A DNA stretch of 55,122 nucleotides from Candidatus Parcubacteria bacterium (GCA_018669975.1 JABHSK010000005.1:1-55122); one strand, 5' to 3'. Counted from the stretch's first letter, positions 1 through 55,122 are shown. The notes: generated by a model not told the origin, from the sequence alone. Translations and numbers: made by a program.

Positions 1-40
1 TGGTTAACAGCCAACTGCTCTACCACTGAGCTACCTCGGA
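1..40 (-). tRNA. tRNA-Asn(GTT), 5' portion only (rest lies beyond window start)
   Basis: Reverse complement reads TCCGAGGTAGCTCAGTGGTAGAGCAGTTGGCTGTTAACCA. This gives an acceptor strand, a D-arm and the anticodon loop CTGTTAA (anticodon GTT). The gene is truncated by the window edge. Confidence 0.8.
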
Positions 41-63
41 ATACTATAGATTTACAGAAAGCT

Positions 64-140
64 TGGTAGCAGGGGGGAGAATTGAACTCCCGACCTCAGG
101 CTTATGAGTCCTGCGCTCTAACCAACTGAGCTACCCTGCC
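64..140 (-). tRNA. tRNA with CAT anticodon (elongator Met, or Ile2 if lysidine-modified)
   Basis: Reverse complement is GGCAGGGTAGCTCAGTTGGTTAGAGCGCAGGACTCATAAGCCTGAGGTCGGGAGTTCAATTCTCCCCCCTGCTACCA. It folds as a cloverleaf with a CTCATAA loop and an encoded CCA. Met and Ile2 identity cannot be separated by eye. Confidence 0.85.
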
Positions 141-167
141 TAGGGGTATGTATGATAAATAAAATTT

Positions 168-243
168 TGGTAGCGGGGGTCGGACTCGAACCGACGACCT
201 CCAGGTTATGGGCCTGGCGAGCTGCCAACTGCTCTACCCCGCG
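168..243 (-). tRNA. initiator tRNA-fMet(CAT)
   Basis: Reverse complement is CGCGGGGTAGAGCAGTTGGCAGCTCGCCAGGCCCATAACCTGGAGGTCGTCGGTTCGAGTCCGACCCCCGCTACCA. Position 1:72 is unpaired (C1 opposite U72), the anticodon stem is G-C rich next to the CAT loop, and CCA is encoded. Confidence 0.85.
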
Positions 244-321
244 TCGTAAATAAACGTAATTTTTAATGCTCACTTTATAAAGCATCAAAAGTATAAAGTA
301 TAATTGCTTTATTGACAAGTG

Positions 322-398
322 TGGTGGACCCAAGGAGACTCGAACTCCTGACCTCTTCCATGCCATGGAAGCGTTCTAGCCAACTGAACTATGGGCCC
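322..398 (-). tRNA. tRNA-Ala(GGC)
   Basis: Reverse complement is GGGCCCATAGTTCAGTTGGCTAGAACGCTTCCATGGCATGGAAGAGGTCAGGAGTTCGAGTCTCCTTGGGTCCACCA. The anticodon loop is ATGGCAT (GGC), the G3:U70 alanine identity pair is present, and CCA is encoded. Confidence 0.9.
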
Positions 399-399
399 T

Positions 400-486
400 T
401 GGTACCGAAGAGAGGACTTGAACCTCCACGGGGTTGCCCCCACTGGATTTTGAGTCCAGCGCGTCTACCAGTTCCGCCACTTCGGC
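400..486 (-). tRNA. tRNA-Leu(CAA), class II with long variable arm
   Basis: Reverse complement is GCCGAAGTGGCGGAACTGGTAGACGCGCTGGACTCAAAATCCAGTGGGGGCAACCCCGTGGAGGTTCAAGTCCTCTCTTCGGTACCA. The anticodon is CAA, the length is 87 nt, and there is a stem-loop variable arm. Confidence 0.9.
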
Positions 487-501
487 TAGTGAACAAACAT
501 G

Positions 502-530
502 ATTGTACAATAAAAATCAATTAAAGTCAA
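502..530 (-). promoter_or_regulatory. sigma70-like promoter for the tRNA cluster
   Basis: The minus strand reads TTGACT, 17 nt, TACAAT. This element ends about 15 nt upstream of the tRNA-Leu 5' end. Confidence 0.55.
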
Positions 531-675
531 TAGATAAAACCATTGTTTTTCCTTGGTAAATTGACAATATTAATTTTATTATATAATATTAAAAATCGTT
601 TTAGTTCATTTATAAATATCCTAATATAATTATTTCAAACAGACTTTGACCCAAAAACGTCTAAGGAGGACGAAA

Positions 676-1911
676 ATGCAGATGGAGCCATTGAAAAGGC
701 CAAAGCCGAACGGTGAATTAGCGCATATTAGTGCAAGGATGAAAAAATCGATTATCGGACAAGATTCGGTAGTTGATAAGATAGTCGATGCAATGGGTCG
801 TTTTACGGCTGGCATGTCCAATCCTGAAGGACCGTTGCTTAATATGCTTTTCTTGGGACCTACTGGTGTAGGCAAGACAGAGACTGTCAGGGTTTTATCC
901 GACGTTTTATTTGGGCACCGACGTGCTTTTACCAAGGTTGCTTGTGAAGAATATGCAGCGCATTATAATATTTCTAAGCTTTTGGGTTCTCCGCCTGGTT
1001 ATGTTGGTGGTGAGATTCGTCCTATCTTGGCGCAGGAAAACATAGATCGTCATCATCTCAAGGCTCGAGAGAATCAGAGCGGTATGGTTACTCGGACTGG
1101 CAGTAGGCTGGCCGATTTGTTTCCACCTGAAGCTGAAAAAAATCTATCTCTTATTCTTTTTGATGAAATTGAAAAAGGGCATCCCAAGCTGTGGAATACT
1201 CTACTCGGTGCTTTGGAAGACGGTGTCTTGGTACTCGGCAACAATGAGGAAGTTGACTTCCGTAATTCGATTATTATCTGTACTAGCAACATTGGTAGTC
1301 GTGCTCTGAGTGAGCGGCTTTCCAATAGCAATATTGGTTTTACAACCGACTCCGATAGCGATAAGACTGCTAGTGATATAGAAGCGACAGCTTTGCGTGA
1401 AGCCAAAAAACATTTTCCGATTGAATGGCTCAATCGGATGAATGAAATTATCTCTTTTCATCCTTTGGATAGAGAGCAGATGTTCAAGATTGCTAGAATT
1501 TTGATGCACAAGGTTTATGGTCGCTGTCTCATGTTCAAGAATTGCCCTTTTCTGTTAGAAGCAACCGACGAAGCAATGTGGCATTTGGTAGAATCTGGTA
1601 GCGACAAAGTTATGGGCGCCCGCCCATTACGTAATTTCATAGAGCAAGAGGTGGTCACACCCATTTCGCATTATATCAATGGAGAGGTAATCCAAAAGGG
1701 AGACTTGGTCTCCTTGGGTGTTGATGATAGCGGATTAGTCTTTACCAGAGTTCAGGGTATGTCTAGTCAGGATGACCTTGATAGAATGAAAAGCTCGTTG
1801 GAGTCTCGGTGGCTAGCGACTGATCTAGGCGTCAAAGACTCTACTGGAGAAAAGAAGAAGTTGCCTGCCAAGGAAGAAGGTGGAGTAATTAGGGCTCAAG
1901 AGCCCGATTAG
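676..1911 (+). CDS. stand-alone AAA+ ATPase corresponding to a ClpA/B/C D2 module (AAA_2 plus D2-small domain)
   Basis: Motifs present are IIGQD, Walker A LGPTGVGKT, SPPGYVGG, Walker B LILFDEIEKGHP, TSNIG and sensor-2 GARPLRNFIE. I prefer the ATG at 676 because AAGGAGGA lies 6 nt upstream; the ORF track's TTG at 646 is less likely. There is no Clp N-domain and no D1. Confidence 0.85.
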   Translation: MQMEPLKRPKPNGELAHISARMKKSIIGQDSVVDKIVDAMGRFTAGMSNPEGPLLNMLFLGPTGVGKTETVRVLSDVLFGHRRAFTKVACEEYAAHYNISKLLGSPPGYVGGEIRPILAQENIDRHHLKARENQSGMVTRTGSRLADLFPPEAEKNLSLILFDEIEKGHPKLWNTLLGALEDGVLVLGNNEEVDFRNSIIICTSNIGSRALSERLSNSNIGFTTDSDSDKTASDIEATALREAKKHFPIEWLNRMNEIISFHPLDREQMFKIARILMHKVYGRCLMFKNCPFLLEATDEAMWHLVESGSDKVMGARPLRNFIEQEVVTPISHYINGEVIQKGDLVSLGVDDSGLVFTRVQGMSSQDDLDRMKSSLESRWLATDLGVKDSTGEKKKLPAKEEGGVIRAQEPD

Positions 1912-1919
1912 GATATATG

Positions 1920-1947
1920 GCGTGTCTCAGAGGAGACACGCTTTTTT
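1920..1947 (+). terminator. rho-independent terminator
   Basis: GCGTGTCTC, a 4-nt AGAG loop, GAGACACGC, then TTTTTT. This lies 9 nt after the stop codon. Confidence 0.85.
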
Positions 1948-2031
1948 ATTTGGGTGAATATTTAGCCTATGTTATAATAATAATGTAAGGATCTTTATAA
2001 AACCATAGCTATAAATCATTAAAAAAAGCTT

Positions 2032-2307
2032 ATGGCTAAACATTTCAACATAAAAATACAGGGTCGCGTGCATGGGATTGGTTTGCGCCACTTTCTTAGT
2101 AAAAAGGCAGAAGAACTAGGTATTTGTGGTTTTGTTAGCAATCAAGCAGACGGATCAGTCTATGTGGAAGCTGAGGGGCAGGAGGATATTTTACAAGAAT
2201 TTTGCAATTTTTGTAAAAAGGGGAATGCCTGGTCTAAGGTCACGGATGTCGATATTAAAAAAGATGCACTGAAAGATTTTACAGATTTTTCTATTATAGT
2301 TGAATAA
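2032..2307 (+). CDS. acyP: acylphosphatase
   Basis: 91 aa. The protein has the signature VxGxVQGVxFR-like start (IQGRVHGIGLRHF) and CGFVSNQADGSVYVEAEG. Confidence 0.85.
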   Translation: MAKHFNIKIQGRVHGIGLRHFLSKKAEELGICGFVSNQADGSVYVEAEGQEDILQEFCNFCKKGNAWSKVTDVDIKKDALKDFTDFSIIVE

Positions 2308-2374
2308 AGATGGTTTGTTTTTTGGGCACCTTTTTGATATCATAAGTATAATCATAATATTAATTATAAAAATT

Positions 2375-3442
2375 ATGGAATTTTTTGAGCAATTTAAAAA
2401 TGTATCCTTTTGGGGGAATACAGGCTATGAATATTTTCTAGCCTTTGCAATTTTTGTAGGCCTACTTATTGTCCTAAAGGTTTTTCAGGTTATTATTTTA
2501 TCTCATCTACATAAATTAGCCCTTAAGACACAGACAGATATAGATGACATGCTGATAGAAGTTTTTAAAAAGATAAAACCACCATTTTATCTTTTTGTGT
2601 CAGTTTATTTTAGCATCAAAATATTAAATGTATCCGATCTGTTTAATAAGGTGTTGCTAGTCTTATTTTTGATAGCGATTGTTTTTGAGGTGGTGCATGC
2701 TATTGAGAGGGTATTAGATTTTGTGATTAGAAAATATTTAGAAAGAACCCAGGAAGAGGGAGAGGACAATCAACATTCAGAATCCATGATAAATTTACTT
2801 AAGATAATCGTTAAGATTATTTTATGGGTTATGGGATTCTTGCTTATCTTATCCAATCTTGGTGTCAACATAACGTCACTCGTGGCTGGTATGGGTATTG
2901 GTGGTATCGCTATTGCTCTAGCCCTGCAGAATGTTCTTAGTGATTTGTTTTCCGCTTTTTCTATCTATATAGATAAACCATTTAAAGTTGGTGATCATAT
3001 TAAAATTGGTACAGATCGTGGTATGGTGGAAAAGATTGGCATGAAGAGTACTAGAATTAGAACTCTACAGGGTGAGCAGTTGATAGTTTCAAATAAAGAA
3101 TTAACCAGTGTTAGAATTCAGAATTTTAGGCGCATGGAAGAAAGACGAGTTAGTTTCCGATTGGGCGTCACCTATGATACACCACATAAAAAACTAGAGG
3201 CCATTCCAGGTTTTATGGAAGAGATCGCCAACAAGGTAGACCTAGTAAAATTTAATCGTTCTTTCTTTGTAGAATATGATGATTCTAGTCTTATTTTTGA
3301 AACAGTGATTTTTGTGTCTTCTAAGGAAATGCAAGATTATCTAGAATCCATGCAGGAGATCAATTTGGCTATCTATAAGAAGTTCGAACAGGAAAAAATA
3401 GAGTTTGCCTATCCTACGCAGACTATTCATGTGAACAAATAA
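2375..3442 (+). CDS. mechanosensitive ion channel, MscS family
   Basis: The N-terminal half is multi-TM, followed by the MscS beta-domain motifs GIGGIAIALALQNVLSDLFS and PFKVGDHIKIG...GMVEKIGMKSTRIRT. The ATG at 2375 is preferred over the TTG at 2300. Confidence 0.85.
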   Translation: MEFFEQFKNVSFWGNTGYEYFLAFAIFVGLLIVLKVFQVIILSHLHKLALKTQTDIDDMLIEVFKKIKPPFYLFVSVYFSIKILNVSDLFNKVLLVLFLIAIVFEVVHAIERVLDFVIRKYLERTQEEGEDNQHSESMINLLKIIVKIILWVMGFLLILSNLGVNITSLVAGMGIGGIAIALALQNVLSDLFSAFSIYIDKPFKVGDHIKIGTDRGMVEKIGMKSTRIRTLQGEQLIVSNKELTSVRIQNFRRMEERRVSFRLGVTYDTPHKKLEAIPGFMEEIANKVDLVKFNRSFFVEYDDSSLIFETVIFVSSKEMQDYLESMQEINLAIYKKFEQEKIEFAYPTQTIHVNK

Positions 3443-4206
3443 TGAGCGAGTTAAAAATATTATGTTGGAACGTCAATGGCATTAGAGCTGTCATTCGCAA
3501 AGGTTTTCTAGATTTTCTCAAAAAACAAAAACCTGACATTTTATGTATTCAGGAAATAAAAATATCAGACACTGCTCGACATGAGCAGCAGTTTGATTTT
3601 CCTGGCTATCAGGAGTTTTGGAACTCAGCTCAGCGACCAGGTTATAGTGGTACAGCCATTTTAGTTAAAGATGGGATTAAGGTTAATTATTTAGATAGCT
3701 TATCCTGGGATGACGAGGGTCGTGTACAAATTTTAGATGTAGGTAAATATTATTTAGTGAATATTTATTTTCCTAATGCTAATCATGAATTGTCACGTTT
3801 AGATTTCAAAATAAAGTTCTCTGATAAATTATTACTTCATCTTAAAAAATTGGAAAAGAAAAAGCCACTGATAATTACCGGTGATTATAATGTGGCTCAC
3901 AATGAAATTGATTTAGCTAGGCCTAAGCCAAATGTTGGTAATCCAGGCTTTACAGCTGAAGAGAGGGCTTGGATGAATAAGTTTTTAGGCAAAGGTTTTA
4001 AGGATACATTTCGTGAGTTGCATCCCAATAAAATACAGTATTCTTGGTGGAGTTATCGAGCTAACGCTCGTGTTAATAATGTTGGTTGGCGGATAGATTA
4101 TTTTTGCGTGTCTAATAAAATATTAAAAAAAATAAGGCGAGCTTATATACTGGATAAAATTTTAGGATCAGATCATGCGCCTGTAGGTATAGAAATTGAT
4201 GAATAA
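3442..4206 (+). CDS. xth: exodeoxyribonuclease III / AP endonuclease
   Basis: Motifs are ILCWNVNGIRA, ILCIQEIK, YSGTAIL, ITGDYNVAH, WRIDYF and GSDHAPV, typical of the EEP-fold Xth family. The start overlaps the previous stop (TAATG). Confidence 0.9.
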   Translation: MSELKILCWNVNGIRAVIRKGFLDFLKKQKPDILCIQEIKISDTARHEQQFDFPGYQEFWNSAQRPGYSGTAILVKDGIKVNYLDSLSWDDEGRVQILDVGKYYLVNIYFPNANHELSRLDFKIKFSDKLLLHLKKLEKKKPLIITGDYNVAHNEIDLARPKPNVGNPGFTAEERAWMNKFLGKGFKDTFRELHPNKIQYSWWSYRANARVNNVGWRIDYFCVSNKILKKIRRAYILDKILGSDHAPVGIEIDE

Positions 4207-4233
4207 AAAAACTGCCTTTTAGGCAGTTTTTTT
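4205..4233. terminator. bidirectional terminator between convergent genes
   Basis: ACTGCC, a 5-nt loop, GGCAGT. The hairpin is flanked by an A-run on the left and a T-run on the right. Confidence 0.7.
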
Positions 4234-5356
4234 AATAAATGTAATCTGGATAATAATTTCTGGCATTCCACAATAGCCAGCCCTCGGTAGTCTCAGCTGC
4301 TTCGCTGGCATCAGCCTGGGCGTCTATTTTAGCCTTATCATAAATAGCTCGAATATTGAAGGCCTGCAGCCAAGGTCTAAGTTTAGCTTTTTTATCTTTC
4401 ATAGTTGAAGAGCTGATATCTAAGCCATAGGATATGACAGCACCAGGGTGTTCAGCTGAATTACTAAAGCCTAGATAGTTGAGTGGGTAGTGTGACGGAT
4501 ACATCATCGGGCAGACATAATCAAAATGATCAGCGGCATCTGCTAGTATTTGACCAATATTAAGATCATATTCATCATCAGTATGGTCAAGTACTAGTCC
4601 AAAGGTGTCTATGGAGATAGTAGTTAGGTCAGATAAATTTTCATCTAGATAGGCAAAAAACTTTTTCATCATACTAGCCTTTGTCTCTTCCCGGGGTATT
4701 TGATAATCAACAATGGCCATATTGCCATCGCTGGGATAGCGCATATAGTCAAAATTTATTTCATCAAAACCTAATTCAGTAGCTTCTTTGGCAATAGCCA
4801 GGTTATATTCCCAAACTTCTTTCTTTCCTGGATCGAGCCAAGCTAGACCATTCTTGTCATGCCAAATATTACCCCCGGTAGTTTTCATAGCCAGATTGGG
4901 TTTGGCATTGGCCAGGACTGGATCTTGAAAGACAGTCTGACGGGCGATGACATAAATATCTGCTTGATGGAACTCATCGATGATTTGTTTGATGTCTGGC
5001 ATTCGAACTCTAATGGCATCAATCTCAATTAGGTCTTCTAATTGGCTGTCATAGAGTATGTAGCCAGAATAATCTTTGATATCTATTACCACAGTATTAA
5101 TTCTGCCGGTTTTCATCTTTTCTATTATTGATTGTCGGAAGGCGACATTGCCAGTTGAATAGGCCGTTAGATAAATACCGCGAACATAATCGGGATGATA
5201 TGATTTTTTAGTAACAACATCTGGCTTATCATTATTAGCTACAGGATATGGTCGAGTATTGCTAGCTGGCATATTATAGTTGAACAACAAAACAACAATA
5301 GTTGTCACTACGTATAAGGTAAGATAACTAAATATATTTTTTTCTGTTTTAGTCAT
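4232..5356 (-). CDS. putative glycoside-hydrolase-like TIM-barrel protein (DUF4015/GHL type), membrane-anchored
   Basis: There is an N-terminal TM segment. The motifs GIYLTAYS..INTVVIDIKDYSGYILY..IYVIARQTVFQD..GFDEINFDYMRYP resemble the putative glycosyl hydrolase domain family. The family assignment is from memory. Confidence 0.65.
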   Translation of the reverse strand: MTKTEKNIFSYLTLYVVTTIVVLLFNYNMPASNTRPYPVANNDKPDVVTKKSYHPDYVRGIYLTAYSTGNVAFRQSIIEKMKTGRINTVVIDIKDYSGYILYDSQLEDLIEIDAIRVRMPDIKQIIDEFHQADIYVIARQTVFQDPVLANAKPNLAMKTTGGNIWHDKNGLAWLDPGKKEVWEYNLAIAKEATELGFDEINFDYMRYPSDGNMAIVDYQIPREETKASMMKKFFAYLDENLSDLTTISIDTFGLVLDHTDDEYDLNIGQILADAADHFDYVCPMMYPSHYPLNYLGFSNSAEHPGAVISYGLDISSSTMKDKKAKLRPWLQAFNIRAIYDKAKIDAQADASEAAETTEGWLLWNARNYYPDYIY

Positions 5357-5435
5357 ATATTGACATTATATACTAAAAAATTAAGCCTGGAAAATACAGT
5401 TGATTAATTATAGTATTTTCACTACAATATATACT

Positions 5436-6650
5436 ATGAAATATGTAATTATAGGCATTATTATAGTAAGTGGGCTATTTTTAGCGAGTCGCTTTATTTT
5501 TTTCGATAAAAACGACTTAGATAGCAATTTACAGCACGTAAATGAGGCCAAGGCCGAGCCATTGGATAGGGAGGTTGTAGTTGAGATTGAGTCAGGTAGG
5601 ACATTTTCTGATATCACCGAGGAGGTTGGTATTGGTGGTACTCTGATGCATGAAATTTTAACAGCCTCTGAAGAGGTCTATGATTTAGTCAAAGTTAGGG
5701 TAGGTCGCGAAATGAAGTTTTATTTTGATAAAGAAACTGATGAATTTAAACAGTTGATTTATCCAGTCGATACTGAAGAGGAGCTTTATATTACCGTACA
5801 AGAAGATGCTAGTATTTTAGCTGAACGTAAGACAATAGAGTATGAAATAAGAGTTAAGACTGTCGGCGGTTCAATCGAATCTTCACTTTATGAGTCAGCC
5901 GTTGAGCAGGGAATTGATATTAGAGCAATTATTGATTTGGCAGACGTTTTTGCTTGGACAGTAGACTTTGGTATGGGTATTCGTCAGGGGGACACCTATA
6001 GTTTTATTTTTGAAGAACGATATCGTAACGGCGAGTATATTATGCCAGGGCAAATAATTGCCGCTCGTTTTGTAAACGATGGTAAAAACATAGAGGGTTA
6101 CTACTTTAATGAAGGAGAAGATGAAGAAGGGTTGGTTGTTGATGGGTATTTTGATCTCAATGGTGACTCACTACAAAAAATATTTTTAAAGAATCCAGTC
6201 TCCTTTAAATATATTAGTTCCAACTTTACTACTGGCAGGAGATATGTAGAAGCTTTCAATGTTAGTACTGGTCATAGAGCTATTGATTACGCCGCTGCAG
6301 CTGGTACACCGATTCGAGCTGTGGGTGATGGTCAGGTGACATCTGCTGGTTGGAATAGCAGTGGCTATGGCAACCGTGTTAGCGTCAGGCACAACAGTCT
6401 ATATAGCACTAATTATGCTCATATGAGCAAAATATATGTTAAATATGGACAGCAGGTGCAGCAGGGTGATGTCATTGGCGCTGTTGGCTCCACAGGATTT
6501 TCTACTGGGCCTCATCTTCATTTTGAAATGGTGAAAAGTGGTACCAAGATAAATCCTTTAACTGTTGACTTGCCATCTGACAAGGCTGTATCCGAAGACA
6601 GGTTGGGAGAATTCCAAGAGTATATTAAACAGTGGCAAGTACAATTATAA
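5436..6650 (+). CDS. M23 family peptidoglycan metalloendopeptidase, membrane-anchored
   Basis: There is an N-terminal TM segment. The C-terminal M23 motifs are GHRAIDYAAAAGTPIRAVGDG and GSTGFSTGPHLHFEM. The ATG at 5436 is preferred because TTGATT-17-TACAAT lies inside the track's upstream TTG extension. Confidence 0.85.
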   Translation: MKYVIIGIIIVSGLFLASRFIFFDKNDLDSNLQHVNEAKAEPLDREVVVEIESGRTFSDITEEVGIGGTLMHEILTASEEVYDLVKVRVGREMKFYFDKETDEFKQLIYPVDTEEELYITVQEDASILAERKTIEYEIRVKTVGGSIESSLYESAVEQGIDIRAIIDLADVFAWTVDFGMGIRQGDTYSFIFEERYRNGEYIMPGQIIAARFVNDGKNIEGYYFNEGEDEEGLVVDGYFDLNGDSLQKIFLKNPVSFKYISSNFTTGRRYVEAFNVSTGHRAIDYAAAAGTPIRAVGDGQVTSAGWNSSGYGNRVSVRHNSLYSTNYAHMSKIYVKYGQQVQQGDVIGAVGSTGFSTGPHLHFEMVKSGTKINPLTVDLPSDKAVSEDRLGEFQEYIKQWQVQL

Positions 6651-6664
6651 AATTAAATAAAAAT

Positions 6665-6922
6665 ATGAATAATAAACCCTATATCCCACCAAAAAATTTA
6701 CAGAACAAAATGAAGCCAGCTACTACATCAGGAAACGCTGATAAATCAAATTGGACAATGTCCTACCGTTTGCAGGGCATGGCGATTGGTTTGATAGCAG
6801 TGGCAATCTATTGTTATACATATTTACAATATTGGCCAAAAACACTGATAATATCAGCTGGAATTTTCGGATATTTTGCTGGCTGGGTAGTTGGATCTTG
6901 GGCGTATAAGAAAAAAGACTAA
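6665..6922 (+). CDS. small membrane protein, unknown function
   Basis: 85 aa counted from the ATG at 6665. Two hydrophobic helices are present (MAIGLIAVAIYCY, ISAGIFGYFAGWVVG). I recognise no family. Confidence 0.5.
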   Translation: MNNKPYIPPKNLQNKMKPATTSGNADKSNWTMSYRLQGMAIGLIAVAIYCYTYLQYWPKTLIISAGIFGYFAGWVVGSWAYKKKD

Positions 6923-6980
6923 ACATATTTGTTTATTTAGCTCTAATTCTGTATAATTAGTATAGTTTTTAATTTTATTT

Positions 6981-7748
6981 ATGGCGCGAATCATTGCGAT
7001 AGTTAATCAAAAAGGAGGCGTAGGAAAAACCACCACCACCATCAATTTGGCTGCGTGGTTGGCTGAGTTTGGCAAGAAAGTTTTGATTGTCGATGTAGAT
7101 CCGCAGGGCAATGCTTCATCTGGCCTAGGTTTAGATTATAAAAATATAAATAAAAGTATATACGATGTTTTGGTAGATTCTAATACTAGAATCACTGAGG
7201 TCATTAAATCTTACCAGCCAAATTTACATATCTTACCAGCCAATCCTGATTTAGCTGGTGCTAGTATAGATTTAGTAGAACATGATAGTCGGGAGTTTAA
7301 ACTGCAGGAAAATTTGCAGGAAGTGATAGATCTTTACGATTTTATTCTAATAGATAATCCACCGTCACTTGGTTTGTTGACTATTAATGGTTTAGTGGCT
7401 GCTAGAGAGATATTAATTCCAGTGCAGTGTGAATATTATGCTTTGGAAGGTTTATCACAACTTTTAAATACCATTGAGTTAATCCAAAAACATTTGCAAC
7501 CAGATTTGAAAGTATTGGGAGCACTTATGACCATGTACGACAGTCGTAATAAATTATCGTCAGATGTTTTTAATGAATTATATAAACATTTCCCTGCTAA
7601 AATATTTCGAAGTGTAATTCCACGTAATGTTCGTGTGGCGGAATCACCTTCCCATGGTATGCCGCTCAAGGATTATGCTGCCAATTCAGTAGGCTCTAAT
7701 GCTTACAAGCGTTTGGCGCAGGAAGTTATTTTGACAACAACTAGTTAA
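6981..7748 (+). CDS. parA: chromosome partitioning ATPase ParA/Soj
   Basis: It has the deviant Walker A NQKGGVGKTTT. Other motifs are VDVDPQGNAS and IDNPPSLG, and parB is adjacent. Confidence 0.92.
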   Translation: MARIIAIVNQKGGVGKTTTTINLAAWLAEFGKKVLIVDVDPQGNASSGLGLDYKNINKSIYDVLVDSNTRITEVIKSYQPNLHILPANPDLAGASIDLVEHDSREFKLQENLQEVIDLYDFILIDNPPSLGLLTINGLVAAREILIPVQCEYYALEGLSQLLNTIELIQKHLQPDLKVLGALMTMYDSRNKLSSDVFNELYKHFPAKIFRSVIPRNVRVAESPSHGMPLKDYAANSVGSNAYKRLAQEVILTTTS

Positions 7749-7769
7749 TAATTATAAATAAAAATAAAA

Positions 7770-8636
7770 ATGTCAGCTTTAGGAAAAGGACTGGGTTCTC
7801 TAATACCCAATAAAAAACCAATCGAAGGAGCTAGTGGTTTCACAGGCTCTGATGATGATTTTGATACAGCCGGTAAAAAAATTCATTATGTATCACCTGA
7901 TAAGATTAGTTCAAATCCCTGGCAACCACGTACGCATTTTGATAGAGGCAAGTTGGATGAATTAGCGGAGTCTATCAAGCAGCATGGTATTTTACAACCA
8001 TTAGTAGTCACCAAAGAAACCGATGGTTATCAATTGATAGCTGGCGAAAGAAGGCTCAAAGCAGCGGGGATATTAAATCTATCAGAGGTGCCGATTATTA
8101 TTAGAGAGGCAAGTGATAGAGATAAATTAGAACTTTCTATTATTGAAAATATTCAACGTCGTGATTTAAATCCAGTTGAAACAGCTAATAGTTACAAACG
8201 TCTAATGGAAGAATTTGGGCTTAGCTATGATCAAATTGGTGAGCAAGTTGGCAAGAGTCCGTCTACTGTCTCCAACATGATTCGCATTCTTAAATTACCT
8301 GTAGTGGTTAAAGAGGCTATAGAAGAAGGTAAAATTACCTTATCACATGCCAAATATATTTTGAGTTTTCCAACTAAAGCAGAACAAATAAAGATATTCA
8401 AAAAGGTTCTCAAGGAAAGTATGAGTATTGGTAATTTAGGTGAGTTAGCCAAAAAGACTGCTGCCAAAGATAAACAAAAACAGCCGCGGGATCCTGTGTT
8501 AGCTTCATGGGAAGATAAAATTACTAAGAACTTAGGAGCCAAGACGACTATTCAAAAACGAGGAGAAAGAGGACAAATAAAAATTAAGTTTTTCTCTCAC
8601 GCAGAATTAAAAAATATATTAGATAAACTAGAATAA
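7770..8636 (+). CDS. parB: chromosome partitioning protein ParB/Spo0J
   Basis: ParB box motifs are NPWQPR, GILQPLVV and LIAGERRLKAA. The HTH segment reads YDQIGEQVGKSPSTVSNMIRIL. Confidence 0.92.
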   Translation: MSALGKGLGSLIPNKKPIEGASGFTGSDDDFDTAGKKIHYVSPDKISSNPWQPRTHFDRGKLDELAESIKQHGILQPLVVTKETDGYQLIAGERRLKAAGILNLSEVPIIIREASDRDKLELSIIENIQRRDLNPVETANSYKRLMEEFGLSYDQIGEQVGKSPSTVSNMIRILKLPVVVKEAIEEGKITLSHAKYILSFPTKAEQIKIFKKVLKESMSIGNLGELAKKTAAKDKQKQPRDPVLASWEDKITKNLGAKTTIQKRGERGQIKIKFFSHAELKNILDKLE

Positions 8637-8644
8637 AAAAATAG

Positions 8645-8672
8645 CCCCGACGTAGCTGCGGGGTTATTTTTT
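8645..8672. terminator. bidirectional terminator (parB / rel convergent)
   Basis: The CCCCG...CGGGG hairpin is flanked by an A-run upstream and a T-run downstream. Confidence 0.6.
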
Positions 8673-10091
8673 TATTTGGCTTTTAATTTTATTTTTAGCC
8701 ATAGAAGTGACGACTATGTTGAGCCAATCTGGGTTAGGATGCTTGCGGCTCTTGTTGGTCATTATTTCTATTACATCACCTGATTTTAATTGTGTGTTGA
8801 GTGATGTTATTTGGCTGTTAACTTTGGCACCAATACATTGGTTGCCAATGTCAGTGTGTATGTAGTAAGCAAAATCTAGTGGGGTAGCGCGTTCAGGTAA
8901 TTCTACTACATCACCATCAGGTGTAAAAACAAATATTTGGTTTAAGAATAAATCATTCTTGACGTGTTTTATGAACTCAGTATTGTCAGTAATGGTTTTT
9001 TGAATATCAATTAAATGCTGGAGCCATTTAGGCGGGTGCTTTCTTTTTCCTAGTATGCCAATTTCCTTATAACGACTGTGAGCGGCTACACCAAATTCTG
9101 CTTCCTCGTCCATCTGTCTGGTACGAATTTGTATTTCAGCTACTTTACCAAAATCAGTAAAAACAGAAGTGTGTAGTGATTGGTAACCATTGGGTTTTGG
9201 TTGGGCTATAAAGTCTTTTACGCGACCTTTTAAAGGAGCCCATCTTTTATGAATAATACCTAGCACACTATAGCAATCAGCTATGTCGTCTACGATTATT
9301 CTTAAGGCAATTAAATCATATAATTTATTTATGTCTTTTCCTTTGCGCAGTAATTTTTTATAAATACTATAAATACTCTTAATACGGCTCTTCATCTGTA
9401 AATACTCGACATTATTTTTGACCAGCATTTTTTGGGTAATTTTTCTTAGCTTTTCAATATATTTTTCTTCAGATTTAAGACGATCAGCTAAATCGTTCAT
9501 TACCCATTTGTATTCTTCAGGATAAACATACGGAAAGGCCAGGTCCTCCAATTTAGTTTTTATACGAAACATTCCTAGGCGATTGGCCAGTGGTGCGTAT
9601 ATCTCCAAAGTTTCTTGAGCAATTCGGAGTCTTTTTTCTGGACGGACACCCTCTAGAGTTTCCATGTTATGTAAACGGTCGGCTAGTTTAATAATAATGA
9701 TACGTAAATCTTTTGACATATATAAAAACATCTTACGTAGATTTTCAGCGTATCTTTCTAAGCCTCTGTATTTTAGAGTACCCAATTTAGTAACGCCCTT
9801 TACCAGATAATGAATGTCATTACCAAAATTATTTTTAACATCCTCAAAAGTAAAATCAGTATCTTCTGGTACATCGTGGAGCAATCCAGCAGCGATGGAA
9901 GGAATGTCCATGTGCATTTTAGCTAGATTATAGGCAGTAGCGATGGAATGATAGATGTAGTCTTCGCTGGTGTTTCTTTTTTGTCCACGGTGTGCTTCTG
10001 AGGCAAAATGAAAAGCCTTAATGACCACATTGATGTCTTCATCAGGGTAATCTAGAGATAATATTCTTTTCAAATCTTCAAAAGTTTTCAT
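8664..10091 (-). CDS. rel: RelA/SpoT-family bifunctional (p)ppGpp synthetase/hydrolase, short form (HD + synthetase + TGS, no long C-terminal regulatory region)
   Basis: The HD motif is HDVPEDT after HRGQKR. Synthetase motifs are YQSLHT and RTRQMDEEAEFG. The TGS segment reads IFVFTPDGDVVELPERATPLDFAY. The ATG at 10091 is preferred over the TTG at 10142 because TTGCAA-17-TACTAT lies upstream of it. Confidence 0.85.
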   Translation of the reverse strand: MKTFEDLKRILSLDYPDEDINVVIKAFHFASEAHRGQKRNTSEDYIYHSIATAYNLAKMHMDIPSIAAGLLHDVPEDTDFTFEDVKNNFGNDIHYLVKGVTKLGTLKYRGLERYAENLRKMFLYMSKDLRIIIIKLADRLHNMETLEGVRPEKRLRIAQETLEIYAPLANRLGMFRIKTKLEDLAFPYVYPEEYKWVMNDLADRLKSEEKYIEKLRKITQKMLVKNNVEYLQMKSRIKSIYSIYKKLLRKGKDINKLYDLIALRIIVDDIADCYSVLGIIHKRWAPLKGRVKDFIAQPKPNGYQSLHTSVFTDFGKVAEIQIRTRQMDEEAEFGVAAHSRYKEIGILGKRKHPPKWLQHLIDIQKTITDNTEFIKHVKNDLFLNQIFVFTPDGDVVELPERATPLDFAYYIHTDIGNQCIGAKVNSQITSLNTQLKSGDVIEIMTNKSRKHPNPDWLNIVVTSMAKNKIKSQIKK

Positions 10092-10149
10092 ATGTCTGTA
10101 TAGTGCATTATTAATAGTAGTATTTACTGTATTAAATTGCAAGGGTATT

Positions 10150-10178
10150 AAAAAACCTCGCCAAAGGCGAGGTTTTTA
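10150..10178 (-). terminator. rho-independent terminator after topA
   Basis: ACCTCGCC, AAA, GGCGAGGT. On the minus strand this hairpin is followed by a U-run. Confidence 0.75.
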
Positions 10179-10181
10179 TAT

Positions 10182-12407
10182 TTAATCTTCAGTTAGGTCA
10201 GCGGGATCTACCTTTTTGCTAAAATCGCAGGATTCACATTTGACGGTTGTTTTATTTGCCTGGACCAATAGTTGTTTACAGTCAGGGCAGTATTCACCAG
10301 TGGGTTTAGACCAAGTCAAATGTTCGCAGTCGGGATATTTATTACAACCATAGAACATTCGGCCTCGTTTGCTGCGCTTAACTACCATTTCTCCTTCGCT
10401 ACATTTCGGACATTTTACACCAGTGCCTTTATCTATATTTTTGGTAGTTTTACATTTCGGATAATCACCGCAAGCTAGAAATTTTCCAAAGCGACCAGTT
10501 TTGACGATCATTGGTTTTTCACAATTCGGGCACTTCTCATCAGTGGTCTCTGGCTCTTCTGGCTCACCATCACTGTTGATGGGTTTGGTGTTTTTACAAT
10601 CTGGGTAGTTTGTACAAGCTAGAAATTTTCCAAAGCGACCAAGTTTGATAATCATTGGATTGCTACATTTTTCACAAACCTCGTCAGTTTTTTCTTCAGT
10701 TAGCTTTTTCTTATCTAATTCTTTTTCTTTCTTTTCCAAATTTTTTGCAAATGGTTTGTAGAATTCAGAGATAACTGGACGCCATTCTTTTTTACCATGA
10801 GCAATAGAATCTAGATCATCTTCCATTTGGGCAGTAAAATTGTAACTAACAATGTCATGGAAATGCTCTACTAATAATTTATTAACTATTTCACCCATTT
10901 CAGTTGGAGCTAATCTTTTTTCTTCTTTGGTGACGTATTGTCTGTCTACGACAGTGGCGATAGTTGGTGCGTAGGTAGACGGTCTGCCGATGCCTAGAGA
11001 CTCCATAGCTTTGACCAAACCGGCTTCAGAATATCTTGCTGGTGGTTTAGTAAAGTGTTGTAATGATTCTAATTTTTTCAAATTTAATTCATCACCCTCT
11101 TTAAGTTCTGGTAATTCATTTTCCTGAGCGTTGGTTTTATATACTTTGTGCCAACCATCAAATTTAATCACGCTACCAACAGCCTTTAATAGCCAGTTAG
11201 TATCTTTAGCTTCAATACCCACAGAAGTAGTTTCGGTAATATATTCGGACATCTGTGAAGCTACGGCTCTTTGCCAGATTAAGCTGTATAGTTTGAATTG
11301 TTTACTATCCAAAAACTCTTTAACAGATTCAGGATCATTAGTGACGTCAGTTGGACGGATGGCCTCATGGGCTTCTTGAGATAATTTTGATTTTTTCTTA
11401 AAAACACGACCACCCTCATTAATATATTCTTTACCGAATTTATCAGTCACATAAGTTATTGTATTATCAACAAAATCTTGTGATAGGTTAAGGGAGTCAG
11501 TTCTCATATAAGTAATCAAACCATGATTACCCTTGTCACCCAATTTGATACCCTCATATAATTGTTGAGCAAGCATCATAATTTGTTTAGCGCTATAACC
11601 AAAGCGACGGTGAGCGTCTTGCTGTAGAGTAGAGGTCATAAAAGGAGGTAGGGGAGTTTTTTTGTTTTCCCTAGCTTTGATATTGGATACCAATAAAGTA
11701 GCTGGCTCAATATCTTTGACGGCTTGCTTGGCTTTTGACTCATCAATATCAAACTTGCCTAGAGGCTTGTTATTTTCTTTGTGTAAGGATAATTCAAATG
11801 CTTCAGCATCACCTTTTTGAGCCTCACCCTCAACTGTCCAGTATTCTTCAGGTTTAAATGCTCTGATTTCTTCTTCTCTTTCTACAATCAAACGCACAGC
11901 TACAGATTGTACGCGACCAGCAGAAAGACCTCTAGCAATTTTTTTCCAAAGTAGAGGGGATAATTTATAACCAACTAAGCGATCCAAAACACGACGCGCT
12001 TGTTGGGCGTCTACTAGGTTATTATCTAGTTTGCGTGGATTATCCAAGGCATTGGTAATTGCTTGTTTGGTAATTTCATGAAAAGCAATACGCCTTTCTT
12101 TTTTAGCTGGTAAATCCAACAAATTGTATAGGTGCCAGCTAATAGCTTCTCCTTCACGGTCTTCATCAGTTGCGAAGTAAACCACCTCAGCATCTTTAGC
12201 TAACTTTTTTAATTTAGTGACTGTTTTTTTGGCTCTAGCTGGAACTTCATAGGTAGGCTCAAAATTATCATCCACATCAACACCGAGTTTGCTTTTTGGC
12301 AAATCTCTAACGTGTCCAAATGATGATTCCACTTTGTACTCTTTACCCAAAAAGCCTTTAATGGTTTTAGCCTTAGTTGGGGACTCAACGATTACTAGTT
12401 TTGACAT
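10182..12407 (-). CDS. topA: DNA topoisomerase I with four C-terminal C4 zinc ribbons
   Basis: The TOPRIM start is LVIVESPTKAKTI. DEDREGEAI and the active-site region YMRTDS are present. The tail has repeated CxxC...GRFGKFLAC..YPxC modules. Confidence 0.95.
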   Translation of the reverse strand: MSKLVIVESPTKAKTIKGFLGKEYKVESSFGHVRDLPKSKLGVDVDDNFEPTYEVPARAKKTVTKLKKLAKDAEVVYFATDEDREGEAISWHLYNLLDLPAKKERRIAFHEITKQAITNALDNPRKLDNNLVDAQQARRVLDRLVGYKLSPLLWKKIARGLSAGRVQSVAVRLIVEREEEIRAFKPEEYWTVEGEAQKGDAEAFELSLHKENNKPLGKFDIDESKAKQAVKDIEPATLLVSNIKARENKKTPLPPFMTSTLQQDAHRRFGYSAKQIMMLAQQLYEGIKLGDKGNHGLITYMRTDSLNLSQDFVDNTITYVTDKFGKEYINEGGRVFKKKSKLSQEAHEAIRPTDVTNDPESVKEFLDSKQFKLYSLIWQRAVASQMSEYITETTSVGIEAKDTNWLLKAVGSVIKFDGWHKVYKTNAQENELPELKEGDELNLKKLESLQHFTKPPARYSEAGLVKAMESLGIGRPSTYAPTIATVVDRQYVTKEEKRLAPTEMGEIVNKLLVEHFHDIVSYNFTAQMEDDLDSIAHGKKEWRPVISEFYKPFAKNLEKKEKELDKKKLTEEKTDEVCEKCSNPMIIKLGRFGKFLACTNYPDCKNTKPINSDGEPEEPETTDEKCPNCEKPMIVKTGRFGKFLACGDYPKCKTTKNIDKGTGVKCPKCSEGEMVVKRSKRGRMFYGCNKYPDCEHLTWSKPTGEYCPDCKQLLVQANKTTVKCESCDFSKKVDPADLTED

Positions 12408-12451
12408 ATATAGTAAAAATTAATTACACAATAGTTCGGACTATAGGATAA

Positions 12452-13762
12452 TTATAATTTATTGTCAAGTCTAAGCTTCTTGACGATATCTTTTTCTGTT
12501 ATCCATTTAGTACGCAATTCACCACACAGGAAGAATGAGCCGGTGATTAACACTAGGTCTTTTTTGCCAGCTTTTTTCATAGCCTGGTCTAATGCCTGCC
12601 AAGGATCATTAAGCACTTTAATAGGGGTTTTTGGCGATATTTTAATACTTGTTTTGTACAATTTTCTTAAGTCGGCTGTTTTACGGAAAGTAATCAAAAA
12701 TCTAGTTAGATATACATTGCTAGCCAAGGGTAATAATTTTTTCAAAGCTGGTCGATAATTTTTTTCATTGGTAAACCCCAACACCAAATGTAATTTATTA
12801 TATTTTTGATTTTTTAAGAAATCAACTACATTGCCTAGCTTGTCTGGATTATGCGAACCATCTAGTATTACCAAGGGGTTTTTTTGTATAATTTCTTGTC
12901 TACAGATTAAACTAAAATTGTCTAATAGTTGCTGAGTATTTTTTGGGGTAACCTTAATGGCATTTAAAATGTTGAGTGCCAAGTTTAGATTGCCAGTTTG
13001 TTTTTTAGTTTGGAAATAATTATCAGTTTGGTATTGTTTAGTTAAATTTTCAGTCTTCATTAACCAGGCTCGTTTTTTTCTGCAAACTGTTTTAAAAATC
13101 TTTAGTAATTTTTTATTTTTTTCACCAGTTAAAAATATACTATTGCGTTTGATGATACCGGCTTTATCTCTGGCAATTTTTTCTTTAGTGTCGCCTAGAA
13201 TCTCAGTGTGGTCCAAGCCAATATTCGTGATAGTGGTGACTTTTGGTTTAGTTATCACATTAGTAGCATCATGTGTGCCACCCAAACCAGCTTCTAGTAT
13301 TACCCAGTCGCATTTATTTTTTACAAACCACAGCAAGCCAATGGCTAGAAAAGTTTCAAAGTATGAAATTGATTCAGTGGGAAATTCAGTGACATATTTA
13401 TCTAAAGCGGGCTTGATTTGTTTTTCTAAAATTTGATTTAATTCGCCTGGAGATATCAATTTATTATTGATACTCAATTTTTCTATGCTGGTGGTGGCAA
13501 AAGGGGAGGTGTAGCTACCAGTCTTTAATCCAGAGTCAGCCATTAGGCTTTCTAATAATTTAACAGTAGTTCCTTTACCACTGGTGCCAGCTATATGAAT
13601 TATTTTTAATTTGTCCTGAGGATTACCCAGTAGTTGGAGAAAGTTTTTTAAGCGAATCAAATAAACACTGCGGTCATCAAGGCCTAACATGTACTGTTGT
13701 TTTGGAATATTACTTAGCGATTCCAAAAATTTAATGTCTTGTTGGTATGTTTTATTAAGCAT
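12452..13762 (-). CDS. folC: folylpolyglutamate synthase/dihydrofolate synthase-type Mur ligase
   Basis: The P-loop is HIAGTSGKGTT. Mur-ligase middle-domain motifs are EAGLGGTHDATNV and ITNIGLDHTEILG. Confidence 0.8.
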   Translation of the reverse strand: MLNKTYQQDIKFLESLSNIPKQQYMLGLDDRSVYLIRLKNFLQLLGNPQDKLKIIHIAGTSGKGTTVKLLESLMADSGLKTGSYTSPFATTSIEKLSINNKLISPGELNQILEKQIKPALDKYVTEFPTESISYFETFLAIGLLWFVKNKCDWVILEAGLGGTHDATNVITKPKVTTITNIGLDHTEILGDTKEKIARDKAGIIKRNSIFLTGEKNKKLLKIFKTVCRKKRAWLMKTENLTKQYQTDNYFQTKKQTGNLNLALNILNAIKVTPKNTQQLLDNFSLICRQEIIQKNPLVILDGSHNPDKLGNVVDFLKNQKYNKLHLVLGFTNEKNYRPALKKLLPLASNVYLTRFLITFRKTADLRKLYKTSIKISPKTPIKVLNDPWQALDQAMKKAGKKDLVLITGSFFLCGELRTKWITEKDIVKKLRLDNKL

Positions 13763-14411
13763 CTTCTTTTCCTTTTAACCACCTGATTCCTAGGTAAGCA
13801 AATGGTGTATCGATTATTGCCAAAATAACTTTGAGAGTGTAGTAGGGCAGGATCAATTGCCACATAAAGGCAAAATCAAACTTTGGCGTCATTTGATAGA
13901 AAGCTATAAATATAAAAATAGTAGTGTCGATAAATTGACTAACTATAGTTGATAGATTATTACGTAGCCAGAGATATTTACCTTTGGTTTTTTTCTTCCA
14001 AAATTCAAAAGCCCAAATATCGTGAAATTGTGAAATGATAAAGGCAATCACAGAGGCTATAAACATACGAGAGCTATTTTTGAAGATTGTCACAAAGGCT
14101 GGATTATTTTCTGCAAATCTTTCGGCTGGTGCGATTAGTATGCTTAGTTGTATAAATAGGAAACTGAAGATTAAAGCAATGGCTGTAGACCAAATTAAGT
14201 TGCTGACAAATTTTCTACCCTTAACCTCAGCCAATACATCAGTAATTAAAAATGTAATTGGTATTAGCCAGATGCCCATCGATACGTTTAGAGAAAATAC
14301 ATTTATTATTTTAATACCTACTATATTAGCTAGTATTATGGAGGTTACAAAAATTATCTGCATTAAAATAATTTTTCTCCCCACAGATATATTATTAGTA
14401 TTTAAATTCAT
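13755..14411 (-). CDS. yhhQ: queuosine-precursor transporter (YhhQ/VUT, DUF165 family)
   Basis: The protein is a 6-TM protein of 218 aa. Motifs typical of YhhQ are PITFLITDVLAEV.G and SQFIDTTIF. It overlaps both neighbours, as expected for an operon. Confidence 0.75.
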   Translation of the reverse strand: MNLNTNNISVGRKIILMQIIFVTSIILANIVGIKIINVFSLNVSMGIWLIPITFLITDVLAEVKGRKFVSNLIWSTAIALIFSFLFIQLSILIAPAERFAENNPAFVTIFKNSSRMFIASVIAFIISQFHDIWAFEFWKKKTKGKYLWLRNNLSTIVSQFIDTTIFIFIAFYQMTPKFDFAFMWQLILPYYTLKVILAIIDTPFAYLGIRWLKGKEDA

Positions 14412-15457
14412 ATTATTTCCACTTGGTTAAATTGATTAGTTTTAACAAGGCCTCGAATTTCTAATTCTGAGATTATGATACTTACAGAATTCAAAGGCAC
14501 TTGTAATTGTTGACGCAATTGTTCCAAGTTCATAGGTTCTGTTTGTAATAGAGTGTAAATTTTAGCATGATTTTTATTTTTAAAAACAACTTTATTTTTT
14601 GAAGAAGACTTTTTTAGAGAATAAGTTTTTAAGATGTCCCCAGCATCTGCTAGTATGTTAGCGCCATTGGCTATCAGTGAGTTTGGTCCCTGACTTAGTC
14701 GGAGATTTATATTACCAGGCAAAGCATATATGTCTCGACCCTCATCTAGAGCCACCTGAGCGGTAATTAGTGTGCCTGATTTAAGGGCACCAGATATAAC
14801 TACAGTAGCTTTAGATAGGCCAGCCAAGATACGATTACGTTTAGGAAAATAGTGTAGTTGAGGGCGACTATATTCAGGGTACTCGGATAATAGTAAGCCA
14901 CCTTCATTGATGATCTCTTGAGCTAGCTTAATATTGCTTTGGGGATAGAGTACATTTTTGTGCAACCCAGAGCCTAGTACAGCTATAGTGGGTAATTTAT
15001 TATCTAGGGCAGCTTGATGGCCAACTGAATCCATGCCTATGGCCAAGCCACTGACTATGTTTAGATCAGTATTGGCCAGATCACCAACTATTTTAATAGC
15101 GTTGGTTTGATGGTAAGTGGTTAGGGTACGCGAACCGACCATGGTTAAAAGATTTTTGTTTTGTAGTAACTTTATATTACCACGATAGAACAAAAATAGT
15201 GGTGGGTCATAGATGGTCTTCAGTAGAGCGGGATATTCATCATCTAATATGCTGATATAGTTTTCCTGTATTTTTTTAAATTCAGACTTAGAATTTTGCA
15301 GAAAACGCTTATCTTTTTCTTTCTCGCTAATAATTTGTGATACCCTACCTTGTTTATCAGAGTCAGCCTGGATAAAATTCCAGATAGAGGCATCGCTGAT
15401 GCCTTTTATTCTCGTCAAAAAGAACAAATAAAAATTTTTGTCGAAATCGCTTTTCAT
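14408..15457 (-). CDS. dprA: DNA processing protein DprA/Smf
   Basis: Rossmann-like DprA motifs are GSRTLTTYH, IVSGLAIGMDSVGHQAAL and TIAVLGSGL. A C-terminal winged-helix tail is present. Confidence 0.88.
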   Translation of the reverse strand: MKSDFDKNFYLFFLTRIKGISDASIWNFIQADSDKQGRVSQIISEKEKDKRFLQNSKSEFKKIQENYISILDDEYPALLKTIYDPPLFLFYRGNIKLLQNKNLLTMVGSRTLTTYHQTNAIKIVGDLANTDLNIVSGLAIGMDSVGHQAALDNKLPTIAVLGSGLHKNVLYPQSNIKLAQEIINEGGLLLSEYPEYSRPQLHYFPKRNRILAGLSKATVVISGALKSGTLITAQVALDEGRDIYALPGNINLRLSQGPNSLIANGANILADAGDILKTYSLKKSSSKNKVVFKNKNHAKIYTLLQTEPMNLEQLRQQLQVPLNSVSIIISELEIRGLVKTNQFNQVEII

Positions 15458-15582
15458 ATTTATTTGTGAATATTTAACTAGTTGTTATCATAATATATAC
15501 GAAAAAATTTGTAAAATTGACCTTCTTTACTTTATTAAAATTAATTGTTATTATGTAGACACAAAATTAACGTATTAAATTT

Positions 15583-16122
15583 ATGCCTACCACAAGAAAA
15601 ACTACCGCTGCCAAGAAACCAGCAGCTAAACCACGTGTTAAAAAGAGAGACGAAGAAGATTTGTTAGAATTTGAACAGTTTGTTTCTCAAAACCCAAAAT
15701 CTGGTATTAACAATAAAGGTTTGATTTTTTCTACCTTGTTAGTAGTAGTGATTATTTTAGCAGCCATATCTATTTTTTCTTTACGCACCACTAAAACTGT
15801 CGTAAAAGGGGAACCTACATTCAAAGCTGTGTCTCTAGATAATGGTTTGATATATTATGCCAAGGTAATGAAAGAGGATAGTATGAATGTCTATTTGGAT
15901 GACGTGTACTATATACAGACCCAACAACAGACAATACCCGCTGAGGAAGAGGGTGGCGAACCACAAGTAATTAATGTGCCAGTTTTAATAAAACGTGGAC
16001 AAGAATTACATAAACCAGAAGGCCCATTACAGATTAATAGAGATAGGGTCATGGCCATTGAAGATATAGGCGCCGACTCAGAGATAATTACGGAGATAAA
16101 TAGGATAAATAGTTTACGATAA
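15583..16122 (+). CDS. hypothetical membrane-anchored protein
   Basis: It has a basic Lys/Ala-rich N-tail, a single TM segment (LIFSTLLVVVIILAAISIF) and an extracytoplasmic domain. A strong terminator follows. Confidence 0.6.
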   Translation: MPTTRKTTAAKKPAAKPRVKKRDEEDLLEFEQFVSQNPKSGINNKGLIFSTLLVVVIILAAISIFSLRTTKTVVKGEPTFKAVSLDNGLIYYAKVMKEDSMNVYLDDVYYIQTQQQTIPAEEEGGEPQVINVPVLIKRGQELHKPEGPLQINRDRVMAIEDIGADSEIITEINRINSLR

Positions 16123-16139
16123 CACTATAAAAAATTATG

Positions 16140-16167
16140 CCCCGTGCCATTTGGCGCGGGGTTTTTT
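16140..16167 (+). terminator. rho-independent terminator
   Basis: CCCCGTGCC, ATTT, GGCGCGGGG (one G-U pair), followed by TTTTTT. Confidence 0.85.
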
Positions 16168-16241
16168 GATTAATAGCCTTCTTCTAGCATTTTAGATTAT
16201 ATGTTATAGTATAGGCAATAATAGTTTTTAACTCTAAGATT

Positions 16242-16616
16242 ATGAACAATGAAAAAAAAGTCATAATTGTGGAAGACGAGGTAGCCTTATCAAAGGCGCT
16301 ACAAGCCTCTTTAGTAGAAAACAACATAGGTTTTCTAGCTGCCTATGATGGTAAAGAGGCCTTGGATATGATCAACTCTCAAAAACCAGATTTGATTTTA
16401 CTTGATCTTATGTTGCCAAAGTTAGATGGTTTTGCTTTGTTAAAAATTTTAAAAGATCAAGCAGAGACAAAAGATATTCCAGTTATTGTTTTGAGTAATC
16501 TTGGTCAAGAAGACAGTATAGCCAAAGCAGTGGAGCTGGGCATTGTTGATTACACAGTTAAAGCCACTGTTGATCTGGAGGATGTCATAGATAAGATAAA
16601 AAAATATTTAGTATAA
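16242..16616 (+). CDS. single-domain response regulator (CheY-like receiver), copy 1
   Basis: The acidic pocket is VEDE and the phospho-acceptor context is LILLDLMLPKLDG. SNLG and the conserved Lys in VKA are present. There is no output domain. Confidence 0.9.
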   Translation: MNNEKKVIIVEDEVALSKALQASLVENNIGFLAAYDGKEALDMINSQKPDLILLDLMLPKLDGFALLKILKDQAETKDIPVIVLSNLGQEDSIAKAVELGIVDYTVKATVDLEDVIDKIKKYLV

Positions 16617-16642
16617 AAGAATTAATATTTAGCTCTAAAATT

Positions 16643-17017
16643 ATGAACAAAGAGAAAAAAGTCATAATCGTAGAAGATGAGGTGTCCCTATCAAAAGCAT
16701 TGCAAGCTGCTTTAACAGAAGAGGATATTAAATTTATTACAGCCTATGATGGTAAAGCAGCCTTGGATATGATCAACTCTCAAAAACCAGATGTCATTTT
16801 ACTTGATATAATGTTACCCAAGATGGATGGTTTTTCCTTGTTGGAAATTTTAAAAGGTCAGCCAGAGACAAAGGATATTCCAGTTATCATTCTAAGTAAT
16901 CTGGGTCAAGAAGAGGACATAGAAAAGGGAAAACAATTAGGCGCAGTAGATTATGTTGTTAAAGCGCGAATTGATTTAGAAAATTTTGTAGCCAAAGTAA
17001 AAAAATATTTGTCTTAA
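16643..17017 (+). CDS. single-domain response regulator (CheY-like receiver), copy 2
   Basis: It is a paralog of the preceding gene. I count 90 identical residues out of 124 by hand. The short upstream leader is also similar. Confidence 0.9.
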   Translation: MNKEKKVIIVEDEVSLSKALQAALTEEDIKFITAYDGKAALDMINSQKPDVILLDIMLPKMDGFSLLEILKGQPETKDIPVIILSNLGQEEDIEKGKQLGAVDYVVKARIDLENFVAKVKKYLS

Positions 17018-17020
17018 AAC

Positions 17021-19315
17021 ATGGCAGCATCTCAGAATAAAAATAAAGAATATAAAAATCTTTTTAACCATTTTCCGAGCCACTTAATTGTATTGGATTC
17101 CAATGGCTCGGTTTTAGTTAGCTCTGAAACGTTTAGAAAATTAACAAAATATACAAACAAAGATCTAGAGGCCAAAAAGATTACCTCACTAAAACTTTTC
17201 AAAACAAAGAGTGGGTCTAATGTTATAAAAAAAATTAAGCGGATCTTAGCTGGTAAGTTACCAAAGTTTGGTGAACTGGGGGCTATTGAAATAGTCACCA
17301 AGAGCAAAAAGAAACTTACTGTTGCAGTAAACTATAATTTAGTTAAGAGCCAGGATAAGAAAGAATTAATTGTTACTTTTGATGACGTAACAGGTTGTAC
17401 TAATTTAAAAGAGGATGTTAAAACTTCAGAGGCCTTATTAAAAGATATTGGTGCATTATTTGAAAAGAACATTACCGGAATTATCATTATTCAGAACGGT
17501 AAGATTGTCTACGGTACAGATTATGTGAGAAATTTTTTAGGTAAAGATTATTTAGGTAAGCCGTTTGTAAAATTTATAGCTCCAGAATATCGGGTAAAAG
17601 TAATGAAATTATACGCAGCTCGTTTACTAGGCAGAAAGATTCCGCCTACCTATGATATTAAGATGCTTTTTAAGGGGCCAATGAAAGACAAGATTTTGGA
17701 TGTTGAGATTGCCTCTACGTTGATAAATTACAAAGGCAAGAAAGCGATCATGGCTTTTGCTCATGATATTACCGCAAAAAAGAGAGTTGAAAAAGAAATC
17801 AAAGAAAGTGAAAAAAAATACAAGATTTTAGCAGATAATATAGACACGGGTCTTATTCTTCATGGAGCTGATACAAAATTATTATTTTCTAACTTGGCGG
17901 CGAGTAAAATTCTGGGTTTAAGTGTTGATCAGATGCAGGGTAAAATTGCAATTGATTCTTCATGGAAATTTGTCAGAGAAGATGGTACAGATATGCCACT
18001 TACAGAATATCCAGTAAATAAAGTAGTTTCTTCAAAAAAAGCATTTAAAAATTATATTGTAGGAATTCGTAGGAAAGATAGAAAATATATTACATGGGTT
18101 AATGTTGATGCCACTCCTGTTTTAGTTGATAAAGCGTTAGATTATGTATCTATAACTTTTGTAGATATTACCACAAAAAAAGAATTAGAGAAGGAAAGAG
18201 TTGAGTATTTGGTAAATATCAGTAAACAAAAAAATGAGCTAAATACCATACTTGATAATATTGCAGAAGGTGTATTTGCTATAGACAAGGATAATAACAT
18301 TACCTTATTTAATGAATTTGCAGCACAAATATTTAGACATTCGCCCAAGACAGTGATAGGCAAGAAGTATGGTAGATTTTTAAAATTTGTTTATCAAGAT
18401 GAGTTAGTAGAGAACAATCTTATTGAAGAAGCTATTGGTAAACTTAAGAAATCAGATCAAGCTACCTTACGAATGGATGCTTTTAATATTACATTGGTAA
18501 ATAAGATGGGCCATAAGATACCCGTTGTGTTTGATATAGCCGAGTTAAAAGATGAACAAGGGGAGTTATTTGGATACATTGTTACTTTCCGTGATATTAC
18601 AAAGTTTACTACCATTGATAAACTAAAATCCGAATTTGTCTCTATAGCGTCACATCAATTAAGAACACCCTTGAGTGGTATTAGGTGGTTTGCGGAACTT
18701 TTGTTAAAACAAAAAACCAGCAAATTAGACAAAACACAAGTTAGTTATGCTCAGCAGATTTATGATAGTAATAAAAGAATTATAAGTTTAGTTGATGACC
18801 TATTAGATGTGTCTCATATTGATAGTGACGAAAAGTTTGGAATAAAAAAAGCTAAAACTGATCTTTACGTTGTTGTTAAATCTGTTTTAGATGACATAGA
18901 TCATTTGATAAAAGAAAAGGGTGTTAAAGTAGTTTTTAAGGGTTGTACACCAAAGAAGGATGTTTTATTTATCGACAAGGCAAAAATGATACAAGTGTTG
19001 TATAATTTATTATCAAATGCCGTAAAATATTCTAAAAGGGGTGGTATAGTGGAAATAAGCTGTAGTAAAGAGCAGAGGGATTCATATATGTTTTGTATTA
19101 AAGATGACGGCATCGGTATTCCCAAGTATCAGCACAAACAAGTATTTACCAAATTTTTTAGAGCCGACAATGTAGGTTTGAAAGACAGGGAGGGAACTGG
19201 TCTAGGTTTATATATTGCTAGGGCAATTATTGAGGCTCATGGTGGTAATATTTCCTTCGACTCAAAAGAAGGTAAGGGGTCAACATTTTGTTTTACATTA
19301 CCCAAAGGAAAATAA
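17021..19315 (+). CDS. cytoplasmic multi-PAS sensor histidine kinase
   Basis: The H-box is SIASHQLRTPLSGI, the N-box is LLSNAVKYS, and the G-boxes are DDGIGIP and GTGLGLYIA. The upstream 530 aa look PAS-like. No TM segment is present. Confidence 0.9.
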   Translation: MAASQNKNKEYKNLFNHFPSHLIVLDSNGSVLVSSETFRKLTKYTNKDLEAKKITSLKLFKTKSGSNVIKKIKRILAGKLPKFGELGAIEIVTKSKKKLTVAVNYNLVKSQDKKELIVTFDDVTGCTNLKEDVKTSEALLKDIGALFEKNITGIIIIQNGKIVYGTDYVRNFLGKDYLGKPFVKFIAPEYRVKVMKLYAARLLGRKIPPTYDIKMLFKGPMKDKILDVEIASTLINYKGKKAIMAFAHDITAKKRVEKEIKESEKKYKILADNIDTGLILHGADTKLLFSNLAASKILGLSVDQMQGKIAIDSSWKFVREDGTDMPLTEYPVNKVVSSKKAFKNYIVGIRRKDRKYITWVNVDATPVLVDKALDYVSITFVDITTKKELEKERVEYLVNISKQKNELNTILDNIAEGVFAIDKDNNITLFNEFAAQIFRHSPKTVIGKKYGRFLKFVYQDELVENNLIEEAIGKLKKSDQATLRMDAFNITLVNKMGHKIPVVFDIAELKDEQGELFGYIVTFRDITKFTTIDKLKSEFVSIASHQLRTPLSGIRWFAELLLKQKTSKLDKTQVSYAQQIYDSNKRIISLVDDLLDVSHIDSDEKFGIKKAKTDLYVVVKSVLDDIDHLIKEKGVKVVFKGCTPKKDVLFIDKAKMIQVLYNLLSNAVKYSKRGGIVEISCSKEQRDSYMFCIKDDGIGIPKYQHKQVFTKFFRADNVGLKDREGTGLGLYIARAIIEAHGGNISFDSKEGKGSTFCFTLPKGK

Positions 19316-19451
19316 AATTAGTAAATAGGAATTAATATTCCCTAGGCTGTAGCCTGGAGTTTTTTGCTTGACAGGGTGGTTAAATATGAGTAATCTAAAA
19401 ATGTTTTGACCTTTTAACCTCAAATATTAAACCCGATCAGGAGGTGCCCAC

Positions 19452-19757
19452 ATGGCATTTTTGAAGCGATTCAGCAAACCACAGACCGATGACTTGTCCG
19501 TCATCAAAAGAGTGGTCAAGAGAAAATTTGCCTCCGGGCAACGCTTTTCAGCGGTTGATATTTTTACAATTATCAGGAAAGATTTTGCTGAGAAGAGTAT
19601 TGGCAAAAAGAGAGTGAAGAACGTTTTGCGTCAATTAGTCGAGGGCGGCACTTTAGAGTGTTTTCCAGTTTATGCTTACCGGAGCTACCGGAGATGGTGT
19701 CCTGGTAAGGGCATGAGAAGAAAACAGAATGGCTGTGAATTCGCAGTTGTTGGATAA
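19452..19757 (+). CDS. small basic protein, unknown function
   Basis: AGGAGGTG lies 6 nt upstream of the ATG. A possible TTGACA-17-TAATCT promoter lies at 19369-19397, and a clean terminator follows. The gene looks GC-richer than its neighbours. I recognise no family. Confidence 0.6.
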   Translation: MAFLKRFSKPQTDDLSVIKRVVKRKFASGQRFSAVDIFTIIRKDFAEKSIGKKRVKNVLRQLVEGGTLECFPVYAYRSYRRWCPGKGMRRKQNGCEFAVVG

Positions 19758-19767
19758 ACAAATTCAG

Positions 19768-19794
19768 GGCCTCTATACCAAGAGGCCTTTTTTA
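19768..19794 (+). terminator. rho-independent terminator
   Basis: GGCCTCT, a 6-nt loop, AGAGGCC, then a T-run. Confidence 0.85.
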
Positions 19795-19826
19795 TTTTAC
19801 CCTAACTATAAAGTATCGAGGATTAC

Positions 19827-19855
19827 TTTACACTTTCTACTTTATGGTTTATAAT
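19827..19855 (+). promoter_or_regulatory. sigma70-like promoter of the mini-MerR gene
   Basis: TTTACA, 17 nt, TATAAT. The -10 element ends 13 nt before the ATG at 19869, so the leader is very short. Confidence 0.55.
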
Positions 19856-19868
19856 ATATAGCGTATTT

Positions 19869-20108
19869 ATGCCGATAGTATTAAAGGGGAGAAAACTAAT
19901 CAAAATCGGAGAACTAGCCAAAATGTTCTCGGTTTTGCCATCCACAATCAATTTTTACACACGGGAAGGTCTTTTACCGGAAGATGGGCGCTCACAGGGC
20001 GGTTATCGTCTTTATGATGCAGATAAAGCCATCAAGAAGTTGAAGAAAATTGAGTATCTCCAAGCAAAGAAGAGGTTTACTATCGACGAAATCAAAAAGT
20101 CGTTATAA
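19869..20108 (+). CDS. minimal MerR-family HTH protein (DNA-binding domain only; BldC/excisionase-like size)
   Basis: IKIGELAKMFSVLPSTINFYTREGLLPEDGRSQGGYRLYD matches the MerR N-terminal winged HTH. At 79 aa it has no effector-binding domain. A hairpin (CCCTCGACCCCC...GGGGGTTGGAGGG) follows. Confidence 0.75.
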   Translation: MPIVLKGRKLIKIGELAKMFSVLPSTINFYTREGLLPEDGRSQGGYRLYDADKAIKKLKKIEYLQAKKRFTIDEIKKSL

Positions 20109-20360
20109 ATCCCTCGACCCCCGTCCATGCTTGGGGGTTGGAGGGTTTATATATATGTTTAGTTAAAATAAAATTATGAAAAAGAAAGGCAGTAAATTTT
20201 TTAGCCTCAATCGTAAAAAAACTAAGGTTTATAGTACGCGGGGGCGTAAACCAGCCACGAAATCTCTCTGGCAATATCTTTATTCCTTATTTTTCTAGGG
20301 AATATTGTCAAAGCAGTATTTTTGGGTTAGAATAACCAAACTCACTTAAATTATTTAAAG

Positions 20361-23270
20361 ATGGTTGATTTTAAGAAAAAAGAAGAAGAAATATTAGATT
20401 TTTGGGATAAAAACAATACTTTCCAGAAATCTATAGATAAGGATGCTCCGCAAGGTGACTATCTTTTTTATGATGGACCGCCTTTTGCTACCGGTACACC
20501 TCACTATGGTCATTTAGTGGGTAGTATCATGAAAGATGTGGTACCTCGTTTTTGGACCATGCAAGGATATAAGGTAGAAAGACGCTGGGGTTGGGATGTG
20601 CACGGTTTGCCAATTGAGAATATAGTTGAGAAAGATTTAGGTTTTGGGACTAAAAAAGAAATTGAAAAATACGGCATTGATAAGTTTAATAATGATTGTC
20701 GAGCTAGAGTATTGGATTATGCTGATATCTGGAAGGGCACCATTCGTCGTCTTGGTCGTTGGGCTGATATGGAAAATCCTTACAAGACCATGGATAAGGA
20801 TTATATGGAAACTATCTGGTGGGTTTTTAAAACTCTTTGGGACAAGGGGCTTATATATGAGGATTATCGTTCTATGCATATTTGTCCTCGTTGTGAAACT
20901 ACCCTTTCACAATCAGAAGTGACCGAGGGTTATAAAGACATTAAAGATTTATCTGTCACTGCCAAGTTTGAGCTAGAAGATGAACCAGGTACATATGTTC
21001 TGGCATGGACTACTACTCCATGGACATTGATTGGTAATGTAGCTTTGGCTGTAGGTAATGATATTGAGTATGTAAAAGTAGAGGTCGAAGGTGGAAAATA
21101 TATTTTATCTCCAGAACTTGTCAAAAATTATCATAAAGAATTTGGAGAGAATCCAAAAGTATTAGAGACTATTAAGGGAAAAGATTTGGTGGGTAAAAAA
21201 TACAAACCACTATTTGATTATTACTATAATGATAAGAATTTAGAAAATAGAGACAATGGTTGGCAGATTTATCATGCTGATTTTGTGACCACCGAAGAAG
21301 GTACTGGTGTGGTTCATATGGCACCAGCCTTTGGTGAGGATGATATGAATTTGGGCAAGGAAAAGAACTTTCCTTTTATTCAGCACGTTGATATGGATGG
21401 TACCATTAGAGATGAGGCCAAGGATTTTACTGGGATGAATGTTAAACCAAAGGATGATCATCAGACTACGGACATAGCCATTATAAAATATCTAGCTGGT
21501 AAAGGACTTCTTTTTGCTAAAGAGAAATATGAGCATAGCTATCCGCATTGCTGGCGTTGTGATACTCCACTGCTTAATTATGCTACTTCATCTTGGTTTG
21601 TAAATGTTACTAAAATAAAACCACAGCTATTAAAGAGCGCCAAGAAGATAAATTGGATTCCCGGACACATCAAAGCGGGTCGTTTTGGTAAATGGCTAGA
21701 AGGGGCACGTGATTGGTCTATCTCTCGTCAAAGATTTTGGGGGTCAGTAATTCCTCTTTGGCATTGTGATAAGTGTGAGGAAAGGGTTGTTGTTGGCTCA
21801 ATAGTTGAACTGAAAGAACTAAGCGGGGTTGAGGTTGACGACCTACACAAACACATAGTAGATAAAATAACCTTTGATTGTAAGTGCGGTGGCAGCATGC
21901 ATCGTATTCCGGATGTGTTGGATTGTTGGTTTGAATCTAGTTCTATGCCCTATGCTCAATTTCATTATCCTTTTGAAAATAAAGATTCTTTTGATAAAAA
22001 ATTTCCAGCTAAGTTTATTGCTGAAGGTGCTGATCAGACCAGGACTTGGTTCTATTATCTGCACGTCATAGCTGGCGGTCTAAAAGAAGGTCATTCTTTT
22101 GAAAACTGTATTGTTAACGGCATTGTTTTGGCTGAAGATGGTAAGAAGATGGCCAAGCGATTGCAAAATTATCCAGAGCCTGACGTTGTCATGGAAAAAT
22201 ATGGTGCTGATGCTTTAAGAATGTACTTGCTTACCTCACCAGTAATGTTGGCTGAGAACTTGGCTTTTACAGAAAAAGATTTACAGATTGTCTACCGACG
22301 TTATATTGGCATTCTACAGAATGTGTTGAATTTTTATTTGATGTTTGGAGGCGATAGCAAAGTTAAGGCTGCTCAACCAAAGAAAATAGATAATGATTTA
22401 GATAAATGGATAATCAGTAAATTAGTTTCGTTGCAGCAGGAGGTCGAACAGGCCATGAAAGATTATAATTTAGTCAAAGCTACTCGTCCGATATTGGATT
22501 TTGTTGATGGCTTATCTACTTGGTACATTAGACGTTCTCGAGCTAGATTTAAAGCTAGTGATCAGCAGGCCATTGATACTTTGGCCTTTGTGCTTAAAGA
22601 GATAGCCAAGATTGTGGCTCCATTCTCTCCAATGGCTGCCGAAACTATTTATCAGGAATTTGATAATGATCAAGAATCAGTTCATTTGGAAACCTGGACA
22701 AGTCTAAATAAGAAACTAGTAGATACAGAGATTTTAAATCACATGGATGTTATTAAGCAGGTGGCTGAAAGAGGTCATGCTTTACGAGCCAAATCTGGGA
22801 TGAAGGTAAGACAGCCATTGGCTACTTTGCAGGTAAATCTAGGTAAAGATACTAAGGTAGGAAAAAATTATGTTGATATATTAGAAGATGAGTTAAATGT
22901 TGAAAATGTTGAAACAGTGGACAAGATAAACGAAGGGGAGGGTTGGATAGTGGACGATTCAGGGTTTGCCCTAGCAAAAATTTCTTTGGATACAAATCTA
23001 ACAGATGATCTTAAAGAAAAGGGTGTAGTTAGGGAGTTGATTAGATTCATCAATGCTCTAAGAAAAGATAGTGGGTTAAAACCAAGTGATAATCCAGTAG
23101 AAACATATAATACTAAATCTGATTATTTAAGATCAGTTGTTGTTAAATATAAAGATGAGTTGATAGTAGGTACATCAGCTGGTGATTTAGTAGAAACAGA
23201 TGATAATCCAGATGCTAACAAACAAGCAAAAATAAACGGTGAAGAAATTACTTTAGGATTAAAATTATAA
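20361..23270 (+). CDS. ileS: isoleucyl-tRNA synthetase
   Basis: The HIGH motif is PHYGHLVG, the KMSKS variant is KMAKRL, and the editing-domain motif is TTTPWTL. The protein is 969 aa. Confidence 0.95.
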   Translation: MVDFKKKEEEILDFWDKNNTFQKSIDKDAPQGDYLFYDGPPFATGTPHYGHLVGSIMKDVVPRFWTMQGYKVERRWGWDVHGLPIENIVEKDLGFGTKKEIEKYGIDKFNNDCRARVLDYADIWKGTIRRLGRWADMENPYKTMDKDYMETIWWVFKTLWDKGLIYEDYRSMHICPRCETTLSQSEVTEGYKDIKDLSVTAKFELEDEPGTYVLAWTTTPWTLIGNVALAVGNDIEYVKVEVEGGKYILSPELVKNYHKEFGENPKVLETIKGKDLVGKKYKPLFDYYYNDKNLENRDNGWQIYHADFVTTEEGTGVVHMAPAFGEDDMNLGKEKNFPFIQHVDMDGTIRDEAKDFTGMNVKPKDDHQTTDIAIIKYLAGKGLLFAKEKYEHSYPHCWRCDTPLLNYATSSWFVNVTKIKPQLLKSAKKINWIPGHIKAGRFGKWLEGARDWSISRQRFWGSVIPLWHCDKCEERVVVGSIVELKELSGVEVDDLHKHIVDKITFDCKCGGSMHRIPDVLDCWFESSSMPYAQFHYPFENKDSFDKKFPAKFIAEGADQTRTWFYYLHVIAGGLKEGHSFENCIVNGIVLAEDGKKMAKRLQNYPEPDVVMEKYGADALRMYLLTSPVMLAENLAFTEKDLQIVYRRYIGILQNVLNFYLMFGGDSKVKAAQPKKIDNDLDKWIISKLVSLQQEVEQAMKDYNLVKATRPILDFVDGLSTWYIRRSRARFKASDQQAIDTLAFVLKEIAKIVAPFSPMAAETIYQEFDNDQESVHLETWTSLNKKLVDTEILNHMDVIKQVAERGHALRAKSGMKVRQPLATLQVNLGKDTKVGKNYVDILEDELNVENVETVDKINEGEGWIVDDSGFALAKISLDTNLTDDLKEKGVVRELIRFINALRKDSGLKPSDNPVETYNTKSDYLRSVVVKYKDELIVGTSAGDLVETDDNPDANKQAKINGEEITLGLKL

Positions 23271-23271
23271 G

Positions 23272-24000
23272 ATGTCTTTTAAGACGGAAGCATTTGTTTT
23301 AAAAACTAGACCATGGCGAGAGGCTGATAGACTTTATTATTTATTTACTCCACACGAGGGCATCATTAAGGCAGTGCTTAAGTCAGCCGCCAAGCCAGGT
23401 AATAAATTATCTGGACACCTATTACCCTTTAGTAAGGTTAGGATAATGATTGGTCGTGGTAAGATGGATCATATGGCCGGCGCCGCTGTCATTAATGATT
23501 ATACGAACATCCGGACAGATTTGAAAAATATGTCTTTAGCTTCATCAGTAATTGAACTTTTTCTCAATCAGGAGGGTGGTGGTTATAGCCAATTGGAGTT
23601 TAAATTATTAGAAGATTTGCTGACTGCCCTGGATAATCAGGACATGGATCAGGAAAATAAAATGTTGTTTGTCAGAATATTTTTGTGGAAATACCTTAGT
23701 TTGTCAGGTTGGCAGCCACAACTAGATAATTGTCAAATTTGTGATAAAGAAATTACTTTTGGCAAGTATTTACCAGGTCGTGGTATAATATGTAGAGAAC
23801 ATAGCTCAAATCAAGGTGTTATTATCAATAGAGAATTAGTAGATTTTTTGAAATATATAATAAAAGTTGATTGGCCAGATTTAAACAATTTGACCATCAG
23901 TAAAGAATTAAATAGAGAGTGGCTTAAAATATCACAGCTATTTTATCAATCTGTGTATGAGAGACCATCTCAAGCATTAAAATTATTTTTATATGGCTAA
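23272..24000 (+). CDS. recO: DNA repair protein RecO
   Basis: The N-terminal OB-fold signature is EAFVLKTRPWREADRL. A Cys-containing zinc module is present (CQICDKE...CREH). Confidence 0.8.
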   Translation: MSFKTEAFVLKTRPWREADRLYYLFTPHEGIIKAVLKSAAKPGNKLSGHLLPFSKVRIMIGRGKMDHMAGAAVINDYTNIRTDLKNMSLASSVIELFLNQEGGGYSQLEFKLLEDLLTALDNQDMDQENKMLFVRIFLWKYLSLSGWQPQLDNCQICDKEITFGKYLPGRGIICREHSSNQGVIINRELVDFLKYIIKVDWPDLNNLTISKELNREWLKISQLFYQSVYERPSQALKLFLYG

Positions 24001-25843
24001 ACTAGTCAAAAGAAGTTTGGACGCTGCTAGGAAATCTCCAGTTAGAAAAAAATCTTATTCAGCCCCGACACTTAAAAAGAAAAAGAGGAGAGAGGTACCA
24101 CAGGAGTATCGTACTTTTAAAAAAGCGCCAAAGAGCAAAGGCGGTTGCTTGTGGTTTTTATTTTTACTTTTTGCAGCAGCTGTAGCTGGACTGATATATT
24201 GGAATCGACAGGCACCAGTAGTGATAGATAATAGTTTAGAATTTTTGGTGACTGGTCCAAATAAAATAGTATCCGGTGATCAGATTAGTTATTTTGTAGA
24301 ATATAAGAATTTGGATTCAGTGGCACTGACAAACATGAAGCTTAGTGTGCAATGGCCAGATGGATTCTATTTTGATGAAGCTAGTCTTGAGCCCAGTGAT
24401 GCCAACGCAACTACTTGGGAAATAGCAGATTTGCAGCCAGGGCACGAGCAGAATTTAGAAATAAAAGGACAATTAGTGGGTCCAAAAGATGAGGAGCTAT
24501 CAGCCATGTTTAGTCTTGGTTATCAACCAGAGAATTTTAACTCTGATTTTCAAGGAAACATGACAATAAAAACTAAGGTAGAAGATAGTAAGATAGATGT
24601 GTTAGTGGAGGCTATCGACAAGACTTTGGTTGAGAGTGAGCAAGAGATGAGAATTACCTTACGCAATCTTACAGAAGAAGAGTTAAGTGATTTATATGTA
24701 GACATTCTTTATCCAGATGATCTAGATATAATAGAGGATGTGCCAGCTGATGAAGAAGATGAGGAAACCGAGGAAGAAGTAGCAGAAGAAGAATTGGGAA
24801 TGATACAAAAGGATGGGTATTTAGTTTTCAACTTATCACCAGAAGAAGAGAGAACAATAATTATTAATGGAGTTTTTGCAGCTGATAGTAAAGCAGAGCA
24901 ATCATTGGTGGTTGAAGTGGGTAACATGTTCAACGAAAATTTCCGTCGTTTAGCTAGAACGGAGAAGAATATTGTAGTTGTCAATCCACAATTTGATGTT
25001 AATTTGGAAATAAATGGAAATAGTAATAATCAATCAGTTAATTGGGGAGATGATCTACGTTATCAATTGGAAATAACCAATACTAGTGATACTGATGTGT
25101 CAGACACAAAGATAACAGCTTTGTTGGATGGTGGTGTGTTAGATTGGGACAGCCTAGAAACGATAGGAGTTTATCAGGAGTCTAATATTATTTGGACTAG
25201 TACAGAAAATGAAGAGTTGCTTAATTGGTCAGCTGGAGAGACTAAAACTTTTACTTGGCAAGTAGAGGTAGTTGAAGAGCCTCAGGCCGAGAGAGCTGTA
25301 GAAAACATAATTAAAGTAAATATTCAGGGACTAAGTGAGTGGGAACAAGTAAGTTCACCTATTGTTTTAACGGTTGGTGAGAGTCTAGCTTTTAATAATG
25401 GTATCTATTGGGATTTAGGTGGACGTAGAGTTGGCTCTGGTTTATTGCCGCCACAGGTTGGTGAATCAACACAATATTTGGCAGTCTGGTCTTTAAATGA
25501 TGTTACTGGAGAATTTGATACTGTTAATATAAACACCACCTTACCACCAGAAGTATCTTTTATCAGTGAAACAGATGTTCAAGAAGGTGTGTTGAATTTT
25601 GATGAAGAGGCCAGAACACTTTCCTGGAGTCTATCAGAATTTGGTGATTATATCTGGCCACTTACTGCTACCTTTATTATTGAATTAGAACCAAACAAAG
25701 ATAATCAAGGAGAGACAATGACTTTATTTAACACTACTACAGTAGTAGCTGTTGGATTGGAAGAAGTTATTGTTCGATCTAAACCTATTAAAACTTCAGA
25801 TGTAGTGGTTGACTCAGATGAGCCAGTTGGAATAGTAGAGTAA
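23993..25843 (+). CDS. large membrane-anchored extracytoplasmic protein, unknown function
   Basis: It has a basic N-tail, one TM segment (LWFLFLLFAAAVAGLIYW), beta-rich repeat-like segments and a DE-rich insert (ADEEDEETEEEVAEEE). It overlaps the recO stop by 8 nt. Confidence 0.6.
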   Translation: MAKLVKRSLDAARKSPVRKKSYSAPTLKKKKRREVPQEYRTFKKAPKSKGGCLWFLFLLFAAAVAGLIYWNRQAPVVIDNSLEFLVTGPNKIVSGDQISYFVEYKNLDSVALTNMKLSVQWPDGFYFDEASLEPSDANATTWEIADLQPGHEQNLEIKGQLVGPKDEELSAMFSLGYQPENFNSDFQGNMTIKTKVEDSKIDVLVEAIDKTLVESEQEMRITLRNLTEEELSDLYVDILYPDDLDIIEDVPADEEDEETEEEVAEEELGMIQKDGYLVFNLSPEEERTIIINGVFAADSKAEQSLVVEVGNMFNENFRRLARTEKNIVVVNPQFDVNLEINGNSNNQSVNWGDDLRYQLEITNTSDTDVSDTKITALLDGGVLDWDSLETIGVYQESNIIWTSTENEELLNWSAGETKTFTWQVEVVEEPQAERAVENIIKVNIQGLSEWEQVSSPIVLTVGESLAFNNGIYWDLGGRRVGSGLLPPQVGESTQYLAVWSLNDVTGEFDTVNINTTLPPEVSFISETDVQEGVLNFDEEARTLSWSLSEFGDYIWPLTATFIIELEPNKDNQGETMTLFNTTTVVAVGLEEVIVRSKPIKTSDVVVDSDEPVGIVE

Positions 25844-25845
25844 AT

Positions 25846-26943
25846 ATGTTTAAGTTAAAGAAACAATCAAAAAAATCCAATAGTAGATTGGGAGTATTGA
25901 GTACTGCTCATGGTAGTATTGATACTCCTTTTTTTATGCCTATAGCTACTAAGGCAGCTATTAAGAGCATGACTGTTCAAGAGGTTAAAGATTTGGGAGC
26001 ACAAATTATTTTGTCCAATACTTATCATAATTATCTTAAGCCCGGTGTGGATATTATTAAGAAATTTGGCAACCTGCATAATTTTATGGATAGTGATTTA
26101 CCTCTATTGACCGACAGTGGCGGTTATCAGGTTTTTTCTTTAGCGAACCTACGAAAGATAAAAGGAGATGATATTGAGTTTCAATCTCACATTGATGGTT
26201 CTAAACATATTCTCAATCCTAAAAAGGTAGTTGATATCCAAGTTACTTTAGGTAGTGACATTATGATGGTGCTAGATGAATGTGTAGGATTGCCCAGCAC
26301 CAAGAAAAAAGCCACAGAGGCTTTGGAGCGAACTACTCGTTGGGCAAAGATATCTTTAGAATATAAAAACAAATTAAATAAAAAATCAGCCGACATTAAA
26401 AAACAATTAATGTTTGCTATTGTGCAAGGGGCAGATTTTAAAGATCTTAGACTTAGGTCTGCCGAGGAATTGACAGCCATGGAGTTTGATGGTTTTGCGG
26501 TTGGTGGTTTGGCAGTGGGAGAGCCTACTAAAACTATGTATCAGGTATTGGATTATACAGTGCCAGCTTTGCCAGAAGATAAGCCGCGCTATTTAATGGG
26601 AGTTGGTTATCCAGAAAATATAGTAGAAGCTGTTAAACGAGGTATTGATATGTTTGACTGTGTGATTCCTACTAGAGAAGCTAGACATGGGAAGCTCTAT
26701 GTGAGGAGGAAAAAGGGTCTAGGAGATGGGTTTTACGAGACCATCAATATAACGAATGCTAGATTTGCTAACGACAAAACGCTATTAGCAAATGGACGAT
26801 TCGGTAAGTATTCATTGGCTTACATGCATCATCTATTCAAGACGCAGGAGACGCTAGGAACGCGTCTAGCGACCATGAATAACATAAGCTTCTATTTAGA
26901 CCTAATGAGTGATATACGAAAAGCCATCAAAGTTAGAGGTTGA
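25846..26943 (+). CDS. tgt: queuine/preQ1 tRNA-ribosyltransferase (tRNA-guanine transglycosylase)
   Basis: Motifs are TPFFMPIAT, LLTDSGGYQVFSL, FAIVQG, GFAVGGLAVGE, LMGVGYPE and the catalytic DMFDCVIPTR. The last 98 codons appear to be of different origin (see findings). Confidence 0.92.
   Translation: MFKLKKQSKKSNSRLGVLSTAHGSIDTPFFMPIATKAAIKSMTVQEVKDLGAQIILSNTYHNYLKPGVDIIKKFGNLHNFMDSDLPLLTDSGGYQVFSLANLRKIKGDDIEFQSHIDGSKHILNPKKVVDIQVTLGSDIMMVLDECVGLPSTKKKATEALERTTRWAKISLEYKNKLNKKSADIKKQLMFAIVQGADFKDLRLRSAEELTAMEFDGFAVGGLAVGEPTKTMYQVLDYTVPALPEDKPRYLMGVGYPENIVEAVKRGIDMFDCVIPTREARHGKLYVRRKKGLGDGFYETINITNARFANDKTLLANGRFGKYSLAYMHHLFKTQETLGTRLATMNNISFYLDLMSDIRKAIKVRG
26650..26690 (+). repeat. direct repeat copy 1 (candidate attL core) inside tgt
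   Basis: ATGTTTGACTGTGTGATTCCTACTAGAGAAGCTAGACATGG is identical base for base to 29321..29361. Confidence 0.9.
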
Positions 26944-27490
26944 AAACTATCTAAAGCTATGGGATTCATTGGAAAATTATGTACTACAAGAAAGTAGTTT
27001 GAGAAAATTGTTTACAGAAACTTACCCGGACAATAAACTTATAGAAAATGTTTTAATCAAGGTGTGTTCATTAAATGATTTTTATAGCACAAACATATTT
27101 TCACCATTCACAGTGGCTAAGCATATTGTTAATTTAAATATTGATGATGATCTTTCCAAGGAAGACTTAGAACTTGTTAATAGGATTGCAAAGGTAGAAA
27201 TGGCCGGTAATAAAATAAAGAATTTTTATTCATTTGCAACTAAATACTGTAGTCATCATAAACCGGAAGTATATCCTATATATGATTCTTATGTTGAAAA
27301 AATGTTGGTGTACTTTAAAAAACAAGATAATTTTGATGATTTTAGTACTGAAGATTTGAAGGTTTATCCAAAATTTAGGGAAATACTGGGAAAGTTTAGG
27401 GACTATTATAATTTGGAAGAATTTGATTTGAAACAAATTGATAAATACTTGTGGCAAGCTGGAAAAAAGTATTTTCCAAGAAAGTATTAA
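26909..27490 (+). CDS. hypothetical protein (193 aa), first cargo ORF
   Basis: The ORF is long and open with no in-frame ATG near its 5' end. The start is uncertain (GTG at 26909, inside the last 35 nt of tgt). I recognise no family. Confidence 0.5.
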   Translation: MIYEKPSKLEVENYLKLWDSLENYVLQESSLRKLFTETYPDNKLIENVLIKVCSLNDFYSTNIFSPFTVAKHIVNLNIDDDLSKEDLELVNRIAKVEMAGNKIKNFYSFATKYCSHHKPEVYPIYDSYVEKMLVYFKKQDNFDDFSTEDLKVYPKFREILGKFRDYYNLEEFDLKQIDKYLWQAGKKYFPRKY

Positions 27491-27494
27491 CTAT

Positions 27495-27605
27495 ATGAGC
27501 AAGGATAGTAAGGAAAAAGAGTATAAAAATCTAGTTGAGTTCTTCGTACTACTACTAGATATAGATAGGAGAACTAATCCTGATAAATATAAGCTTAAAA
27601 AATAA
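27495..27605 (+). CDS. possible 36-codon ORF (below ORF-track cutoff)
   Basis: The ORF runs ATG to TAA and encodes MSKDSKEKEYKNLVEFFVLLLDIDRRTNPDKYKLKK. Its stop lies in the recurring TAATTAG junction motif. There is no other support. Confidence 0.25.
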   Translation: MSKDSKEKEYKNLVEFFVLLLDIDRRTNPDKYKLKK

Positions 27606-27621
27606 TTAGTAAGCTAGGTAT

Positions 27622-28137
27622 ATGAAAAAACCCATTCTACCATTATTAATCTTTCTACTTGTAGTCATGGGTTTTGGTGTATTTAATTTTTTGAATGATA
27701 AACAAGTAGAAAATAATGATGATTCAAAGAAACACACCTTGAATGATGATAATTATGAGGAGGAATGCGACCCGCTTCTATCAGAAAAAATATGTAATTA
27801 TATATCAGCTTCTTCTTATTGGGTAGACGATATTAATGTTGTAGATGTTACTGGGGATGGTGTAACTGATTATTTAGTCGAAGTAGTTAATGAAGGTTGT
27901 GGAAGTTGTCATCCTCGTTATGTTTTATTTTTTGAGAATGATAAAGTATACTATCAGTATGATGGCGATGATGCTAGTGTATATGAACCTGATAAAATTA
28001 AGGATGGGAAAGTAGTGATTGAAGAACCAATTAGGAAAGAAGATGAGGCATTATGTTGCGCATCTTCGTATAAAAAAACACTTATTCAATGTGAGAAAGA
28101 AAACGATTATACACTTTGCGAAAAAATAGATAATTAG
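27622..28137 (+). CDS. hypothetical secreted or membrane-anchored Cys-rich protein
   Basis: An N-terminal signal/anchor is present (ILPLLIFLLVVMGFGVF), there are 8 Cys, and there is a DVTGDGVTD segment. The junction motif precedes it. Confidence 0.6.
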   Translation: MKKPILPLLIFLLVVMGFGVFNFLNDKQVENNDDSKKHTLNDDNYEEECDPLLSEKICNYISASSYWVDDINVVDVTGDGVTDYLVEVVNEGCGSCHPRYVLFFENDKVYYQYDGDDASVYEPDKIKDGKVVIEEPIRKEDEALCCASSYKKTLIQCEKENDYTLCEKIDN

Positions 28138-28149
28138 TAAGTTGGATAT

Positions 28150-28485
28150 ATGAAATTATTAGAAATAATAAGTAGTACACTATTCATTGCTGCAATAGTT
28201 TTATCCTTCATAGATTGGAAAATTGCCATTTGGCTATGGTCATCGTCAATTGTAATACATTCTATACCATTGGGACCAGATAAATTGTTAGGAATAATTA
28301 CTGGCGTATTAATTTTACTTGGTTTGGTTTATATTATATTTATTAATTGGATACCTGGTTTATTATTAATAATAGCAGGCTCTATTATTACAAGATTTCG
28401 TTTGTATTCTAGAAAATTGATCATTAGGTATTACAAAAATAACCCCAAAGAATTAAATAAAATTAAAGAGAAAAATAATAAATAA
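28150..28485 (+). CDS. hypothetical small integral membrane protein
   Basis: 111 aa with three hydrophobic helices and a basic C-tail. The junction motif precedes it. Confidence 0.55.
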   Translation: MKLLEIISSTLFIAAIVLSFIDWKIAIWLWSSSIVIHSIPLGPDKLLGIITGVLILLGLVYIIFINWIPGLLLIIAGSIITRFRLYSRKLIIRYYKNNPKELNKIKEKNNK

Positions 28486-28494
28486 ATTAGTTGA

Positions 28495-28638
28495 ATGGTT
28501 AAAAAATACAGACCACAAAGTTGTTGGAAAAACAGTGACTGTAGTATAGGTTGTTGCGCTTATGTCCCTGAGAATCGTAGGGAGGCTTTAAGGTGTGCTA
28601 TTAAGAAATGGTGGAGTGGTTTGTGGCCAGCTAGTTAA
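28495..28638 (+). CDS. possible 47-codon Cys-rich ORF (below ORF-track cutoff)
   Basis: It encodes MVKKYRPQSCWKNSDCSIGCCAYVPENRREALRCAIKKWWSGLWPAS, with 6 Cys. Junction-like motifs sit on both sides. Confidence 0.3.
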   Translation: MVKKYRPQSCWKNSDCSIGCCAYVPENRREALRCAIKKWWSGLWPAS

Positions 28639-28655
28639 TTAGATAAAGTGGATGT

Positions 28656-28946
28656 ATGTCAATAAAAAAAGATTTAGAATGCATGGAAAAAATACTTAAA
28701 AGAGATCAGGTAACTGCTGAAGAGTTTTTCAAAGGTGCTATAGCTCTTATGAGGATGCACAGAAGGAGTTTAGTAACAATGAAAAATGAAGGAAAAGTTG
28801 TGCGTGAGTTTGTTAGCAGGCATCTCGAGGTTAGAGACAAGGAGACCGCAGTTATGATAAATTTTATTAAAAGTTATGAAAAAACATTTAGGGGCTATAA
28901 AAAGTTGATGATGAATGAAAAGAAGAATAAAAATGTTAAAAAATAA
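28656..28946 (+). CDS. hypothetical small basic helical protein
   Basis: 96 aa with no TM segment and a Lys-rich tail. The junction motif precedes it. Confidence 0.5.
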   Translation: MSIKKDLECMEKILKRDQVTAEEFFKGAIALMRMHRRSLVTMKNEGKVVREFVSRHLEVRDKETAVMINFIKSYEKTFRGYKKLMMNEKKNKNVKK

Positions 28947-28959
28947 TTGAATTAGATAT

Positions 28960-29223
28960 ATGAAAAAGATTTTATTAATTTTAATAGCCCCCTTATTAAT
29001 GGGAGCGGGATGTTCTAATAAAAGTTGGACAGGTTATTATTATCCAGACTCCAATGATCTAGAATATTATAAAACTTCATTTGGCTTTGAATCATTAGAA
29101 GATTGTAGAGATTGGGCGCTTTCTATAGCAAATGATAATGAAAACTGGGATTACGAATGTGGTTACAATTGTCGTGTTGATAAAGACTTAGCTATTAATG
29201 TGTGTGATAAAACAGACAAATAA
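28960..29223 (+). CDS. small lipoprotein, unknown function
   Basis: The signal peptide has the lipobox-like sequence LLMGAGC. The mature part has 5 further Cys. The junction motif precedes it. Confidence 0.6.
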   Translation: MKKILLILIAPLLMGAGCSNKSWTGYYYPDSNDLEYYKTSFGFESLEDCRDWALSIANDNENWDYECGYNCRVDKDLAINVCDKTDK

Positions 29224-29320
29224 AGATACTAAATAGTTCATTAGATATAACAAAAGATTTAATAAGTAATTCATACGAACATGTTAGTTCTATTTTTCCT
29301 AGGTCTTAGATCCCAATTAT

Positions 29321-29617
29321 ATGTTTGACTGTGTGATTCCTACTAGAGAAGCTAGACATGGAAAATTATATATTAGAAAAAAAGCAGGCTTTGGTAAAGA
29401 TTTTTATGAGAACATTATTATTACCAATGCTAAATTTAAAAATGATAAGCGTCCAATAAATAATAATAGTTTAAAAAACTATTCCCGAGCTTATTTACAT
29501 CATTTATTTAAAACTCAAGAACCTCTAGCATTAAGATTAGCCACAACGAATAATATAGAATTTTATCTGCAGTTGATGGCTGACATTAGATCTGCCGTGA
29601 AAGGGGGTAAGTTATGA
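29321..29617 (+). pseudogene. orphan 3' fragment of tgt (last 98 codons), displaced copy
   Basis: MFDCVIPTREARHGKLYIRKK...YSRAYLHHLFKTQEPLALRLATTNNIEFYLQLMADIR aligns end to end with Tgt residues 269-365. There is no upstream tgt sequence. The fragment begins exactly at the 41-bp repeat (29321..29361). Confidence 0.85.
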
Positions 29618-29681
29618 GAGATTTGAAGCTAAATATTGAAGATATTCATAATTATTATGATTTCTATCTCTTTGTATGTGT

Positions 29682-29710
29682 CTGATGTCTGATATACGAA
29701 AAACTATACG
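29682..29710 (+). other. possible third, very short tgt 3'-end remnant
   Basis: CTGATGTCTGATATACGAAAAACTATACG matches 26902..26930 (CTAATGAGTGATATACGAAAAGCCATCAA) at 21 of 29 positions, with a 13-nt exact core. It encodes LMSDIRKTI, against LMSDIRKAI at the Tgt C-terminus. Confidence 0.35.
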
Positions 29711-29711
29711 T

Positions 29712-30593
29712 ATGAGCAAAAGAGGATTTACCATAATAGAATTGATTATTGTAATAACCATTGTAGCGGTACTAGCAATTGGTATTTTTGTAGCCGTTGA
29801 TCCAGCCAAGCGTATTGGTGAAGCTAGAGATGCACAACGTTGGTCAGACTTGATAGCTATAGCTAAGGCAGTCGAACTTTATACAGCTGACAATGGTCAG
29901 TTGCCGTCAGATTTTTCGGTAAGCAATATAGCTGAGGGGGAAAAGCTGGTTTTGTGTAGTAGTGCCGCAAGTAGAACCTGTGATGGTCAAACCGAAGCAT
30001 GTCTAGTAGTTGATGATTCAGATTTTTTGGGAGTCTACTTAAATTCTATACCTATTGACCCTAGTAAATCAGTGGATACAGATACTGGATACTACATAAC
30101 TCGTGGCAGTGGTAATTCAATTACTTTTGGTGTTTGTGATGCCTATAACTCAGCCGGCATTGAAATGAAGGCTCAAGTTTCGATGGCCACTCTGGTAGCT
30201 GTCTGCGGTGATGGTGATATAGAGGGCAGTGAGGCCTGTGATGATAGTAATGAAGTAACAGAAACACAGACTTGTGGCAATGGCACCCAAGAAAATGGTA
30301 CATATTGTAATGCTACTTGTACAGCGGAAGTAGTTTTGACGGAGGCTTGTGATGATGGTGATGTGCAGAATGAGACCTGCGGTGATGGTGAAATCCAAAC
30401 GATATTCGGTGATTATTGCAACTCAACTTGCACAGCTACTATAGTATTTCCAGCCCCAGAATATTGTGATTATGATACTTTTACCAATGATTGTAATGAT
30501 GCTATCTATGGTTGGTTGACAGAGGCAGACGTTGGTACGGGAAACTTCTGCAGAGAAGGAATTTGTAATTCTAAGATCCTTCTTTGCCTTTAA
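29712..30593 (+). CDS. type IV pilin-like protein with Cys-rich C-terminal repeats
   Basis: The class III signal is MSKRGFTIIELIIVITIVAVLA (G|FTxxE). The pilin-like core reads DPAKRIGEARDAQRWSDLIAIAKAVELY. The C-terminal half has about 24 Cys in CGDG/CDDG-type repeats. The ATG at 29712 is preferred over the track start at 29676. Confidence 0.85.
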   Translation: MSKRGFTIIELIIVITIVAVLAIGIFVAVDPAKRIGEARDAQRWSDLIAIAKAVELYTADNGQLPSDFSVSNIAEGEKLVLCSSAASRTCDGQTEACLVVDDSDFLGVYLNSIPIDPSKSVDTDTGYYITRGSGNSITFGVCDAYNSAGIEMKAQVSMATLVAVCGDGDIEGSEACDDSNEVTETQTCGNGTQENGTYCNATCTAEVVLTEACDDGDVQNETCGDGEIQTIFGDYCNSTCTATIVFPAPEYCDYDTFTNDCNDAIYGWLTEADVGTGNFCREGICNSKILLCL

Positions 30594-30623
30594 TATTACA
30601 AAATATATTATTAATATAAATAT

Positions 30624-31547
30624 ATGTTAGTAGATTTCTTAAAGAAGCAAACAGGTTTTACTATGCCAACCTTAATGTTGACTATAGCGGTTGTGTTATT
30701 ATTGGCTACTTCAGTGTTAGTAACAGTAAATCCAGCCAAGCGTATTGGTAAATCAAAAAATGCTCGTCGTTTAGCTGATATTACAGCTATTGCTAAAGCA
30801 GTAGAAACCTACGCTATAGACAATCATCAACTTCCTTCAGATTTTTCTACTACAAGTTTGTCTACAGAAAACAAATTTGTTTTATGTAGCTCAGAAGGAG
30901 CACTTACTTGTAATGGAGAAACTTGGGGTTGTCTAGTAGTGGATGATGATGATTTTTTAGGTGTGTATTTACCTACTTTGCCCGTAGATCCTTCGAAATC
31001 AGATGCAAGTGATACGGGTTATTATGTGACTAGGAAAGCTGATAATATGTTAGCAATAGGGTCTTGTGATACCTATAATGATGATACTATTCAGGTGGTA
31101 TCCAAGGCAGCCTTGCCAGATTATGTCGCTTTGCCAGTTTGTGGCAATCTTATCATTGAGGGCAATGAGGCTTGTGATGATGGTGATAGAGAAAACGAAA
31201 CACAGACTTGCGGTAATGGCATCCAAGAAAATGGTACTTATTGTAATTCTACTTGTACAGCAGTAATAAATTTGACCGAAGCCTGTGATGATGGTGATAC
31301 TGATTGGGAGACCTGTGGTAACTCTACGTTAGATTCAGCGGGCACTTATTGCAATCCTACTTGTACAAGTGTAACAGTTGTATCTAGCGACGAGTGGTGT
31401 GATTCGAATGGATCTGGTGGTTTATGTATAGATGAAGGTACTAATTATTATTCAACTGGCTTTGTGTGGGATGGTATTAATTGCACTAAATTTGATGCTG
31501 GTTGTTCTGATACTTGTCATGCTTGTATATGGGCTTGCGGCTTCTAA
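30624..31547 (+). CDS. pilin-like paralog with a degenerate prepilin signal and Cys-rich C-terminal repeats
   Basis: It is a paralog of the preceding gene (NPAKRIGKSKNARRLADITAIAKAVETY). The leader is KKQTGFTMPTLML, which lacks Glu at +5. The same CDDGD...ETCGN...YCN.TCT repeats are present. Confidence 0.8.
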   Translation: MLVDFLKKQTGFTMPTLMLTIAVVLLLATSVLVTVNPAKRIGKSKNARRLADITAIAKAVETYAIDNHQLPSDFSTTSLSTENKFVLCSSEGALTCNGETWGCLVVDDDDFLGVYLPTLPVDPSKSDASDTGYYVTRKADNMLAIGSCDTYNDDTIQVVSKAALPDYVALPVCGNLIIEGNEACDDGDRENETQTCGNGIQENGTYCNSTCTAVINLTEACDDGDTDWETCGNSTLDSAGTYCNPTCTSVTVVSSDEWCDSNGSGGLCIDEGTNYYSTGFVWDGINCTKFDAGCSDTCHACIWACGF

Positions 31548-31563
31548 ATTATTATTTTAAAAA

Positions 31564-31590
31564 AGTCCCCGTAGCTTATATACGGGGACT
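31564..31590. terminator. bidirectional terminator
   Basis: A perfect 10-bp stem AGTCCCCGTA / TACGGGGACT with a 7-nt loop. It is flanked by an A-run and a T-run. Confidence 0.85.
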
Positions 31591-31776
31591 TTTGATATTT
31601 TCAGAAAGAATCAGTGCTTTGGTGTGTTGTTCGTTTTTTGGCTTCTCGGAGGCAGACTTTGTCTGGGTGCTAGCTAGTATCCAAGCTTCTTCTTCCGATG
31701 GTACTCGGCGCCTGTTGAACATACCAACTACAATTTTTTTTCCAGTAGCTGGGTCCCTTTCAATAGCATAAAGCAT
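31576..31776 (-). CDS. hypothetical 66-aa protein
   Basis: AAAGGTGA lies 5 nt upstream of the ATG at 31776. The sequence is GC-richer than the flanks, and the ORF ends inside the terminator hairpin. I recognise no family. Confidence 0.45.
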   Translation of the reverse strand: MLYAIERDPATGKKIVVGMFNRRRVPSEEEAWILASTQTKSASEKPKNEQHTKALILSENIKSPRI

Positions 31777-31875
31777 GATTATCACCTTTCTTTTTGAGTT
31801 TGAGAAACGAACTGATGTATATTGATCACAGTAATTTATTTAGAAATTTTAGTCAAATATGGTATAATTTAATCG

Positions 31876-32256
31876 ATGACACAGAATATAATTATACAAG
31901 CAATCAAATCTATATTTATAGATATCATTGGGGAAATTTTATATTTTCCTATTTGGTGGTATGCCCAAGGTTTAAAAAGAACCACGCTTTGGATGTGGAA
32001 TTCTATTGTAGGTTCAGCTCGTAATCTAGCCCTTCCATTGATGTTTAAAAATCTATTCAAACCAATGTTTGGACAGACAGATAGGCAGGGCAGAGCAATT
32101 AGTTTTGTAATGAGAATCATCCTAACTCTTAGTAGGTTGATTGTATTTATTGTGTTATTAGTTTTTAATTTATTAGTTTTGATATTTTGGATTGTTTTAC
32201 CCGTTGTAGTTGCCTGGGGATTAGCAACAAACATTAGAGAATTATGGAAGCAGTAA
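31876..32256 (+). CDS. small integral membrane protein, translationally coupled to the Clp-like ATPase
   Basis: 126 aa with hydrophobic helices. An extended -10 (TGGTATAAT, 31860-31868) ends 7 nt before the ATG. The stop overlaps the next ATG by 13 nt. Confidence 0.65.
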   Translation: MTQNIIIQAIKSIFIDIIGEILYFPIWWYAQGLKRTTLWMWNSIVGSARNLALPLMFKNLFKPMFGQTDRQGRAISFVMRIILTLSRLIVFIVLLVFNLLVLIFWIVLPVVVAWGLATNIRELWKQ

Positions 32257-34931
32257 AGTTTAAAATTTGTGATCAATGCCAAGGAAGTGGCAAAGTAGGT
32301 AGACACGCCTGTAATATTTGTTTTGGGCATGGCAGATTTTACTTTTCTGATAATAATTTTGTTTATTGGCAAAAAGAAATTAGTTATGCCCATATTTTCA
32401 TTAGAGAGCTTACGAAAACAATTAATATAATAATAAATACCTTATTAATTGCGGGAGTATTTTTAACACTAACTTTAATTTACGTTATTTTAGATGGAGT
32501 TCAGTTTGAACCCACCTATTTATTAGACTTTTTAATTACTCCTAGTAAATATAATTTTTGGCTGTATCTTCTGATCATGTTTGATATGGGTCTTTATTAT
32601 CGTTTGACAGTGCCAGCTATTAGGGAAAAGAAACAACTTAGTCTTTTAAAGAGTAAAGAAACCTACACTAAACATAATATTGCAGATAGTCTTAGCCAGG
32701 AAACTTCAAATATCATTGACAAGGCTTGGCTCTATGCGCAGCATAAGAAGGTTTTTCCGGTAACTGTTTGGCACCTATTGTTTGTGCTATTTAATGATAA
32801 AGATATTCGTTTGGTGTTGGCTCGCCTAGGTGTGGGGGTTGATAATTTAAGAAAGAGCATTGATGATAATATATCTAAACTGGCTTCTCAGCATGAAAGA
32901 AAAGCTGATATAACAGATATTTTTAGGGAGACATTACTCAATGCTTATCTGCACATGCGGGATAGGCAGTCACAACATATATCAGAAGTAGATCTTTTAG
33001 CGGGCATGGTTTTATCTAGTCAAGAAATTAGAAACTTCTTTTATGATTTTGATATAGATGAAGAAAAAATAGACAATGTCATTGCCTGGATTAATATTAA
33101 TAAGCAATTAGCCGTTCGTTATAAAAGATTTAGGTCTGCCGCTTTATTCAAACCAAAATCAAATATTAATCGTTCGTATACAGCCATAGCCACTCCGGTA
33201 TTAGATAGTTTTTCACAGGATTTAACAGCTTTAGCTCGGGGAGGTTATTTACCTTTAACCGTAGCTAGAGAGCAGGAGATTAATGAGGTGATCACTACTG
33301 TAGAGAGTGATATGTCTAGTGTAATGTTGGTTGGTCCATCTGGTATAGGTAAGGATAAGGTAGTAGAGGGTTTAGCTAACAGAATGATGGCCGAAGAGGT
33401 ACCAGAGCTTTTTCAAGATAAGCGACTAGTCAGTGTGTCGGTTCCTTTTTTGGTATCTGGAGCTAGCGGTACAGGTGCATTGGAAGAAAGGTTTTTAGCT
33501 ATTCTTAATGAGGTTAGTATCTCTGGAAATATTATTTTATATATAGAAAATATTCATCAACTAGTTGGTATTTCTTCAGCAGGTACAGAGGGTATTGATT
33601 TGGCTGAAGTATTATCTTCAGAAATTAGAAATCGAGGTTTAATGGTTATAGCTACTACTGACAGTAAAAGTTATGTGCAATTCTTGGAGGCCAGTGCTTT
33701 GGGTGAGACCATGAAGAAAATTACCGTTAAAGAGCCAGATAAAAATCAAACTATTAAAATTATGGAGGCTCATGTTGGTGCAGTTGAAAATAAGCACCAA
33801 GTGTATTTTACTTATGATGCCCTAGAGAACATTTTTGAATTATCAGATAGATATATGGCTGATAAGCATCTACCGAAAAAGGCCATTGATTTGATGGATG
33901 AGGCTGGTATTATGGTAGCCAAGTCTAGACGACAGGACAGGTTGATTAGGAAAGAGGATATTGCAACCTTAGTTAGTCGTAAGACTAATATTCCTTTAAC
34001 GGAAGTGACGGCTAAGGAGTCAGCCAAATTAATGAATTTAGAAGAGGAGATTCATGAACGTATCGTTGGTCAAGAAGAAGCAGTTAAGCATGTAGCAGCT
34101 GCTTTACGTAGGGCTAGGGCTGAGCTCAGGGATCGTAAGCGACCGATTGTAAATTTGCTTTTCCTAGGACCTACTGGTGTTGGTAAAACAGAATTAGCTA
34201 AAACAGTAGCTGAAAAATATTTTGGTGATGAACAAAATATGATTAGGCTAGATATGAGTGAATACCAGAATCAGACTAGTTTGCCGCGCCTGATTGGTTC
34301 ACCGCAGACTGGCACACCAGGATTATTGACAGAGGCTGTTAGACATAAACCCTTTGCTTTATTATTGCTAGACGAAATAGAAAAATCGCATCCAGATATT
34401 CTCAATGTATTTTTGCAAGTTATGGAAGATGGTCGTTTAACGGATGCGTTGGGTAGAACAGTGGATTTTACAAATTTAATTATCGTAGCCACATCCAATG
34501 CAGGCACACCGTTTATTCAAGAGCAGATTAAACAGGGAAACAATGTTGACGATTTTCAAGAGCAACTTATTAAAGAGGAGATCAAGGATGTGTTTAGACC
34601 TGAGTTTATTAATCGTTTTGACGGTGCCATAGTATTTAGGCCACTTACTAGAGAAGAGATATATAGGATTGCTGGTTTAATGCTTAATAAAGTTAAGAAA
34701 AGATTAGAAGAAAAAGGAGTTTTCTTTGAAATCACCGAAGCAGCTCAGCGGGAGCTAGCTGAGGCTGGTTTTGACCCAGTCTTTGGCGCCAGACCATTAC
34801 GGCGTGTTATTCAGGAAAGAGTAGACAATGCACTCTCTAATTTTCTTTTGACCGGAAAATTAAACCGTCGTGATATTGTGATTTATGATGCAGGCGCTAA
34901 GATTAGTGTTAAGAAGCCAACTGGATATTAA
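32244..34931 (+). CDS. ClpB/ClpC-like two-module AAA+ protein with an N-terminal DnaJ-type zinc finger and two TM helices
   Basis: The N-terminus has two CxxCxGxG units (CDQCQGSG and CNICFGHG), then two hydrophobic helices and a Clp_N-like repeat. D1 has GPSGIGKD and YIENIH. D2 is canonical: GPTGVGKT, LLLLDEIEKSHP, TSNAG and GARPLRRVI. Confidence 0.85.
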   Translation: MEAVKFKICDQCQGSGKVGRHACNICFGHGRFYFSDNNFVYWQKEISYAHIFIRELTKTINIIINTLLIAGVFLTLTLIYVILDGVQFEPTYLLDFLITPSKYNFWLYLLIMFDMGLYYRLTVPAIREKKQLSLLKSKETYTKHNIADSLSQETSNIIDKAWLYAQHKKVFPVTVWHLLFVLFNDKDIRLVLARLGVGVDNLRKSIDDNISKLASQHERKADITDIFRETLLNAYLHMRDRQSQHISEVDLLAGMVLSSQEIRNFFYDFDIDEEKIDNVIAWININKQLAVRYKRFRSAALFKPKSNINRSYTAIATPVLDSFSQDLTALARGGYLPLTVAREQEINEVITTVESDMSSVMLVGPSGIGKDKVVEGLANRMMAEEVPELFQDKRLVSVSVPFLVSGASGTGALEERFLAILNEVSISGNIILYIENIHQLVGISSAGTEGIDLAEVLSSEIRNRGLMVIATTDSKSYVQFLEASALGETMKKITVKEPDKNQTIKIMEAHVGAVENKHQVYFTYDALENIFELSDRYMADKHLPKKAIDLMDEAGIMVAKSRRQDRLIRKEDIATLVSRKTNIPLTEVTAKESAKLMNLEEEIHERIVGQEEAVKHVAAALRRARAELRDRKRPIVNLLFLGPTGVGKTELAKTVAEKYFGDEQNMIRLDMSEYQNQTSLPRLIGSPQTGTPGLLTEAVRHKPFALLLLDEIEKSHPDILNVFLQVMEDGRLTDALGRTVDFTNLIIVATSNAGTPFIQEQIKQGNNVDDFQEQLIKEEIKDVFRPEFINRFDGAIVFRPLTREEIYRIAGLMLNKVKKRLEEKGVFFEITEAAQRELAEAGFDPVFGARPLRRVIQERVDNALSNFLLTGKLNRRDIVIYDAGAKISVKKPTGY

Positions 34932-34959
34932 TTTTTATTTTATATTAAAAAATAAAAAG

Positions 34960-34990
34960 CCCCGGGTCAAAACCGACTCGGGGTTATTTG
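34960..34990. terminator. bidirectional terminator between convergent genes
   Basis: CCCCGGGTC...GACTCGGGG (one G-U pair). An A-run lies upstream and TTATTT downstream. Confidence 0.7.
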
Positions 34991-34996
34991 ATCTCA

Positions 34997-36448
34997 CTAT
35001 TTGCGCTTAGCTCGGATCGTTTCGATCGTCTGCTGCAAAGCAGTAGAAATCATAACATCGGGGATATTTTCTATAAGACCATTTTGGAACAGTAAGTCAG
35101 CTATATCACGTGAGTGCTTGATTCTGGCTTGGGCTGTTTCACGAGCTCTAGTCCAGGTGATGTTCGTTCTGGCAACACCATCCTCTATAGCTTGCATAGC
35201 CACACTAGCAGCTATGTGAGAAAAAACATCAATATCATTCATGGTGACTATAATTTTCTCAGGGTTAATACCCTTATTTTTAGAAAATTCTGCCAGAGCT
35301 TTGGCAGCTGTGATAGCCATAGCGTCGGTGATTTTTTTGGCTCGAACCATCAGGGCTCCTCGTAGTAGACCAGGAAAGCATAAAGAGTTGTTGATCTGAT
35401 TAGGAAAATCACCACGACCAGTGGCTACGATGAAAGCGCCAGCTTCCTTAGCAGCATAGGGATAAATTTCTGGTACTGGATTAGCACAGACAAATACAAT
35501 CGCCTTGTCTGCCATTTTGCGAATTTGGCTAGGGTTGATAGTGTTTGGTCCTGGTTTAGAGAGAGCAATCAATACGTCCGCATCCTGTATGGCTGTGTCG
35601 AAATCCTCAATCTTGTCAGGATTTGTTATTTCGCAGAGTTCCCATTTGCGGTAAAAGGGCTTGTTGTCCCTGAGATCATCACGACCAGCATGGAGACCAC
35701 CGCGGGAATCTACCAAAATCATCTTAGCTGGATCAGCACCGGCAGTTATACAGAGTCGAGCAATGGTTGTGTTGGATGCACCAGCGCCAAGTAAAACAAT
35801 TTTTACTTCATCTAGATTTTTGTCAGCCAATCTCAAGGCATTGAATAAACCTGCTAGCGTGACGCAGGCAGTTCCCTGAGCATCATCATGCCAGACCGGT
35901 ATGTCACACTTTTTTTGGAGAGTATCCAGCACTAGAAAACAGTTGGGCTGGGAAATATCCTCTAGATTGACAGCACCCACACTGGGAGCTAGCATTCTTA
36001 CAAAATCGATGATTTTTTGAGGATCATTTTCTCCAGCTTCGTTGCGACTGTCGATACACAGAGGTATGGCGTCGATGCCACCAAGTTGGTCCATCAACAA
36101 GGCCTTGCCCTCCATTACACCGATACCACCGGGAGGTGTCACATCACCATCACCCAAAACTCGGGTTGAATCAGTGACGATAGCTACTGTATTACTACGG
36201 TTGGAGAGGTTGAAAGATGCATCGTTATCTTCACGGATAGCAGTAGATACAGCAGACACTCCGGGAGTGTACCAAAAATTGAATAAGCCTAGTTGTCCGA
36301 CGGGCACCTTGGGTGTGACTTGAGTCATGCCACCAAAAAATTGGTGAGCCTTGATAGACATGATCTTTGCAAATAAAGTCATGGCAGCAGCGATTTCAGG
36401 TTCTGAAAAATCACTAGGAAATTTTGGGTTAAACTTGCTTGATTTCAT
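34997..36448 (-). CDS. NAD(P)-dependent malic enzyme (short, about 480-aa type)
   Basis: Motifs are YTPGVS, GLGDV-type VLGDGDV, GVMEGKALL, the dinucleotide fold VLLGAGASN, and FANPVPEI-type CANPVPEI. My 90-nt samples give 38% and 56% GC, which on average is higher than the flanks. Confidence 0.88.
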   Translation of the reverse strand: MKSSKFNPKFPSDFSEPEIAAAMTLFAKIMSIKAHQFFGGMTQVTPKVPVGQLGLFNFWYTPGVSAVSTAIREDNDASFNLSNRSNTVAIVTDSTRVLGDGDVTPPGGIGVMEGKALLMDQLGGIDAIPLCIDSRNEAGENDPQKIIDFVRMLAPSVGAVNLEDISQPNCFLVLDTLQKKCDIPVWHDDAQGTACVTLAGLFNALRLADKNLDEVKIVLLGAGASNTTIARLCITAGADPAKMILVDSRGGLHAGRDDLRDNKPFYRKWELCEITNPDKIEDFDTAIQDADVLIALSKPGPNTINPSQIRKMADKAIVFVCANPVPEIYPYAAKEAGAFIVATGRGDFPNQINNSLCFPGLLRGALMVRAKKITDAMAITAAKALAEFSKNKGINPEKIIVTMNDIDVFSHIAASVAMQAIEDGVARTNITWTRARETAQARIKHSRDIADLLFQNGLIENIPDVMISTALQQTIETIRAKRK

Positions 36449-36679
36449 GGTTACTCTTTCCGTTCAAGATTAGGCGTGTTATTAGCTTCTTTAGAGTATT
36501 GTAGCTAATAACGTTTTTTAGAGCAATCTTATTTTTATTCCCCTTTGTATTTTGAAGGTACTTCATCTTCTGTGGAATTAAAAAATTATATAATAAAGCG
36601 CCCATTCCGTCAATCTTGATATTTAGCTTTATTTAGGTTATAATTTTTATATTAAAACTATTAATCTGTATACATTTTT

Positions 36680-38068
36680 ATGGAAAATTCACGCAAGATT
36701 GATAAGGTAGTAAATCTGGCCAAACGGCGCGGATTTATTTTTCCTTCATCAGAGATTTACGGAGGGTTAAATTCTATTTATGACTACGGTCCACTAGGGG
36801 TTGAGCTTAAGAAAAACGTCAAAAAAGCTTGGTGGGACTTTATGATGGCTAGAAAAGATGTGGTTGGATTAGATTCAGCTATATTGGCTCATCCTAGGAC
36901 TTGGGAGGCATCAGGTCATCTGGATGGCTTCACAGATCCGTTGATAGATTGTAAGAAATGTAAGAATCGTTTTCGAGCAGATCATTTATTAGAAAAGAAG
37001 GGTCTTAAACCTGATTTTGCTAAAACGAAACCAATGGATATGAAGGATATTAAGTGTCCAGAATGTGGTGGTGAGTTGACTGATGTACGTCAGTTCAATT
37101 TAATGTTCAAGACTTTTATGGGGCCAGTAGAGGACTCTGCCAGTCAATTGTATCTTCGACCAGAAACTGCTCAAGGTATCTATACTAATTTTTTGAACAC
37201 CAAAGAGAGCATGCGTATGAAAATGCCTTTTGGTATTGCTCAGATTGGTAAAGCTTTTAGGAACGAAATTACTACTGAAAATTTTATTTTCCGTATGCGT
37301 GAATTTGAGCAGATGGAAATGCAATATTTTGTTCACCCGGATGGCAAAGATGATATTTTTGATACTTGGAAAAAGCTCAGGAAAGAGTGGTATTTGTCTT
37401 TGGGTCTTAGCAAAGAAAATTTAAGATTCAGAGAACATGAGCCAGATGAATTGGTGCATTATGCTAGTAAAGCTTTTGATATAGAATATAATTTTGGTTT
37501 TTCAGAAAGTGAGGCGGGTTTCAAAGAACTAGAGGGTATTCATGATCGTGGTGATTGGGATTTATCTAGACATCAGAAGTTTTCAGGGCAAAAATTAATA
37601 GTCAAAGATGATGATAATAAAGATTATACTCCACATGTTGTTGAAACCTCTGGTGGTGTTGATCGAGCCACTTTGGCATTTTTAATTGATGCCTATGATG
37701 AAATAGAGGGTGGTCGCACTACTACTACCAAGAGTGTTAAAGACGCAGAAGTGGTGCTTAGACTAGACAAACGTTTAGCTCCTATTAAGATTGCGGTTTT
37801 ACCTTTATCTAAAAAAGTAGAGCTATCCAAAAAATCTAACGAGGTTTATGATTCTTTAGTTAGTAAATATAGAATACGTTATGATGAGACTGGTAGCATC
37901 GGTAAACGTTATCGTCGTCAGGATGAGATCGGTACACCATACTGTGTGACCATTGATTTTGATACTTTAGAAAATAATCAAGTAACTGTTCGTGATAGGG
38001 ATACCATGGAGCAGGATCATGTAGTCATTGAGGAGTTGGAGTCTTATTTTGCAGAAAAATTTAATTAA
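36680..38068 (+). CDS. glyQS: glycyl-tRNA synthetase (single-chain class II GlyQS type)
   Basis: Motifs are RRGFIFPSSEIYGG, FRNEITT..FIFRMREFEQMEMQYF and GGVDRATLA. A C-terminal anticodon-binding domain is present. Confidence 0.93.
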   Translation: MENSRKIDKVVNLAKRRGFIFPSSEIYGGLNSIYDYGPLGVELKKNVKKAWWDFMMARKDVVGLDSAILAHPRTWEASGHLDGFTDPLIDCKKCKNRFRADHLLEKKGLKPDFAKTKPMDMKDIKCPECGGELTDVRQFNLMFKTFMGPVEDSASQLYLRPETAQGIYTNFLNTKESMRMKMPFGIAQIGKAFRNEITTENFIFRMREFEQMEMQYFVHPDGKDDIFDTWKKLRKEWYLSLGLSKENLRFREHEPDELVHYASKAFDIEYNFGFSESEAGFKELEGIHDRGDWDLSRHQKFSGQKLIVKDDDNKDYTPHVVETSGGVDRATLAFLIDAYDEIEGGRTTTTKSVKDAEVVLRLDKRLAPIKIAVLPLSKKVELSKKSNEVYDSLVSKYRIRYDETGSIGKRYRRQDEIGTPYCVTIDFDTLENNQVTVRDRDTMEQDHVVIEELESYFAEKFN

Positions 38069-38085
38069 TAAAAGTTTTTTATAAT

Positions 38086-39354
38086 ATGTTCAAAAGAATT
38101 GTCCGCAAAGACGGCAGTGTAATTATTTTGGTGCCCAAGCGGGATACCAAGGCTATTACTTTTGAGGTAATTTATAAAGTTGGCAGTCGGCAAGAAACCA
38201 AGGCAATTAATGGCGCCTCACATTTTGTTGAACACCTGATGTTTAAAGGCACCGACAGAAGACCTAATACAGCCAACATAGCCAAAGAGCTAGACAGTGT
38301 TGGCGCGGAGTACAATGCTTTTACTGGCAAAGAATATACGGGTTATTATATTACCGCTGATAGTAGGCACATGCCTTTAGCAGTGGATATGCTGTCTGAT
38401 ATGTTATATAATTCCAAGTTTGAAAAAAAAGAAGTTGATCGTGAACGTGGAGTTATAGTCGAAGAGATTAATATGTATGAAGATAATCCTTTGATGTACA
38501 TGGAAGATGTTTTTGAAAATTTACTTTTTAAAGACACTGTTCTAGGTAGGTCAATTGCTGGACCCAGGGTAAACATTCAAACTATCCCTAGAAACTCTTT
38601 GTATAATTATTATCAGAAGCATTATTTTGGTGGTAACGCAGTGATTGGCGTAGCTGGAAAATTTACTCAAGCACAAGCACTCAAACTGGTGGATAAATTA
38701 TTTCCAATAGGCAAAAAACAGGCTAGAAATAAAATTAAGGCTGTACCAGCCTTTAGGCAGACCAAGCCGGAAGTCAAAATAGTTAAACGTGATTTAGAGC
38801 AGGTGCAATTGATGTTGGGCTTTAGAACTATCTCTAGTGTAGATCCTAAGTTTATGACTGCCCAATTATTAGGAAATATTTTAGGCGCCACCATGAGCTC
38901 CCGACTTTTCTTGAACATTAGAGAGCGTAGAGGTTTATGCTACTTTATCCGAGCTAGCATTGGTGCCTATGAAGATATTGGATCTTTTGTAGTACACGCT
39001 GGTTTAAATAAAGAAAAAGTTTACGAGGCTTTAGAAGCTATTAAAGAAGAATTAAATGATATTAGCAGCAAAGGTATTACCAAAGAGGAGCTTAAAAAAG
39101 CCAAGGATAATATCAGGGGTCGCATGGTTCTAAAAATGGAGAATGCTAATTCTCATCTTAACTTCTTGATGTCTCAAGAATTGTTAGGACAGCAGATCAA
39201 GGACCTTGAAGCCAAACTTAAAGAAATGGATAAAATCACTATTAAGCAGGTCAATGATTTAGCTAAACAAATAGTCAAATGGCCACAAGCCAACCTGGCT
39301 ATTATTGGACCTTTTGAAAATAAAAATAAATTTTTAAAAATTTTAAGCAAATAA
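38086..39354 (+). CDS. M16 family (pitrilysin-like) zinc peptidase
   Basis: The inverted zinc motif is HFVEHLMFKGT with a downstream EE. The protein is 422 aa. Confidence 0.85.
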   Translation: MFKRIVRKDGSVIILVPKRDTKAITFEVIYKVGSRQETKAINGASHFVEHLMFKGTDRRPNTANIAKELDSVGAEYNAFTGKEYTGYYITADSRHMPLAVDMLSDMLYNSKFEKKEVDRERGVIVEEINMYEDNPLMYMEDVFENLLFKDTVLGRSIAGPRVNIQTIPRNSLYNYYQKHYFGGNAVIGVAGKFTQAQALKLVDKLFPIGKKQARNKIKAVPAFRQTKPEVKIVKRDLEQVQLMLGFRTISSVDPKFMTAQLLGNILGATMSSRLFLNIRERRGLCYFIRASIGAYEDIGSFVVHAGLNKEKVYEALEAIKEELNDISSKGITKEELKKAKDNIRGRMVLKMENANSHLNFLMSQELLGQQIKDLEAKLKEMDKITIKQVNDLAKQIVKWPQANLAIIGPFENKNKFLKILSK

Positions 39355-39364
39355 AACAAAAATT

Positions 39365-40387
39365 ATGGCTAGAAACTCAATATCAATTTCAACGGATACT
39401 ATTGTCCGAATAATAGTCATACTGCTATTTATAGGATTTCTTTATTTAATTAAAGATGTTTTGGCGTTATTTTTTGTAGCTGTGATATTGTCAGCTGCTT
39501 TTGATCCATTAATAGATTGGTTTGAAGCCAAGAAAATTCCTCGTGCCCTGAGCATCCTCGGTGTTTATGCAGTATTTCTTTTTATAGTAGGTGGTGCCAT
39601 TTATTTATTGACGGGGCCAATCATTGCACAGATAAAAGATTTAACACGAGTTTTTCCAGACCTGCTAGAAAAAATAAACGAAGGTATTTACAATTTAAAG
39701 AGTGTTGATAATTCAGTAGCAGCAGAAACAGTTAGTACTAGTTTGGCGGGCATCACTAGAAGTCTTTCACAGGCTGGTTCTGGCATCTTTAATATGGTTA
39801 CATCTATTTTTGGTGGTGTTATTAGCTTCTTCATGGTCCTGGTAATAACCTTCTATTTGACTGTTGAAGAAAACGGCATGAAGCGTTTTATTAATAGTAT
39901 TACTCCAAATAAACATCGTGCCTATGTAGCTAAGTTAATTACAGCCATGCAGCACAGAATGGGATATTGGCTTAGAGGGCAACTGATTTTGTCGGTGATA
40001 GTTTTTATCATGGTCTACGTTGGGCTGAGTTTATTGGGAGTAAAATATGCTCTGGTTCTAGCCCTGGTAGCTGGTATATTTGAAATAGTCCCTTTCTTGG
40101 GTCCATGGATATCTGCGATTCCAGGTGTTTTCTTCGCCTTTTCACAAAATCCAACCCTAGCTTTTTGGGTAGCTATTCTATATTTTGGAGTACAGCAAAT
40201 AGAAAATAATTTAATTGTGCCCAAGGTTATGGGTAAGACCACCGGGTTGAATCCATTGGTAGTTATATTAGCTATCTTAATGGGTGCACGTTTAGGGGGT
40301 ATTGTTGGAGCATTACTAGCTGTACCAGTTGCTTTAGCTATAGCAGTATATTTTGAAAGTTTAATGAATAATAAACATAAAGCTTAA
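39365..40387 (+). CDS. AI-2E family transporter (PerM/UPF0118)
   Basis: It is a multi-TM protein. The characteristic C-terminal segment is IPFLGPWISAIPG...QQIENNLIVPKVMG. Confidence 0.85.
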   Translation: MARNSISISTDTIVRIIVILLFIGFLYLIKDVLALFFVAVILSAAFDPLIDWFEAKKIPRALSILGVYAVFLFIVGGAIYLLTGPIIAQIKDLTRVFPDLLEKINEGIYNLKSVDNSVAAETVSTSLAGITRSLSQAGSGIFNMVTSIFGGVISFFMVLVITFYLTVEENGMKRFINSITPNKHRAYVAKLITAMQHRMGYWLRGQLILSVIVFIMVYVGLSLLGVKYALVLALVAGIFEIVPFLGPWISAIPGVFFAFSQNPTLAFWVAILYFGVQQIENNLIVPKVMGKTTGLNPLVVILAILMGARLGGIVGALLAVPVALAIAVYFESLMNNKHKA

Positions 40388-41056
40388 ATGTCTACGATAT
40401 ATTTTGTTGCTACACCAATAGGAAATTTAGAGGATCTAACTTTTCGAGCTCTGCGGATTTTGCAGGAAGTAGATGTTGTTTTAGCTGAAGACAAAAGGGT
40501 CAGTAGAAAGCTTTTTGATCATTATGATATCAAAACCAATTTATTGGTATGGCACCAGCACAGTAAGGATAAAGATTGGCAGCGAGTTAAAGATCTGCTA
40601 TTACAAGATAAAGATATCGCTCTAATTACAGATGCTGGTACTCCGGGATTTTCTGATCCAGGTGGCAAATTGATAGAGCTAGTGAAAAACGAATTGCCAG
40701 ACGTAAAAATTAGTCCTATTCCTGGAGCTTCTGCTTTGGGTGCTATGGTCTCCATAGCTGGTATTGCTCTAGACAAGTTTTCATTTTTAGGATTCCTACC
40801 ACACAAAAAAGGACGACAGACTTTGATAACAAAAATAAAAGAAGCAAAGCAGCCAATGATATTTTTTGAATCAGTTCACAGGATACTCAAAGCACTAGAT
40901 CAATTGTCAGATTGTGACAAGCAATTAATAGTCGGTCGTGAGTTGACTAAGAAGTTTGAAACCATTTATCGAGGCACTGCTCAGGAAATATTAGATACAT
41001 TAAACAACGATCCGCAGCAGGTCAAAGGAGAATTTGTTGTTATAGTAAATAAATAA
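40388..41056 (+). CDS. rsmI: 16S rRNA (cytidine1402-2'-O)-methyltransferase
   Basis: Motifs are LYFVATPIGNLEDLT-type IYFVATPIGNLEDLTFRA, AEDKRVS, TDAGTPGFSDPG, ESVHR and GRELTKKFE. Confidence 0.9.
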   Translation: MSTIYFVATPIGNLEDLTFRALRILQEVDVVLAEDKRVSRKLFDHYDIKTNLLVWHQHSKDKDWQRVKDLLLQDKDIALITDAGTPGFSDPGGKLIELVKNELPDVKISPIPGASALGAMVSIAGIALDKFSFLGFLPHKKGRQTLITKIKEAKQPMIFFESVHRILKALDQLSDCDKQLIVGRELTKKFETIYRGTAQEILDTLNNDPQQVKGEFVVIVNK

Positions 41057-41058
41057 TC

Positions 41059-41517
41059 ATGGCTACTAAAAAAGATTTAGAAAAATTCGAAAAATTTGCC
41101 ATTAGTCAAACAGCTATATTGATAAGAGACGATAAATGCTTGATTCTCAAAGCAGCTAGTCGGGAAAAAAACATGTGGGTATTACCAGGCGGCAGACTAG
41201 ATAAAGGTGAGCTCGGCGAGGCAGCCTTTGCTAGAGAACTTAAAGAAGAGATAAATTTTGATAATGTAAAAGTTTTAGGTGTAGCTGCTTATGATATTTG
41301 GTACCATGACATTCCTCATTTAGGTGTTAAAAATTGGCCAATCTGTGCTATAGCTAATTTAATAGAAGACACTGGTCAGGAAGTTAAAATAAGTGATGAA
41401 CACACCGAAGTAGTTTGGGCATCAGAAGATGATATAGAAAATTATCAGTTCATTTGGCCCAAGGCTCATCAGATTATCAAAAAAGGATTTGAATATTATA
41501 GATTATTAAATAAATAA
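41059..41517 (+). CDS. NUDIX hydrolase
   Basis: The Nudix box is GGRLDKGELGEAAFARELKEEINF. Confidence 0.85.
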   Translation: MATKKDLEKFEKFAISQTAILIRDDKCLILKAASREKNMWVLPGGRLDKGELGEAAFARELKEEINFDNVKVLGVAAYDIWYHDIPHLGVKNWPICAIANLIEDTGQEVKISDEHTEVVWASEDDIENYQFIWPKAHQIIKKGFEYYRLLNK

Positions 41518-41518
41518 T

Positions 41519-41785
41519 ATGGCAGCTAAAAAACATTTGGCTTCAATTGCTATCTTAGTAAAGGATCGTCATGAACACTCAGTTGATGTGCAGCGTATTT
41601 TAACTGAGCACGGCAACGTAATTTTGGGTAGGATGGGAATCAATCCTAGTCGTAGTTGTGTCGAGCATTGTACGGGGATTATATCCATCATTGTTGAGGG
41701 TACAGCCAAAGAAATTAAAGATCTTACCAAAAAATTGGATGCTTACTATGGTATTGTAGCTAAAACCAACATCATGACAGACTAG
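41519..41785 (+). CDS. small ACT/NikR-C-like protein resembling the TM1266-type putative iron-only hydrogenase system regulator family
   Basis: 88 aa. The pattern IAILVKDRHEHSVDVQRILTEHGNVILGRMGI...ISIIVEG matches my memory of that family. I did not verify it by search. Confidence 0.5.
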   Translation: MAAKKHLASIAILVKDRHEHSVDVQRILTEHGNVILGRMGINPSRSCVEHCTGIISIIVEGTAKEIKDLTKKLDAYYGIVAKTNIMTD

Positions 41786-41787
41786 CT

Positions 41788-41908
41788 ATTGATTTTATAA
41801 TCAGAGAATTAGAGCCGCGAGATATTGATTTGTCGTCAGGATTTGATTACTTTTTATAAAAAATTAGGCTTTAAAGATAATAGTATTTGTATGAAAATTA
41901 AATTTTAA
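41788..41908 (+). pseudogene. collapsed GNAT acetyltransferase relic
   Basis: One frame reads IDFIIRELEPRDIDL, which is GNAT N-terminus-like. A frame shifted by one nt reads FYKKLGFKDNSICMKIKF-stop, a canonical GNAT C-terminus. The whole middle of the gene is absent. Confidence 0.4.
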
Positions 41909-41912
41909 AAAT

Positions 41913-42104
41913 ATGCTTAATACAGCTATAGTTTTTTTCTTAGGAATGGCCATTGGGTATTTTTTTGGTCAACAAAAAATTAAGGAGCAAATTAAACTAG
42001 GACAAGTATCAGCACCACGGCCTAGTGTTCCTGTGAATAATACTCCACCACCAGTGCCTAGTGCCCCTATAGATAAAGACAGATTAAAGGTCATTAGAAA
42101 ATAA
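41913..42104 (+). CDS. small membrane-anchored Pro-rich protein
   Basis: 63 aa with an N-terminal TM segment (AIVFFLGMAIGYFFG) and a Pro-rich tail. Confidence 0.45.
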   Translation: MLNTAIVFFLGMAIGYFFGQQKIKEQIKLGQVSAPRPSVPVNNTPPPVPSAPIDKDRLKVIRK

Positions 42105-42120
42105 TTAATTAAAAAATAAT

Positions 42121-42333
42121 ATGAGTTTAGATAATATATTATATGCTCTAGTAGCAGTTTTGGGATTAGGTACCATTTATGCTTGGTATCAATTTTATAA
42201 AGTAGTCGCTAACAAGTGCGATACTTGTTCAATTGATCTACATGAGAACCCTTTTAAATCTAAATGTTTTACTGGGGCAGTATTTTTTACACTGTCACTG
42301 GCTTTAGCAGTTTACGCGGTTATACTTTTATAA
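42121..42333 (+). CDS. small two-TM membrane protein with a CxxC motif
   Basis: 70 aa with two hydrophobic helices flanking CDTC. The stop lies 3 nt before metG. Confidence 0.45.
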   Translation: MSLDNILYALVAVLGLGTIYAWYQFYKVVANKCDTCSIDLHENPFKSKCFTGAVFFTLSLALAVYAVILL

Positions 42334-42336
42334 ATT

Positions 42337-43785
42337 ATGGATAAATTAGATAAATTTTATATAACTACACCAATTTATTATGTGAATGATAAGCCACATA
42401 TTGGTCATGCCTACACTACGATCTTGGCTGATGTGTTGGCTCGTTTTTATCGTAGTCAAATTGGCGATGAAAATGTTTATTTTTTGACAGGCACCGATGA
42501 GCATGGAGCTAAGGTTGCAGAATCTGCAGAGAAACAAGGTATTAGTCCTCAAGAATTTACAGATCAGGTTAGCAAGGAGTTTTCAGACGCTTGGAAAAAT
42601 TTAGATATTTCCAACGATCATTTTATTAGAACTACCGACAAGAAGCATCAGCAGGCGGTTGTTAAAATTTTAGAAAAATTAAAAGAAAAGGGTGCTATTT
42701 ATGAGGGTGATTATAACGGTTTGTATTGCGTGGGTTGTGAGAAATTTATTACTAATAGTGAATTGGTAGATGGCAAGTGTCCCGATCACAATAAAAAACC
42801 GCAAGAGTTAACAGAAAAAAATTGGTTTTTTAAGCTTGGTGATTTTTTACCAAAAATAAAAAAGGCCATTGAGTCAGGAGAATTAATGATTTATCCTGAG
42901 ACTAGAAAGAATGAGGTTCTAGGACTTATAGACAAACAAGAGCTACCGGATTTTTCTATATCTAGATCAAAGGATGCTGTTAACTGGGGGATTGACTTGC
43001 CCTGGGATGATTCACAAAAAGTTTATGTATGGATTGATGCTTTGTGTAATTATATAACAGCCCTAGATTATCCAGATGGAAAAGATTTTAAAAAGTTTTG
43101 GCCAGCGGATGCTCACTTTTTAGCATTAGAGATATTAAAATTTCATGCTGTTTATTGGCCAGCAATACTCATGGCTCTAGATATACCTTTACCTAAATTA
43201 AATATTCATGGATTTTTTACCCTTGATGGTAAGAAAATGTCTAAGACTTTAGGTAATGTGATATCGCCCAATGATTTGGTAGATAAATATGGTCCAGAGG
43301 TAACTAAGTATTTAATTTTGTCTCAATTTTCTTTTGGTTCAGAGTCAGATATTAAAGTAGAACATTTTACGGAAAAATATAATGCTGATCTAGTAAATGG
43401 TTTGGGTAACCTGGTTAATCGGGTTACTAATATGATTGAGCAATATTTAGATGGAAAAATAGATAGTGATCAGTTTAATAAACAAATAGTCGGTGGTGAA
43501 GAAATAAAGAATTTACGTTTTCGTGAAGCATTATTGACTATCTGGCAGCTGATTCAAAAAGGTAATGCTTTAATTGATGAGAAAAAACCTTGGCAGCTAG
43601 CTAAAGATGAGGCTAATAAAGAAGAGTTAAATAAGCTCTTGCAAGAATTAGCCAGTGATTTGCACGTAGTAGCTTTATCACTGAAGCCTTTTATGCCTAG
43701 CAAAGCAGAGGAATTGATTAAAATATTGACTGCCAAAAAAGTTATTAAACCCGAACAGCCATTATTTCCGAGGCTAAGTGAGTAG
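42337..43785 (+). CDS. metG: methionyl-tRNA synthetase (short form, no C-terminal dimerisation domain)
   Basis: The HIGH motif is PHIGHAYT, KMSKS is KMSKTLGN, and the zinc knuckle is CVGCEKF...CPDHNK. Confidence 0.93.
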   Translation: MDKLDKFYITTPIYYVNDKPHIGHAYTTILADVLARFYRSQIGDENVYFLTGTDEHGAKVAESAEKQGISPQEFTDQVSKEFSDAWKNLDISNDHFIRTTDKKHQQAVVKILEKLKEKGAIYEGDYNGLYCVGCEKFITNSELVDGKCPDHNKKPQELTEKNWFFKLGDFLPKIKKAIESGELMIYPETRKNEVLGLIDKQELPDFSISRSKDAVNWGIDLPWDDSQKVYVWIDALCNYITALDYPDGKDFKKFWPADAHFLALEILKFHAVYWPAILMALDIPLPKLNIHGFFTLDGKKMSKTLGNVISPNDLVDKYGPEVTKYLILSQFSFGSESDIKVEHFTEKYNADLVNGLGNLVNRVTNMIEQYLDGKIDSDQFNKQIVGGEEIKNLRFREALLTIWQLIQKGNALIDEKKPWQLAKDEANKEELNKLLQELASDLHVVALSLKPFMPSKAEELIKILTAKKVIKPEQPLFPRLSE

Positions 43786-43808
43786 TGTATTAATTTGAAA
43801 TAAAAAAC

Positions 43809-44183
43809 ATGAAAAAATTATTATTTTTATTAAGCTTAGTGGCTATTTTTAGCCTAGGTTGCATTCAATCACCAGGGGGAAGACAATCTAAAAATATAGA
43901 CGCTATAGTTGATAAAATGATGGAGGATGAAAGTTCAGCATTAGAGCAACGTAAAGATGAATTAAAAGAAGAACTGAAGTCAATGTATTGTGAAGAAAAT
44001 TCGGATTGTATTAAAGTAGGTGCGCCTTGCAGTGGTGCTAAAGCGTTTAATAAAAATGCAGAGGAAGCTATAATGGTGCAGGCAGAGTTTACAAAAAATT
44101 ATAAAGGAGCCTGTACAATGGAGATAAAGGAATTTGGTGAACCTTATTGTAAAGATAATCTTTGCACAGTTGATCGTATATAA
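43809..44183 (+). CDS. small lipoprotein, unknown function
   Basis: A signal peptide with the lipobox FSLGC is present, and there are six more Cys. Confidence 0.6.
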   Translation: MKKLLFLLSLVAIFSLGCIQSPGGRQSKNIDAIVDKMMEDESSALEQRKDELKEELKSMYCEENSDCIKVGAPCSGAKAFNKNAEEAIMVQAEFTKNYKGACTMEIKEFGEPYCKDNLCTVDRI

Positions 44184-44213
44184 TATTTAGTATATTAATT
44201 TTAAATAAAAAAT

Positions 44214-44720
44214 ATGAGTGTATTTGACATCGTATTGTTAGTAATTTTATTAATCTTCATTTGGAAAGGTTTTCGAGCTGGACTAGTTGGAGCCATCGGT
44301 GGTTTTGTCGGGATTATTATTGCCATTTGGGCAGGTAGTCACTACATGCAGCCAGTTGGACAGTGGGTAATGAGTACCTTAACCATCGGTAGTGAAGCGG
44401 TAGCTAATCTGGTAGCTTTTGCCCTAATATTTATAGGCATTAATGTAGCAGTTGGTATTATAGTTTCTATTATCAATAAAATTTTTCACATTATCCCTTT
44501 TATTGACCTAGCTAATAAATTATTAGGAGCAGTAGTTGGTTTGGTTGGTGGAGCTCTAGCAGTTTCAGCTATAGTTTATTTGATGGGCTTATTTCCTTTT
44601 CACGATGGATTATCTGATATGATGATAAAATCAGAACTTGCTGATTGGGCACTTAAGATAGCAGTAGTGGTTAAACCATTTATTCCAGAGGCCATAAAAA
44701 GTTTAAGGTCAATTTTATAA
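44214..44720 (+). CDS. cvpA: CvpA family membrane protein
   Basis: The N-terminus FDIVLLVILLIFIWKGFRAGLV is characteristic of the family. The protein has four TM helices. Confidence 0.8.
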   Translation: MSVFDIVLLVILLIFIWKGFRAGLVGAIGGFVGIIIAIWAGSHYMQPVGQWVMSTLTIGSEAVANLVAFALIFIGINVAVGIIVSIINKIFHIIPFIDLANKLLGAVVGLVGGALAVSAIVYLMGLFPFHDGLSDMMIKSELADWALKIAVVVKPFIPEAIKSLRSIL

Positions 44721-44721
44721 T

Positions 44722-45534
44722 ATGTTGATTGATTCACACTCACATTTAAATTTTGAAGCTTATAAAGACGATCTATCAGAAGTGATAGGTCGTTGCCATC
44801 AGGCTAAGATGAAAGTCATTAATGTTGGTGCAGCTTTAGATACCAGTATTAAGGCTGTAGAGATTGCTCAGCAAGAAAAAGATATGTATGCCACTATTGG
44901 CTTGCATCCGATTCATGTTTTTGATGAAGAGTTTGATGCTAAAGTTTATCAAAAAATTATTGATGAGAATCCAGAGCAGATAGTAGCCATGGGGGAGACG
45001 GGATTTGATTATTTTCATCTGTGGCAGTGTTTGGAAAAAGGCGCCGCTTCAATAGAAGAGGCTAAAGCCAAACAAACGGAAGTATTTGGTCAACATGTAG
45101 ATTTGGCTAAGAAAAATAATTTACCACTCATGGTGCATGGACGTAACGGCAAAGAAGATATTACTGCCTATCAAGATATTTATAATTTACTTAAAGAGCT
45201 TGGCTATAATAAAGGCATGGTGCATTGTTATGGTGGTAGTCTGAAAGAAGCTAAGAAGTTTGTGGAATTGGGTTTTCATATCGGTTTCACTGGAATAGCT
45301 ACATTTGACAAAACAGGGGTTTTAGAGGAAATTATAAAGTGGATACCACAGGATAAAATGATTATTGAAACAGACGCTCCCTATTTGACACCAGTGCCAC
45401 ACCGAGGTAAGCGCAATGAACCTGTTTTTGTAAAAAATGTAGCTGATAAGATTGCCCAAATCAAAAGTCTATCAGTTGAAGAGGTGATTGAAATTACAGG
45501 TAATAATTCTATTAATTTGTTTAATTTAAAATAA
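44722..45534 (+). CDS. tatD: TatD family metal-dependent hydrolase/DNase
   Basis: Motifs are LIDSHSHL, GETGFDY, MVHGRN, HCYGG and ETDAPYLTP. Confidence 0.9.
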   Translation: MLIDSHSHLNFEAYKDDLSEVIGRCHQAKMKVINVGAALDTSIKAVEIAQQEKDMYATIGLHPIHVFDEEFDAKVYQKIIDENPEQIVAMGETGFDYFHLWQCLEKGAASIEEAKAKQTEVFGQHVDLAKKNNLPLMVHGRNGKEDITAYQDIYNLLKELGYNKGMVHCYGGSLKEAKKFVELGFHIGFTGIATFDKTGVLEEIIKWIPQDKMIIETDAPYLTPVPHRGKRNEPVFVKNVADKIAQIKSLSVEEVIEITGNNSINLFNLK

Positions 45535-45549
45535 TTAGCCATAGATAAT

Positions 45550-46029
45550 ATGGAAGACAAGCAGATTATTGAAAAATGTATAGAGTTAGCTAAACAGGGT
45601 CTAGTCCAGGGGCAAGCACCTTTTTCTAGTATCATCACTAAAGACAATAAGATTGTAGCTGAATCAACTAATGGCTCAAAAGATAGAACATCTGATCATG
45701 CTGAAATTCTTGTGCTTGATAAAGCTCATCAAATTTTAAAAAGTGCTGACTTGTCTGATTGCACCTTATATACAATTTGTGAGCCATGTCCCATGTGTTC
45801 GTTTATGATACGTGAATATAGAATAAAAAAAGTAGTTATTGCTCTTAGTTCACCATTTATGGGGGGTTATTCCAAGTGGCCTATTTTACAGGATGATGAG
45901 ATTACACAATTTAAAGATTATTTTGCCCCACCACCAGAAGTAGTAACCGGTATTTTAGAGGCCGAAGCAAAAAAAGTTTTTGATCAAACTCCCTTATGGA
46001 TGTTTGGCAGCGAAGTTAAAAAGAAATAA
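45550..46029 (+). CDS. CDA-superfamily nucleoside/nucleotide or tRNA deaminase
   Basis: The zinc motifs are HAE and CEPCPMC. At 159 aa, the substrate cannot be assigned from sequence alone. Confidence 0.8.
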   Translation: MEDKQIIEKCIELAKQGLVQGQAPFSSIITKDNKIVAESTNGSKDRTSDHAEILVLDKAHQILKSADLSDCTLYTICEPCPMCSFMIREYRIKKVVIALSSPFMGGYSKWPILQDDEITQFKDYFAPPPEVVTGILEAEAKKVFDQTPLWMFGSEVKKK

Positions 46030-46032
46030 AAT

Positions 46033-46764
46033 ATGCAATTTAAAAAATTTCAAGACAAACTAATTCCAAATGACATCGAATTACTTGTACCAGACAATTC
46101 ACCAAGTAATATTTTAATTTATATTCCTTGGCATGAAAAATATTTAGAGTATGTACAGCCAGAATTTAAAGATTTTTTTCTAAAGGCTTTGCCTAAGCTA
46201 CATGCGCGAACTACTGATGTACACACAGCTATTTCTTTATCCTATTTAGACAAGATTATTGATTTGCATCAAGACAAGGCAAATCGTCAGGTGGTAGCCC
46301 TGGGATTGATATTACATGACATTGGTTGGGCTAGCTTATCTGAGCAGGAGATAATTGATAGCTTGTCTGATTATAAGGGTTTGGTGTTGAGTGAAACTAC
46401 AAAGGGGCCAAAAGAGCGACATGCTATCGAGGGTGTTAAAGTTTCAGGGAAGCTATTAAATGACTTTGATTTTGAACCGCCACTTAGCGCAGAAGACAAG
46501 CAAGAAATTTTAGATGCAGTTAAATATCATGATGAGCCAGAGCAGGGAACTGTCAACGCTCAACTAGTGGCTGATTTGGATCGATTGTGGTCATTTACTC
46601 ATGAGAATTTTTGGCAGGACACCATTCGTAAAGATGTGACACCAGAACAATATTTAGCAAATTTAACTAAAGATAGTGAAACTTATTTTTCTACTAAAGC
46701 GGGTCTTATTATTGCTAAAGAATTATTGCAAGATAGAGCCAAGGAAGTAGAGCAGAGTAAATAA
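46033..46764 (+). CDS. HD-domain phosphohydrolase
   Basis: H...HD (LILHDIGW) with downstream His/Asp residues (KYHDE, ADLDR). Confidence 0.7.
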   Translation: MQFKKFQDKLIPNDIELLVPDNSPSNILIYIPWHEKYLEYVQPEFKDFFLKALPKLHARTTDVHTAISLSYLDKIIDLHQDKANRQVVALGLILHDIGWASLSEQEIIDSLSDYKGLVLSETTKGPKERHAIEGVKVSGKLLNDFDFEPPLSAEDKQEILDAVKYHDEPEQGTVNAQLVADLDRLWSFTHENFWQDTIRKDVTPEQYLANLTKDSETYFSTKAGLIIAKELLQDRAKEVEQSK

Positions 46765-46769
46765 AATAC

Positions 46770-47510
46770 ATGGAAACCTTTAAAGCAAATTATACTAAGA
46801 TTGAAAAACCTGAGAATACAAGTTCAGAGGATTTTAAGGTCCAAGAAATTATCGAAGAATTAAGAGACCCCCTGAGCAAGATCATCGAACAGGTCTTGGA
46901 AAAAATAAAACAGGGTAAATATGGCCTGATCATTGGCGATGATGCTAGTGGGCGTATTCCGACCATTATCCTTTCCAGATTTATGAATAAAGTCAGTAAT
47001 CATCTCAACACAGCCAAGCCCAAGGTAGGGTTTTTTACGGGCTCTTCTGGTTTGACTTCAAAGCAGATAGAATCAAAAAAAGAGGCAATCAAAGAAAGTG
47101 TCGATAAAAGTGACGTAGATTTAGGGGATGATAATGAAGTCTTGGTTGTCACAGATACTGTGGCTACGGGGGCTAGTGTTGCACCAATTTTTCAAGCCTT
47201 AAAAGAAATGGGGGTTAATACAGAAGTTGCAACAATTGGTATTGATAATGGCAGTGGAGTGTTTGCGGATACTCCTTTGAAGCAAAAAGCTAATGTAGAA
47301 CGGATATTGGGAGTAAAAATATATCATGGTCAAGAGGGAACGCCAGATGTGTTTTATAAAGACAAAGGTAAACTATCGGGAGTTGAGAAAAACCCTGAAG
47401 ATTTGCACGCGCATGTTTATAAGCCAGAGCCAGAGATGGTTATTGCTGCTAGAAAATATGCAGAAGAATTAGCTGATGAATTATTTGCAGAATTTAAAGA
47501 TAGGTTATAA
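46770..47510 (+). CDS. phosphoribosyltransferase-fold protein
   Basis: The PRPP-binding-type motif is VLVVTDTVATGAS, preceded by GLIIGDDASGRIP. The substrate is unknown. Confidence 0.65.
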   Translation: METFKANYTKIEKPENTSSEDFKVQEIIEELRDPLSKIIEQVLEKIKQGKYGLIIGDDASGRIPTIILSRFMNKVSNHLNTAKPKVGFFTGSSGLTSKQIESKKEAIKESVDKSDVDLGDDNEVLVVTDTVATGASVAPIFQALKEMGVNTEVATIGIDNGSGVFADTPLKQKANVERILGVKIYHGQEGTPDVFYKDKGKLSGVEKNPEDLHAHVYKPEPEMVIAARKYAEELADELFAEFKDRL

Positions 47511-47520
47511 TATAAAATAT

Positions 47521-48564
47521 ATGGAATATCTAAATACAATTTTAATCGTAGTAGCTTTTGCAGTTGTGATTTGGCTTTTATTAAAAAAGAAAGAGCCAGA
47601 AGAAAAAAAGGAAGACAAGGCCATGTTGATGTTGCAGCAGCAGATAAATAATCTGACCAAACAACTGGGAGAGAAGATTGATAAAACCAATCAGCACTCT
47701 TCTAAAATGTTGCAGGATCAATTTATAGAAACTTCTCGTATTTCTAAAGATGTGACTGAAAAACTTCTTAAATTAGAAGAAACTAATAAACAGGTGGTTG
47801 GTTTTACTGATCAGTTGCAAAATTTGGAAAAAGTTTTAACCAACGCTAAAACTAGAGGTAATCTAGGTGAAGCAAGTTTGGAGATGATTCTTTCTAATAT
47901 TTTACCACCACAGTCATATGAAATGCAGTATCATTTCAAAAATGGTGAAGCGGTGGATGCGGTTGTAAAAATTAAAGATAAGGTGTTGCCAGTCGACGCT
48001 AAATTTTCTTTAGAAAATTATAGAAGGATTATTGATGAAAAAGATAAAGCCAAAAAACTAGCTTTAGAAAAAGAATTTAAAAATGACTTAAAGAAAAGAA
48101 TAGACGAAACTTCAAAATATATTCGTCCAAATGAAAGTACTTTAGATTTTGCTTTTATGTTTATCCCAGCAGAAGGTATCTACTATGATTTGTTAATCAA
48201 TGAAGTAGGCGCAGTCAAAGTAAATACTCGTAGCTTGATTGATTATGCTTTTAATGAAAAGAAAGTAATTATTGTTTCACCAACTACCTTTGCTGCTTAT
48301 TTGCAAACAGTCTTGCAGGGTCTCAAAGCCCTGCAGATAGAGGAATCAGCTAAGGAGATTCGTAAGAATGTGGAAAAATTACAAAAACACATGTTGGCCT
48401 ATGCTGAATATCAGAAAAAACTAGGTAATCAGCTATCTACAGTAACAAATACTTATAATTTTTCTAATAAAGAATTCAAGAAAATAGATAAAGATATTTT
48501 GAAAATTAGTGGCAAAGGTGGAGATTTAGAACTAGAGGATATAGAAAAACCAAGATTAGAATAA
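47521..48564 (+). CDS. rmuC: DNA recombination protein RmuC
   Basis: It has an N-terminal TM segment, a coiled coil and RmuC core motifs (RGNLGE, VDAKFSL, FMFIPAEGIYY). The ATG at 47521 is preferred over the overlapping start at 47476. Confidence 0.85.
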   Translation: MEYLNTILIVVAFAVVIWLLLKKKEPEEKKEDKAMLMLQQQINNLTKQLGEKIDKTNQHSSKMLQDQFIETSRISKDVTEKLLKLEETNKQVVGFTDQLQNLEKVLTNAKTRGNLGEASLEMILSNILPPQSYEMQYHFKNGEAVDAVVKIKDKVLPVDAKFSLENYRRIIDEKDKAKKLALEKEFKNDLKKRIDETSKYIRPNESTLDFAFMFIPAEGIYYDLLINEVGAVKVNTRSLIDYAFNEKKVIIVSPTTFAAYLQTVLQGLKALQIEESAKEIRKNVEKLQKHMLAYAEYQKKLGNQLSTVTNTYNFSNKEFKKIDKDILKISGKGGDLELEDIEKPRLE

Positions 48565-48576
48565 TATATTTTAGTG

Positions 48577-48613
48577 CCGCGACCCTTCGACTATGCTCAG
48601 GGTCGCGGTTTTT
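48577..48613 (+). terminator. rho-independent terminator after rmuC
   Basis: A perfect 10-bp stem CCGCGACCCT / AGGGTCGCGG followed by TTTTT. Confidence 0.85.
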
Positions 48614-48622
48614 ATTTAAAAT

Positions 48623-48650
48623 AAAAAACCCCGCGATAAGATCACGGGGC
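48623..48650 (-). terminator. rho-independent terminator after the minus-strand orphan ORF
   Basis: A CCCCGCGA...TCACGGGG hairpin. The A-run on the plus strand is a U-run on the minus strand. Confidence 0.7.
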
Positions 48651-48656
48651 CTGAGT

Positions 48657-49040
48657 CTACTGTGGACGCACGTTCCAAAAGTCAACGCTCATTGTCAGTT
48701 TGCCGCGGTCGGTGATTTCGAGAACTGTGATGGTCAGCATCCGGGCACTTTGCATTTCCTGGTTGTTGTGGTATCGGATCGTGTACGAGCCGCCTTCATA
48801 GATAGTGACAGCAAAGTTGTCGCTGCCGTAGACATCGATCATGAAGGTTACTTCCATGTCCCCATATCCGACATAGCGGATGGAATTTACCTCAGGAGTA
48901 GAGGCTTCTTCGACGGTGATGTAGTCGTTGGGATGGGAAGTCTTTTCGAACTTTTGGCTGACGACTTGATCTTGGCCGCTGGCCATGACGGGAATAGCTA
49001 GCAAAATAGCCAACAAAGCAATTGGTATAAGAGAACGCAT
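48657..49040 (-). CDS. secreted hypothetical protein, compositional outlier
   Basis: The signal peptide is MRSLIPIALLAILLAIPVMASG. A 90-nt sample gave 54% GC. AAAGGTAGAG lies upstream of the ATG, and the gene has its own terminator. Confidence 0.65.
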   Translation of the reverse strand: MRSLIPIALLAILLAIPVMASGQDQVVSQKFEKTSHPNDYITVEEASTPEVNSIRYVGYGDMEVTFMIDVYGSDNFAVTIYEGGSYTIRYHNNQEMQSARMLTITVLEITDRGKLTMSVDFWNVRPQ

Positions 49041-49214
49041 TTTTCTCTACCTTTCATGAGTATGGAATGTAATTTACCTATTTTTAAGCATTTTTCAGTT
49101 AAAGCCTCCTTTGTAAAGAGCGATTTTTGTAGGTTTTTGACCTACTATGAATTATTATCTAATATAGTTGATTTTTCGGTATTATGTCAATTCTATTAAA
49201 AACCAAAAAAACTA

Positions 49215-49243
49215 TTGACTTTTCAGCAATTAAGGTATACAAT
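49215..49243 (+). promoter_or_regulatory. sigma70-like promoter of the atp operon
   Basis: TTGACT, 17 nt, TACAAT. It lies 36 nt upstream of the ATG at 49280. Confidence 0.6.
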
Positions 49244-49279
49244 ATAGCCGCTTTTTGTTGGTTAAAATTATCCAAGCAT

Positions 49280-49582
49280 ATGTCAGAAGACCCAAAGAAC
49301 AAGCAAACAAAAGATAACGAATGGCTACGCCGTGGATTAATGATGTTTGCTGAAAGTTCTGGCTGGATAGCTATTCCAGTTGTTGGTGGTTTATTTTTAG
49401 GACGTTGGTTGGATGAAAAGCAGGGCACAGACCCACTATACTTCCTAAGTATTACAGGTTTAGCCTTTATTATTTCATGTATCGGCATTGGTATTACTGG
49501 TGTTAAATATATGAAGCAAATTGACGAAGAGTATCAGAGTAAAAAAAAAATAAGTAACGAAAGTCAAAAAGAAGGTAAATAA
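49280..49582 (+). CDS. AtpZ/AtpI-family small membrane protein of the ATP synthase operon
   Basis: It has two TM helices with the pattern AIPVVGGLFLGRWLDEKQGTDPLYF. It is the first gene of the operon. The ATG at 49280 is preferred because the promoter lies inside the track's longer ORF. Confidence 0.7.
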   Translation: MSEDPKNKQTKDNEWLRRGLMMFAESSGWIAIPVVGGLFLGRWLDEKQGTDPLYFLSITGLAFIISCIGIGITGVKYMKQIDEEYQSKKKISNESQKEGK

Positions 49583-49583
49583 A

Positions 49584-50492
49584 ATGAACGCAGATTCAAT
49601 AGAACATAATGATAAAAGTACTGAAGAATCCGCTCATCATGACGATGAGATGGGTGAATCGGTGCAAGAACATATAGAGGGCGATGCTCATACTGAGCAA
49701 GAAGTTCATGGCGAAGAACACCACGAACACACATTGTATGCTGAAACATTATTTAATGTTGGCAGTTTTAATGTGACCAATTCACTGCTTACATCTTGGC
49801 TAGCAGTTTTTTTAATTATCATTTTGTCTTTAGTGATTAGAGCTAAGAATAGTCGTTTACCATCAGCTTTTCAGAGCTTCATAGAAACTATTATAGAAGG
49901 TGCGCTTAATATGATGGATTTAGTGACCGATGACAGGGACAAGAGTAAAAAAGTTTTCCCAATTGTATTTTCTATTTTTATTTTCGTATTGGTAAATAAT
50001 TGGTTAGGACTTTTACCAGGGCTAGGTTCAATTACTTATAATGGTACAGCACTATTACGTGGTGGTACTGCAGATCTAAATACCTCTCTGGCTCTAGGAT
50101 TATTTTCTGTGATTTCTGCTAACATTTTTGGAATTATTGTGGTTGGTGGTTGGAAATATTTTAATAAGTTTGTAAACATTAAAGCTCTTTTAGAAATTCC
50201 AGGTAAGATCAAAAAAGATCCGACTATTGTTTTAGTCAATCCGATAAACTTTTTTGTCGGTTTGATTGAGATAATATCTGAATTTGCTAAAGTAGCCTCA
50301 CTTTCATTTAGGTTATTCGGAAATGTATTTGCTGGAGAGGTGTTAATCGCTTCTATTTCAGCTATGATGGCCTATGGTGTACCGCTACCTTTTATGTTTT
50401 TAGAAATCATAGTTGGTATTATTCAGGCATTGATTTTCTCTATCCTGACCTTAGTGTATTACACTATCGCCTCCACAGAACACGAGCACTAG
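49584..50492 (+). CDS. atpB: F0 ATP synthase subunit a, with a ~50-aa His/acidic N-terminal extension
   Basis: The conserved region is SLSFRLFGNVFAGEVL, which contains the essential Arg. The protein is multi-TM. Confidence 0.92.
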   Translation: MNADSIEHNDKSTEESAHHDDEMGESVQEHIEGDAHTEQEVHGEEHHEHTLYAETLFNVGSFNVTNSLLTSWLAVFLIIILSLVIRAKNSRLPSAFQSFIETIIEGALNMMDLVTDDRDKSKKVFPIVFSIFIFVLVNNWLGLLPGLGSITYNGTALLRGGTADLNTSLALGLFSVISANIFGIIVVGGWKYFNKFVNIKALLEIPGKIKKDPTIVLVNPINFFVGLIEIISEFAKVASLSFRLFGNVFAGEVLIASISAMMAYGVPLPFMFLEIIVGIIQALIFSILTLVYYTIASTEHEH

Positions 50493-50562
50493 TTTATTTA
50501 TAAATAATTAATTATAGATAATTAAAGCGACGTAAAACAAATAATAATAAGATCGACTTTAA

Positions 50563-50796
<234 letters not shown>

Positions 50797-50866
50797 AAAC
50801 AATATAAATTGTTTTAAGGATCCTAAACCTTGGTTTAGGCTCCGATTAAGCAATTAAATAATAAAT

Positions 50867-51361
50867 ATGGAAATTTTAGAATTATTTGGTGTAGATTGGA
50901 AATTAATGCTAGCTCAGTTAATAAACTTTGCAGTTGTTATTTTTGTATTATGGAGATTTGCTATCAAACCCTTGATGCAAACCATGGAAAAACGTAATGA
51001 TGAAATTGAACAAGGTTTATCTGACGCTAAAGCTGCTGCTGACCGCTTAGATGAGGTTGAGGCTGAAATTAAAGCTAAATTACAGGAAAATAAGACAGAG
51101 GCTATTGCTATCTTAGATAAAGCTAAGAAACAATCAGAAGAAAGTAGACATGCTAATCTGGAAAAAACTAAGCAGGAAGTAGAGACTGTTATCAGAAAAG
51201 CTAAGGAGCAAATTGCCAACGAAAAAGATTCTATGGTTACCGAAGTTAAAAAAGAGGTAGCTGATATGGTAGTGGTTGCTTTACGCAAGATTTTATCAGA
51301 AGATATTGCTAAAGACATTGATAAGAAATATATTGAAAAAGTTTTGAGTGAACAAAAATAA
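50867..51361 (+). CDS. atpF: F0 ATP synthase subunit b
   Basis: One N-terminal TM segment followed by a long charged helix. Its position in the operon fits. Confidence 0.88.
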   Translation: MEILELFGVDWKLMLAQLINFAVVIFVLWRFAIKPLMQTMEKRNDEIEQGLSDAKAAADRLDEVEAEIKAKLQENKTEAIAILDKAKKQSEESRHANLEKTKQEVETVIRKAKEQIANEKDSMVTEVKKEVADMVVVALRKILSEDIAKDIDKKYIEKVLSEQK

Positions 51362-51765
51362 TGAAAAATAAGAAGCAAGCAAAAATTTTAGCAAGTGGAG
51401 TCTACCAAGCTATCAAAAATAAGCAAAAAAAAGAAGTTGATAGTGTGGTCGATAATTTTGTTGTTTACTTAAAAGAAAAACGTTTAATGGCTACTCTACC
51501 AGGAGTCATTGAAGAGTTGGAAGCTTTGTATTTTGAAGAGCAGGGTATCATCAAGGCTCAGATTAGCGCCAAGACTGATTTACCAGCTAAAAATATTGAA
51601 GCTATAGAGGAAATTTTAAATAAAAAGACTGGTCAAAAAATCATTACGGAGCAAGTTAAGGATGATGAAGTTTTGGGCGGAGTAGTAGTTAAATATAATG
51701 ACAAAATTATAGACATGTCTTTAAAGAGGCAACTCAATAATTTAGCCAAACAATTATCAAATTAA
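51361..51765 (+). CDS. atpH: F1 ATP synthase subunit delta (short, 134 aa)
   Basis: The C-terminal motif VLGGVVVKYNDKIIDMSLKRQL fits subunit delta, and so does the position between atpF and atpA. The N-terminal domain looks shortened compared with the usual size of about 180 aa. Confidence 0.8.
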   Translation: MKNKKQAKILASGVYQAIKNKQKKEVDSVVDNFVVYLKEKRLMATLPGVIEELEALYFEEQGIIKAQISAKTDLPAKNIEAIEEILNKKTGQKIITEQVKDDEVLGGVVVKYNDKIIDMSLKRQLNNLAKQLSN

Positions 51766-51777
51766 TAAATCAATAAT

Positions 51778-53316
51778 ATGTCTTACGATTATTTAGTAAA
51801 AAGTTTACAAAATCAACTGGAGAACTGGCAGGCTGAAACTACCGAAGAAACAGTCGGTGAAGTTATCGAAGTCGGTGATGGTATTGCCAAGATTTCAGGT
51901 CTATCTGATGTCATGTCTTCAGAGATGTTGGAATTTGAGACATCAGACGGTGAAAAGATTTACGGTGTAGTTTTAAACCTGGAAGAGTTTTCAGTCGGTG
52001 CAATTATCCTGGGTGAATATACTAGTCTAAAAGAGGGTGATAAGGTTCGTCGTACCGAGAGAATTTTGGAAGTGCCTGTTGGTGAATCTGTGATTGGTCG
52101 AGTGGTTAATCCACTAGGTCAAGCTTTAGACGGTAAAGGTGAAATTCAGTCAAAAGAATTTTATCCAGTAGAAAAAATTGCTCCCGGTGTTATTGCTCGT
52201 CAATCAGTTGGTGAACCACTTCAAACTGGTATTAAGGTGATTGATTCTATTATTCCTATTGGTAAGGGACAACGTGAGTTAATTATTGGTGATCGTCAAA
52301 CTGGTAAAACAGCCTTAGCTATTGACGCTATTATAAATCAAGCGGGTAAAGATGTTATTTGTATATATGTAGCTATCGGGCAAAAAGAATCAAAGATAGC
52401 TAGGATCGTAGCTAAGCTAGAAGAAACCGGAGCCATGGATTATACAACTGTAGTTTTGGCTGGAGCTTCTGAATCAGCTTCATTGTCATATATTGCTCCT
52501 TACGCTGGTGTAGCTATGGGAGAGTATTTCATGGATAAAGGAAAAGATGTATTAGTAATATATGATGATTTATCAAAACATGCTGTAGCTTATCGTCAGA
52601 TTTCTTTGCTACTTAAGAGACCTCCTGGACGTGAAGCTTATCCTGGTGATGTTTTCTATCTACATTCAAGATTATTAGAACGTGCCGCTAAGATGAGTGA
52701 TGATATGGGTGGCGGATCTTTGACAGCCTTGCCTATTATTGAAACTCAAGCAGGTGATATCTCAGCCTATATTCCAACTAATGTTATTTCTATTACTGAT
52801 GGTCAAATTTTCTTGGAAACAGATTTATTTTATAAAGGCATTAGACCAGCTTTAAACGCAGGTTTGTCAGTATCCCGTGTTGGTTCTGCTGCTCAAATTA
52901 AGGCTATGAAAAAAGTGGCTGGTAAGTTGAAATTAGACTTAGCTCAATTTAGAGAGTTAGAGGCCTTTGCTCAATTTGGTTCTGATTTAGACGATGCTAC
53001 TAAACAGCAATTGAATAGGGGTGCTAGAGTAACTGAGATTTTAAAGCAAGGTCAGTTTGCACCAGTATTACAGTCAAAGCAGGTGGCCATCATCTATGCT
53101 GTTTCTAATGGTCATTTAGATGAGGTGCCAGTAGAAAACTTGGCTGCTTTTGAAGAAAGACTATTTAGCCAATTAGACGCCGAAGCCAAAGATCTTTTGG
53201 ATGATATCGAAAAGACAGGCGAGCTATCTGAGGTCAATGAAGAAAGATTAAAGAAGATTATCGATAGTTTAGTTGAGTTAGAAGAAAAATCAGACGAAGG
53301 AAAGAAAGATAAATAA
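51778..53316 (+). CDS. atpA: F1 ATP synthase subunit alpha
   Basis: Walker A is GDRQTGKT. Other motifs are YDDLSKHA and [20 protein letters not shown]. Confidence 0.97.
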
Positions 53317-53341
53317 TATTTTGTAAAAGTCGTACAAATAT

Positions 53342-54259
53342 ATGCCACAGGCAACTAGAGACATACAACGTAGAATAAAGTCGGTTAAGAACACCAAAAA
53401 GATTACCAAGGCTATGGAATTGGTAGCTGCTTCTAAGATGCGCAAAGCAGTATCTAAAGTATTGGCTACTCGTAGTTATTCCGACCTTACTTGGGAGACT
53501 ATTTTGCATTTGGTTAAAAAAATTGATACTAGCCAACATCGTTTTTTTCAAGAGAGTAAAGAAGTGAAAAACGTAGCTGTTATTTTGGTTAGCACCAATA
53601 GAGGTTTGTGTGGTAGTTTTAATGCGCAGTTAGTTAAAAAAGTAGTTGATTCTATCAAGCTTCATCATCCAGATAGTAGGGTGACCGATATTATTACTTT
53701 TGGTAGCAAGGGTCGTGATGAGTCTCGTAGAAAAAAACTTAACTTAATCGCTGATTTTGATAAAGAGGATATTACGCTGAGTTCAGAAATTATTCGTCCT
53801 ATTTCTCATATGGCAATCAAAGATTTTGTAGCCAAGAAATATGACAAGGTTTTTATAGCTTACACAGACTTCATGTCAGCCCTCAAACAAGTTCCGCACG
53901 TAAAACAATTATTGCCGATTGTACCAAGTATTGATGAGCGCCTAGGTCATATAGTTCATGAAAAAGATGAAGATGTAGACAAAATAAACGTTGATAATTT
54001 TTCAGATTTTCTATTTGAACCAGATACTAAAAAAGTATTAGATGCTTTTTTACCTCGTTTGGTAGAAATACAGATTTATCAAGCTGTATTAGAAAGTGAA
54101 GCCTCTGAGCATTCAGCTCGTATGTTTGCCATGAGAAATGCTTCTGATGCTGCTTCTGAGATGATTGATGAATTAACATTAGTATATAACCAAGCTAGAC
54201 AGGCTGGTATCACAGCTGAGATTGCTGAGATTGCCGCTGGCTCTGCTGCTTTGGAATAA
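53342..54259 (+). CDS. atpG: F1 ATP synthase subunit gamma
   Basis: The N-terminal helix is IQRRIKSVKNTKKITKAMELVAASKMRKA. The C-terminal helix is LTLVYNQARQAGITAEIAEI. Confidence 0.93.
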   Translation: MPQATRDIQRRIKSVKNTKKITKAMELVAASKMRKAVSKVLATRSYSDLTWETILHLVKKIDTSQHRFFQESKEVKNVAVILVSTNRGLCGSFNAQLVKKVVDSIKLHHPDSRVTDIITFGSKGRDESRRKKLNLIADFDKEDITLSSEIIRPISHMAIKDFVAKKYDKVFIAYTDFMSALKQVPHVKQLLPIVPSIDERLGHIVHEKDEDVDKINVDNFSDFLFEPDTKKVLDAFLPRLVEIQIYQAVLESEASEHSARMFAMRNASDAASEMIDELTLVYNQARQAGITAEIAEIAAGSAALE

Positions 54260-54277
54260 TCATAAAATTTAAATTAA

Positions 54278-55122
<845 letters not shown>

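Follow-up and report, generated by a model that had tools for sequence, protein, structure and literature searches.

Origin of the locus

How can a gene for a tRNA-modification enzyme be intact and, at the same time, be followed by a second copy of its own 3' end? In the window, the whole stretch of 55,122 nucleotides from a marine Candidatus Parcubacteria bacterium, tgt occupies positions 25846-26943 and codes for 365 amino acids. An orphan ORF of 98 amino acids, still an open frame, lies at 29321-29617. Re-derivation gave the same coordinates for both as the original prediction. The island between the two is likely a small site-specific integrative element within tgt, CIME-like or miniature, and belongs to a tgt-targeting family. 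The features on which this reading builds are as follows.

25846-26647, + strand: native 5' part of tgt (queuine tRNA-ribosyltransferase; PF01702 TGT), putative host DNA up to the crossover core
26648-26690, + strand: putative attL core in tgt, left copy of a 43-bp repeat by repeat comparison, encodes (D)MFDCVIPTREARHG
26691-26943, + strand: predicted element-borne surrogate tgt 3' end, 83 codons and stop, by which tgt is kept open
26909-29223, + strand: cargo, seven small co-oriented ORFs (193, 35, 171, 111, 47, 96 and 87 amino acids), including predicted secreted, membrane and lipoprotein products
29224-29318, + strand: non-coding arm from the last cargo gene to the attR core, where related elements place the integrase start and an arm of about 67 nt
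29319-29361, + strand: putative attR core, right copy of the 43-bp direct repeat by repeat comparison
29362-29617, + strand: remaining part of the 98-codon orphan ORF, predicted to be the native tgt 3' end in displaced position

The direct repeat

A repeat of 41 nt had been described, and 26650-26690 and 29321-29361 are indeed identical in every base. The identity runs 2 nt further in the 5' direction, which yields a 43-bp exact direct repeat (26648-26690 and 29319-29361). The copies are spaced 2,671 bp apart and bracket an AT-rich unit. Direct repeats of the att-core type flank the putative element, with one copy inside the target gene. The native end, proposed to lie about 2.7 kb downstream of its former place, is displaced by a measured 2.67 kb.

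Identity is lost abruptly on both sides of the 43-bp repeat. As had been anticipated, this is a sharp junction and not a long gene-conversion tract. In the 60 nt on the 5' side, only 11 positions match. On the 3' side, the expected drop in identity and the asymmetry in G+C are both present, with small corrections: 55 instead of 57 of 90 nucleotides match, and G+C counts are 37 versus 20 instead of 38 versus 20.

The core pattern occurs twice in the whole window; shuffles predicted zero occurrences. The identical peptide (M/L)FDCVIPTREARHG is encoded in 75 other genomes, in which the DNA for it has 4-13 mismatches to the window core over 41 positions (median 7). Judged by these comparisons, the identity of the two window cores is greater than chance or protein conservation would produce.

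Two tgt tails of different affiliation

The two 3' ends differ in affiliation and in composition, as predicted. The orphan tail resembles the intact Tgt tail of the closest relative L013, with 92% identical amino acids and 79% identical nucleotides, in line with the 82.7% nucleotide identity of the tgt 5' parts. The surrogate tail resembles the element-borne tail of another relative, L014 (75% of nucleotides, 77% of amino acids), versus about 60% nucleotide identity to its own orphan. The L014 surrogate tail is likewise about 60% identical to the orphan of its own host.

The composition switches from a G+C of 0.41 in the surrogate to 0.28 in the orphan, and L014 has the same asymmetry (0.42 versus 0.24). 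Native tails of L013 and L019 have a G+C 0.05-0.09 below that of their own 5' parts; relative to the 5' parts, the orphan value of 0.28 is within the native-tail range. The GRFG-type tail is present in only 2 of 79 species representatives. It is not always element-borne: L019/L104 and L108 carry a GRFG-type tail without an island. The affiliations show, at the level of sequence, that the fused tail is foreign and the orphan tail native. The surrogate 3' end, which is also included in the junction contigs described below, keeps the gene open, and the native end would be displaced as a fragment.

Empty sites and junction contigs

An empty site had been expected in relatives and is present in L013. 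Its tgt is uninterrupted, has the orphan-type tail and is followed by the pilin gene 20 nt later. L104/L106, L107 and L108 have syntenic loci without the island, and the target site is unoccupied in these relatives as well. Within the same species no empty site (attB) was found; every sampled strain carries the island. Direct alignment of strains L003-L012 showed 99.6-100% identity to the window and no structural change, which rejected a polymorphism of the island between strains suggested by differing gene lists.

The predicted junction of a circular or tandem form is present in two contigs from two different assemblies, L001 (560 bp, 1 mismatch) and L002 (510 bp, 0 mismatches). Both consist of window sequence up to 29320, the core and the sequence from 26691 onwards, and join the right end of the island via the core to the surrogate tail. 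Circle and tandem copy yield this junction alike, and a tandem duplication by RecA at the 43-bp repeats could equally explain it. Searches found no full-length circular contig of 2.7 kb. A JGI scan for the exact core retrieved only one attL contig and one attR contig. Other candidates for orphan Tgt tails from a protein search were mostly contig-end fragments (L100) or frameshifted genes (L099) when checked; the only true parallel is P0123/L014.

Integrase-bearing relatives at the same core

In L014/L020, with the same synteny as the window (CLIPPER protein, tgt ... ClpB, GlyRS), an element of 7,952 bp is inserted at this tgt core. The element leaves a 100-aa orphan tail. It encodes a tyrosine integrase of the XerC/D-like family, starting 67 nt from attR, together with an HTH_17 protein (putative excisionase), Phage_rep_O and a primase zinc ribbon. 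P0242 is the only close homologue of this integrase among the matches listed (59% identity), and a FDCVIPTRE-coding core is located about 68 nt upstream of its start. The integrase clade has two members found. The 22-bp block of identity in the L014 element, TGTTTGAYTGTGTKATTCCTAC, overlaps 26651-26672 (22 bp) of the attL core in the window. An integrase gene adjoins the attachment site in L014/L020 and in L098; none was found there in the island or elsewhere in the 55-kb window.

The sequence common to the island and the L014 element is limited to the surrogate tail, the 35-aa ORF, a lipoprotein signal peptide and a weakly similar arm. Between the lipoproteins, the similarity is confined to the signal peptide.

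Island contents

The cargo has a G+C of 0.295 versus a window mean of 0.36. The 193-aa product has a precomputed match to PF27257 HI_0787_N. A literature search on HI_0787 found nothing, and a single-sequence AlphaFold prediction for the protein had too low a confidence to be used (mean pLDDT 40). The 35-aa ORF (27498-27605) has its homologue in the L014 element. Alignment of the arm 29224-29318 to L014 and L098 revealed weak similarity, for example the TTTTTCCTA motif; a tblastn search of the arm for an integrase remnant found none.

That no integrase or recombinase lies between the repeats was confirmed: the island ORFs have no above-threshold match in Pfam, PHROGs, NCBIfam and PADLOC. A recombinase domain is absent from every window ORF of at least 100 amino acids, tblastn with the integrase of the related element detected nothing in the 55-kb window, and no helper element or xer gene was seen across it. 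The 844-kb source contig has no member among the matches listed (best 120 integrase homologues). Replication or transfer genes were not recognised among the island ORFs. Phage structural, packaging and replication genes were matched only with PHROGs E-values of at least 0.013, which does not indicate a prophage or phage satellite. The island had no match in phage and plasmid collections or IMG/VR, IMG/VR scans with the tail proteins, the core DNA and the integrase yielded no relatives, and an Rfam scan of 25000-31000 yielded nothing.

Proposed mechanism and alternatives

The original prediction read the locus as a Campbell-type insertion of a circular DNA. This is largely right for the repeats, the tails, the empty site and the junction; the empty site is one of related species, not of the same species. 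A circular DNA would have carried an attachment site consisting of the tgt core and its own copy of the last 83 tgt codons. Recombination with the chromosomal tgt may have occurred inside the core TGTTTGAYTGTGTKATTCCTAC. The crossover would fuse the host 5' part to the element tail, so the gene stays open, and would shift the native tail 2.67 kb downstream, where it is left as an orphan. The enzymes responsible are likely XerC/D-like tyrosine integrases, encoded beside attP in fuller relatives such as L014/L020. A tyrosine integrase of the L014 clade probably made the insertion in the window, and the island presumably lost, or never had, its own integrase. The window copy would retain intact attL and attR, with cargo genes alone left. 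Lacking an integrase, it is a CIME-like derivative or a miniature. Only a recombinase supplied from elsewhere, or homologous exchange between the 43-bp repeats, would allow it to recombine. For the absent integrase, a decayed element, mobilisation in trans and an unrecognised mechanism had been offered; the last ranks as the least likely, given the ordinary tyrosine integrase of the same-core relative. The mechanism is best read as the classic kind, as of e14 in icd; new are the target gene tgt, the under-studied phylum and the recombinase-free form.

A RecA-dependent Campbell insertion needs no site-specific recombinase at any time. A circle with a foreign tgt 3' fragment would recombine homologously at the most conserved stretch of tgt, and the junction contigs would be tandem duplications or circles from recombination between the 43-bp repeats. 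The island without integrase agrees with this, as does the lack of a detected attB form beside the junction. The 43-bp identity tract is longer than the 22 bp of L014, and 43 bp is enough for low-level RecA recombination. However, in another genome an integrase-bearing element has its crossover at this very 22-bp segment, and a second integrase of that clade also adjoins this core. The kinship of the two surrogate tails points to a lineage of elements carrying this attP. Assembly of the junction in two low-coverage metagenomes is also unexpected for rare recombination between 43-bp repeats, and we regard the RecA route as improbable. A reverse polarity, in which the intact tgt is native, GC-richer tail included, and the orphan is part of an AT-rich island that landed downstream, is extremely improbable. 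It would fit the low G+C of both orphan tail and island body, and the fused tail is close in G+C to the adjacent tgt 5' region (0.36-0.42). But in the junction contigs it is the GC-rich tail, rather than the orphan, that lies within the recombining unit, and the intact tgt of the closest relative bears the orphan-type tail. The lowered G+C of the native tails of L013 and L019 and the rarity of the GRFG-type tail also contradict it.

The island might instead be active and mobilised in trans, as a satellite or mini-circle still capable of excision and perhaps of replication. The recombinase encoded elsewhere would be a host enzyme of the Xer type or that of a helper element in the same cell; otherwise it would be the product of one of the island's own unannotated ORFs. 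Such activity is doubtful, if quite conceivable. The joined ends in two independent samples, with 0-1 SNP versus the integrated copy, the perfectly intact attL and attR, the conservation of the island across sampled strains and the XerC/D-like nature of the family integrase are all consistent with it. Against it, the available 55 kb contain no helper or Xer gene, neither a complete circular contig nor an attB contig was found, no island ORF was recognised as a replication gene, and tandem duplication explains the same junction. It seems rather unlikely that the 2.67-kb island is a living integrase-less CPR mini-element whose circle excises frequently enough for metagenome assembly, using a recombinase in trans (host Xer-type or visiting helper) or an unrecognised small ORF. 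If this were true, swapping of tgt tails would leave mosaic tgt patches in related lineages, as in L107.

Comparison with known systems

The closest counterpart of the integrated element proposed here is e14 in icd of Escherichia coli K-12. As outlined in the e14 account of PMC13626634 (citing Hill et al. 1989), e14, like phage 21, integrates in the 3' part of a housekeeping gene and brings an alternative 3' end that keeps the gene functional. The original C-terminal fragment icdC remains as a pseudogene at the far end, and excision recombines icd with icdC (PMC13626634). The window island likewise appears to replace the 3' end of a conserved gene, with the native fragment at the far end. It differs from e14, which is 15 kb long and encodes its own integrase and excision functions, by its 2.67 kb without recombinase, by the target tgt in place of icd and by its host, a member of the Parcubacteria (CPR).

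CIMEs in Streptococcus derive from ICEs or IMEs. They sit within the 3' end of their target gene, and a related element that enters the cell can recombine them (PMC5704250). The island fits their definition, with attL and attR kept and integration and transfer genes absent (PMC5704250). Unlike Streptococcus CIMEs, it has no adjoining accreted helper, and descent from a larger element is presumed. We know of no conjugation context in CPR bacteria. Integrative mobile elements exploiting Xer (IMEXs), such as CTXphi, have no recombinase of their own, depend on host XerC/D and integrate at dif, the chromosome dimer resolution site. The island is similarly recombinase-free and the integrase family at the tgt site is XerC/D-like, but the window site lies within the tgt coding sequence.

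According to the description in PMC4482086, a dusA-specific clade of tyrosine integrases is directed, in many bacteria, to a single conserved site within the gene of a tRNA-modification enzyme, and the element restores the interrupted gene end. With the dusA islands as described there, the tgt locus has in common a tRNA-modification gene and a dedicated tyrosine-integrase clade at one site. The dusA elements differ in having their own integrase and in using, within Proteobacteria, the 5' end of their target gene; here, the site is in the 3' third of tgt and two clade members were found. Tycheposons of marine Prochlorococcus, described as small integrative elements with a role in shaping the genomic islands of streamlined marine bacteria (bioRxiv 10.1101/2020.12.28.424599), resemble the island in this general character. 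A literature search for tgt as an attachment site and for CPR integrative elements found nothing specific.

Significance for CPR genetics

Patescibacteria/CPR genomes are very small, and to our knowledge their mobile elements are poorly described. The locus supplies a concrete attachment site, the region of the catalytic-Asp motif of tgt. It also identifies a small tyrosine-integrase clade using this site, and an integrase-less derivative with joined ends in environmental data. Core and surrogate tail form a simple signature for finding further elements in CPR metagenome-assembled genomes. About a quarter of an essential-pathway enzyme would be exchanged by these elements for a foreign counterpart, and the mosaic tgt tails of relatives may have arisen in this way. 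As the mechanism is textbook, the value lies in cataloguing and in a lead for CPR genetics, not in a new principle.

A further tgt fragment

A relic of a further tgt 3' end (FYL..LMSDIRKTIR) is located at 29662-29711 on the + strand, just 5' of the pilin start codon (29712). It is missing from the 20-nt spacer of L013. The relic goes beyond what a single integration event explains. Its local alignment with the end of the surrogate tail has a score of 27, above all of 568 natural 95-nt windows (568/568), and was reached by 0.05% of shuffles.

Integration into the 3′ part of tgt

The window stems from an AT-rich Parcubacteria/CPR bacterium (36% G+C), and contigs nearly identical to it occur in a number of public metagenome assemblies from the sea, Saanich Inlet and Line P samples among them. 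The structure at its queuine tRNA-ribosyltransferase gene, tgt, is best explained as a site-specific integration of the Campbell type, in which an element entered the 3′ part of a protein gene and supplied a surrogate end. The locus comprises:

25846-26943: tgt, 365 aa
26648-26690 and 29319-29361: direct repeat, 43 identical bases, spacing 2,671 bp
26691-26943: surrogate tail, fused to tgt
between the repeats: cargo of seven small co-oriented ORFs
29321-29617: orphan ORF, 98 codons, second copy of the tgt C-terminal quarter
29662-29711: ~50-nt relic of a tgt 3′ end, the third at the locus (FYL..LMSDIRKTIR), past the orphan and directly upstream of the pilin start codon

The original prediction of a base-for-base identical tract in tgt and the orphan was correct, with a length two bases above the proposed 41 bp. 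As it also stated, identity ends sharply on both sides: 55 of 90 positions match in the 30 codons 3′ of the repeat and only 11 of 60 upstream. The predicted composition switch was found as well, with 37 G+C in these 90 nt of the fused tail versus 20 in the orphan. Protein conservation does not account for the repeat, since 75 other genomes encode the same core peptide (M/L)FDCVIPTREARHG with DNA deviating from the window core at 4-13 of 41 positions. Integration would occur by recombination within the tgt core TGTTTGAYTGTGTKATTCCTAC.

Origin of the two tails

The nearest relative with a full-length Tgt (P0005 on contig L013) shares 82.7% of nucleotides with the window in the 5′ part of tgt. 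Its tail is of the orphan type, with 92% amino acid and 79% nucleotide identity to 29321-29617. The fused tail of the window has only 60% nucleotide identity to the orphan, versus 75% (77% of amino acids) to the fused tail of L014, a different, syntenic genome in which the tail fused to tgt is demonstrably element-borne. The G+C content is 0.41-0.42 in both fused tails, 0.28 in the window orphan and 0.24 in the L014 orphan. Native tails of unoccupied relatives (0.34 in L013, 0.32 in L019) are below their own 5′ parts, so the orphan composition is native-like. Affiliation and composition thus differ between the tails, and the claim of a foreign fused end and a displaced native end was borne out by the L013 and L014 affinities. 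The 'GRFG' tail type, common to the surrogate tails, occurs natively in a few lineages (L019/L104, L108); tail type alone is therefore no marker of occupancy.

Empty sites and joined ends

The empty site sought in related genomes was present. In L013, only 20 nt separate tgt from the next gene, a type IV pilin-like homologue of the window gene at 29712, and host genes directly follow tgt in three more syntenic relatives, the P0008 genome (L104/L106), L107 and L108. Within the window's species, all contigs recovered contain the island at 99.6-100% identity (18 contigs, at least 12 samples), and the search for the empty form, attB, gave no matching protein or contig.

A circular junction had also been proposed as a check. 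The surrogate tail occurs as a free-standing ORF (P0125) on two short contigs of different assemblies, L001 (ERZ27237566, 560 bp, 1 mismatch to the window) and L002 (ERZ23491669, 510 bp, 0 mismatches). Both have the order island right end (window ..29320), core, surrogate tail and island left end (26691 onward). The order fits the closed ends of an excised circle (an attP-type junction) and, equally, the boundary between two units of a head-to-tail duplication. A graph artefact seems unlikely, because the 43-bp repeat is shorter than the k of 141 in the L001 contig name and the junction appeared in two assemblies. The reverse polarity, a foreign orphan and a native fused tail, was considered since the island body (0.295 G+C) is as AT-rich as the orphan. 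It was excluded by the tail affinities, the native-tail G+C and the junction contigs. The predicted Campbell-type insertion with its own tgt 3′ end is thus supported by tail origin, empty sites and joined ends.

The relic is closest to the end of a surrogate-type tail and scored above all 568 natural control windows. It suggests earlier recombination events at the tgt site, beyond a single integration.

An integrase-bearing relative and the missing recombinase

In L014 (identical to L020, which represents its species in GTDB), tgt is interrupted at the same position by an insertion of 7,952 bp, and its surroundings are also the same: CLIPPER-domain protein, tgt ... 126-aa protein, ClpB, GlyRS and M16 peptidase. 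Its insertion comprises:

identity block: 22 bp, TGTTTGATTGTGTTATTCCTAC
orphan tail: 100 aa
tyrosine integrase: 311 aa, Phage_int_SAM_1/4 and Phage_integrase, start 67 nt from the attR core
HTH_17 protein: 64 aa, plausible excisionase
further genes: Phage_rep_O, CHC2 zinc-ribbon primase fragment
L014 7206-7679: bAvd-like / 23S_rRNA_IVP gene

Genes of this last type go along with diversity-generating retroelements; the L014 element has no annotated reverse transcriptase. The integrase has one close homologue in 5.8 billion proteins, P0242 (59% identity), and on the P0242 contig (L098) the integrase start is preceded, at a distance of ~68 nt, by an FDCVIPTRE-coding core. Both integrases adjoin a tgt core, and their small clade is thus linked to this site. 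Of 79 species-level genomes with this Tgt type, L020 alone combines an unambiguous second tail with an integrase.

As predicted, the window island has no integrase or recombinase gene. Tblastn found no homologue of the L014 integrase in the 55 kb, window ORFs of 100 aa or more had no recombinase domain, and the 844-kb source contig was absent among the top 120 integrase homologues listed. The island therefore falls outside an autonomous integrative-element family, for which an integrase is a criterion. With intact attL and attR and no integrase, it is a CIME as defined in PMC5704250 and would work like such an element. The island and the L014 element overlap only in the tail, a 35-aa ORF and a lipoprotein signal peptide, so derivation of the one from the other by simple deletion would be no more than a candidate reading. 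Today the island may be recombined by RecA at the 43-bp repeats, by a host Xer enzyme or by an integrase supplied in trans.

The same architecture is known from e14 in icd, which leaves icdC as the displaced fragment, as mentioned in PMC13626634 (citing Hill et al. 1989). The integration type itself is classic; new are the target gene tgt, the host phylum and an integrase-less form with joined-ends evidence.

Cargo and further observations

The cargo ORFs had nothing above threshold in Pfam, PHROGs, NCBIfam and PADLOC; one has a precomputed HI_0787_N annotation. The 35-aa ORF (27498-27605) has 55% identity over 31 aa to a small ORF of L014 (3513-3653, minus strand). Both are small and basic, with the motif LV.FF.LLL..DRR.NP..YK. 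An island-specific intergenic motif, TAATTAGTAAGyTrGrTATATGAAA, takes in the stop codon of one cargo gene, a Shine-Dalgarno-like GGA/AGG and the start codon of the next (27603-27627 and 28131-28155; two strong matches versus 0 expected), with weaker copies near 28471, 28636 and 28938.

The empty-site tgt of L107 (10780-11107), a relative of the L014 host, contains a ~45-nt element-type patch (TLLAEGKFGK) within an otherwise native-type tail; identity to the native tail is about 40% in the patch, compared with 80-90% around it. The patch may be a gene-conversion scar left by an element-borne tail. In L035, a further Patescibacteria genome with an intact tgt, a weak second tgt-tail tblastn match (10849-10950) without visible ORF, ~500 nt beyond the gene in the downstream direction, may be another relic. 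The low-coverage contig L113 (ERZ508549, cov 1.7) is identical to window 25859-27297 with unrelated DNA on both sides (L113 1-272, 1712-2176), a peroxiredoxin-like fragment on the left and on the right the 193-aa cargo ORF, which continues as a vWA-like domain (DRSGSMSG). The contig represents either a variant island or a chimeric assembly.

Nearly all Parcubacteria Tgt compared (window 26780-26870, 29450-29540; L019-L097) lack the four residues that bind zinc in canonical enzymes such as those of E. coli and Z. mobilis (CxCxxC and His). They have PINxxNLKN or LLAxGRFG in place of CxCxxC and Asn in place of His in 'HN'; only L081 and L097 kept CxCxxC and His. Downstream of the locus, two tandem pilin-like paralogues with an N-terminal methylation motif (29712-30593 and 30624-31547) contain internal Cys-rich repeats (GTYCN.TCT, EACDDGD), which correspond to the direct-repeat families D1 and D3-D6.
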